Program-made: the position numbers and the translations under genes
Shown: piece after piece, positions 1-32,000 of the stretch
Numbering within the stretch: the stretch's first letter is position 1
Layout: each line of letters starts with the position of its first letter
From: Dubosiella newyorkensis
Lineage (GTDB): Bacteria; Bacillota_I; Bacilli_A; Erysipelotrichales; Erysipelotrichaceae
NCBI RefSeq assembly: GCF_001945605.1
Contig: NZ_MPKA01000052.1
Location: 1,452-33,451 of the forward strand
Reading direction: 5' to 3'
Length of the DNA stretch: 32,000 nt
The notes under the pieces: model-generated
What the model was told of the DNA's origin: nothing
The model's input: only the letters and a program-made list of their open reading frames with translations
Database searches by the model: none

Positions 1-673
1 AAAAAGCTCAATAGAGTCCATGGTGTTTGGTTGGTTTTGGTGGATGTATTGACTGGTCGAGTGCTTTCTCCTGTGGATGTGTTTGGTCGATTGCTTCCTT
101 CTTCGACTGCGAACTGCATTTGCAGATCGGCTAGCGTGGATTGATAATCGTTGCCTTGGGTTTCTCCGTCTAGAGATACGCGCAATTCGATCTTTCCTTC
201 TTGGCTTTTTTGCAGCGTGTCTAGATAAAACCATTGTTCCATCGATTGATCGACGCCATGTAAGCCTTCGTTGTTTTGCGTACGATCTTCACCACCGACA
301 GATTCAGAATCAAAGAGAGTTTGGACTCGTCCATTCACGCCTGTATACGTGAGCTTGTAGGTATAGGCGCCTCCTTGAGCGACGTTGACCGAGTCTTCTA
401 ATGAGCTTAAGATTTTATGAGACATATACCATTCGGTGGATTTGTTGTTTTGATTGTCCAGCTTGATTTGGAGGATAGCTTCGTCGCCTGGCTGCATTTG
501 ATAGATCGTATCGTCGATCGAACCGGTCGTAAAATTGCTTTCCATCTTTTCGTTTTTTGTGAATGTCACTTTCCAATCGTTTCCTCCAGGAATCGTTTGG
601 GCAAAGGCAGGTTGGAAAAGAGCGCTCAATCCAAGCAAGGAAGCTAAAGAATATTTTATGAGTGTTTTATGCA
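1..673 (-). CDS. Secreted protein with TasA/camelysin-like terminal strand motif. The 5' end is complete and the 3' end runs off the window (at least 224 aa).
   Basis: Absent from the ORF track because there is no stop in the window. The reverse-strand ATG at 673-671 is preceded by GAAAGGAAGG. Translation begins MHKTLIKYSLASLLGLSALFQPAFA/QTIPGG, a classical signal peptide with an AFA site, and the frame stays open to position 1. The segment GNDYQSTLADLQMQFAVEE resembles the final strand of TasA/camelysin-family proteins. The gene follows the previous stop (690) by 16 nt. Confidence 0.6.
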
Positions 674-689
674 TCGTTTTCCTTCCTTT

Positions 690-1460
690 CTAATTGCGCG
701 ACAAGGTCGTTCCATTGACTGCGATTTGTTTTCCCCATGAAGAATGGATCGCTTCGGCTGCGTTGTGTTCTTGGATCGCATCGACTTTGGCTTCGACACA
801 AAACTTTAATTTATCGTAAGTATAGTAGGATGTTGTGACTTTTTTTCCGTCTTCGATGGTTTCAACGACTTTTTTGTGTTCTTGCAGCTTGCCGTCGATC
901 TTGATCGAGTCGATGAGTGGTGTTGTTTTCTTTCCGACTTCAAGCAAGTTTTTGTAGTAATAGACGGCTCGTTCGGCTGTGTCTTCGTCGATTTGGAACC
1001 AATCGTCTTTATTGACATAGTTGAGTTCGATCAAGTCTGGATCGAGAGTCGTGACTTTTTGGTCGTTTTCATCGAGCCAATATTTTGTGATCGTGACGCG
1101 AACGAATTCTGGGATCTGTCCTGAATTTTGAACTTCGAGCACGGTTGGATAGCGTTTTCCAAGTTTGATATTTTCTTCCACATCACTGAAAAGTAGGCCG
1201 GTGTTTTGAATATCGTTGGCGTTGTTGTTTTCGTTCCAGTTTCCTTCGGATTGATAGTCGCGGCTCGAAATGACTTTATCGTTTTCTAACAAACTTACAC
1301 CAATTTGAGTGAGTTGGAGTCTTGAGTTGTAGGTTGGCGAAAAGTATGTGAGCGCGGCTTTTGTTGTTCCGATGCCGGATTGGATGAGCAAGACGGCTGC
1401 CAATACAAGTAGTGTGATCGTCGTTGCGGGTTTGGATAGAAAATCTTTGATGTGTTTCAT
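690..1460 (-). CDS. Secreted TasA/camelysin-like protein with a SipW-type (YF-S/T) signal-peptide junction, 256 aa
   Basis: ORF track entry. SD GAGGAGGAAG lies upstream. The N-terminal TM segment ends in TTKAALTYFSP. The motifs EFVRVTITKYW and KVDAIQEHNAAEAIHSSWG are as I recall them for clostridial TasA-like families. The ATGA start/stop overlaps the upstream gene at 1457-1460. Confidence 0.7.
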   Translation of the reverse strand: MKHIKDFLSKPATTITLLVLAAVLLIQSGIGTTKAALTYFSPTYNSRLQLTQIGVSLLENDKVISSRDYQSEGNWNENNNANDIQNTGLLFSDVEENIKLGKRYPTVLEVQNSGQIPEFVRVTITKYWLDENDQKVTTLDPDLIELNYVNKDDWFQIDEDTAERAVYYYKNLLEVGKKTTPLIDSIKIDGKLQEHKKVVETIEDGKKVTTSYYTYDKLKFCVEAKVDAIQEHNAAEAIHSSWGKQIAVNGTTLSRN

Positions 1461-1969
1461 GATCTTCCTCCTCTTTCGATTTGTATCGCTTTGCCCCAGT
1501 TTGGCGAAAGGGCGTTGCCGTCTTCGTCAAATTCTACGGGTACCGATTCTGAAAGCACGACGACGTTGAATTCGGTTGGCGTGTTTTCTTGATCGGGTTC
1601 GATCTTGATCAACAAAGGGTTTGTGGATGTGTTTTGTTCTGTTAAATAGGTGTTGTAATAGTAATATCCATCATTTCCTTGGCTCCAGCCTTGGGATGGT
1701 GTGTAGGTCAATGTCGTGTTTGTTGGCGCGATCGCTAGTACACGGACATAGACGGGTTGGGAGCCTTCTTCTAGAGTGACTGTCACGCTTTTTTGGAGTG
1801 GTCCTGGAATCTCTTCTTCAATTTTGGTTTCATGGCTTAAGTTGATTTCTTTGACGCCTCTTCCTGCTACGTAGGTTGTAAAGTAGGCGTAGGCTTGTGG
1901 GAGCGTAAAGAAAAGGATGCCGCATAATGCGAGGCAGGATAGTATCAAATTCCACGTTCTTTTCATCAT
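1457..1969 (-). CDS. Small secreted TasA/camelysin-like protein with an AYAYFTT SipW-type signal junction, 170 aa
   Basis: ORF track entry. SD GAGGAGG lies upstream. The signal peptide reads LALCGILFFTLPQAYA/YFTTYVAG. The start is ATGATGA and overlaps the stop of the upstream gene at 1966-1968. A second in-frame ATG at 1966 is an alternative start. Confidence 0.7.
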   Translation of the reverse strand: MMKRTWNLILSCLALCGILFFTLPQAYAYFTTYVAGRGVKEINLSHETKIEEEIPGPLQKSVTVTLEEGSQPVYVRVLAIAPTNTTLTYTPSQGWSQGNDGYYYYNTYLTEQNTSTNPLLIKIEPDQENTPTEFNVVVLSESVPVEFDEDGNALSPNWGKAIQIERGGRS

Positions 1970-2982
1970 TGTCCTCCTCGGTCTTGTTCTAAGTCGTTGC
2001 CGTTGTTGGTGTACTGGTTTTTGATCGAGCTTCCGTGATGGTCGGTATTGTTCGAGTCGTTTTTAAACGAGACGGCACTGATTTCATCTCCGATTTGGGC
2101 GATCGTTCCCGTTTGGAGTTTTTCTTCGGTTGGAATGTACGAGGCGCCCGAATAGATTTCTGTGACTTCTACGTACGATCCGACAGGAATGCAATCAAGG
2201 ATTTCGATCGTGTCGTTTCCGGAAGCGTTCATTACGATCGTTTCTACGTTTGAGTAGACGAGTTCACTTTTGGTTTCATCGGTGTAGGCGTCGATTTTAT
2301 AGACGAAGGTGGCGGGTCCGTTGCCGTCGTGTCGTTCGAGTGTTTTGTGGATGCGGAGTGATCCGTTTCGAAGTTCTTGTTCGACTTTGAGCGTGATGGT
2401 CGTATCGTATTTCCAGTCGGTTGGGTTGGCGGTCGAGATTACGTCATCCACTTTTTCTTTGGTTGGCAAGGAAAAGAGGATGGGTGTGTATAAATATTCA
2501 TACTTCCCGGATTGGGAGATGGTGATCGTTTCTCCGCGCATGTTCTTTTTGGAATACGTTTCTAGATCGCTTCCTCTTGGTACGGCTAGATAGAGTCCGG
2601 ATTCGATCGTTTCTTTCTCGTTCAGTCGTGTTTGGGTGATTGGTTGGATCGATTGTTCGAGAATGAGGTCGAGCGCGTCGGAGGCGATACGAGTGTATTT
2701 GGTTTCGTCAAGTGTTTCTAAGTTTTCAAACTCGGAGGCGAGTGGTGAAAATTCTTCGTTGATCGAGAAGGAGTAGGTGTCATAGTTTGGATCGGGCACG
2801 ATACTTCCTATCTTGTATAGGTCGATCTGTAAAGATGAGTTTTTGATGTCTTCATCGCCGGCATGGACAAATTCTACTGAGCATGGCACGCCGGTGTCGA
2901 TGGCGAGTGTTTTTTGATGAAAACTAAAGCCGGCTATGAGGATGGAAGCAACGGCTAGGATCCATAGCTTTTTCTTTTTCAT
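1966..2982 (-). CDS. Secreted pilin-like (CnaB/SpaA-fold-like) protein that lacks an LPXTG sorting signal, 338 aa
   Basis: The ORF track begins at a GTG (3000). An ATG at 2982 with SD GGAAAGGA 8 nt upstream gives MKKKKLWILAVASILIAGFSF, a typical signal peptide. The C-terminal half (GSLRIHKTL..FVYKIDAY..VEVTEIYSGASY) looks like a CnaB-type pilin domain with an E-box-like segment. The C-terminus ..DLEQDRGGQ has no LPXTG or TM tail. Confidence 0.7.
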   Translation of the reverse strand: MKKKKLWILAVASILIAGFSFHQKTLAIDTGVPCSVEFVHAGDEDIKNSSLQIDLYKIGSIVPDPNYDTYSFSINEEFSPLASEFENLETLDETKYTRIASDALDLILEQSIQPITQTRLNEKETIESGLYLAVPRGSDLETYSKKNMRGETITISQSGKYEYLYTPILFSLPTKEKVDDVISTANPTDWKYDTTITLKVEQELRNGSLRIHKTLERHDGNGPATFVYKIDAYTDETKSELVYSNVETIVMNASGNDTIEILDCIPVGSYVEVTEIYSGASYIPTEEKLQTGTIAQIGDEISAVSFKNDSNNTDHHGSSIKNQYTNNGNDLEQDRGGQ

Positions 2983-3004
2983 AATCTTTTTCCTTTCCAC
3001 TTTT

Positions 3005-3826
3005 CTATTTCTTAAAACGATCTTTCAAGAAGATCCATCCAACGAGGAAGAAGAGGATCGTTCCTGCGATAACGATGGCTACAAGATTTCGGTCGAACAA
3101 GGAGGCGTCTTGGCTTCCATCCCCTTCGAGGGCGTTTGGAACCCGATGACCTCGCACAAGCAAACGATGGGAATTGATTCCATAGGGTGTACAGGTCACG
3201 AGTGTCATTAAATCTTGGCCTGGAACGATTTCAAGGTCGGATGTTTCTTCCGGAAGCACAGTGCGGATCTGATCGACTTCATAGGTCAATGTTTTTCCTA
3301 ATACGCGAACCGTAAATGTGTCGCCTTCGACGAGCTTGGTAATGTCGGTAAACAGGCGGGCACTTGGTAGTCCTCGATGTCCAGATATGACGGCATGGGT
3401 GCTTTCTCCTCCAACAGGAAGCGAGCTTCCTTCAATGTGGCCCACATTTTTTTGGAGCAGGTCTTCATCTGTTCCATGAAAAATAGGCAAATTGATATTC
3501 GCTTTTGGGATGTTGACCGATCCCATCAATCCATCGTCGTTCACGTTCAATGTTTTTTCATAAAGTTCATGCATTTCTTCGGAAGGAAAGTAGCGATTCT
3601 TTTCTTCCAGAAGCAGTTGGTTGTATTTGACGGCGTCGGCATACATCAGTTCAAGATCTTCTTCTTGAAGCTTAGCGACCGCTTCGTCGTATGTCGCGAC
3701 AGCACGGGCCGCATACATTTCATTCCACCAATTGGCGATTGTAGGATACAACAGCAAGGACAGGCCTACCGTGAAAGCCACAATCAGCAGAATTGTCGTA
3801 AAATTCTTTTGTATGTATTTTTTCAT
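3005..3826 (-). CDS. srtC: Class C (pilus-polymerising) sortase
   Basis: Catalytic TLVTCTP (TLxTC) motif, His in AVISGHRG and Arg in LLVRGHR. It has an N-terminal signal anchor and a C-terminal TM helix (LVAIVIAGTILFFLVGWIF), as in class C sortases. SD AAGGAG lies 9 nt upstream. Confidence 0.9.
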   Translation of the reverse strand: MKKYIQKNFTTILLIVAFTVGLSLLLYPTIANWWNEMYAARAVATYDEAVAKLQEEDLELMYADAVKYNQLLLEEKNRYFPSEEMHELYEKTLNVNDDGLMGSVNIPKANINLPIFHGTDEDLLQKNVGHIEGSSLPVGGESTHAVISGHRGLPSARLFTDITKLVEGDTFTVRVLGKTLTYEVDQIRTVLPEETSDLEIVPGQDLMTLVTCTPYGINSHRLLVRGHRVPNALEGDGSQDASLFDRNLVAIVIAGTILFFLVGWIFLKDRFKK

Positions 3827-3852
3827 GTAGGACTCTCCTTACCATTGCGGCA

Positions 3853-3881
3853 AGAGAAAGAGCAGTAAAAGCTCTTCTCTC
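3853..3881 (-). promoter_or_regulatory. Intercistronic stem-loop between the major pilin and sortase genes, with no U-tract
   Basis: Arms AGAGAAAGAGC (3853-3863) and GCTCTTCTCT (3871-3880) pair with one bulge. The hairpin lies in the 97-nt gap after the pilin stop and is not followed by a T-run on the minus strand. Confidence 0.3.
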
Positions 3882-3923
3882 TAACAATGGCTAATCAACT
3901 TTAAACAAAATCTTTTTAAGATC

Positions 3924-5585
3924 TTATCCTTCGTTGCTCATTCTTTTTTTCGTGATCAACAAGATCGCAGAACCTACTAGGAGCACTCCACCGATCACGT
4001 AGAGCATTGTGGTTCCCATGCCACCAGTTTCAGGGAGGGTAGTTCCTTTGGTGTTTAAGATGTTTCCGGTAACAACACCTGTATTTGTATCCCCGGTTCC
4101 ACTTGTACCATCGACAGTCATAGTTAAATCAGTAACACTACTTCCATCATGATCTGCAGTGATTTTTATTTCAAATGGATTTGCTGGAGTATTGTATCCA
4201 GTTGGTGCAACAACCTCATATAACTTATAATCACCAGCATCTAAACCAATAATGCTAAATGTTCCATCTTTCGCAGACTTAATATTTCCTTCCTTTGGAA
4301 GACTCTCTTTTTTTCCATCCCATTTTGTCCACATAGTAATCTTGCCATTAGTTACTAAGGCATATTCATTATTGTTTCTAGTAATGATAAATTCAGCACC
4401 TTCTAATTTTTCGGTTGTTAAAGCTCCATCCACTTTAGTCCCATTTAATGTAAAGTTATATACATAAACCGTTTTTTCTGTTGTTTCCCCATCTCCACCA
4501 GTATTTGGATTATTAGAATATTCTAGCTTTACTTTATTGTTTTCTTGGAAAGCAGCACTACTATTTAAAGTCGCTGTATATTCAATAACAATAAAATCAC
4601 CTGCTGTAATATATCGTTTAGAGGAACCATATGGAGTAGTTTTTAAATCTGGTAAATTTACTGAAAAGCTTCCTCCGCCATTATCCAATGTTTCATCAGT
4701 TAAAGTATAATGGTTACTACCAATCAAATTGGTTTTTACCAACCCTTCCTCATCGTATGTTAAAACACCGTTAACTTCTTTTGCAGACACGCTATATACT
4801 TTTATATCATCATTAAATGATAATCCGTTAGATAAAGTATCTATAAAATTAAACTTATATGTATCATAATGAGTCATATCTGGAACTTGAGCAGATAGTC
4901 TAAATGTAATGCTATCTCCAATACTATAGTCAGCTGAATTACCAAAACCTTGACTCTTTCCATTTTCTTTATCCTCGACTTCTTTGGTTACATCAACATC
5001 TTCTGTTTTAGGTTTAATCGTAATATCACCTACTACTTGAAGAACTGCTGGGTTTACAGAACCCGTAGTAGTCTCATCAACGATCAAGTAATATCCATCT
5101 TGAACAAGTGCAGAATATTCACCATTTTCGGGTTTCAACACTGTTTTATCAACGTTATCAGGAATCTTTTTATCTTCAGCATCATTATCTGCTAATACAT
5201 CATAGATAACCTTTGCTAACTTAATTCCTTGGTCATCGGTAAAACCATCAAGTGCTTTAGCAACTTCTTTTGCTTCTGATGTAGTTTTAAGTTTTTTAAC
5301 AGCATCAACATCTGTGAAGTTATTTTTAAGACTATTAATCAATGTTGTTTCTGCCTGTGCACTTGTAATTGCGTCACCCCAAGTTACATCAGCTAAAACT
5401 TCATCAGGAGTATCTCCTGATTTTGTTCCTTTAAAAATTTGATAAGCAGTAAATGTACGCCCAGACAAATTAGTTTTTCCTGTTTCAGTTTCGACTGTAA
5501 CCTTCGCTGCCGAAACAGAAGTCGTTAATGCAAAAGCCATCGCTAATGCAACAACACTTCCAAACAATTTTTTAATCATTTTCAT
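3924..5585 (-). CDS. LPXTG-anchored major (backbone) pilin, SpaA/RrgB-like, 553 aa
   Basis: Signal peptide ..LTTSVSA/AKV. Pilin-motif lysine context DITIKPKTEDVDVTKE. E-box YKLYEVVAPTGY. Sorting signal LPETGG (4020-4037) followed by a hydrophobic helix and a KKR tail. SD AAAGGA lies upstream. Confidence 0.85.
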   Translation of the reverse strand: MKMIKKLFGSVVALAMAFALTTSVSAAKVTVETETGKTNLSGRTFTAYQIFKGTKSGDTPDEVLADVTWGDAITSAQAETTLINSLKNNFTDVDAVKKLKTTSEAKEVAKALDGFTDDQGIKLAKVIYDVLADNDAEDKKIPDNVDKTVLKPENGEYSALVQDGYYLIVDETTTGSVNPAVLQVVGDITIKPKTEDVDVTKEVEDKENGKSQGFGNSADYSIGDSITFRLSAQVPDMTHYDTYKFNFIDTLSNGLSFNDDIKVYSVSAKEVNGVLTYDEEGLVKTNLIGSNHYTLTDETLDNGGGSFSVNLPDLKTTPYGSSKRYITAGDFIVIEYTATLNSSAAFQENNKVKLEYSNNPNTGGDGETTEKTVYVYNFTLNGTKVDGALTTEKLEGAEFIITRNNNEYALVTNGKITMWTKWDGKKESLPKEGNIKSAKDGTFSIIGLDAGDYKLYEVVAPTGYNTPANPFEIKITADHDGSSVTDLTMTVDGTSGTGDTNTGVVTGNILNTKGTTLPETGGMGTTMLYVIGGVLLVGSAILLITKKRMSNEG

Positions 5586-5688
5586 GAATTTATTCCTTTC
5601 TTTAATTTCTCAAAAAACATGAGTTTATAACTTTCTTGTTATAATCCCTTTCATAAAGTTAAATAAATGAACTCTCTATTCTATTCCC

Positions 5689-8600
5689 TTATTTTTTCTT
5701 CTTGCTCCACCATCCCTTCTTTCGAAGTATTACCACATAGCCAGAAGTAGCGATCACGCTAATTCCACTGGCCATGATTGGTGGCTCAATGCCAATACCT
5801 CCCGTTTCTGGGAGCGCAAAATACTTGTTATTAAACACCTTTACATAATGACTTAAACTCGAACCGCTTTTTATAGTACCAATAATTGTGTATGTACCAT
5901 TTTCCGGTTTTTTTTCTGGTTCTTTTATGTCACAAGCACTACCTGTACTCAAACAAGATGAAACAAAAGTTAAGTCTTTCTCGTTTGAATTTATATTTTC
6001 AGTGATTTTATAATGAGAATTAATCGGCAAATATTTGATGATAGCATACTGATTGTTCTTCAATAAAATTTTTCCTCTACTATGGAATGTAACATTTGAA
6101 CGTTTCTCATCAATTATGTCATTTCCGTTTGAAGATTTAGTATAAACAGTCAAAGCATATTCATTTGCTAATTCATTGCCATTCTGATCACTCAACACTA
6201 TTTCGAATTCATAATCTTTATCTGGATCAGGATCGTTTGACTGCTTTTCTAAACGAAGTTCTCCAGTTGCATTTTCAGGAGTTTTAGAAACTACATTTGG
6301 CAATGTATATTCCATATAACAAGAAGACCCCGCTTGACCACGTTCTAAATAATAAACTGTTAAAGTATGCTTACCAGATGATAAATTGTCTCCTAATGCT
6401 TGTCGTATATCTACTTCAGCGCCAATTGATTGATGGACACCTCCAATGTCACAAATCAACTGATCATCTAAGAATACCCACATATCGTCATCTCCATAGA
6501 AGAAATAACGTAAAGGTCCTGTATAGTTTTCATCTAAGATAAAATCAACTTGGTATTTCATACCAAATAAAGTGTTATGATCTTGATCATCATCACTTTT
6601 ATAGGTTCCATTAAAACCATAAGTATTACCGTTATACTTTAATTGAGGTTGATTGTTTGGGGATCCATAATTTTTGGTCGTATCTAAATTATCTAAAGGC
6701 CAAAATCCATTATAATGAAATCTGTTTTTTTGTTGTCCTGCAGGGGTGTAAGCATCCTTTGTTAAAAATTGATTTAACGTGTCTTTATTGTAGTTATTTG
6801 GTCCTGAAACACCATAAAGTGAATAGGTGTCTCCGGTCCTATCGAATTTTAAAGAACCGTCTAATCTAACGGATTTCCCTATTGCTGTTCCTTCATCAAA
6901 CAATTTAGGTGCATTTACTGCATATTGAAGATGTCCGTCAGAATCTAAAGCGCTATTTACTAATCCAAATATTGGGTGAGATCGAACAGCTCTGTGCACA
7001 TCTATTGTTTTTGTATTGTTATTATTATCTTTTACAGTTTGAGTGGTAATGAATTCTAAATTTCCTGCCGACTGATTAATACTCTTATCGTTCTTGTTTA
7101 CATTTACTTGTGGATCATTGCTATAAAATTTTTCAGAAATATATTTATTTCCTAAAACTAAAGTTGGAGCATTTGTTGATGAATAATTTTTTTCATTATT
7201 AATCCCCACCCTACCATTATTATGGGTATAAATATTCAGATTAGTATCATAAAAATCATAATCCCAAAAAGACGTCTTTTCTGTAGCTTTGGATTCGGTT
7301 TCATTAAATACCAACCGAATTTCTGTTCCTTCTGTTATCAGATAATATTTCCCTTCAAAATCATTAGGTTGTAGAGGATCATATAAATCTTTGTGTTGAT
7401 CTGAATTTGTAAACCGAATATTTTTAGCTAAATCATTTGAATTGTAATTAAATTTAGACCAATTCGATTGTTCATTTGGTTTTATCCATATTTCTTTTAA
7501 ACAATACGATTCTACACCATCCAATTTATTAAAATAATCTAAGCTAGGAGCTTGATGAAATTTATACTTAGTCGACGAATAAATTTCTTCTGGTTCCTTA
7601 CCTAATTTTTTATTAAATTTTCCCTGAACATTTTTATAATCTTTATATTTAACAAATCCAGGGGCAAATTTCTCAGGAATTTTTGTCATATCTATAACTT
7701 GGAAAGTTGCATTTTGTCTTGCTGTTTTACCTTGATTCAAATCTTCATAAGTAGCTTCTTGGTTTTTATGGAGATATCCATAAATTTCTACTTCAAACTC
7801 AGGGTTAGGCGTTATTTGAATATTAAGAACCATAGGATCCGATGCATTTTGACTAAAAACTATAGGGGTATTAGTATAATTTTTGTTAATTAAAATACTA
7901 TCATTAGCCGTTTCCGCATCAATCAAATCTGTTTCTACCGTTTTGTTGATGTTCATTATAGAAACGCTAGCTCCTACTTCCGCCTCTGGCTTGACATCCT
8001 CCAGATCCTTCGTAGTATCATACTTCTCCACAAAAGCTTGAGTAGGTGTTAGCTCCGCATCAAACTTCTGATCCTCCAAATTGATCTCTTGGTCTTCCAC
8101 AAAGAATCTAAGCTTGTAGAATGACAAATCAAGCAACTGTTCAGGATCCGTATCCTTTTCGCTTTGTTCTTTTAGCTTTTGGATTTCGAGTTGATCTTCT
8201 TCATTTTGTGTTGTTTCATCGATCTTCTCGATTTGAAGTGTAGGAATTGGTTTATTTTCCTCTTCCTCTTGTTCTTGTTTCGCTTCTTCTTGGATCTGTT
8301 CCAATTCATCTTCGGAACGATTGATTTCTTCATCGATCTTGTCTTGGATGTTTTCTTCTGGTTCTAAGCTGAACTTTTTGATTTGGAGTTCGTTGTCTGT
8401 CGTTTTTTCTGTTTCTTCTTGTTCTTTGTTTTCTTCTTCTAGTTGTTTATTTTCTTCTTTTTGTTCTTCTTCTTGCTCGCCAGGAATCGATCTAGGCTTT
8501 AGAGTGAGCGTGAAGTCTTCTGTTTCTACTTTGAACTCTTCTGGAAGGCGATATTCGATCTCTTCTTTTGTTTCTTCGTTTTTGTCTTCTTTTTCTTCTT

Positions 8601-9669
8601 CTGCTGGTTCTTCTTTTCCATCTTCTACTACTGGATCTTGTTCTGTCGGTTGTTTTTCATCCTCTACTTCTTGAACTTCTTGTTCTGGATGCACATAGGC
8701 CATCGTTTCATACTCTTTTTCTTGAAGAACGATTTCCTTTACTTGATCATTCAAATCGCCCACGATGGCTTTATTCTTGTCTTGATTCACAAGAAAACCA
8801 ACATAACTCTTAATTTCTTTGTCAGGAACATTTTCATCCTTTTGATCTTTGAAGAAGATCAAATCTCCATTTTGTGGTTCATATCCTTCTGGTTCAAACA
8901 ACTCTTTCTTCGAAAGATCTTCGATCCATTCGTTCCAGTCGTGTCCATATGGAATTTGTTCATTCTTGATTCCCGCATAATGAAGGACGAATGAAGCGAA
9001 CATGATATTCCAGTCTTCGTATGGCTTTCCATACCATTCTCCATACCGCGTGTAATAGTGTTCTTTCCCATCAGAATCGAGTTCGAAGTTTTCTTTTACT
9101 TCCTTATAGTCTTTTTGACTCTTCGCAATCTGGACGATCTTTTCATCCAGCTTGTCGCTCAACGTTTCCGGAATCGAGTTTTCCCAATCTTCCTTCTTTT
9201 CTTTCAATTCTTTATTGGAAGTACATTCTTTCGAATGGGTGTGTTCTTCTTTTCCGCAAACAGGATCGACACTCAAATAACATTTTGGAGAATGTTCATG
9301 TCCTTCTACGCTTTCGCTCTCTTCTTTATCGCAAATCAATACTTGTTCTTGCTGGAAACACGACTCGTCATGAACATGCTCTTCACTTTCTTCCAAAGGA
9401 CAAATGAGCGTTTGTTTGATTTCATAACACGAATCGTCGTGAACATGACCTTCGATCGATTCTCCTTCTACTTTTCCGCAAAGCGGATCTTTAGAATGAT
9501 AACAATCTTCTGTGTGCGTATGCTCTTCCTTATCGCAATAGAATTGCTGGGCTTCCGTTTCCAAAGTCAATGCCGGAAGGATCAGCGCATACGTTGTACA
9601 AAAGACGATCAAACAACTTAGCGCGTTCGTCACCCGTCTCCAAGAACGTTTTTTTCTCTTTCTATCCAT
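5689..9669 (-). CDS. Large LPXTG surface adhesin and probable pilus tip protein, 1326 aa. Domains in order: Cys/His repeat region, CHAP-like domain, acidic spacer, fibro-slime/PA14-like domain, CnaB-like domain.
   Basis: N-terminal signal anchor. Five C..H-x-H-x3-C(Y/F) units (9223-9537). CHAP/NlpC-P60-like segment YGEWYGKPYEDWNIMFASFVLHYAGI..GDLIFF..SYVGFLV..IVGDLND (8689-9147). E/Q/K-rich spacer (8140-8688). Fibro-slime signature GFWPLD..FFYGDDDMWVFLDDQLICDIGGVH..LTVYYLERGQAGSS (6300-6711). LPETGG at 5797-5814 followed by a TM helix and KK tail. Confidence 0.85.
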   Translation of the reverse strand: MDRKRKKRSWRRVTNALSCLIVFCTTYALILPALTLETEAQQFYCDKEEHTHTEDCYHSKDPLCGKVEGESIEGHVHDDSCYEIKQTLICPLEESEEHVHDESCFQQEQVLICDKEESESVEGHEHSPKCYLSVDPVCGKEEHTHSKECTSNKELKEKKEDWENSIPETLSDKLDEKIVQIAKSQKDYKEVKENFELDSDGKEHYYTRYGEWYGKPYEDWNIMFASFVLHYAGIKNEQIPYGHDWNEWIEDLSKKELFEPEGYEPQNGDLIFFKDQKDENVPDKEIKSYVGFLVNQDKNKAIVGDLNDQVKEIVLQEKEYETMAYVHPEQEVQEVEDEKQPTEQDPVVEDGKEEPAEEEKEDKNEETKEEIEYRLPEEFKVETEDFTLTLKPRSIPGEQEEEQKEENKQLEEENKEQEETEKTTDNELQIKKFSLEPEENIQDKIDEEINRSEDELEQIQEEAKQEQEEEENKPIPTLQIEKIDETTQNEEDQLEIQKLKEQSEKDTDPEQLLDLSFYKLRFFVEDQEINLEDQKFDAELTPTQAFVEKYDTTKDLEDVKPEAEVGASVSIMNINKTVETDLIDAETANDSILINKNYTNTPIVFSQNASDPMVLNIQITPNPEFEVEIYGYLHKNQEATYEDLNQGKTARQNATFQVIDMTKIPEKFAPGFVKYKDYKNVQGKFNKKLGKEPEEIYSSTKYKFHQAPSLDYFNKLDGVESYCLKEIWIKPNEQSNWSKFNYNSNDLAKNIRFTNSDQHKDLYDPLQPNDFEGKYYLITEGTEIRLVFNETESKATEKTSFWDYDFYDTNLNIYTHNNGRVGINNEKNYSSTNAPTLVLGNKYISEKFYSNDPQVNVNKNDKSINQSAGNLEFITTQTVKDNNNNTKTIDVHRAVRSHPIFGLVNSALDSDGHLQYAVNAPKLFDEGTAIGKSVRLDGSLKFDRTGDTYSLYGVSGPNNYNKDTLNQFLTKDAYTPAGQQKNRFHYNGFWPLDNLDTTKNYGSPNNQPQLKYNGNTYGFNGTYKSDDDQDHNTLFGMKYQVDFILDENYTGPLRYFFYGDDDMWVFLDDQLICDIGGVHQSIGAEVDIRQALGDNLSSGKHTLTVYYLERGQAGSSCYMEYTLPNVVSKTPENATGELRLEKQSNDPDPDKDYEFEIVLSDQNGNELANEYALTVYTKSSNGNDIIDEKRSNVTFHSRGKILLKNNQYAIIKYLPINSHYKITENINSNEKDLTFVSSCLSTGSACDIKEPEKKPENGTYTIIGTIKSGSSLSHYVKVFNNKYFALPETGGIGIEPPIMASGISVIATSGYVVILRKKGWWSKKKK

Positions 9670-9684
9670 AATTCCTTCGCCTTT

Positions 9685-10281
9685 CTAAATTCCGCTCAGC
9701 TTATTCAAAGGCCAGACTCGACCTACAAGCTTTCCTACGATCATTTCTTCTGCCACAGGACCGATTGCCTTTACACGAGAATCCATCGAAACGCTTCGAT
9801 GATCTCCCATCACGAACCACCGATCTTCAGGCACTTGATACGGATATTCAATATCCGTCTGTCCGATCGACCTTTCACTCACATAGGGCTCTTCGATCTC
9901 TTCCCCATTCACATACACAACTCCATCATCATCGATGAACACCCAGTCGCCAGGACCCGCGATCACTCGCTTGACAAGAATCTTGTTGTTGTAGTAAAAG
10001 GCGATGATATCCCCCGTCTTATAATTGTTTCCTTTTACAGAAAGAACGACATCGCCCGCCTTGAGCGTAGGTGACATACTATTTCCATAAATCTGTAAAA
10101 CAGGGAGCCATAACGTAGCCACTAAAACCGCGATCGCAGCCACCACCAATAAAGTCCCCACCGTACTTTTCAATGTCCTCACATACTGACTTTTGTGCCG
10201 AACTCGATTTCGTTCTTGAACGAGCTCATCCAGCGAGTACGAGACATCGATCTTGTTTTCTTTGCTTGCTTTCTTTCTCAT
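9685..10281 (-). CDS. Signal peptidase I, bacterial LepB/P-type (S26A), with catalytic Ser/Lys retained
   Basis: Box B NSMSPTL (Ser68), box D LVKRVIAGPGD (Lys104) and box E GDHRSVSMDSR, with a single N-terminal TM helix. SD AGGGGA lies upstream. The start is 56 nt inside the 3' end of the upstream ORF. Confidence 0.9.
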   Translation of the reverse strand: MRKKASKENKIDVSYSLDELVQERNRVRHKSQYVRTLKSTVGTLLVVAAIAVLVATLWLPVLQIYGNSMSPTLKAGDVVLSVKGNNYKTGDIIAFYYNNKILVKRVIAGPGDWVFIDDDGVVYVNGEEIEEPYVSERSIGQTDIEYPYQVPEDRWFVMGDHRSVSMDSRVKAIGPVAEEMIVGKLVGRVWPLNKLSGI

Positions 10282-11209
10282 TCATTCCCCTATATATAAA
10301 TAGACCGTCACTTTCTTCATTTGAGAACTTCACTTCAAAATCATCAATATTCGAACCCGAAACCACGATCTTGAACGGATGCTTTTCTTTATATTCCAGA
10401 TCTTTGCGCGACCATTTGTCATACGCATCCACAAACGAATCATGCAGTAAATGTTCAGCCTGCTTCCGCACAAAGATCGCATCCTCCTTCTTTTCAAACG
10501 CCCCCAAAAAATACCGGACCTTCTGAAAAGAAATTTGAGCGATCCATTTACCCTTCTGCTTTCTTACGCCCGTACAGCCACTCGTGTTGTCTTTACGAAC
10601 TTCTTTGGAACGAAGTGACTCCACACACGTTTGCTCGACATAGTGAAGTGTTTCTTTTGGATCGTGTTCATGAACCAAACAACCACAACTTTTCACATTC
10701 CCAGACTTTAGCTGATTCAACGAAACCTCAATACGATTGCCGCAATCACAAACACACTCCCAAACAACACTTCCCGCCAGTCGTTTTTCTGTCGGACAAA
10801 TCGCCAGCAAACGACCAAACTTTTGATTCGAAATATCTTCAGACTTCTTCCCTTTCGAACAACCGCAACTCGACGTTGGATTGTTCCTTGTCAAATGCGA
10901 AGTAGGAACTTTGATTTCATTTCCACAATCACATCGGCATAGCCACAAATAATTCGAACCCTTTTTTTCATTCAATTTACGAATGACCGTAAGCTTTCCG
11001 ATCTTCTTTCCCGTCAAATCGATCGAAGAAGTTCTCGAACAACCGCAACTATGAACAAGCTCACGCTCGATCTTGTAGCGCTCCAAAAGAATTTCATTTC
11101 CACAATCGCAACGACAAAGCCACAAAAAGCTGCCCTTTCTTTTTTGCTCGGTCTTTTTGAGCACAGTCAGCTTTCCAAAACGTTTACCACTCAAATCAAC
11201 CGCTTTCAT
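10226..11209 (-). CDS. Putative DNA-binding regulator with three tandem CxCxC..SCGC zinc-ribbon-like modules plus an AP2-like domain, 327 aa
   Basis: Three roughly 55-aa repeats of the form (D)L(S/T)GK(R/K)FGKLTV..W.C.CDCGN.I..SCGC. They are followed by TGVRKQKGKWIAQISFQKVRYFLGAFEKKEDAIFVRKQAE, which matches the bacterial/phage AP2 (GV..gKW.A.I..LG.F..eeA) pattern. SD GAAAGGG lies 6 nt upstream. Confidence 0.75.
   Translation of the reverse strand: MKAVDLSGKRFGKLTVLKKTEQKRKGSFLWLCRCDCGNEILLERYKIERELVHSCGCSRTSSIDLTGKKIGKLTVIRKLNEKKGSNYLWLCRCDCGNEIKVPTSHLTRNNPTSSCGCSKGKKSEDISNQKFGRLLAICPTEKRLAGSVVWECVCDCGNRIEVSLNQLKSGNVKSCGCLVHEHDPKETLHYVEQTCVESLRSKEVRKDNTSGCTGVRKQKGKWIAQISFQKVRYFLGAFEKKEDAIFVRKQAEHLLHDSFVDAYDKWSRKDLEYKEKHPFKIVVSGSNIDDFEVKFSNEESDGLFIYRGMNEKESKQRKQDRCLVLAG
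10679..11197 (-). repeat. Three in-frame tandem coding repeats (about 160-190 nt each) inside the AP2-like gene
   Basis: Protein repeats D5-C57, D64-C117 and D125-C177. DNA similarity is also visible, for example TGTGGCTTTGTCGTTGCGATTGTGGAAATGAAAT versus TGTGGCTATGCCGATGTGATTGTGGAAATGAAAT on the coding strand. Confidence 0.7.
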
Positions 11210-11246
11210 TTCTTGCCCTTTCTAAATTGAAATCTTGAAGGTACAA

Positions 11247-11281
11247 AAAAATTCATAAAGTACCTTACTCTATGAATTTTT
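11247..11281. promoter_or_regulatory. 11-bp perfect inverted repeat AAAAATTCATA / TATGAATTTTT in the leader of the AP2-like gene
   Basis: The arms are at 11247-11257 and 11271-11281 with a 13-nt loop containing AGTACCTTACT. The repeat is nested in a second inverted repeat, AAGGTAC (11238-11244) / GTACCTT (11260-11266). The stem is AT-rich, so an operator is more likely than a strong terminator. Confidence 0.35.
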
Positions 11282-11315
11282 GAATATAAATGTTATATAA
11301 TGGTCGATTGTAAAC

Positions 11316-11345
11316 TTGACGGCTTAAACTGACGGCTTATATAAT
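11316..11345 (+). promoter_or_regulatory. Near-consensus sigma-A promoter on the plus strand with no ORF downstream (orphan)
   Basis: TTGACG (11316-11321), an 18-nt spacer and TATAAT (11340-11345); alternatively a 17-nt spacer to ATATAA. The only plus-strand end point before the convergent HAD gene is the bidirectional hairpin at 11618-11643. Confidence 0.45.
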
Positions 11346-11434
11346 AAAATAAAAGAAAGAGAAAACTATAAAAAATCTTGTATCTATAGGCTTTTTCAGC
11401 CTAATGATCTGACCAGAATTTTGACGGCTTAAAC
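11316..11434 (+). repeat. Direct repeats of TTGACGGCTTAAAC: two exact 14-mers plus one adjacent partial copy
   Basis: TTGACGGCTTAAAC occurs at 11316-11329 and again at 11421-11434. The partial copy TGACGGCTTA is at 11330-11339, immediately after the first. Confidence 0.7.
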
Positions 11435-11455
11435 ATTCAAATGGAATCCTGATTT

Positions 11456-11477
11456 GTACTTTTTTCTCAAAAAGTAC
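11456..11477. promoter_or_regulatory. Perfect 9-bp palindrome GTACTTTTT-tctc-AAAAAGTAC
   Basis: The arms are at 11456-11464 and 11469-11477, inside the AT-rich intergenic region. Confidence 0.35.
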
Positions 11478-11610
11478 TGTATATTCTTATAATTATTCTA
11501 TAAATCTTACACAATTTAGTACATTTTGTTTAAAAGATGCTTTATTTTTTCAAATTAACTATGGTAAAATGGCTTCGTTTAGTAAGGTACTCTAGGAAAA
11601 TTATACTTAT

Positions 11611-11648
11611 AAAAAACGCCTGTCCACGTAAGTATGAACAGGCATTTT
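11611..11648 (-). terminator. Rho-independent terminator of the HAD gene, usable from both directions
   Basis: Stem GCCTGT (11618-11623) / ACAGGC (11638-11643). There is an A6 run at 11611-11616 (a T-run on the minus strand) and TTTT at 11645-11648 on the plus strand. It lies directly after the stop at 11650. Confidence 0.7.
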
Positions 11649-11649
11649 A

Positions 11650-12249
11650 TTATTCATCTTCTAAAAAATGACTTACTTTTTTCTTGAGCTGGCTTGGCTC
11701 TTTTAAATGGATCGTATGGAAGCCTAACGTATTGGCGGCTTCGATATTCTTTTCTAAATCATCGATAAATAAACATTCCATCGCGTCTAGCTCGTAGCGA
11801 TCCAAAAGTGTTTTATACATTTCAAAGTCTGGCTTGATCTTCTTTTCTTGGTATGAATACACGCCTCCATCCACATGCTTGAACAATCCATTTTCTTTTA
11901 AATGCAAAAAACAATCTTGCGGAATGTTAGAAAGAATATATACCCCATAACCTAAATCGTGGAGATGACGCATATACTCTACATTTTCTTGAATCAACTC
12001 CACATATTGCGTCCAGTCATCCATCAATACTTTGATCTCTTTTTTTAATTCTGGCGCTTGAAGCTCACCGATCTCGATCATCTTTCCTTTCGTCAAAGTA
12101 TTTTTGTCATACTGATCCCACAACGAAGCAAAATAGATCCCATTCAATTGCTCCTGGACGTGGTTGTCGCTAAAAAGTTGTTGAAGCATCCCTTCAGGAT
12201 CAAATGTACAAAGTACATTCCCGATATCTAATACTATATTCTTGATCAT
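11650..12249 (-). CDS. HAD-superfamily hydrolase (subfamily IA-like phosphatase)
   Basis: N-terminal motif I VLDIGNVL (DxG/DxD type). Motif IV is ..CLFIDDLEKNIEAA. The size is 199 aa. The SD is weak. Confidence 0.75.
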   Translation of the reverse strand: MIKNIVLDIGNVLCTFDPEGMLQQLFSDNHVQEQLNGIYFASLWDQYDKNTLTKGKMIEIGELQAPELKKEIKVLMDDWTQYVELIQENVEYMRHLHDLGYGVYILSNIPQDCFLHLKENGLFKHVDGGVYSYQEKKIKPDFEMYKTLLDRYELDAMECLFIDDLEKNIEAANTLGFHTIHLKEPSQLKKKVSHFLEDE

Positions 12250-12384
12250 AATCTCATTATGAAGTGTATTGAAAAAAAATCAATCCTTTCTTTCTAACGG
12301 TCAAACGACAAGGCTTCTTTTTTTTGAAGTGCTAAAATAAACGTACAATAAGTAGTGCCAATTCAAATAAAGGAGGTATAAACA

Positions 12385-12870
12385 ATGTCAAAAAACAAAC
12401 ATGAAGCAAGTGAAAAAATGGACGAATCGTTTGGAACGGCTCCAGAGACAAATGTAAAATCAGCCCCTTCGATTTCGCCAAATAGTGAAGATGATAAGGA
12501 AAGCGCTAAAAAAGTGGACCTTACTCTCGACAATGAACAACCTAGCACGAACGACGCGCCACAACAAAAAGTGGACGATAAAGTCAATCCAGCCGTTCAA
12601 TTCGAATCTTTGAGAACTTTGAGTGATGAAAAGCTTGCTCAAGCGAAACAAGATCTCGATGATATGGAAAAAGAAGTTCATCACTATGCCGAAAACATCG
12701 AAGACGAATACGAAGAACAAGGCGGAATCAAAGGAATCGCCAAAGAAAAAGCCGACGAACTAAAAGAAAACTTTGAAAACGATCCAGTCAACACACTCTG
12801 CGACCTAGGCAAAAAAGCTCTAATGGTCATTGGTGGCTTCGCTGTTTTAAAAGCAATCTTCAAAAAGTAG
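12385..12870 (+). CDS. Acidic, low-complexity hypothetical protein with a single C-terminal TM helix (tail-anchored), 161 aa
   Basis: Strong SD AAAGGAGG 7 nt upstream. The body is D/E/K-rich. The C-terminus is ALMVIGGFAVLKAIFKK. A clean terminator follows. Confidence 0.7.
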   Translation: MSKNKHEASEKMDESFGTAPETNVKSAPSISPNSEDDKESAKKVDLTLDNEQPSTNDAPQQKVDDKVNPAVQFESLRTLSDEKLAQAKQDLDDMEKEVHHYAENIEDEYEEQGGIKGIAKEKADELKENFENDPVNTLCDLGKKALMVIGGFAVLKAIFKK

Positions 12871-12879
12871 TCACGATCA

Positions 12880-12910
12880 AGACCTTCCAGTCGAAGGTCT
12901 CTTTTTTTTC
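12880..12910 (+). terminator. Rho-independent terminator
   Basis: Stem AGACCTTC (12880-12887) / GAAGGTCT (12893-12900) followed by CTTTTTTTTC. Confidence 0.85.
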
Positions 12911-12932
12911 TTTATTCTCTATTTCCATCATC

Positions 12933-12976
12933 AATAAAAAAGAAAAGAGAAGTCGATCACATGATCCAACTTCTCT
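12933..12976 (-). terminator. Rho-independent terminator of rpoC
   Basis: Minus-strand stem AGAGAAGT / ACTTCTCT (12946-12953 and 12969-12976). It is followed on the minus strand by TTTCTTTTTT. Confidence 0.7.
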
Positions 12977-12991
12977 TACTTCTTTTAATTA

Positions 12992-15900
12992 TTATTCTTC
13001 AGAAAGAACTTCTAGAGATTGATTGAACAAATCTTCCGACGCTTGATCTTCCTCTACGATTGAAAGAGAATCATCCATTACCGGAAGGACTTGCTTCTCC
13101 ATAGAAGAACCCTTCGCGATTTCATCAAACGCGTCGTCATGAACCTCACGCATTCTCGAAAGACGCTTGTCACGAAGCTCCTTCGCCTTCGCTGCCACGA
13201 TCAAGTTCTGAGGACGATCGCCCTTCACTCCCGTGCCAGCCGGAATTAGCTTACCAATAATGACATTCTCTTTCAAACCAACAAGATGATCCACTTTGCC
13301 TTTGATCGTCGCGTCCGTCAATACCTTTGTCGTTTCCTGGAACGAAGCGGCCGACAAGAACGAATCCGTCTCGACAGAAGCTTTCGAAATACCAAGAAGA
13401 ACAGGCTTGAACGTCGCCGGCGTCTTCCCTTGTAATAACGCGTCGCGGTTGATCTTCGTAATGTTGTTCAAAGAAAGCTGAACACCCACATTCAAATCCG
13501 TATCGCCACTGTCGATCACGATGACCTTCTTCATCATCTGCTTGATCATAACTTCCAAGTGCTTGTCAGAAATCTCGATACCTTGCGATTGATATACTTT
13601 CTTGACTTCTTTCAAAATATAATCTTGAACCTCGCGGACACCCGCAACACTCAAAAGCTCTTTCGGATCCAAAGGACCCTCCGTGATCGCTTGACCAGCC
13701 TCGATCGTGGCGCCCACCGTGATCCAAGGACGAAGCGACTGGTTCGCATTCAATTTATGTGCCACGCTCTCGTGCTCATTCGTGATGATGACCTCTTGAC
13801 GCATCGTACCATCGATACGCTCGATCGAAGTGATCTCACCCGAAATTTGCGCGATGACCGCAACACCCTTCGGATGACGCGCCTCAAACAACTCCTCGAC
13901 ACGAGGAAGACCTTGCGTGATATCACCCGTACCAGAACCAGCCACACCACCTGTATGGAACGTACGCATCGTCAACTGCGTACCTGGCTCACCGATCGAT
14001 TGAGCCGCCATGATACCGACAGCCTCGCCGACCTCGACATCTTTACCAGTCGCCATGTTCTTGCCATAACACTTACGACAAATACCCATGCTCGACTTGC
14101 AAGTAAATGGAGAACGAATATACATACCCGTTATTCCGGCATCCACGATATCTTGCGCGATCTGATCCGTAATATATTCATCGCTCGCGATGATCAACTC
14201 ACCCGTCTCAGGATTTACGACATCCTGCTTCGAATAACGACCAACCAAACGATCCTTCAACTCTTCAATGACCGTGTTCGTCTTACGATCGATCAAAGTT
14301 TCGACCCAATATCCTTTATCCGTGCCACAATCGTCCTCTTTGATGATGACATCTTGCGCCACATCGACTAGACGACGCGTCAAGTAACCAGACTCAGCCG
14401 TCTTCAGCGCCGTATCCGTCAAACCTTTACGCACACCATGCGTAGAAATAAAGAATTCCGACACATTCAGACCTTCACGGAAACAAGAATAAATAGGGAC
14501 CTCGATGATCGAAGGAACAAACTCCCCATAACGCGACTTACCATGCCCAGGACGAGCCATCAAACCACGCATACCCGCAAGCTGCGTAAAGTTCTGCTTG
14601 TTACCACGAGCACCCGACTCCGACATCATGAAGATTGGATTCTTACGAGGCATGTTCGCCATCAATTCATCCGCGATACCATCCTTGACATTATCCCACA
14701 TCTTATTCAGACGCGACTCCCATTCAGGCAACGTCAACAAACCTTTTTGCTGCATCTTCTTCAGAGCTTCCGCCTTCTTACGACCTTCATCGACGTGCAT
14801 CTCCTTATTTGGAGCGACCTCGATATCCGAAAGCGCAACCGTAATTCCAGCCGTCGTCGAATACTTAAATCCCAAAGACTTGATCTGGTCAAGGGTTTCA
14901 GCCGTTTCATCCACAGAATACCGTTTGAACACTTCCGCGATGATACTACCAAGATCTTTCTTCTTGAAAGCAGGCGTGATCGGAAGCTCTTCAATAAACT
15001 TTTTGATATTTTGACCCGGCTTGATGAAATATTTATCCGGTGTATGCTTGAAGTTTTCGCTGCTCACCTCATTCAAATACGGAAAATCCGCTGGGAACAT
15101 TCCATTGAAAATGATCTTACCAACCGTCGTCGCTAAATAATCATTCGCGTGTTCATCCCCAAATGAAGTCTTTTTGAATCCTTTTACAGGCACAGCGATC
15201 CGAGAATGCAAGTGCACTTGCCCAATTTGATAAGCCAACTTGACCTCTTCCTCATTGGCATACACGTTTCCTTCGTTTTCTGCGAACTTCTTCCAGTTTG
15301 CAGCCTCCAAAGGATTGTTCGTGCTCTCATAGCGCTTCGACTCTTCCAAAAGCTCTTCCTTCGTCTCTTCCATCGTCAAATAGAAGTTTCCCATGACCAT
15401 GTCCTGCCCAGGCGTAACGATAGGTTTTCCATCTTTTGGACCCAAGATATTGTGCGAACCCAGCATCATGATCAACGCTTCCGCTCGAGCCTCTTCTCCA
15501 AGAGGAACGTGGATCGCCATCTGATCACCATCAAAATCCGCATTGAACGCTGTACATACAAGCGGATGCAAACGCATCGCTCTACCCTCGACAAGCTTAG
15601 GCAAGAACGCTTGAATACCCAATCTATGCAATGTAGGCGCACGGTTCATCAATACAGGATAGCCTTCAATGACCTTTTCTACCACATCCCAGATCCGAGG
15701 ATCTCTTCGCTCGATGAGCTTTTCCGCATTCTTAGGATTGGCCGCCAACCCTTGATTCACGATCTCGTTGATGATGAACGGATTGAATAAGTTGATCGCC
15801 ATCTCACGCGGAATACCGCACTGATACATCTTCAGATCCGGTCCGACCGCAATAACGGAACGACCCGAAAAATCGACACGCTTCCCCAACAAATTCTGAC

Positions 15901-16882
15901 GGAAACGACCTTGCTTTCCTTTCAAAGAGTGAGAAAGCGATTTTAGCGCGCGTCCGCCCGCGCCCGTGATCGGCTTAGAACGACGTCCATTGTCGATCAA
16001 AGCATCCACAGCCTCCTGAAGCATACGCTTCTCGTTTTGAACGATAATATTCGGCGTACCCAACTCCAAAAGCTTATGAAGACGATTGTTTCGAGTAATG
16101 ACACGACGATACAGATCATTCAGATCGCTCGTCGCAAAACGGCCTCCATCCAATTGAAGCATAGGACGAAGATCAGGTGGTATTACTGGAATATTCGTCA
16201 AGATCATCCATTCCGGCTTATTATCCGAATGACGGAACGCATTGATCGTATCCAAACGCTTGATGAGCTTTTTGCGCTTTTCTCCTTGCGCTTTCTCAAG
16301 AGCCGACTGCACTTCCTCGTACTCTTTTTCAAGATCTACATCTTTGAGTAGACGAAGGACCGCTTCCGCGCCCGTTTGCGCCGTAAAGCCATTTGGACCA
16401 AATTTCGCCAAGTTTTCCCGATATTCACGCTCCGAAAGGATCTGCTTGTAAGCAAGATCCGAATCCTTCGGATCTGTGACGATATAGCTGACAAAGTATA
16501 CGACTTCTTCCAGCTGTTTTGGAGTGACATCTAAAAGAAGAGCCATCCGGCTAGGAATACCGCGCAAATACCAAATATGAGCGACAGGCGCTGCCAAATG
16601 GATATGACCCATTCTTTCGCGCCGTACGCTCGATTTTGTGATCTCTACACCACAACGATCACAAACGACACCTTTAAAACGAACTTTCTTGTACTTTCCG
16701 CAAGCACATTCCCAGTCTTTTGTCGGTCCAAAGATCCGCTCGCAGAACAAACCGTCTTTTTCCGCTTTCTGAGAACGATAGTTGATCGTTTCAGGCTTCG
16801 TCACTTCTCCATGTGACCATTTCAAAATCGTTTCAGGACTCGCAAGCTGGACCTGAATTGAGGCAAAGTTATTGATACTCAT
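12992..16882 (-). CDS. rpoC: DNA-directed RNA polymerase subunit beta'
   Basis: N-terminus ..[37 protein letters not shown] (zinc-binding motif). Catalytic NADFDGDQM motif. 1296 aa. It starts 7 nt after the rpoB stop. Confidence 0.98.
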
Positions 16883-16889
16883 CTAGTGT

Positions 16890-19800
16890 TTAAGCCTCCT
16901 CTTCTACTGTTTCTGTTGCATCTATTTCTTCATCGACAGGATCGTCTTGAATGATCTGACCGTCGACTATATCTTCTTCTTCAATATGATCTTCTTTCGG
17001 CTCGATATCATTTTCAAGTCGCTCGTTTGCTGGCGCCTCGAACACCTCGTGCTCATGGCTGATATGCTCATCCTCTTCATTGGTGATGTCGACCTCGTTG
17101 CCATTCTCATCAAGAAGACGCACATCGATCGCAAGCCCTTGAAGCTCATGCATCAACACGCGGAACGATTCAGGAATCCCTGGCTCAGGAATATCCTTTC
17201 CTTTAATGATCGCTTCATACGTTTTGATACGACCCTGGATATCATCCGACTTGATCGTCAAGATCTCCTGCAAAGTATGGCTGGCGCCATAAGCTTCCAA
17301 AGCCCAGACCTCCATCTCACCAAATCTTTGACCACCATTTTGCGCTTTACCACCAAGAGGCTGTTGGGTAACAAGCGAATATGGTCCCGTCGCGCGCGCG
17401 TGCAGCTTATCGTCAACCATGTGCGCCAGCTTGATCATATACATGACACCAACGCTGATCCGCTCATCGAAAGGAAGACCCGTCTGACCATCACGAAGCA
17501 CTTGTTTACCATCCTTCGTCATTTTCGCTTCTTCCATGATCGCGGCCAGCTCTTCATTGGAGACACCATCGAATACTGGAGTCGCGAACTTTTGATCAAG
17601 CTTCTTCGCCGCATAACCAAGATGGATCTCTAAGATTTGTCCGATATTCATACGCGAAGGCACGCCAAATGGATTCAAGATGATATCGATCGCCGTTCCA
17701 TCCTGCATGAATGGCATATCTTCCACAGGAAGGATCTTCGAAATGACACCTTTATTTCCGTGACGACCAGACATCTTGTCACCCTCGGAAATCTTACGCT
17801 TTTGAACGATATACACTTTGATCCGCTCATTGACTCCAGGAGGAAGGTCAGCCCCTTCTCCGCGTTTGAATTTACGGATCGAATGCACGATTCCAGCACC
17901 ACCATGCGGAACCTTCAAAGAATTATCGCGGACTTCACGCGACTTCTCGCCAAAGATCGCCAACAAGAGCTTTTCTTCTGGAGAAACTTCCGATTGTCCT
18001 TTTGGCGTTACTTTACCTACGAGAATATCGCCTTCTTTTACTTCCGCGCCGACCATGATGATACCATCTTTGTCCAACTTGCGAACCGCGTTTTCTCCAA
18101 CGTTAGGAATGTCGCGCGTGATCTCTTCTGGACCAAGCTTCGTATCCCGGCAGTCGATATCATATTCTTCGATATGAATCGAAGTATATACATCATCCGA
18201 AACCATGCGCTCTGACATGATGATGGCATCCTCATAGTTATATCCATACCAAGTCATGTAAGCGATCGTCACGTTTTGACCAAGCGCGAGCTCGCCATTT
18301 TCCATACTTGGACCATCCGCCAAAATGTCTCCCACTTTGACTTCTTCGCCCAGTTTAACGATCGGTTTTTGGTTGATCGATGTCGAAGCGTTGCTTCGAG
18401 CGAACTTACGAAGCTGATATGTATGCGCTTCGCCTTCCTTATCTGTCACGACGATCCGCAACGAATCCACATACGAGATTACCCCGTCTTGCTTCGAAAC
18501 GATACCAACACCAGAATCTTTCGCGATCTTATATTCGATTCCCGTTCCAACATATGGAGAATGTGGCGTCAACAAAGGTACCGCTTGACGCTGCATGTTG
18601 GCACCCATCAAGGCACGAGAAGCATCATCGTTTTCAAGGAAAGGGACACACGCCGTGGCCACAGAGACGATCTGCTTTGGAGAGACGTCCGCCAATTCGA
18701 CATCTTCGCGATTCGCGATGATCGTATCGCCATTTTTACGGGCGACCACGCGTTCATTGATCAAACGTCCATCCCGGACCTCGTTGGCCTGGGCGATGAC
18801 ATAATCCGCCTCTTCATCCGCAGAAAGATAGATCGCCTTTTCCTGAACCGTGCCATCTTTGTTTACGATCCGATATGGCGTTTGGATAAAGCCATACTCA
18901 TTGATCTTGGCATAAGTCGTCAAGTTGGAGATCAGCCCGATGTTCGGTCCTTCTGGCGTCTCGATCGGACAAATACGGCCATAGTGCGAAGAGTGAACGT
19001 CACGCACCTCGAATCCGGCACGTTCCCTAGAAAGTCCACCAGGCCCCAATGCCGAAATACGACGCTTATTGGTCAACTCGGCCAATGGGTTTTGCTGGTC
19101 CATGAATTGAGAAAGCTGCGAAGAAGAGAAGAACTCTTTGATCGCCGCTGTCAACGGTCGAATGTTCGTCAATTTTCTTGGCGTTAGATTATCGAGTTCT
19201 TGGATCGACATTCTTTCTTTGACGACCCGCTCCATCCGGCTAAGACCGATCCTAAACTGGTTTTGGATCAATTCGCCCACCGAACGGATCCGACGATTGC
19301 CAAGCATATCGATATCGTCTGTTTCGCCAATTCCATCCATGACATTCAAGTCATAGCCAAAGAATGCATAAATATCGGCGATCGTAACAGTATGCCGGTT
19401 AGCGAATGGATCATTGCCGACGATCTTGACGATCTGCTCATCTTTATCGACGACCTTGACTTCTTGACAAGCCGCGCCAATGAGCCAAACATTCACTTCT
19501 TGTTCGCCAAGCTTTTGGTGAAGAGCGAGCTGGTTCGCGTCGTCGATGCGATCTGGACTTACCCCCACTTGATAGCGAGGAACGATCAATTCCATTTCAT
19601 GATCGATCACATCTTGTCCATCCGCGTTCGTGATCCGACCCATCGCGAACAAACGCTGTCCATAGTTCATCACCGCATTGAAGTTTTCTTCGTTGAGCGT
19701 AACTGGCTTAGCGACGATACCCGCATAGATCTTGACTTTTTCCACATGCTCTTTGAGCTTGTCGACATCTTGCTGGGTCAAGACAGTGCCTTCTTCGAAC

Positions 19801-21065
19801 AATGTTCCGAACACATCGACATCTTTGGCAAGGACACGACCTACAAGACCTGCATTATAGCTTGTCGGGATCGTCACGATATCCTTTTCATGGAACTCGG
19901 AACGGAAAGGATAAGGAACCATATATCCTCCTTTCGAGAGGATCTCCTTCAATTGGTTTCTCTCGTCCCGATGGATATGAAGGCCTTGCTCCATCACCAC
20001 ATTGCCATCAATATCCACGATATCCGTAGCCAACGTGTTGTTCATCATTCGAGCATACGCGTTGAGTTTTTTCTGCAGCTTATAACGTCCAGCCTTCGTG
20101 AGATCATAACGGCGATGATCGAAAAACTTCGCTTGCATCAAAGTGATCGAACCATCAAGCGTTGGGATCTCGTCGCTTCTTTGGTTTTCATAAAAAGAAA
20201 GAAGCGCTTCTTCTGTCGTTTTGACTTTATCGTTCAACAACGTGTTTTCAATTTCTTCGTATTTTCCAAAGAACGCGTTATACAACATCAAATACAAGTT
20301 CATGTATTCTCTGTTTTCCTCGTCTTCCGGCACATCTTGAAGCTGCCGGCCTAAAGCGTGAAGGAATGTTTCAAGATCTTTCGTATCGAAAGCATCCTCG
20401 TTCTTTTCCAAGCCAAAAGACATTCCTAAAGCTTTGAAGAAGATCGAGAAAAGGATCTTACGGCGGCGGTCGATCGAAACATTGATCGTTCTTCCGCTCA
20501 TCGTTTTCTTTTGTTCAGTCATGAACTCAAGCCAAGTACCACGGCTTGGGATCAATTCACAGTTATAGTTCTGCTTTCCTGTTTTTTCGTCATACGCTTC
20601 CGAAAAGTAAGCTCCAGGAGAACGAACGATCTGAGAAACGATAACACGCTCCGCACCATTGATGATAAAAGTACCGGTGTCTGTCATCAAAGGGAAGTCG
20701 CCTAAGTAAACTTCTTCGCTTTTTGTACGCACTTCTCCGGTATCCGGATCCGTGATCTCTAATTCCATTTCCGCATAGAGCGGAGCTGCATAGTTGCATT
20801 CTCTATACATTGATTCTTCGGCATTGTATTTCGGCTCGTCGAAATAAAAACGCACGAAGTTTAATTTAATATTCTTACCGTAGTTTTCAATAGGATATAT
20901 TTCTTCAAATACTTCCTGGATTCCATGTTTTGTGAACCATTCGAACGAATCTGTCTGGATCTCGACAAGATTCGGTAATTCGAGGTTTCCACTTACTTTT
21001 GAGTAGTCTCGCCTGGAGGATTTGTTTCCGCAAGAAACTGTGCGATACGCTTTGTTGCTGTCCAT
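16890..21065 (-). CDS. rpoB: DNA-directed RNA polymerase subunit beta (expanded, about 1391 aa)
   Basis: Conserved blocks include [56 protein letters not shown] and [18 protein letters not shown]. The ORF track starts at ATG 21074, but that ATG directly abuts the SD (AAAGG-ATG). The in-frame ATG at 21065 has a 9-nt spacing, so it is preferred. Confidence 0.97.
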
Positions 21066-21132
21066 GAACGCCATCCTTTCGTGTGGTCTGCCTTCCTAGT
21101 CACTAAGAATACAGACTATTTTGCAATTTATT

Positions 21133-21161
21133 ATATTATCAATGAGATTCAAGTCTGTCAA
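21133..21161 (-). promoter_or_regulatory. Sigma-A promoter for rpoBC
   Basis: On the minus strand: TTGACA (21161-21156), a 17-nt spacer and TAATAT (21138-21133). It lies about 60 nt upstream of the rpoB start. Confidence 0.6.
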
Positions 21162-21207
21162 CTCTGATTATTGATTTTTTTGAATGAATCGAGTATACTA
21201 TCTCTTT

Positions 21208-21354
21208 TTAAAATGGATTCGCGATCGCGAGCATCAACATCAAGAACGAAAGACATAAAAACAGCACAGTAAGCTTCGTGTTTTTCATCGTGATGAAGTA
21301 TAAGCTGACGATCGAAAATAAAATACATAATATAAAGAACAATAGAATTACCAT
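21208..21354 (-). CDS. Possible 48-aa two-TM hydrophobic peptide (below the ORF-track length cutoff)
   Basis: My translation is MVILLFFILCILFSIVSLYFITMKNTKLTVLFLCLSFLMLMLAIANPF*. The ATG lies 7 nt after the stop of the GTPase-NYN gene. No recognisable SD is present. Confidence 0.2.
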   Translation of the reverse strand: MVILLFFILCILFSIVSLYFITMKNTKLTVLFLCLSFLMLMLAIANPF

Positions 21355-21361
21355 AATGATC

Positions 21362-23839
21362 TTATTTAAGATGAGAGAGCGCGATCGCGTTGACTCCCAT
21401 CACTTTCCCTTCTAATTCTCTTGCGGAGATCCGATTGGCGCCACTTGCCAAGATCGAATTCTGGATCAGCCCATCCGAAGTCGCCACACTGATCGAATAA
21501 TGACTCTTTAGATCATGGACTAGACGTTCAATATAAGAATCCGCATTTTCTCCATATCTCGTATAGATGATCTTCGTTTTATGACGCGTTTCGTTGCGTC
21601 CCTCCCCTTGTTTGCGACGATACGCATCAAAGACAAGATAGACATCGATATCCTTATATCCTTGATAATTGACGATTTGGTCGATCAAACGCTCCCTAGC
21701 GGCGTTATAATCCGCTTTAGCAAGATCTTTCAGCGAATTCCAGCTATAGATCATATTATAGCCATCGATCACGAGAAGCTCTGGCTTTTTAGGCTGGATC
21801 TTGATTTCTTCATGATCCAGTTCTTGCTTGACTTTTGGTTTTTTCGCCTTTGGTTTCTCTTTCTTTTTTGAAAGCGTTCTTTCAAATGCGCGCTTCGCTT
21901 CCTCATCCGATACGTGATAACGCACTCTTTCATAAGAATGGCTCGACTCTGTATCGAGAGGATGAAGATGCATTTTTTCTTCGACCTCGTCGTAAGGAAC
22001 ATAATACCCGGCCCCTTGTTTGCAGAAAATCGAGCCAGTCGGATGCTTGAGATCCGCCTCAGGATCGTATTGGATCGTTTTCACGATCGATTCTGTATCT
22101 TGGCTTGGCGCATAAACGCTCTTGATGAACGCGATCTTTCCTCTTCCTTTGCTCAGGGCGGAAAGCTCCGATTGAAAGTTCATCAACAAACGAATGGCGC
22201 CGCTCCCTTGGATCGTGCTCATATCTTCTTCTGTCTCTAAGATCTCGAAGCTCGCATTTCTTTGTTCCAATTCATAGAGCACCTTAGAAAGGCTTTGAGA
22301 TGGAACCTCGATCTTAAATGTGTAATAAGGTTCTAATAAGATCGATTTCCCTTTGCGCAAAGCTTGACGCACGGCGCGATGGGCGGCTTGACGAAAGTCG
22401 GCAGCCGACGTATGTTTCAAATTCCCTTGTCCTGCGATCAATGTGATCTGCACGTCCGTTAATTCCGATCCCGTCAACACCCCATATTGTCTTTGGTTCA
22501 AAGCGTTCATGATTTGTTGTTGCCAGCCTAAAGACAACGATTCGATGCGGTTTCCATTGCAGACAACGACGCCTGATCCTGCTGGCAAAGGATCAAGGAG
22601 AACATGCACTTCCGCATAATGACGGAGAGGTTCAAAATGTCCCACTCCATATTCTTGTTTCCCGATCGTCTCTTTATAAACGACGCTTCCTTGCGAAAAA
22701 CCGATCAAGATGCCTGTTTTTTCTAAGATCATCTTTTGCAGGACCTCTTTTTGAACATCGCCCCGCAATCGGAGGGTGATCTTTTTGCTCCTTTCATGAT
22801 AGTCAAGCTGCAAGCTCGGATCTTCTTTTGCTAATTGCTGGCAATAAGGCCAGAGCTGCAAAGCATCGACTTCTTCAGGTAATAGCAGCTCATACGTCAA
22901 AAAGGAGGCCAGCAGACGTTCTTGTTGGGCTGTTTCATAACCGAGGCCATCTCCGACTTTCCAATCGGTATCGGCTTTGAGGGCGACAATATCTCCCGCA
23001 TTCGCTTCTTGTAGAAGCGTATACTTTTGTCCATTGAAGCTGCGGATCTGATCGATCTTGATTTCATTGACGATCTCTTTGGCTTTCAGCGTTCCGCCCG
23101 TGATCTTGGCTAGAGCGCTTCCATCTTCTTGGATCTTGAAAATACGGGCTCCAAATTCTTGGGAAAATTCTTTTTGCCCAACGAGGGCGCAAAGAGAGTC
23201 GAGCAGCGGATCGACGCCTTCATTTTTCAGGGCGCTCCCAAAAAAGGTCGGAAAAAAGCGTCGAGTCAAAAAGAGTCTTTGAATCGTTTCCGAGGACAAA
23301 GAGCCTTGTTGGAGGTATTCTTCGAGCGCTTTGTCCTCGCACATCGCGATCATTTCTTCCCGATCCTTGTCGGCTTGATCGATACTGTTGGGATCGAGCT
23401 TGCTTACGACTTCCTCTAAGATCTCTTCTTTGTTTCGATAAGCGATATCCATCTTATTGACGAAGATCAATGTGGGGATCTCATATTCTTTCAAGCATTT
23501 CCAGATCGTTTCCGTATGCGATTGGATACCGTCCTGGGCGCTGATCAAAACGATGGCGACATCAAGCACGCTAAGGACTTGTTCCATTGAGGCTGAAAAA
23601 TCGACATGTCCTGGTGTATCGATCACGAAGATTTCATGATCTTTCCACTTGAATTTGGCTTGTTTCGCAAAGATCGTGATCCCTCTTTCCCTTTCTTGTG
23701 GATCATAGTCGAGGAAAGCGTCTTGATGGTCGACTCTTCCTTGTTTTTTGATTTGATGGCTTTCGTAGAGCATGCTTTCGATCAGTGTCGTTTTGCCTGC
23801 ATCGACATGGGCCAATATTCCTAGTGTAATCTTTTCCAT
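21362..23839 (-). CDS. Fusion protein of a TetM/EF-G-like translational GTPase (ribosomal-protection-protein paralogue) and a C-terminal Rae1/YacP-type NYN endoribonuclease domain, 825 aa
   Basis: GTPase motifs are G1 AHVDAGKTT, G3 DTPGH and G4 NKMD, with strong N-terminal similarity to Tet(M) as recalled (..GVLAHVDAGKTTLTESLLY..ERQRGITI..IDTPGH). An EFG_C-like segment reads LEPYYTFKIEVP. A Lys-rich linker reads KKKEKPKAKKPKVKQ. The last roughly 139 aa (21365-21781) read LLVIDGYNMIY..YLVFDAY..ENADSYIE..VATSDG..ISARELE, which aligns with B. subtilis YacP/Rae1 (LLVDGYNMIGAW..VVFDAH..ETADERIE..VATSDY..SARELL). The reading frame is uninterrupted. Confidence 0.85.
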   Translation of the reverse strand: MEKITLGILAHVDAGKTTLIESMLYESHQIKKQGRVDHQDAFLDYDPQERERGITIFAKQAKFKWKDHEIFVIDTPGHVDFSASMEQVLSVLDVAIVLISAQDGIQSHTETIWKCLKEYEIPTLIFVNKMDIAYRNKEEILEEVVSKLDPNSIDQADKDREEMIAMCEDKALEEYLQQGSLSSETIQRLFLTRRFFPTFFGSALKNEGVDPLLDSLCALVGQKEFSQEFGARIFKIQEDGSALAKITGGTLKAKEIVNEIKIDQIRSFNGQKYTLLQEANAGDIVALKADTDWKVGDGLGYETAQQERLLASFLTYELLLPEEVDALQLWPYCQQLAKEDPSLQLDYHERSKKITLRLRGDVQKEVLQKMILEKTGILIGFSQGSVVYKETIGKQEYGVGHFEPLRHYAEVHVLLDPLPAGSGVVVCNGNRIESLSLGWQQQIMNALNQRQYGVLTGSELTDVQITLIAGQGNLKHTSAADFRQAAHRAVRQALRKGKSILLEPYYTFKIEVPSQSLSKVLYELEQRNASFEILETEEDMSTIQGSGAIRLLMNFQSELSALSKGRGKIAFIKSVYAPSQDTESIVKTIQYDPEADLKHPTGSIFCKQGAGYYVPYDEVEEKMHLHPLDTESSHSYERVRYHVSDEEAKRAFERTLSKKKEKPKAKKPKVKQELDHEEIKIQPKKPELLVIDGYNMIYSWNSLKDLAKADYNAARERLIDQIVNYQGYKDIDVYLVFDAYRRKQGEGRNETRHKTKIIYTRYGENADSYIERLVHDLKSHYSISVATSDGLIQNSILASGANRISARELEGKVMGVNAIALSHLK

Positions 23840-23861
23840 TTCTTTACCTTACCATAGATAT

Positions 23862-23892
23862 AAAAAAACAGAAGCGGAGAATCACGCTTCTG
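23862..23892 (-). terminator. Rho-independent terminator of the DUF3783-like gene, overlapping its stop codon
   Basis: Minus-strand stem CAGAAGCG / CGCTTCTG (23885-23892 and 23869-23876) followed by TTTTTTT (plus-strand A7 at 23862-23868). Confidence 0.65.
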
Positions 23893-24421
23893 GATAATGT
23901 TCAATTAACGCGATGGCGGTATCCAGCATTTTTTCAGGTACGTCGTTTTCTTCTAAGAGTTCATAACACATACTCATAAGATTGCGATACTTAGGATCTT
24001 GGGAAACTTTCACTAGATCCGGATTGGATACGAGAGAACGAAGCTTCTCGCGTTTTTGAAAATAAGAGGCTTCCGCTTCAATGTGGGAAATGAGTTCCTG
24101 CAAAGTCCATTCCAGATTGGTAGGCGTTGTTACAGCTTTGTGACGCACAAAGATGCCTTCTTCTTTTAAAGCGTTGTCGATCTTGGTGATCGTGTCGACT
24201 TTTTCATCGTAGAAATACATGAAAATTTGCGAATTTCCTTCTAAATCGAGCGCGTGTTCTTCTTTTTGAACGAGATCTTTGAGCTTTTTGCTCAAATCGT
24301 TTTGTCCTAGTTCAATATAGTTGACATGCATCCGATCAAGAACGGTGTTGATCTTTTCTTTTAACGCTGTATCTTTTCCATAATATATAAGTACCATTTG
24401 CTCGGTTCCTTTCTTTGACAT
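23882..24421 (-). CDS. Hypothetical protein, DUF3783-like
   Basis: The pattern MVLIYYG... and HKAVTTPTNLEWTLQELISHIEAE matches my recollection of the DUF3783 signature (KAV.TP.N..WT...L..E). The in-frame ATG at 24397 is an alternative start, and it would clear the divergent promoter at 24415-24443. Confidence 0.6.
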   Translation of the reverse strand: MSKKGTEQMVLIYYGKDTALKEKINTVLDRMHVNYIELGQNDLSKKLKDLVQKEEHALDLEGNSQIFMYFYDEKVDTITKIDNALKEEGIFVRHKAVTTPTNLEWTLQELISHIEAEASYFQKREKLRSLVSNPDLVKVSQDPKYRNLMSMCYELLEENDVPEKMLDTAIALIEHYPEA

Positions 24422-24443
24422 CTGCCTATATTCCTTTTACAAT
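24415..24443 (+). promoter_or_regulatory. Sigma-A promoter for the lipoprotein gene
   Basis: TTGACA (24415-24420), a 17-nt spacer and TACAAT (24438-24443). The SD AAGGAG at 24451-24456 and the ATG at 24463 follow. Confidence 0.65.
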
Positions 24444-24462
24444 GGCAAAAAAGGAGATTGCC

Positions 24463-25179
24463 ATGAAAAAGATTTCTGCTCTAATAGTATCATTGTTTCT
24501 GATTCTTGGGCTAACTGCTTGCTCAAAGAATGAAGACAAAAATGCTTCGATACAATTTTTCAATGCGCTGCACAATACGATGGAGGAAAAAAGCGGACGG
24601 ATCGCGGGCTCGATCTTGATGGATAGCGATGAGCCTTCTGAAATCACGCTCGATCTATATTACGATCAAACAAACGATCTTAAGCTCGCGATCACGACTG
24701 GACTGGAAGCGAATGGAAATACTCAACCCAACTTCTTAGATTTTTATATCAAAGATGGCAAAACATATTTGAATTCGCTTGGCACGAAGACGAGCAGTTC
24801 GGTGGAAAAGATCGGATTGGCCAAAGATTCTAAGCTCGGAAGTATGGATCCATTTCTAGATCTGAACGATACGCAAAAGAAAGAATGGCTGACGAACGCC
24901 AAAGTCGAAGGCGATACATATTCCTTCGATATCGATAAGACCCTTCTTTCGAATATGCTCGACTCCTATGGATCAGTATCGATCGAGCGCGCAAAGCTGA
25001 AAGCGAAGATCCAGGACGATCGGATCGATTCGCTGAGCATGGATATCAAGGCAAAACAGTCGATCAACAAACATCAAATCGATACATCGATCAAAGTCGA
25101 ACTTCAAGCAAGCGAGTATGGCCAATTAAAAGAGGTTCCTTTCCCTACTGACCTAAATACATATAAAAACGAGGGTTGA
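24463..25179 (+). CDS. Lipoprotein of unknown function, 238 aa
   Basis: MKKISALIVSLFLILGLTAC carries the lipobox L-T-A-C. SD AAGGAG lies 6 nt upstream of ATG 24463. The ORF-track start at 24415 has no SD and overlaps the promoter. Confidence 0.8.
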   Translation: MKKISALIVSLFLILGLTACSKNEDKNASIQFFNALHNTMEEKSGRIAGSILMDSDEPSEITLDLYYDQTNDLKLAITTGLEANGNTQPNFLDFYIKDGKTYLNSLGTKTSSSVEKIGLAKDSKLGSMDPFLDLNDTQKKEWLTNAKVEGDTYSFDIDKTLLSNMLDSYGSVSIERAKLKAKIQDDRIDSLSMDIKAKQSINKHQIDTSIKVELQASEYGQLKEVPFPTDLNTYKNEG

Positions 25180-25196
25180 TATTCCCTCGTTTTTTT
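25170..25196. terminator. Bidirectional rho-independent terminator shared by convergent genes
   Basis: Stem CGAGGG (25170-25175) / CCCTCG (25184-25189). T7 follows on the plus strand, and an A-run before the stem gives a T-run on the minus strand. Confidence 0.75.
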
Positions 25197-25842
25197 AAGC
25201 GATATGAACGGCTTTCAATACATTGAATCCTGCGTCGTTCAACGCGTTGCGCATTTCATCGATATCTTGCGCGTCGCTGCGAATGACCATTCTTGCAATC
25301 CCATCTTTGGATTCATAGACTCCAATATTATAAATATTGATACGGTGATTGGCGAAGATATTCGCGATCTTCTCGAGCATCCCAATTTCGTCTTTGGCTT
25401 CGAGCGTGATCCGCGATCCTTCTTTTTCCCATCCCAATACGTTGAGGAAGCTTTTGAAAATATCATTCTGGGTCAAGATGCCGACTACTTTTTTATTGGC
25501 ATCGATCACTGGCAAGCATCCAATGTCGTTTTGAAGCATCTTTTGAGCGGCTTCTTCCATGAGCTGATCTTCTTCGATCGAGATCACATTTTTGATCATC
25601 AGCGTGCTGACTTGTGTCTTGGACAACAAGTAATTGAGTTCATAGATCGAAAGCGACGTCGCCGAATTATCCGCGCCCGCGATCATTCCTTCTGTAATGA
25701 TACCAACGAGCTTGTGGTTTGCATCTACGACTGGAAGCCGATGAATATTCTTCGACTTCATCGCATCGATGATATAAGAAATCTTATCATCTGGCGCGCA
25801 AGTTATGACATCTTTGGTCATAAAATCTTTAACTTGAAACAT
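25195..25842 (-). CDS. CBS-CBS-ACT domain protein (AcuB-like)
   Basis: Two CBS motifs (VKDFMTKDVITC..HRLPVVD and ..IGCLPVID..VGILTQNDI) and a C-terminal ACT-like region (RITLEAKDEIGMLEKIANIFANHRINI). The ATG at 25842 is 1 nt after the livF stop. Confidence 0.8.
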   Translation of the reverse strand: MFQVKDFMTKDVITCAPDDKISYIIDAMKSKNIHRLPVVDANHKLVGIITEGMIAGADNSATSLSIYELNYLLSKTQVSTLMIKNVISIEEDQLMEEAAQKMLQNDIGCLPVIDANKKVVGILTQNDIFKSFLNVLGWEKEGSRITLEAKDEIGMLEKIANIFANHRINIYNIGVYESKDGIARMVIRSDAQDIDEMRNALNDAGFNVLKAVHIA

Positions 25843-25843
25843 T

Positions 25844-26554
25844 CTATCCTCCTAAATATGCTTTTTGAATATCTTCTGATTCGATCAGATCTTTTCCAGT
25901 ACCGCTCAAAACGACATTTCCGGTTTCTAAAACATAGGCATAGTCGGCAATTGACAAAGCCATTTTGGCGTTTTGTTCGACAAGCAAGATCGTAGTTCCC
26001 GTTTTATTGATTTCTTGGATGATCGAAAATATTTCTTTGACTAAAATTGGCGCCAATCCCATGCTCGGCTCGTCTAGCAGAAGCAATTTAGGGCGCGCCA
26101 TAAGAGCACGGCCCATCGCGAGCATCTGCTGTTCTCCGCCTGAAAGAGTCGAGGCGTCTTGGTTCTTTCTTTGTTCTAGGATCGGAAACTGCTGATAGAC
26201 TTTTTGAAGATCTTCCTGGATCTCTTTTTTATCTTTCCTTAAATAGGCGCCTAAAATTAAATTTTCATACACGCTCATTCCCGCAAAGATACGTCTTCCT
26301 TCTGGAACTTGCGTCAGTCCATCAGCTACGATTTTTTGAGGCGACTCCTTATAAATATCTTTTCCGATAAAGTGAACGTCGCCGCTGCTTTTTTTAACGA
26401 TTCCGCTGATCGACTGTAAAAGAGTTGTTTTCCCTGCCCCGTTCGCTCCGATCAAAGAGACGATCTGGCCTTCTTCAACTTGGAGAGAAACCCCTTTTAG
26501 GGCTTCGATCATCCCGTAATGAACATGCAGGTCTTTTACTTCAAGCATCGCCAT
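25844..26554 (-). CDS. livF: Branched-chain amino acid ABC transporter ATP-binding protein LivF
   Basis: Walker A GANGAGKTT, signature LSGGEQQML, Walker B LLLLDEPS. 236 aa, with typical LivF size and position. Confidence 0.9.
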   Translation of the reverse strand: MAMLEVKDLHVHYGMIEALKGVSLQVEEGQIVSLIGANGAGKTTLLQSISGIVKKSSGDVHFIGKDIYKESPQKIVADGLTQVPEGRRIFAGMSVYENLILGAYLRKDKKEIQEDLQKVYQQFPILEQRKNQDASTLSGGEQQMLAMGRALMARPKLLLLDEPSMGLAPILVKEIFSIIQEINKTGTTILLVEQNAKMALSIADYAYVLETGNVVLSGTGKDLIESEDIQKAYLGG

Positions 26555-26555
26555 A

Positions 26556-27335
26556 TTAGATCTCCTCTCCTAAGTACGCTTTAATGACGAACTCATTGTT
26601 TTTGATCTCTTCCGGATTCCCGTTCGCGATCATCTTTCCATAATCCAGCACATAGATCCGTTCGCAAATATTCATGACAAGCGACATATCATGTTCGATC
26701 AAGATGATCGTTAAGTGGTATTTTTCACGAATTTCGTGGATCAGCTTTGTTAGATCGGCTGTTTCTTGCGGATTCATTCCTGCGGCAGGTTCATCTAAGT
26801 ATAAGATCTTTGGCTGGATAGCGAGAGCTCGGGCGATCTCTAAGCGTCTTTGTTCTCCATAAGGAAGGTTGGTCGCCAATTCATTCCTCTTTTGATAGAG
26901 GCCAACATCTTTTAAATATTCGATCGCTTTCTCTTTGATCCAGCGCTCTTCGGAATAAAACTTAGGCAAACGAAGGATCGCGCTCATCGTTCCATATTGA
27001 ATGTTTCTTTGCATCGCGACTTCGACATTTTCTAGAACCGTCATCGATTTGAATAGTCGAATATTTTGAAATGTACGCGCCACGCCAAGGTTGGTGATCT
27101 TATATGGCTTCATGCCTCCGATTTGTTTTGGCTTTCCATCGACTTGCATTTCGATCAAGCCTTCGCTTGGTTCATAAACACCAGTCAATAAGTTGAACAA
27201 GGTTGTCTTGCCCGCCCCGTTTGGTCCGATCAAGCCGATGAGTTCTCCTGGCATGATCTGCATGGAGACATTCGAAACGGCCGCAAGCCCTCCAAAGTTT
27301 CTCGTGAGGTTTTTGACTTCAAGAATAGGTTCCAT
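26556..27335 (-). CDS. livG: Branched-chain amino acid ABC transporter ATP-binding protein LivG
   Basis: Walker A GPNGAGKTT, signature LPYGEQRRLEIARAL, Walker B ILYLDEPAAG. The LivG-type C-terminus is NPEEIKNNEFVIKAYLG. There is a 1-nt overlap with livM. Confidence 0.9.
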   Translation of the reverse strand: MEPILEVKNLTRNFGGLAAVSNVSMQIMPGELIGLIGPNGAGKTTLFNLLTGVYEPSEGLIEMQVDGKPKQIGGMKPYKITNLGVARTFQNIRLFKSMTVLENVEVAMQRNIQYGTMSAILRLPKFYSEERWIKEKAIEYLKDVGLYQKRNELATNLPYGEQRRLEIARALAIQPKILYLDEPAAGMNPQETADLTKLIHEIREKYHLTIILIEHDMSLVMNICERIYVLDYGKMIANGNPEEIKNNEFVIKAYLGEEI

Positions 27336-28297
27336 CAGTTTGCCTCCTTCTTCGCTTTTGCTTTATCAACGATCTTGGACAACGAGATTTCTCGATCGCC
27401 AAACAAACCTTGCGGTTTGAAGATCATCATGATCACTAAGATCGCCCCATAGATGATCATACGAGCATCTGTGAAGTTTTGTAGCACCATATTCAATAGA
27501 CCGATCGCGATCGCTGCAAGCACGGAGCTTGTCATGCTTCCCATACCGCCGAATACGACCATGACGAGGATGTCGATCGATTTATTGAAAGTAAACTGGG
27601 TCGGTTTGATCACATAGAAATTGCATGCGAACAAAGCGCCAGCTGCAGAGGCGAGAAGGGCGCCGATCACAAAGGCGATGACTTTATATTTTGTGGTGTT
27701 GATCCCCATCGCTTCCGCGGCGATCTCATCTTCTCGAACAGCGATACAAGCTCTTCCTGGAGCGGAACGCGTAAAATTGGAGCAGATGACGATCGTTAAA
27801 ACAACGCCAAGCATCAAAAGAGGCCATGTCGTCAAAGCGGGGATCCCACTCAGTCCAGCCGCACCATTCGTGATCTTCATATTTTGTACGAGGATACGGA
27901 TGATTTCGGAAAATCCTAAAGTCGCGATCGCTAGATAATCGCCTTTTAATCGAAGCGTTGGGATCGATACGATCAAAGCGGCGATCGTGGAGATGACAAA
28001 ACCGACAAGGATCCCTAAGATCAGACCTGCGTAATTTGGCATCATCTTCGTGATGATTCCAGCGCTATAAGCACCAATACACATAAAGCCGGCATGTCCT
28101 AAAGAAAATTGTCCACAGATCCCGATTACAAGGTTTAATGAAACAGCGAGCATGATGTTGATGCACATGTTGAACAAAGTGATCTTGTAGTAGGAGTTTA
28201 TGATTCCTGCTGCCATCATGTAAGACAATAAAAGATAGAGGACGACGATGATCGCGACCCACATTAAATTGATTTTATTTAAGATCCCTTTAGTCAT
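27335..28297 (-). CDS. livM: Branched-chain amino acid ABC transporter permease LivM
   Basis: Polytopic membrane protein of the LivM type (..GQFSLGHAGFMCIGAY.., ..VREDEIAAEAMGINT..). Confidence 0.9.
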   Translation of the reverse strand: MTKGILNKINLMWVAIIVVLYLLLSYMMAAGIINSYYKITLFNMCINIMLAVSLNLVIGICGQFSLGHAGFMCIGAYSAGIITKMMPNYAGLILGILVGFVISTIAALIVSIPTLRLKGDYLAIATLGFSEIIRILVQNMKITNGAAGLSGIPALTTWPLLMLGVVLTIVICSNFTRSAPGRACIAVREDEIAAEAMGINTTKYKVIAFVIGALLASAAGALFACNFYVIKPTQFTFNKSIDILVMVVFGGMGSMTSSVLAAIAIGLLNMVLQNFTDARMIIYGAILVIMMIFKPQGLFGDREISLSKIVDKAKAKKEAN

Positions 28298-28300
28298 ACG

Positions 28301-29179
28301 CTATACCTTTTCTCTTTCATTTTTTCCAAGCAGTCCAGTTGGCTTTACGATCAAGACGATGATCAAGATCGCGTAAACGATCGCGTCTCGATATAACGAG
28401 CTTCCATAAGCGATAACCATCGTTTCAGCCATTCCGATAAACAGCCCACCGATCATCGCTCCAGGAATGCTTCCGATCCCTCCGAATACGGCTGCGACGA
28501 AAGCTTTTAAGCCAGGAACCATTCCCATCAATGGATTGATCGAGTTGTAGTAGATCCCGACAAGAATACCTGCCGCCCCTGCAAGAGCGGAACCGATCAA
28601 AAATGTAAATGAGATCGTATTGTCAACATTGATTCCCATCAATTTAGCGGCGTTCTCATCTGTGCTTACCGCGCGCATCGCTCGACCCATCTTTGTTTTT
28701 TGAATGATGAACTGCAGTAGAAGCATCAAAACGATCGTGATCAGAAAAATATAGATTTGTTGGGTAGAAATTTTGATAGGCCCTAATTGAAAAGAGGCAT
28801 TGGATAGTAGTTGTGGATAGGTCCTCTTTTCGCTTCCCATAAAATATGCGGTCGTGTATTCGATCACATAAGAAACACCGATCGCGGTGATCAGCGCGGT
28901 GATCCTTGGTGAATGTCTTAAAGGACGGTACGCGATCCGTTCGATCAAGACGCCTAAAAGTCCACAGACGACCATACAGGTGATCAAGGCTGGAAAAAAG
29001 CTAAATCCAAAATAGGTCGTTACGATAAAGGCGGTATAAGCACCGATCATGTATACATCGCCATGGGCGAAGTTGATCAGCTTGATGATTCCATAAACCA
29101 TCGTATAGCCTAGAGCGATCAGCGCGTAAATACTTCCTAATGAGAGGCCATTGACGATTTGTTGTAGAAATTGACTCAT
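28301..29179 (-). CDS. livH: Branched-chain amino acid ABC transporter permease LivH
   Basis: MSQFLQQIVNGLSLGSIYALIALGYTMVYG is the canonical LivH N-terminus. SD AAGGAGAG lies 6 nt upstream of ATG 29179. The 18-codon extension in the ORF track is rejected. Confidence 0.9.
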   Translation of the reverse strand: MSQFLQQIVNGLSLGSIYALIALGYTMVYGIIKLINFAHGDVYMIGAYTAFIVTTYFGFSFFPALITCMVVCGLLGVLIERIAYRPLRHSPRITALITAIGVSYVIEYTTAYFMGSEKRTYPQLLSNASFQLGPIKISTQQIYIFLITIVLMLLLQFIIQKTKMGRAMRAVSTDENAAKLMGINVDNTISFTFLIGSALAGAAGILVGIYYNSINPLMGMVPGLKAFVAAVFGGIGSIPGAMIGGLFIGMAETMVIAYGSSLYRDAIVYAILIIVLIVKPTGLLGKNEREKV

Positions 29180-29200
29180 TATTTTCTCTCCTTCTAATTT

Positions 29201-29227
29201 GAAAAAAGGGGAAATCACTTTCCCCTT
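29201..29227 (-). terminator. Intra-operon hairpin and T-run between the binding-protein gene and the permease genes (partial terminator or attenuator)
   Basis: Minus-strand stem AAGGGGAAA / TTTCCCCTT (29219-29227 and 29206-29214) followed by TTTTCAAATT. Confidence 0.55.
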
Positions 29228-29245
29228 GAACATTTCTCGGAAGTA

Positions 29246-30427
29246 TTAATCGACTTTTACTTCTGTTGCTTCCGTTTGAACGCCATCCACTTGGTTAACG
29301 ACCATTACGCTCTTAACCGGTGTATGTGTCTTTTCATCAAATGTGAAGCTTCCTGTGATTCCTTCGAAGTTTGCTTTCTTGATCGCTTCATTCAATTCTT
29401 CGCCTGTTGCTCCAGTTGCTTCGAGCTGATCGAGAACTAGATTTGTCGCGTCATACGCAAGAGCAGAGAACATATTTGGCGCTTGATCATACTTTTTCGT
29501 ATATGCGTCGATGAATGCATTCAACTCATCGGAAGCATTTACTGTCGTATACGCTGTCGTATACCAAACTTCATTCAAGTTTTCCTTGCCGGCAAGCTGT
29601 ACGAGCTTTTCGGATTCAAATCCGTCCGCACCTACGATCGGGCAATCGATTCCATCTTCGCGCGCTTGCTTGATGATCAAACCTGCTTCTGAATAGTATC
29701 CGGCGATGTATAGAACATCAAAACCAGAATCTTTGATCTTCGTAAGCATAGAAGCGAAATCTGTATCGCCTGCATTATATTGCTCATGAGCTACGACTTC
29801 TCCGCCATGCTCTTTGAAAGTCGTTTCAAATTGGTTCGCGAGACCTTGTCCATAATCGCTTGTTTCGTTGATGATCGCCGCTTTTTTGCATTTGAGCGTA
29901 TCCGCGGAATAGATTGCCATGGCAGCTCCTTGATAAGAGTCTTCGAAACAAACTCTCCATGCGTATTCGTATGGGGTCTCGCCATTCATCATCGCATTGA
30001 CTTGAGTAGCGCTAGGCGAAATAACTGGGGTGTTGTTTTGCGTAGCGACTTCATAAGTCGCGATCGAGGCTCCTGATGTAGCAGGTCCCACGATGGCTGC
30101 CACACCGTCTTCTTCAATAAGTTTGATTGCTTGTGTCGTACTTTCGGCCGCGTCGCCTTTATCATCGACTTCGACACCTTCCGCTTTGAATTTCGTATCG
30201 CTTCTTTCATTATACTGTTCGATCGCAAGCTGAGCGGCGTTGCGTTCGGCTTGTCCATAACTCGATACGTCTCCGCTCAACTCAAAGTTGAGCCCGATCT
30301 TTACGGTATCTCCTTCATTCAACTTTTTTCCGGTTTCTTCTTTGCCTGTGCTCGAACTACTACATCCGGCCAACATCGTTAATGCCATAGTTCCAGCAGC
30401 AAGAACTTTCCACATGTTTCCTTTCAT
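29246..30427 (-). CDS. livJ: Branched-chain amino acid ABC transporter substrate-binding lipoprotein (LivJ/K family)
   Basis: ATG 30427 with SD GGGAGGAG 8 nt upstream gives MKGNMWKVLAAGTMALTMLAGC, with lipobox L-A-G-C. The body is Peripla_BP_6-like (KIGLNFELSGDVSSYG..IVGPATSG..). The ORF-track N-terminal extension to 30628 is rejected. Confidence 0.88.
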   Translation of the reverse strand: MKGNMWKVLAAGTMALTMLAGCSSSSTGKEETGKKLNEGDTVKIGLNFELSGDVSSYGQAERNAAQLAIEQYNERSDTKFKAEGVEVDDKGDAAESTTQAIKLIEEDGVAAIVGPATSGASIATYEVATQNNTPVISPSATQVNAMMNGETPYEYAWRVCFEDSYQGAAMAIYSADTLKCKKAAIINETSDYGQGLANQFETTFKEHGGEVVAHEQYNAGDTDFASMLTKIKDSGFDVLYIAGYYSEAGLIIKQAREDGIDCPIVGADGFESEKLVQLAGKENLNEVWYTTAYTTVNASDELNAFIDAYTKKYDQAPNMFSALAYDATNLVLDQLEATGATGEELNEAIKKANFEGITGSFTFDEKTHTPVKSVMVVNQVDGVQTEATEVKVD

Positions 30428-30457
30428 ATGTGATTTCTCCTCCCATAATATGTCATA

Positions 30458-30486
30458 ATGATACCCAAAGAATTCCACAAATGCAA
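30458..30486 (-). promoter_or_regulatory. Candidate sigma-A promoter of the liv operon
   Basis: On the minus strand: TTGCAT (30486-30481), a 17-nt spacer and TATCAT (30463-30458). It lies about 25 nt upstream of the SD. Confidence 0.45.
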
Positions 30487-30574
30487 GGGAGATTTTCATT
30501 ATTTTCATAGTCATGAAAATTCTTTTCAACTCCCGAACAATTTGTTTCTTTGTATAATAGGAATGAGGAAAATT

Positions 30575-31795
30575 ATGCAAAGTATAAAAGAAATATTCAA
30601 AATCGGGCCCGGGCCAAGTTCTTCCCATACCTTCGGTCCGATGAAGGCAAGCGAAGCCATGAAAACAAATTATCCAGAGGCCGATCGATTCAAAGTCGTC
30701 TTATATGGATCTTTAGCTTTGACTGGCAAAGGGCATTTGACCGATATGATCATTGCCAAAACATTGAAACCTAGAAACGTAGAGATCGAATTCGATTATA
30801 AAAGCGCTGTTGAACATCCCAATACGATGGTCTTTGAAGCTTTTAAAGAAAATGAAAGCTTAGGAAAGGAAACGTTTATTTCAATTGGAGGTGGGAAGAT
30901 CGTTAAGAGTGGTGAAAAAGCTTTAGAAGCCAATTCAATCTATCCTCTCCATTCTATGGACGCGATTCAAACGTATTGTAAAGAACATCATTTGAATTTT
31001 GAGGAATATGTTGATCTTATAGAAGGCAAAGATCTTGATGTGTATATGAAACAGATCTTCAGCGCGATGATCAAATCCGTTAAAAAAGGATTAAGTAAAA
31101 CAGGCGTTCTTCCTGGTAGCTTAAAGCTGGATCGAGTCGCTAACGCGCTCAACCAATCCGCAAAAAGCTGTGATGAACCATCTGAACAAAATGCCCTTCT
31201 TCTTGCGAGTTACGCGTATGCTACGAGTGAGCAAAATGCAAGTGGAGGTCTTGTTGTGACGGCCCCGACGATGGGAAGTTGTGGAGTCATTCCTGCTTTG
31301 TTGTATCATTATTATTATGATCTGAAGTATCCGAAGGAAAAATTGATCAAAGGCTTGAAAGTCGCTGGTTTGATCGGAAACCTGATCCAGTATAACGCGA
31401 CGATCTCTGGAGCAAAGGCGGGGTGTCAGGCGGAAGTTGGAGCCGCTTGCTCCATGGGAGCAGCCATGATCGCTTATTTGCAAGGACAGACGAATGCGCA
31501 AATCGAGTGTGCTGCCGAAATTGGTTTGGAGCACCATTTAGGTTTGACCTGTGATCCTGTTGGTGGATATGTGATGATTCCATGCATTGAACGAAACGCT
31601 GTAGCGGCGCAACGTTCGATCGATGCGGCTCGTTTGGCAAAATACTTAAGAAATGTGAAGAAAAATCGTGTGAGCTTCGATATGGTCGTTCAAACGATGA
31701 ATTTGACAGGAAAAAAATTACCGATTGAATTGAAAGAAAGTGCTCTTGGCGGCTTAGCTGTTGTCGTTCCTGATCACTTCAATACAAAAAAATAA
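30575..31795 (+). CDS. sdaA: L-serine ammonia-lyase (iron-sulfur dependent, single-chain type)
   Basis: [25 protein letters not shown] matches the SdaA N-terminus (..FKVGIGPSSSHTVGPM..). Cys ligand contexts are [14 protein letters not shown] and CDPV..IPCIERN. SD GAGGA lies 5 nt upstream of ATG 30575. Confidence 0.88.
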
Positions 31796-31800
31796 AATAA

Positions 31801-31835
31801 GCACTCAGAAGCCAAAAAGTTGATGAGTGCTTTTT
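31801..31835 (+). terminator. Rho-independent terminator of sdaA
   Basis: Stem GCACTCA (31801-31807) / TGAGTGC (31824-31830) followed by TTTTT. Confidence 0.75.
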
Positions 31836-31838
31836 GTT

Positions 31839-31875
31839 TAAAAAAAAAGACCAGAAAGCATACACTTTCTGGTCT
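31839..31875 (-). terminator. Rho-independent terminator of the rrn operon (after 5S)
   Basis: 11-bp stem AGACCAGAAAG (31848-31858) / CTTTCTGGTCT (31865-31875). The plus-strand A9 run at 31839-31847 is a T-run on the minus strand. Confidence 0.85.
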
Positions 31876-31882
31876 TCTCTAG

Positions 31883-31997
31883 AACCGGCAGCGTCCTATT
31901 CTTGCAGGCGCTAAGCCAACTACCTTCGGCGATGGAGTGCTTGACTTCTGTGTTCGGGACGGGAACAGGTATTTCCACTTCTCTGTCACCACCGGAT
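31883..31997 (-). rRNA. rrf: 5S ribosomal RNA, the 3'-terminal gene of an rrn operon that continues beyond the window
   Basis: The reverse complement reads ATCCGGTGGTGACAGAGAAGTGGAAATACCTGTTCCCGTCCCGAACACAGAAGTCAAGCACTCCATCGCCGAAGGTAGTTGG..AGAATAGGACGCTGCCGGTT. This aligns block by block with B. subtilis 5S (..GTTCCCATACCGAACACGGAAGTTAAGC..GCCGATGGTAGT..AGTAGGACGCCGCC). The helix I ends are complementary. Ends are accurate to about 2 nt. Confidence 0.93.
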
Positions 31998-32000
31998 CTT

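Follow-up and report, generated by a model that had tools for sequence, protein, structure and literature searches.

Gene layout of the locus

The window, i.e. the whole 32,000-nucleotide stretch of Dubosiella newyorkensis DNA that was analysed, opens with a gene cluster whose open reading frames all lie on the minus strand. Read in the direction of transcription, the order is P-type signal peptidase I, LPETGG adhesin, LPETGG major pilin, class C sortase, F338, F170, F256 and a truncated F245:

9685–10281, minus strand: signal peptidase I of the bacterial P type, 198 aa (TIGR02227 and Peptidase_S26 matches)
5689–9669, minus strand: tip adhesin, 1326 aa, LPETGG sorting signal (...FALPETGG...) (domain matches and sequence)
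3924–5585, minus strand: major (backbone) pilin of the SpaH/EbpB type, 553 aa, LPETGG signal (...TLPETGG...), pilin motif ...ITIKPK (profile and PDB matches)
about 3841–3891, minus strand: hairpin lacking a U tract, located after the stop codon of the pilin gene and before the ribosome-binding site of the sortase gene (folding of the spacer)
3005–3826, minus strand: class C (pilus-polymerising) sortase, 273 aa (NF033745 and Pfam Sortase)
1966–3000 (GTG) or 1966–2982 (ATG), minus strand: F338, anchorless pilin-like protein with a signal peptide and no sorting signal, 344 aa from the GTG or 338 aa from the ATG as called in the related locus L004
1457–1969, minus strand: F170, putative BsaA/TasA-superfamily protein, 170 aa, SipW-type signal junction ...AYA/YFTTY (family matches of its relatives)
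690–1460, minus strand: F256, putative BsaA-family relative, 256 aa, signal junction ...TKA/ALTYFS, conserved C-terminal VDAIQEHNA motif (TIGR04090)
1–674, minus strand: F245, secreted beta-rich protein, first 224 of 245 aa (full length from L004)
39–53, minus strand: VNTST segment of F245, aligned with the family motif V-x-T-[G/S]-D

The genes are tightly packed. The signal peptidase and adhesin genes are separated by 15 nt (9670–9684) and the sortase gene and the ATG of F338 by 22 nt (2983–3004), and the coordinates give 4-nt start/stop overlaps of F338 with F170 (1966–1969) and of F170 with F256 (1457–1460). Gene order, strand, both gaps and both overlaps agree with the initial annotation, while the gap before the last gene, given there as 16 nt, measures 15 nt because F245 starts at 674 and not at 673. 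The reported lack of terminators between the genes also holds, as no terminator-like site falls into a minus-strand intergenic gap and the number of such sites (9, with 9.7 ± 2.8 expected by chance) is at chance level. The F245 gene extends beyond the window end; positions 1–11460 are 100% identical to L004. The next gene in the operon, outside the window, encodes the 324-aa protein F324.

Signal peptidase and sortase-pilus genes

The signal peptidase scores 125.7 bits on TIGR02227 (cutoff 47) and matches Peptidase_S26 with E = 2.5e-33. Its catalytic boxes, comprising those of the Ser (GNSMSPTL) and Lys (LVKRVIA) and GDHRSVSMDSR, are intact and are kept in the 25 orthologs heading related loci. 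With 15.5 bits on the SipW model (cutoff 190) it is clearly not of the SipW type, and no SipW-type peptidase was found in this locus or in the window.

Homology identifies adhesin, pilin and sortase as the components of a standard sortase pilus. The N-terminal region of the adhesin is rich in Cys and His, and the protein further contains an acidic low-complexity region, a fibro-slime domain (aa 1031–1120) and a DUF7601 CnaB-like domain (aa 1140–1230); a PDB sequence search found no relative of it, and most related loci have a large LPXTG protein in its place. The pilin matches GramPos_pilinBB (E = 4e-18), SpaA (1e-13) and TIGR04226 (65 bits), and reaches 84 bits on NF033902, below the cutoff of 95. 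Its homology to the solved pilins 9uvr, 8wxd, 5xcc and 6ixy (E down to 2e-35) further supports the assignment, and the pilin-motif Lys is kept in 66 of 67 backbone pilin orthologs. The sortase scores 273.5 bits on NF033745 class_C_sortase (cutoff 160) and matches Pfam Sortase with E = 7.5e-26; in 71 of 75 related loci a sortase gene immediately precedes F338. Both LPETGG proteins, the adhesin as tip and the SpaH/EbpB-type pilin as backbone, would be exported and then polymerised Thr-to-Lys by this enzyme.

The 97-nt spacer between the pilin and sortase genes folds at −29.5 kcal/mol (z = −3.5). The weak stem-loop previously placed at 3853–3881 is thus real and indeed lacks a U tract, but it is larger than described and stable. 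Long perfect hairpins of differing sequence are found at the same position in related loci, and the element is probably an attenuator that sets stoichiometry, or a stabiliser.

F338 combines a pilin-like N-domain with a C-terminal CnaB/DUF5979-type domain harbouring a K/E/N triad; its orthologs match DUF5979 with E = 1e-9. Alignment with the backbone pilin in hhalign gives 92.8%, and F338 contains a W...LK motif whose Lys codon lies at about 2386–2388. Among the orthologs the Trp is conserved in 78/79, the motif Lys in 79/79 and each triad residue in 79/79, and none is flagged for an LPXTG-type signal. This bears out the earlier description of an anchorless pilin-like protein.

F170 and F256 are remote relatives of the BsaA family

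F256 matches the BsaA family model of NCBIfam (TIGR04090) with E = 2.3e-6 and 27.5 bits, as do 31 of its 38 relatives (best 3.7e-10) and 45 of 48 relatives of F170 (best E = 5e-9). None of these matches reaches the curated 60-bit cutoff, and the F170 of the window itself does not match. The SipW-cognate signal model TIGR04088 is matched by 4/48 F170 relatives, and a further pointer is the JGI annotation 'SipW-like signal peptide' of the relative P0173. In hhalign, F170 and F256 align with each other at 97% and 94.5%. Judged from these comparisons, F170 and F256 are paralogs of each other, and their relation to the BsaA family is remote and sub-threshold. The signal junctions noted initially (AYAYFTT and ALTYFSP), both read as SipW-type, are real and highly conserved: all 80 relatives of F170 keep the Tyr and Phe of AYFTTY, and for F256 AALTY(F/Y)S is kept in 79–80 of 80.

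Direct membership in the TasA/camelysin family is not supported. Pfam Peptidase_M73 matches neither F170 nor F256, PDB profile searches gave no match, and in Foldseek against the PDB TasA was not among the top 50, the best being generic beta-sandwiches (E ~0.01). F170 aligns with the TasA/CalY profile at 49% in hhalign, AYFTT pairing with AYFSD; for the module proteins such alignments reach at most 49% and cover the N-terminal third alone. Of the TasA/camelysin-type reading of the last three proteins, the BsaA-family relation of F170 and F256 stands, whereas TasA/camelysin membership does not and F245 is weakly TasA-like.

The AF2 models of F170 (pLDDT 77) and F256 (pLDDT 82.5) show predicted beta-sandwiches in which the post-signal strand of F170 (residues 24–42) and residues 32–47 of F256 are disordered or unplaced (pLDDT < 50). 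Likewise, the donor strand of BsaA is unplaced in models (Kivimaki et al., PMC11580942). After signal cleavage, the N-terminal strands of F170 and F256 (YFTTY, ALTYFS) may be considered candidate donor strands for the beta-sandwich of the neighbouring subunit.

The initial annotation had itself raised the alternative that the last three proteins might be ordinary minor pilins of the CnaB type. F338 does carry a CnaB/DUF5979-type domain with the triad, and very weak Cna_B matches occur in 4/38 F256 relatives (best E = 0.008). However, no significant CnaB, SpaA or pilin match was obtained for F170, F256 or F245, Foldseek returned no pilin, and F170 and F256, which carry no sorting signal, match the BsaA family instead. 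The profile, Foldseek and BsaA-family results largely rule out this highly improbable reading.

F245 and F324

F245 harbours an N-terminal TasA-like motif (GGNDWKVTFT..MESNF..G.ID...QPGD) and aligns with TasA at 27–33% in hhalign; Peptidase_M73 is matched weakly by 2/57 of its relatives. Its C-terminus consists of a motif, a transmembrane segment and a K/R tail. In the family motif V-x-T-[G/S]-D the Thr is present in 73/73 sequences, position 4 is Gly in 57 and Ser in 14, and the Asp is kept in 64. In Eggerthellaceae the motif reads LPxTGD, with LPQTG or LPKTG in L029, L035 and L040, and the models NF053819 (sortase-dependent surface protein) and TIGR03063 (srtB_target) are matched by 25/57 and 12/57 relatives, respectively. 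The F245 of the window has VNTST instead of xTG and matches no sorting-signal model. F245 thus appears weakly TasA-like, and the distinguishing feature of its family is the C-terminal sortase-type sorting signal. As F245 carries such a signal, the module itself would need a sortase.

F324 comprises a MucBP-like domain, a Pro/Thr-rich stalk and a C-terminal transmembrane segment, and both F245 and F324 are predicted to be C-terminally membrane-tethered. F245 may act as the sortase-attached anchor or nucleator of an F170/F256 filament, with F324 as a membrane-anchored partner.

Conservation of the cluster

A relative of F256 is encoded at 445 loci in 185,579 species-representative genomes, and hundreds of genomes of gut Firmicutes share the arrangement. 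In 80 fetched loci the order tip, pilin, SrtC, F338, F170, F256, F245, F324, SipW is near-invariant. Counted over non-redundant loci with enough flank, and by position relative to F256, the presence of the genes is as follows:

F338, upstream: 75/75 loci
F170, upstream: 73/75 loci
SrtC, upstream: 71/75 loci
Backbone pilin, upstream: 61/67 loci
F324, downstream: 68/68 loci
SipW-type peptidase, downstream: 62/68 loci

The adjacency of sortase-pilus and BsaA-like genes is near-invariant in three families and two phyla. Eggerthellaceae keep the gene set in a permuted order. Minimal variants (L010, L068, L078) are without LPXTG pilins and keep SrtC, F338, F170, F256, F245, F324 and SipW. Because the sortase is kept with the other module genes where LPXTG pilins are absent, it belongs to the BsaA/TasA-like module.

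In Lachnospiraceae and Eggerthellaceae the SipW-type peptidase lies at the far (tail) end of the cluster, and most relatives have two peptidases, one per end. As this usual enzyme is absent here, either the P-type peptidase at the head of the operon or a housekeeping enzyme would have to process F170 and F256.

The minimal variants also bear on the possibility that F338, F170, F256, F245 and F324 serve the sortase pilus in an accessory role, i.e. as a membrane chaperone/platform or as base components, rather than forming a second filament. In streptococcal FCT/PI-2 loci, polymerisation can depend on accessory proteins that are not pilins, e.g. SipA/LepA, and this precedent would fit, as would the lack of a significant TasA fold match, the C-terminal tethering of F245 and F324 and the pilin homology of F338. 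Yet all five genes persist in the minimal loci, where there is no LPXTG tip or backbone pilin for them to serve. Moreover, F170 and F256 find their match in the BsaA fibre family, F170 having the CalY/TasA N-terminal motif, and most loci include a dedicated SipW-type peptidase, like the known operons for TasA/BsaA fibres. We consider an accessory role quite unlikely.

Two independent structures, an ordinary sortase pilus and a separate BsaA/TasA-like matrix fibre, might instead be co-located and co-expressed with no common subunit, enzyme or attachment point. Each half resembles stand-alone systems (Spa/Ebp-type pili; tapA-sipW-tasA or sipW-bsaA), and the halves differ in GC content, which is 0.29–0.35 across the pilin and adhesin genes and 0.44–0.46 across the BsaA/TasA-like module. 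Furthermore, the pilin/adhesin segment 4038–7971 is swapped between strains while its flanks stay ~96% identical, the two peptidases of most relatives sit one per end, and the halves are permuted as blocks in Eggerthellaceae. Such independence is nevertheless doubtful, since the sortase and F338 stay with the BsaA-like genes in the pilin-less loci, the sortase-type signal of F245 indicates that the module needs a sortase, the adjacency is near-invariant over three families and two phyla, and the three genes that come right after the sortase gene, F338, F170 and F256, have overlapping start and stop codons.

Discussion

The data support one compact cluster joining sortase-pilus genes to BsaA/TasA-superfamily genes. 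We favour, with a probability of roughly 0.55, the reading that the window contains most of a conserved, co-inherited nine-gene surface-fibre cluster coupling two assembly chemistries, that of the sortase pilus and that of the BsaA/TasA-superfamily module. Synteny over ~80 loci argues for a functional coupling of the two parts. Of the single apparatus suggested at the outset, the compact cluster and its coupling are thus upheld, whereas a physical link between the pilus and the BsaA/TasA-like fibre is something we infer. F338 is the likely connector of both parts and could accept a Thr carried by the sortase, originating either in F245 or in the pilus base.

The combination, for which the initial annotation knew of no described locus, is not without precedent: BsaA/TasA-family genes have been reported to share operons with genes for LPxTG and SpaA proteins, signal peptidases and sortases (Kivimaki et al., PMC11580942, 2024–25 preprint). 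In C. perfringens, srtB lies beside the bsa operon, together with an LPXTG-bearing BsaB paralog (Kivimaki et al., PMC11580942). F245 is proposed as the counterpart of this paralog and as a functional analogue of TapA. TasA and BsaA filaments assemble by donor strand insertion; by analogy, and given the remote homology, the same mechanism is proposed for F170 and F256. Finally, the dedicated SipW-type peptidase of the tapA-sipW-tasA and sipW-bsaA fibre operons has its parallel in 62 of the 68 related loci.

Gene organisation of the cluster

The genes between positions 1 and 10281 share the minus strand and are tightly packed, as the initial annotation had described, and the 15-nt and 22-nt gaps and two 4-nt start/stop overlaps that it listed are present; the last gene, said to start at 673, in fact starts at 674. 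Proteins encoded downstream of the sortase are named by their length in amino acids (F338, F170, F256, F245 and F324) and together form the BsaA-like module.

Features of the cluster in the window
9685-10281, minus strand: signal peptidase I, 198 aa
5689-9669, minus strand: adhesin, 1326 aa, ending in ...FALPETGG, a transmembrane (TM) segment and a K-rich tail
3924-5585, minus strand: pilin, 553 aa, ending in ...TLPETGG and a TM segment
3005-3826, minus strand: sortase, 273 aa
1966-2982 (ATG start) or 1966-3000 (GTG start), minus strand: F338, pilin-like
1457-1969, minus strand: F170
690-1460, minus strand: F256
1-674, minus strand: F245, cut by the window edge

Positions 1-11460 are 100% identical to an NCBI contig of GCA_041448535.1 (locus L004), in which the truncated gene is complete at 245 aa and is followed by F324 (324 aa), with IS66 genes directly 3' of it (L004 12491-14809). 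The host is a Dubosiella-like bacterium of the Erysipelotrichaceae, its F170 being 95% identical to one D. newyorkensis protein. Terminator-like sites occur at chance level and the intergenic gaps hold none, which bears out the reported absence of terminators. The pilin-sortase spacer folds strongly (-29.5 kcal/mol, z = -3.5) into a hairpin that lacks a U tract.

Several further observations concern the cluster and its borders. The near-perfect long hairpin at window 3841-3891 (minus strand) lies between the major pilin gene and the sortase ribosome-binding site; eight related loci (L002, L005, L008, L009, L014-L017) have hairpins at the same position, with a different sequence. Such a post-pilin hairpin could set the pilin-to-sortase ratio. 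In both copies of the cluster in Erysipelotrichaceae bacterium OPF54 (L011 and L012, 192-2246) a transposase insertion has truncated the adhesin and the operon head is lost. A 327-aa ORF at window 10226-11209 (minus strand) shares 56 nt with the start of the signal-peptidase gene. It matches no family, contains three zinc-ribbon-like GK(R/K)FGKLTV...W.C.CDCGN repeats and a C-terminal part that by eye is putatively AP2-like, and is confined to the closest strains, being missing from the loci of other species.

The pilus genes and the head signal peptidase

Homology shows a sortase-C pilus to be encoded here, with a predicted active signal peptidase at the head of the cluster. The sortase scores 273.5 bits on the class C model NF033745 (cutoff 160), as in clusters of the SpaA/EbpB type. 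The backbone pilin matches GramPos_pilinBB, SpaA and TIGR04226, as well as solved pilins down to E = 2e-35, and scores 84 bits on NF033902, under the cutoff of 95. It combines the features of a backbone subunit, namely the LPETGG sorting signal, a pilin-motif Lys kept in 66 of 67 orthologs and CnaB-type isopeptide domains. In the adhesin, a fibro-slime domain is accompanied by a DUF7601 CnaB-like domain N-terminal to LPETGG. No base (anchor) pilin with its own sorting signal is found in the cluster, the sole extra pilin homolog being the anchorless F338. Judged from these sequences, the pilus half is a conventional sortase-C pilus.

Near its mature N-terminus (aa 40-160, window ~8700-9560) the adhesin has at least five Cys/His-rich repeats of the form (C)xxEEHTHxxxC or GHVHDDSC, possibly metal-binding, followed by a long acidic low-complexity region rich in E, K and Q. 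Window 4038-7971 (minus strand) takes in almost the whole pilin gene together with the C-terminal two thirds of the adhesin gene. By blastn it is unmatched in an otherwise ~96% identical strain (L005, L007), in which both flanks align and the adhesin has 1281 aa and the pilin, ending in LPATG, 550 aa. The stretch is low in GC (0.29-0.35 vs 0.43-0.46), shows a change in the sign of GC skew, and looks like a cassette replacement or a diversifying exchange of exposed pilus parts. Swapping of the tip and backbone genes between strains suggests that the product is a major organelle of adhesion or biofilm formation, exposed to the host.

The head peptidase belongs to the bacterial P-type signal peptidases I (TIGR02227, 125.7 bits) and reaches only 15.5 bits on the SipW model, against a cutoff of 190. 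The catalytic Ser and Lys and box E are preserved in it and in 25 orthologs; it is thus neither a SipW nor a degenerate protein of the SipA/LepA kind, in which the catalytic Ser/Lys are missing. Neither the window nor L004 contains a SipW-type ORF, and the gene is absent from the locus throughout the Erysipelotrichaceae group to which the window belongs. The relatives' tail peptidase is of the ER/archaeal type (TIGR02228, 86-95 bits, above cutoff; SipW model, 82-87 bits). The dedicated peptidase of a tapA-sipW-tasA type operon is lacking in the window and found in 62/68 related loci.

F170 and F256 are remotely related to BsaA

F256 matches TIGR04090, the NCBIfam model of the BsaA family of SipW-dependent biofilm matrix proteins, with 27.5 bits (E = 2.3e-6). 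The window's own F170 gives no match, and the model is matched by 45 of 48 F170 relatives (best E = 5.3e-9) and by 31 of 38 F256 relatives (best E = 3.7e-10). As all of these matches are consistent and yet stay under the curated 60-bit cutoff, they indicate remote homology and not family membership. Aligned with each other (hhalign 97.2%, E = 2.9e-11), the two families prove to be paralogs; their junctions (marked ↓) are near-invariant, ...A(W)A↓YFTTY.A.G in F170 and ...G(T/A)RA↓ALTY(Y/F)S in F256, the former aligning with ...GGGTYA↓YFSD of CalY/TasA-family proteins. The SipW-cognate signal model TIGR04088 is matched by 4/48 F170 relatives (best E = 2e-4) and by none of the window proteins; one F170 relative is named "SipW-like signal peptide" by JGI.

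The TasA/camelysin membership suggested in the initial annotation is not borne out by the profile searches. F170 and F256 match no Pfam family, relaxed Pfam scans for Peptidase_M73 are negative for both and for 86 relatives, and hhalign against TasA (query confirmed against 8AUR) gives a non-significant 1-13%. With a small TasA/CalY profile of six sequences (Bacillus plasmid genes) the values are only 49% for F170 and 27% for F245. PDB searches with profiles A1 and A4 found no match, and single-sequence PDB searches with the four unknown proteins returned nothing useful. The similarity of F170 to antibody VH domains (E = 5e-4) was dismissed as compositional or generic Ig-like.

AlphaFold2 models of both proteins are beta-sandwiches (pLDDT 82.5 for F256 and 77.2 for F170) that leave the conserved post-signal strand unplaced. 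Foldseek comparison of these models with the PDB retrieved generic sandwiches only (E >= 0.009), TasA lying outside the top 50. In the alignment of relatives no conserved Asn is apparent in the candidate donor strands, so the sequence gives no clear sign of an N-E-K isopeptide lock like that of BsaA. Taken together, the profile data support a remote homology of F170 and F256 to the BsaA branch of the TasA superfamily; strict membership of the TasA or BsaA family is not indicated.

F245, F324 and F338

After an ordinary signal peptide, F245 carries G..W.V.FT...MESNF.T.(L/I)D...QPGD, a motif that parallels GGGTWAAFNDIKSKDATFASGTLDL...KPGD of TasA. The hhalign value is only 27-33%. Of the three proteins proposed to be TasA-like, F170 and F256 are upheld as remote BsaA-branch homologs, and F245 resembles TasA only weakly. 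Peptidase_M73 is matched weakly by 2 of 57 F245 relatives (E = 0.007). The clearest feature is the C-terminus, V-x-T-[G/S]-D followed by a TM segment and a K/R tail, with the T invariant (73/73) and the motif replaced by canonical LPQTG or LPKTG in Eggerthellaceae. Among 57 relatives, 25 match a sortase-dependent surface-protein model and 12 a sortase-B sorting-signal model above its cutoff. The window's F245 carries VNTST (nt 39-53) and matches neither model, so that it is uncertain whether this copy is a sortase substrate.

In F324, which lies beyond the window edge, a weak MucBP domain is combined with a stalk rich in Pro and Thr, and the C-terminus holds a TM segment; F324 may share its N-terminal domain with F245 (hhalign 96.5%, in an alignment that includes the signal peptides). 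It also carries a conserved acidic motif, (L/I)DLD(D/E)E(D/E)(V/T)P(L/K/T)(A/G)(G/N), with an invariant Pro (L004 ~12270-12300); its VPLAG-like part was rejected as a canonical sorting signal, lying ~25 residues ahead of the TM segment. In some Lachnospiraceae both proteins lie in one ORF (L025 10734-12575, L051 10789-12750, L077 10781-12601), in which the sorting motif, TM segment and tail of F245 run in frame into the signal peptide of F324. Similar ORFs of ~560-650 aa occur in L024, L034, L059, L080 and L083. Whether a true fusion or a lost stop codon, this ORF links the two proteins.

F338 is a pilin homolog (hhalign 92.8% with the backbone pilins of the cluster) with an ordinary signal peptide and a C-terminal domain of the DUF5979/DUF7601 CnaB type (orthologs, E = 1e-9) whose K/E/N triad is kept in 79/79. 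Its W...LK(P) motif (W in 78/79, K in 79/79) sits at the domain boundary, like the ...IKPK pilin motif of the backbone. A sorting signal is found neither here nor flagged among its orthologs. SLPTK was rejected as pilin motif because its Lys is not conserved, the invariant Lys being that of W...LK(P). A Cys ~10 residues past the predicted signal cleavage site, in the motif ...CS(L/V)(T/E)(V/F), is kept in 74/79 orthologs (window ~2872-2883, aa 39-44 of the 344-aa ORF) and has no conserved partner Cys.

Conservation of the gene order

Across 185,579 species, with one genome each, 445 loci encode an F256 relative. The best 80 of these were fetched and their ORFs classed with HMMs built from the first orthologs. 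The order is near-invariant: P-type signal peptidase (not always present), LPXTG tip, LPXTG backbone pilin, class C sortase in one or two copies, F338, F170, F256, F245, F324 and a SipW-type peptidase.

Table. Genes flanking the F256 gene in loci with enough flank, among the best 80 of 445 loci
F338: upstream, 75/75
F170: upstream, 73/75
Class C sortase: upstream, 71/75
Backbone pilin: upstream, 61/67
Head P-type peptidase: upstream, 27/37 (full 10-kb flank)
F324, separate or fused: downstream, 68/68
SipW-type peptidase: downstream, 62/68

The hosts are Lachnospiraceae, Erysipelotrichaceae and, from a different phylum, Eggerthellaceae; several genomes hold two or three copies. In three Eggerthellaceae MAGs (Actinomycetota; L029, L035, L040) the gene set is complete with its halves permuted (module, SipW, P-type signal peptidase, tip, pilin, sortase) and a canonical LPxTG on F245. 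These copies suggest cross-phylum transfer among gut bacteria, with mis-binning of the MAGs a possibility. The label Bacteroides on L051 is probably a binning error.

Three loci (L010, L068, L078) lack LPXTG pilins and retain the class C sortase, F338, F170, F256, F245, F324 and SipW. Since the sortase and F338 persist there, both belong to the BsaA-like module and are not mere neighbours of it. Type IV pilus-like genes follow the pilin-less loci; in L010 (13958-19242) and L078 (13689-18697) a transglutaminase-like lipoprotein, T2SSF, T2SSE and small pilin-like proteins come after the cluster, an arrangement reminiscent of C. perfringens, where secretion of BsaC is T4P-dependent.

Discussion

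The layout reported in the initial annotation is confirmed; its interpretation as a composite operon holds in part, through the remote BsaA homology and the conserved clustering, and fails for strict TasA membership. We favour, at a probability of roughly 0.55, a reading that integrates a sortase pilus with a polymer of F170 and F256 assembled by donor-strand exchange, in which F245 serves as anchor and F338 as acceptor. F170 and F256 would be exported, cut at the A-x-A junction and polymerise by donating the invariant N-terminal strand to a neighbour, as in TasA and BsaA. As the member handled by the sortase and attached to the cell, F245 would anchor or nucleate this polymer. F338, with its acceptor-type Lys and no anchor, would be the terminal acceptor of the sortase acyl intermediate, the donor being F245 in minimal loci and possibly the pilus base in full loci. 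As the locus has no SipW-type gene in this lineage, cleavage of F170 and F256 would have to fall to the head P-type peptidase or a housekeeping enzyme; the junctions are unchanged with respect to lineages that have SipW.

Two independent fibres that merely share a location would agree with the likeness of each half to a system that works by itself elsewhere; the sortase and F338 staying with the module in the pilin-less loci speak against mere adjacency, and we regard this as a somewhat unlikely alternative. In a single hybrid fibre, a covalent, sortase-polymerised pilus of the SpaA type (tip adhesin and backbone) would be transferred to the invariant Lys of F338, and F338 would lie within or cap a non-covalent F170/F256 filament, assembled by donor-strand exchange and fixed to the cell by F245 and F324; we consider the idea doubtful. 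The five proteins might instead be pilus accessory factors; their retention in loci devoid of LPXTG pilins makes this improbable. Ordinary CnaB minor pilins would suit the C-terminal domain of F338, and the repeated TIGR04090 matches of the F170 and F256 families leave this account very little room.

The cluster makes testable how TasA/BsaA-type fibres attach to the Gram-positive cell. The role of TapA is debated. BsaA is apparently membrane-anchored in C. perfringens strain HN13 (PMC11580942). A sortase-sorted family member (F245) together with an anchorless pilin bearing an invariant acceptor-type Lys (F338) offers a concrete hypothesis, in abundant and poorly studied gut commensals (Lachnospiraceae, Dubosiella and other Erysipelotrichaceae, Eggerthellaceae). 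If the two chemistries are physically joined, this would be a new kind of bacterial appendage, and a hybrid fibre would be the first known to unite both main Gram-positive fibre chemistries in one structure.

The combination had been thought undescribed, a belief rendered out of date in outline by a preprint that notes BsaA/TasA-family genes alongside sortase, SpaA and LPxTG genes (PMC11580942). Our literature searches found no named pilus type with this gene order and no dissection of the architecture. Features for which no description turned up are the conserved order of ten genes, an anchorless pilin whose Lys is invariant, the TasA-like protein with the V-x-T-[G/S]-D sorting motif, the dual peptidases and the lack of a SipW-type gene at Erysipelotrichaceae loci.

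Like Spa/Ebp-type clusters, the locus has an LPXTG tip adhesin, an LPXTG backbone with pilin-motif Lys and CnaB domains, and a class C sortase; unlike them, it has no base pilin with a sorting signal and carries five extra conserved module genes after the sortase. A gene of the signal-peptidase family within the pilus cluster is also found in streptococcal FCT and PI-2 loci. SipA/LepA is a non-catalytic signal-peptidase homolog, whereas the head peptidase here keeps its catalytic Ser and Lys.

With B. subtilis tapA-sipW-tasA and B. cereus sipW-tasA-calY the cluster shares two secreted paralogous beta-sandwich proteins with an A-x-A↓(A/Y)F-type junction (...AWA↓YFTTY of F170 resembling ...TYA↓YFSD of CalY). 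It is likely that one paralog serves as major subunit and its partner as accessory or anchor. The ER/archaeal-type, SipW-like peptidase of the Bacillus operons recurs in relatives of this cluster, the window's enzyme being P-type. Unlike here, the Bacillus operons lack sortase, LPXTG and pilin genes, and PMC13082335 describes the B. cereus system as sortase-independent.

Among described systems the bsa locus of C. perfringens, with srtB next to sipW-bsaA-bsaB-bsaC, comes closest (Obana et al. 2020, PMC7395162; PMC11580942). Both combine several BsaA/TasA-family paralogs, which can occupy one operon (PMC11580942), with a signal peptidase in the operon and an adjoining sortase gene. In most strains of C. 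perfringens an LPXTG motif is found on one bsa paralog, the proposed fibre anchor (PMC11580942); F245 would be the counterpart of this LPXTG-BsaB paralog next to srtB. In the preprint of Kivimaki et al. 2024/25 the N-terminal donor strand of BsaA is disordered in monomer models (PMC11580942), and that of F170 and F256 is likewise unplaced. The present cluster differs in its sub-threshold TIGR04090 matches and, in this lineage, in having no SipW-type peptidase at the locus. It lacks the VWA protein BsaC, whose secretion depends on T4P genes (PMC7395162, PMC11580942), and has in addition the anchorless pilin F338 and the MucBP-like membrane protein F324; unlike bsa, its module is joined in the same orientation to a full SpaA-type set of tip, backbone and class C sortase.

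Follow-up and report, generated by a model that had tools for sequence, protein, structure and literature searches.

A gene for an 825-residue protein that joins an EF-G/Tet-like translational GTPase to a Rae1/YacP-type NYN endoribonuclease core lies on the minus strand of the Dubosiella newyorkensis DNA analyzed here (a stretch of 32,000 nucleotides, hereafter the window), between a DUF3783 gene and rpoB. The initial annotation, which gave no strand, described one unbroken 825-codon reading frame, and an ATG-started frame of this length is indeed present. The gene and the parts of its GTPase half, leaving domain IV for later, are positioned as follows.

21362..23839, minus strand: whole gene, 825-aa GTPase-NYN fusion protein (ORF list, Pfam and NCBIfam scans)
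21362-21364, minus strand: stop codon of the fusion gene
23180..23839, minus strand: G domain with short G′ insert, residues 1-220 (GTP_EFTU)
23786-23812, minus strand: G1 motif AHVDAGKTT, residues 10-18
23606-23620, minus strand: G3 motif DTPGH, residues 74-78, including the catalytic His78
23447-23458, minus strand: G4 motif NKMD, residues 128-131
22940..23158, minus strand: domain II (beta-barrel), residues 228-300 (weak EF-G_D2 match, AF2, Foldseek)
22706..22903, minus strand: domain III, residues 313-378 (weak EFG_III match, AF2 alpha/beta fold)
22097..22339, minus strand: domain V, residues 501-581 (EFG_C, E 7.9e-14; AF2 fold)

Pfam scans find GTP_EFTU (residues 4-218, E 1.9e-54), the EF-G domains and NYN_YacP in this one polypeptide, and the motifs quoted initially (AHVDAGKTT, DTPGH, NKMD, DGYN, FD, AD, TSD and the Lys-rich SKKKEKPKAKKPKVKQ) are all where expected. 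The protein is 100% identical to a D. newyorkensis protein already on record. Moreover, the 120 best homologues (47-100% identity) share this architecture without exception, and the fusion occupies a single frame in all 80 best reference-genome loci. Given the identical record and these single-frame fusions in relatives, the GTPase-NYN junction is no assembly artefact. Codon usage was also said to be the same on both sides of the junction, in agreement with an RSCU cosine of 0.89 between the GTPase and NYN halves, which is in the range of neighboring genes; GC3 of the two halves is 0.51 and 0.48.

The protein belongs to the translational GTPase superfamily by its G1-G5 motifs, with the catalytic His in DxPGH, and by its five-domain fold; G1, G2 and G3 are 100% conserved across the 71 family members compared. 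The AF2 model (pLDDT 80.7) adopts the five-domain EF-G/TetM fold, with the beta-strands of domain II at residues 230-300, and Foldseek aligns it to EF-G and TetM over about 680 columns (E 1e-41 to 1e-45; for EF-G, E 1e-45 over about 690 columns). The EFG_III match is weak in the Dubosiella protein and clear in relatives. The first half had been described as a complete TetM/EF-G-like GTPase; it is an EF-G/Tet-like five-domain GTPase, but a complete TetM is too strong a name, as the NCBIfam Tet cut-offs are failed. In a PDB search Tet scores marginally higher (218 bits) than EF-G (192 bits), and with TIGR00484, the EF-G equivalog model, the protein scores 224.3 bits, below the cut-off of 659.4. 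EF-G (fusA)/EF-G2 shares the fold and the G-motifs at about 21-24% identity and differs in the short G′ and the domain IV tip motifs; the true fusA is elsewhere in the genome, and in A. rectalis it follows rpsL-rpsG. Tet(M)/Tet(O) (3J9Y, 4V6V) share the five-domain GTPase, the short G′ insert and the length of loop III, but have other loop I and loop III sequences and no nuclease.

22349..22687, minus strand: domain IV, residues 385-497 (EFG_IV, E 5.8e-12)
22604-22648, minus strand: domain IV tip loop I, GVGHFEPLRHYAEVH
22385-22432, minus strand: domain IV tip loop III, GQGNLKHTSAADFRQA

Conservation in the family peaks in domain IV, with a mean identity of 53% and 22% invariant columns; the corresponding values of the G domain are 50% and 15%. 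In the 71 members, G398, G400, H401, E403, P404, L405, H407 and E410 are 100% conserved, as are K475, H476, T477, D481, F482 and R483; near-invariant residues are R406 (96%) and Y408 and A409 (99%). With domain IV most conserved and its tip loops essentially invariant, the contacts that the tip would make in the decoding center must, on this pattern of conservation, be central to function. Loop III is equal in length to that of Tet(M) and reads GNLKHTS where Tet(M) has YYSPVST; the KHT (K475-H476-T477) is family-invariant at the place of the Tet(M) YYSPVS.

This comparison bears on the suggestion, made in 2015 and kept in the NCBI name of some members, that the fusion protects ribosomes from tetracycline and carries an RNase as an accessory. 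Tet ribosomal protection proteins are the top matches in NCBIfam and PDB, several members are annotated as TetM/W/O/S family, and the shared loop III length agrees with the suggestion. However, the tet_protect model (NF012153) requires 775 bits and the fusion reaches 380.2, the specific Tet models score far below their cut-offs, and the identity to Tet(M), about 26%, is barely above that to EF-G. In Tet(M), Pro509 of YYSPVS overlaps the tetracycline site [PMC7456112], and it is this motif, Pro509 included, that the fusion family replaces with another invariant one; loop III of Tet(M) tolerates some substitutions [PMC4750697]. Moreover, drug displacement needs no invariant nuclease, and a solitary chromosomal gene found in many lineages without link to mobile elements is distributed unlike the tet genes, whose spread is patchy and driven by HGT [PMC4342817]. 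As judged from these sequence comparisons, the fusion protein is probably no tetracycline-resistance protein, and we regard a protective role as highly improbable.

21968..22096, minus strand: family-specific C-terminal module (helix and beta-hairpin), residues 582-624 (AF2, conservation)
21782..21967, minus strand: flexible tether, residues 625-686 (pLDDT, conservation)
21875-21913, minus strand: conserved short helix within the tether, residues 643-655
21824-21871, minus strand: Lys-rich stretch SKKKEKPKAKKPKVKQ, residues 657-672

The alignment with Tet(M)/Tet(O) ends at about residue 570, beyond which Tet(M) has only about 35 residues. The fusion protein continues between domain V and the linker with a module of about 43 residues that is absent from Tet(M)/Tet(O) and follows the pattern ..YD..D..P.GS.FC..G.G..VP(W/Y)....MH. 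AF2 predicts a helix at 582-589 and strands at 603-607 and 610-614 (pLDDT 80-90), and in the 71 members Y591, D596, S603, F605, C606 and G609 are 100% conserved and H624 97%. A Tet(M)-like C terminus had been read from the string ERVRYHV. The string is present and its VRYHV resembles VRYMF of Tet(M), but the model has little confidence there (pLDDT below 50) and the string is kept only by close Erysipelotrichaceae relatives, whereas a different helix is conserved family-wide. The following segment has no invariant columns, in keeping with a role as a tether; its mean identity is 16%, and pLDDT falls below 50 at 629-645 and 655-679. Across the family the equivalent segment is 61-124 aa long with a median net charge of +2, and the Dubosiella protein is among the shortest members, with a tether of 62 aa against the family minimum of 61. 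Within it the short helix is conserved at E647 (96%), I/A651 (94%) and R654 (80%).

21365..21781, minus strand: Rae1/YacP-type NYN endoribonuclease core, residues 687-825 (NYN_YacP)
21755-21766, minus strand: DGYN, residues 692-695
within 21626-21631, minus strand: D738 (FD, 737-738)
within 21539-21544, minus strand: D767 (AD, 766-767)
within 21473-21481, minus strand: D789 (TSD, 787-789)

The NYN_YacP match spans residues 689-814 with 140.5 bits (E 6.7e-41; Pfam gathering threshold 24.6), and residues 2-128 of B. subtilis YacP/Rae1 (PDB 5MQ8/5MQ9) align to the same domain with E 4.9e-22. The catalytic acidic residues are in place, as had been claimed: D692, D738, D767 and D789 align to B. subtilis D7, D53, D81 and D104, and together with G693, Y694 and N695 they are 100% conserved in the 71 members. 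By definition, the first Asp of NYN_YacP proteins precedes GYN, and their active site has four Asp or more [PMC5499597], which is what D692-G-Y-N with D738, D767 and D789 provides. The NYN thus appears catalytically intact throughout the fusion family. Its description as a full YacP/Rae1 domain is correct for the catalytic core, but the protein lacks the basic helices with which YacP typically ends: the model is covered at positions 1-128 of 166, and past the core AF2 predicts a single non-basic helix (806-824). In this the Dubosiella protein differs from most Clostridial members, which keep the basic tail; at least 30 aa follow the NYN core in 41 of the 71 members, consistent with a retained YacP tail. 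Loss of the basic helices would make sense with the GTPase supplying ribosome targeting.

Both halves look functional and jointly under purifying selection, since G1-G3, the four NYN aspartates and DGYN do not vary among 71 members whose overall identity is 38-51%, and no split version occurs in any of the 80 genomes. Homologues with the fusion span Lachnospiraceae, Oscillospiraceae, Ruminococcaceae, Erysipelotrichaceae and others, and, as judged from these homologues, the fusion proteins make up a large family that is inherited chromosomally in Clostridia, Erysipelotrichales and Desulfitobacterium. No characterised example was known to the initial annotation. The architecture had, however, been published: TetM-like/NYN_YacP fusions were reported in ten Clostridia-type genomes [Atkinson 2015, BMC Genomics 16:78, Additional file 8; PMC4342817] and mentioned again by Matelska et al. 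[2017, NAR 45:6995; PMC5499597]. The 2015 sequences are from R. albus, E. rectale, E. eligens, B. proteoclasticus, C. cellulolyticum, C. lentocellum, L. phytofermentans, C. thermocellum and D. hafniense (two) [PMC4342817]. They share with the Dubosiella protein the domain order, GHFEPLRHYAEVH, KHT.GGDFR, the C-terminal module and the NYN aspartates; GHFEPLRHYAEVH, KHT.GGDFR, the ..S.FC..G.G module and DGYN are about 100% conserved in the 71 members. Hence the Dubosiella protein is an Erysipelotrichaceae member of a published family, from a lineage mentioned in neither paper, and its architecture is not new. Neither PMC4342817 nor PMC5499597 treats function, the conservation of the domain IV tip, or distribution beyond one sentence. 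With respect to function the initial statement stands, as the literature yielded no characterised member and no experiments on any TetM-like/NYN_YacP fusion.

The position next to rpoB had been read as shared synteny with B. subtilis yacP. This argument falls away, because the adjacency is seen only within Dubosiella and is absent in Faecalicoccus and at all 80 other loci; the canonical context of free yacP, mrnC-rlmB-yacP-sigH (C. difficile, Bacilli), is not seen at the Dubosiella locus. Across 77 loci the fusion has no conserved neighbors, defence island or partner genes. Plasmid-borne fusions are carried only on large non-mobilizable replicons. The gene is chromosomal, housekeeping in character and associated with neither mobile elements nor defence systems. 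These observations weigh on the idea of an anti-phage, abortive-infection or toxin effector, in which the GTPase would sense infection-perturbed translation and release the nuclease. A 2026 preprint speculates on Rae1-type cleavage of ribosome-stalling phage mRNAs [PMC13622287], and in A. rectalis a BrnT/CopG toxin-antitoxin pair adjoins the fusion gene. Against such a role, no PADLOC-DB family matches at E<=0.01, the 77 loci are devoid of defence islands and conserved partners, the phage records that contain the fusion are mis-filed bacterial contigs, and the gene is single-copy per locus and vertically conserved under housekeeping-like constraint. We hold this explanation to be improbable in the extreme.

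The region directly upstream of the gene contains one further feature.

23869..23892, minus strand: terminator-like hairpin with T7 tract (pattern scan, sequence)

The hairpin is at the end of the DUF3783 gene, whose stop codon falls in the loop, about 20 nt before the fusion ATG. Because it lies directly upstream and no promoter-like site fits between it and the ATG, expression of the fusion gene may depend on read-through, and its level in the Dubosiella genome is uncertain.

The initial reading of the protein as a ribosome-targeted nuclease is the most reasonable one, as both halves look functional and are jointly conserved. We consider the chances evenly balanced that the fusion is a Rae1 equipped with its own GTPase module, which would bring it to ribosomes and check them. 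In these bacteria it is probably the counterpart of the nuclease by which mRNA is cut on stalled or collided ribosomes. The architecture, its conservation and distribution, and the lack of Tet signatures and of mobility are shown by the comparisons above, while ribosome binding, substrate, cut site and the role of GTP are inferred. The GTP form would dock at the ribosomal factor-binding site, as is common to all EF-G-family factors. There the invariant domain IV tip would sense the state of the decoding center or A site when the ribosome is stalled or cannot be translocated, while docking would keep the tethered NYN near ribosome-bound mRNA; the reach assumed for the tether is deduced from general ribosome geometry. 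The NYN would cut outside the occupied A site, most plausibly on the mRNA entry side or in the inter-ribosome segment of a collision, at a position that would match about -12, where free Rae1 cuts. GTP hydrolysis via the invariant His78 would time or end the encounter, and the shortened mRNA would pass to trans-translation. On stalled ribosomes, free Rae1 cuts the mRNA 12 nt upstream of the A site [PMC12407103], and a 2026 preprint places it on collided ribosomes, where its cuts yield tmRNA substrates that feed trans-translation [PMC13622287]. The state recognized could be that of a POST ribosome whose A site is empty, the Tet(M) case, or that of a rotated PRE ribosome, the EF-G case. What is gained by adding a GTPase to Rae1 is a matter of conjecture, since free-standing Rae1 works without one.

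A cut in the A site itself had been proposed initially: the GTPase would dock and the NYN would enter the A site and cleave the A-site codon, like RelE or as in the early Rae1 proposal. The 2017 model could, at least as presented in PMC12407103, dock Rae1 into the A site. Moreover, the tether begins at the C terminus of the EF-G/Tet-like body, the C-terminal extension of Tet(M) reaches the decoding center and is functionally important [PMC4750697], and EF-G can take on compact forms, such as 4WPO among the fold matches, that keep domain IV outside the A site. The docking premise of 2017 was, however, revised in 2025-26, the Rae1 authors having dropped the A-site model for cleavage at about -12 [PMC12407103]. 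Because domain IV of an EF-G/Tet-like factor would occupy the A site, simultaneous room for a 15-kDa NYN is not expected there, and the variable tether (61-124 aa) suits a search radius better than precise delivery. Cleavage in the A site is thus in our opinion distinctly unlikely.

The substrate of the fusion could instead be rRNA or tRNA, with the GTPase docking the NYN to process, inactivate or degrade ribosomes (rRNA maturation, stress inactivation or ribophagy-like turnover). The factor-binding site is near h44, H69 and the sarcin-ricin loop, and a nuclease held at this site would be close to all three. The free yacP is found in an operon of rRNA/tRNA metabolism, mrnC-rlmB-yacP [PMC5499597], and YacP was first predicted to act in rRNA/tRNA processing [PMC4342817, PMC5499597]. 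Constitutive rRNA cleavage by a conserved housekeeping protein would, however, be toxic unless tightly gated. No sequence feature tells the substrates apart, and we judge an rRNA/tRNA enzyme unlikely.

Rae1/YacP of B. subtilis (5MQ8, 5MQ9) shares the NYN_YacP core, DGYN and the four aspartates at about 43% identity over about 125 residues, and both proteins are expected to be ribosome-dependent. Rae1 is a free protein of 170 aa in an rlmB-yacP-sigH context and binds ribosomes only transiently [PMC13622287]. In contrast, the NYN core of the fusion is covalently tethered to a GTPase, lacks the C-terminal basic helices and has an unrelated genomic context. SmrB of E. coli and Cue2 of yeast are collision-sensing endonucleases of the SMR fold, and Hbs1-Dom34 and eRF3-type factors are examples of GTPase-coupled surveillance. 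By analogy, the fusion likely works as SmrB/Cue2 do, as a nuclease on stalled or collided ribosomes that would truncate mRNA for rescue; the SMR and NYN folds differ and homology is not implied. With Hbs1-Dom34/eRF3-type systems it would share the idea of a translational GTPase gating ribosome quality control. In all of these, recognition depends on separate domains or partners, not on a fused EF-G-family GTPase.

Possibly, the fusion replaces free-standing Rae1 in the lineages that carry it. Every one of the closest relatives of the Dubosiella NYN tail that was checked is a fusion or a fusion fragment. In the chromosome fragments of Bacilli and Peptostreptococcales found in the plasmid collection, a free yacP is always present beside rlmB. 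In Monoglobus, which has the fusion, no NYN is found beside rlmB and none within at least 1.22 Mb, and in A. rectalis, which also has it, there is no yacP-sigH upstream of rpmG-secE-nusG. The Dubosiella NYN is 42-44% identical to free YacPs and 45-46% to Clostridial fused NYNs, a near-equality that does not settle the clade structure. We tentatively propose, while inclined to doubt it, that in a large part of Clostridia and in Erysipelotrichaceae the fusion has replaced Rae1 and that its EF-G-like half is a GTP-timed sensor gating a cut at the collision interface. The EF-G-like half would engage an untranslocatable ribosome or an aberrant A site, whose state the domain IV tip would read, and a long dwell would license the tethered NYN to cut the mRNA at the interface. 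If true, bacteria would have a no-go-decay nuclease under the direct control of a translational GTPase, a mechanism of which no description exists, and a complex trapped with GDPCP or by H78A would allow Rae1-type nucleases to be visualized on ribosomes. The fusion-bearing lineages include many of the dominant human-gut Firmicutes.

The fusion gene of Dubosiella newyorkensis is a single ATG-started ORF of 825 codons (window 21362..23839, minus strand; ORF list). Pfam places translational GTPase domains and NYN_YacP in this one polypeptide, as the initial annotation had read from the sequence, and the motifs that it quoted are all found where it placed them. The domain matches are as follows.

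Residues 4-218: GTP_EFTU (Pfam, E 1.9e-54)
Residues 385-497: EFG_IV (Pfam)
Residues 501-581: EFG_C (Pfam)
Residues 689-814: NYN_YacP (Pfam, E 6.7e-41)
EF-G domains II and III: weak Pfam matches

Foldseek matches the GTPase body with those of EF-G and Tet(M) along some 690 columns. In the AlphaFold2 model, built from 91 homologues, the domains are confident (mean pLDDT 80.7) and residues 629-679 are disordered. The NYN part aligns with B. subtilis YacP/Rae1 (PDB 5MQ8/5MQ9; E 4.9e-22), and D692, D738, D767, and D789 take the positions of the four YacP active-site aspartates. The DGYN motif, diagnostic for YacP NYN domains, is also present. The description of this domain as "full" holds for the aspartates and DGYN but not for its extent, as only 128 of the 166 model positions are matched and the Dubosiella protein lacks the basic helices with which YacP ends. 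Their absence is consistent with ribosome targeting having passed to the GTPase. The ERVRYHV segment, previously taken for a Tet(M)-like C-terminus, lies in a low-confidence part of the model and is conserved in close relatives only. Between domain V and the linker there is a conserved 43-aa module (residues 582-624) that Tet(M) does not have. Within its residues 603-624 (window 21968-22033), C606 (100% in the family), H608 (92%), and H624 (97%) are arranged around a beta-hairpin and could make a small metal-binding site. Residue 608 is Gln in Dubosiella; therefore, any such site is incomplete here.

An assembly artefact or chimera is ruled out. A "NYN domain-containing protein" on record for D. 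newyorkensis is 100% identical to the fusion protein, and neither codon usage nor GC3 shifts at the junction, which extends the earlier remark on codon usage. The best 120 homologues (47-100% identity, 821-870 aa) share the architecture without exception. Moreover, in reference genomes, one per species, each of the best 80 loci carries a full-length fusion in a single frame, with no two-gene (split) version among them. Their hosts belong to Lachnospiraceae, Oscillospiraceae, Ruminococcaceae, Acutalibacteraceae, Erysipelotrichaceae, Anaerovorax, Intestinimonas, Flavonifractor, Herbinix, and others. The same scan gave 586 relatives, a figure not usable as a fusion count because the AHVDAGKT pattern also matches ordinary Tet and EF-G proteins; the best 80 are those verified as fusions. 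When 1.84 billion representatives were searched exhaustively with residues 571-825, 227 proteins were returned at E<=1e-30. Nearly all of the best 150 are either 800-1156 aa long or shorter and apparently truncated, and all six of the long matches scanned have the same GTPase-NYN architecture. Hits of 170-200 aa were considered as free-standing close relatives; the four inspected (P0129, P0228, P0141, and P0186) are all fragments whose first residues lie within the linker or module of a known fusion. Very large G-domain insertions occur in some family members, such as P0250 (1156 aa; GTP_EFTU match spanning residues 3-520, the G' position holding about 330 inserted residues) and P0203 (1069 aa), and some other members have linkers >120 aa.

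The GTPase-NYN architecture is catalogued yet uncharacterised. Additional file 8 of Atkinson 2015 (PMC4342817) includes fusions from R. albus 7, E. rectale, E. eligens, B. proteoclasticus, C. cellulolyticum, C. lentocellum, L. phytofermentans, C. thermocellum, and two D. hafniense strains. Matelska et al. 2017 (PMC5499597) mention a TetM-like/NYN_YacP fusion "in some Clostridia" and leave its role open. A full-text literature search found no experimental work on the fusion and no paper connecting it to current Rae1 biology. Hence, the statement that no characterised example was known stands for the function; the architecture itself was on record in 2015 and 2017. Neither of these papers covers the occurrence in Erysipelotrichaceae or the true breadth of the family. 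The Dubosiella fusion is real and biologically interesting, and it is a compact Erysipelotrichaceae representative of a catalogued architecture.

Conservation was analysed in 71 family members with 38-51% overall identity.

Conservation by region in the 71 members (mean identity to the query; invariant columns)
G domain: 50%; 15%
Domain IV: 53%; 22%
C-terminal module: 47%; 14%
NYN core: 43.5%; 8%
Linker: 16%; 0%

All of these members keep G1, G2, and G3 with the catalytic His78, and likewise DGYN and the four NYN aspartates (100% conservation each), and the linker varies between 61 and 124 aa. Thus, purifying selection acts on both enzymatic halves, and a free tether joins them. The region of highest conservation is domain IV, above the G domain, and its tip loops, G-x-G-H-(F)-E-P-L-R-H-Y-A-E and K-H-T-x-G-G-D-F-R, are 96-100% conserved. 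These figures identify the decoding-centre probe as the most constrained element of the family, and together with the invariant His/Glu/Arg/Tyr/Lys tip of domain IV they are a specific pointer to residues worth mutating.

In a PDB search with the fusion protein, Tet(O) and Tet(M) (218 and 209 bits) came out only slightly above EF-G (192 bits). The best NCBIfam model is tet_protect, with 380 bits against a cut-off of 775. The TetM/TetW/TetO/TetS-family model gives 258 bits (cut-off 1100), and the protein falls below all NCBIfam cut-offs of the specific Tet models and EF-G equivalogs. The main functional element of Tet(M) is loop III of domain IV, where Pro509 overlaps the drug site (PMC7456112); shortening of this loop abolishes activity (PMC4750697). 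The fusion family has GNLKHTS where Tet(M) has YYSPVST, a difference that is suggestive and not decisive since Tet(M) tolerates some substitutions there (PMC4750697). Furthermore, the fusion is a solitary chromosomal gene without a mobile-element link, in contrast to the patchy, HGT-driven spread of tet genes (PMC4342817). Taken together, the sequence data indicate that the fusion is probably not a tetracycline-resistance protein; a Tet ribosomal protection protein that carries an RNase would agree with the top PDB matches and is, given the scores and loop III, very unlikely. RefSeq nevertheless labels several fusions, among them those of Faecalicoccus (P0032), Solobacterium (P0082), and A. 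rectalis (WP_306784676.1; L085 4117-6918), as [quoted passage not shown] Fusion genes of gut commensals are thus probably mis-annotated systematically as tetracycline-resistance determinants, and these names are a likely source of false resistance calls. The members so named fall below the curated cut-off and do not have the drug-displacing loop sequence. Labels of this kind can lead to overestimates of the resistome of gut commensals.

The interpretation of the fusion needs updating on three points: it is not to be read as an A-site nuclease or as a Tet protein, and its synteny is not meaningful. The proposal that the GTPase delivers the NYN nuclease to the A site was based on a 2017 docking model of Rae1 that is now superseded, and we regard it as improbable. 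Tetreault et al. (2026 preprint, PMC13622287) showed that Rae1, acting on collided ribosomes, generates substrates for tmRNA. The best-supported reading is that the GTP-bound EF-G-like body would dock at the ribosomal factor site, where the invariant domain IV tip would read the decoding centre of a ribosome that is stalled or cannot be translocated. With the A site occupied, the tether would then give the NYN core access to mRNA lying outside it. [quoted passage not shown] We infer each step from docking onwards. A tethered nuclease docked in this way might instead target rRNA or tRNA, which appears unlikely. No structure of ribosome-bound Rae1 is available because binding is transient (Tetreault et al., PMC13622287). 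A natural covalent fusion that could be locked on ribosomes with non-hydrolysable GTP should make Rae1 recognition of stalled or collided ribosomes directly approachable, and the value of the Dubosiella fusion lies in its timing, as a natural, trappable complex for the engagement of ribosomes by a Rae1-type nuclease.

Does the fusion replace free Rae1? The test is partial and uses Clostridia, Bacilli, and Peptostreptococcales records in a plasmid collection, chromosome fragments filed as plasmids. In every Bacilli and Peptostreptococcales record of this collection with rlmB, a free NYN gene abuts rlmB. In Monoglobus pectinilyticus, the fusion lies on a 518-kb record. Unrelated genes come after rlmB on a 368-kb record, yacP and sigH are missing upstream of the rpmG-secE-nusG-rplK cluster on a 335-kb record, and none of the Monoglobus records has a second NYN match. 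The 252-kb A. rectalis record carries the fusion together with an rpmG-secE-nusG...rpoBC cluster without yacP-sigH, and in Vescimonas and Subdoligranulum the records with rlmB are entirely without NYN. These data support, without proving, replacement of free Rae1 by the fusion in these Clostridia (Monoglobus, A. rectalis, and others). Identities of the NYN part to fused and free proteins (42-46% over about 125 columns) are too similar for a fused/free phylogeny. Because a recent Rae1 census relied on hmmsearch (E<=1e-10) and states no length cut-off for Rae1, fusions would have counted there as ordinary Rae1. In the dominant gut Firmicutes, ribosome rescue would proceed via a GTPase-coupled nuclease, provided that Lachnospiraceae, Oscillospiraceae, Ruminococcaceae, and Erysipelotrichaceae have no Rae1 homologue other than the fusion.

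Two observations concern the records themselves. In Vescimonas fastidiosa (L089 5731-7887), a 718-aa hypothetical protein directly follows rlmB (11-nt gap), the slot of free yacP in Bacilli and Peptostreptococcales; it has no Pfam domain and a disguised YacP is ruled out. Chromosome fragments with ribosomal-protein operons, rpoBC, tRNA synthetases, rlmB, and similar genes are filed under many "plasmid" records and one "Bacteriophage sp." record, e.g., L084 (C. difficile NZ_CP149721.1), L086-L088 (A. rectalis, Monoglobus "plasmid 15/16"), and L090 (MT835563.1, phage collection). They served here as an accidental genome sample and are a caveat for users of plasmid and phage collections.

In the window, the fusion gene lies between a DUF3783 gene and rpoB-rpoC, with genes for a BCAA ABC transporter and a CBS/ACT protein further upstream. 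This position had been taken to echo that of B. subtilis yacP, a parallel that fails: the context of the free-standing gene is gltX-cysS-mrnC-(thyX)-rlmB-yacP-sigH-...-rplJ-rplL, as in C. difficile. The DUF3783-fusion-rpoBC arrangement is kept in Dubosiella muris and absent in Faecalicoccus, and none of the 80 other loci has rpoB, rpoC, or DUF3783 within 8 kb. Clustering of 502 neighbour proteins gave no conserved neighbour, only generic ABC, MATE, and kinase families at variable positions, each at no more than 11 of 77 loci. An operon or synteny with rpoB, DUF3783, or another gene is thereby ruled out, and the rpoB adjacency is not meaningful synteny. The fusion might also be viewed as a defence effector, given that a stress or phage response had been proposed; the PADLOC defence models gave no match to the protein, its identity as a defence system was rejected, and this role seems highly improbable. 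Plasmid records with the fusion are only 252-518 kb replicons classed as non-mobilizable. Carriage by phage was discarded, since the "Bacteriophage sp." contig examined is UNVERIFIED and has housekeeping genes.

Features around the fusion gene are listed below.

23869-23892, minus strand: terminator-like hairpin (8 bp, 5 GC) with a T7 tract, closing the DUF3783 gene, whose stop codon is in the loop
21208-21354, minus strand: 48-codon ORF with two hydrophobic segments (MVILLFFILCILFSIVSLYFITMKNTKLTVLFLCLSFLMLMLAIANPF), beginning 7 nt past the fusion stop codon
21133-21161, minus strand: strong sigma-70-like promoter (TTGACA, 17 nt, TG-n-TAATAT), about 60 nt upstream of rpoB
16890-21074, minus strand: rpoB, unusually long (1394 aa), with a highly acidic C-terminal extension of about 100 aa

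The hairpin ends only about 20 nt before the fusion ATG (23839), which leaves no room for a separate promoter, and expression in D. newyorkensis may depend on terminator read-through; the matching gap in D. muris is 121 nt. The corresponding D. muris gap (L081 12490-12784) has no counterpart of the 48-codon ORF, which may be spurious or species-specific. Given the promoter-like site, transcription of rpoB probably starts from a promoter of its own, independent of the fusion gene. The acidic rpoB extension is also present in D. muris (L081 12775-16989; 1401-1404 aa).

Rfam finds one RNA element in the window, at its edge, and the rRNA operon probably continues past this edge. Far from the fusion gene, there is a Gram-positive pilus cluster.

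31883-31996, minus strand: 5S rRNA gene (Rfam, 78.6 bits)
3005-9669, minus strand: pilus cluster
3005-3826, minus strand: sortase of the cluster
3924-5585, minus strand: backbone pilin of the cluster (GramPos_pilinBB/SpaA domains)
5689-9669, minus strand: 1326-aa DUF7601 protein of the cluster
9685-10281: signal peptidase gene following the cluster

GC over 4-8 kb of the window is 0.29-0.35, compared with about 0.45 elsewhere, and this drop suggests that the pilus cluster was horizontally acquired.
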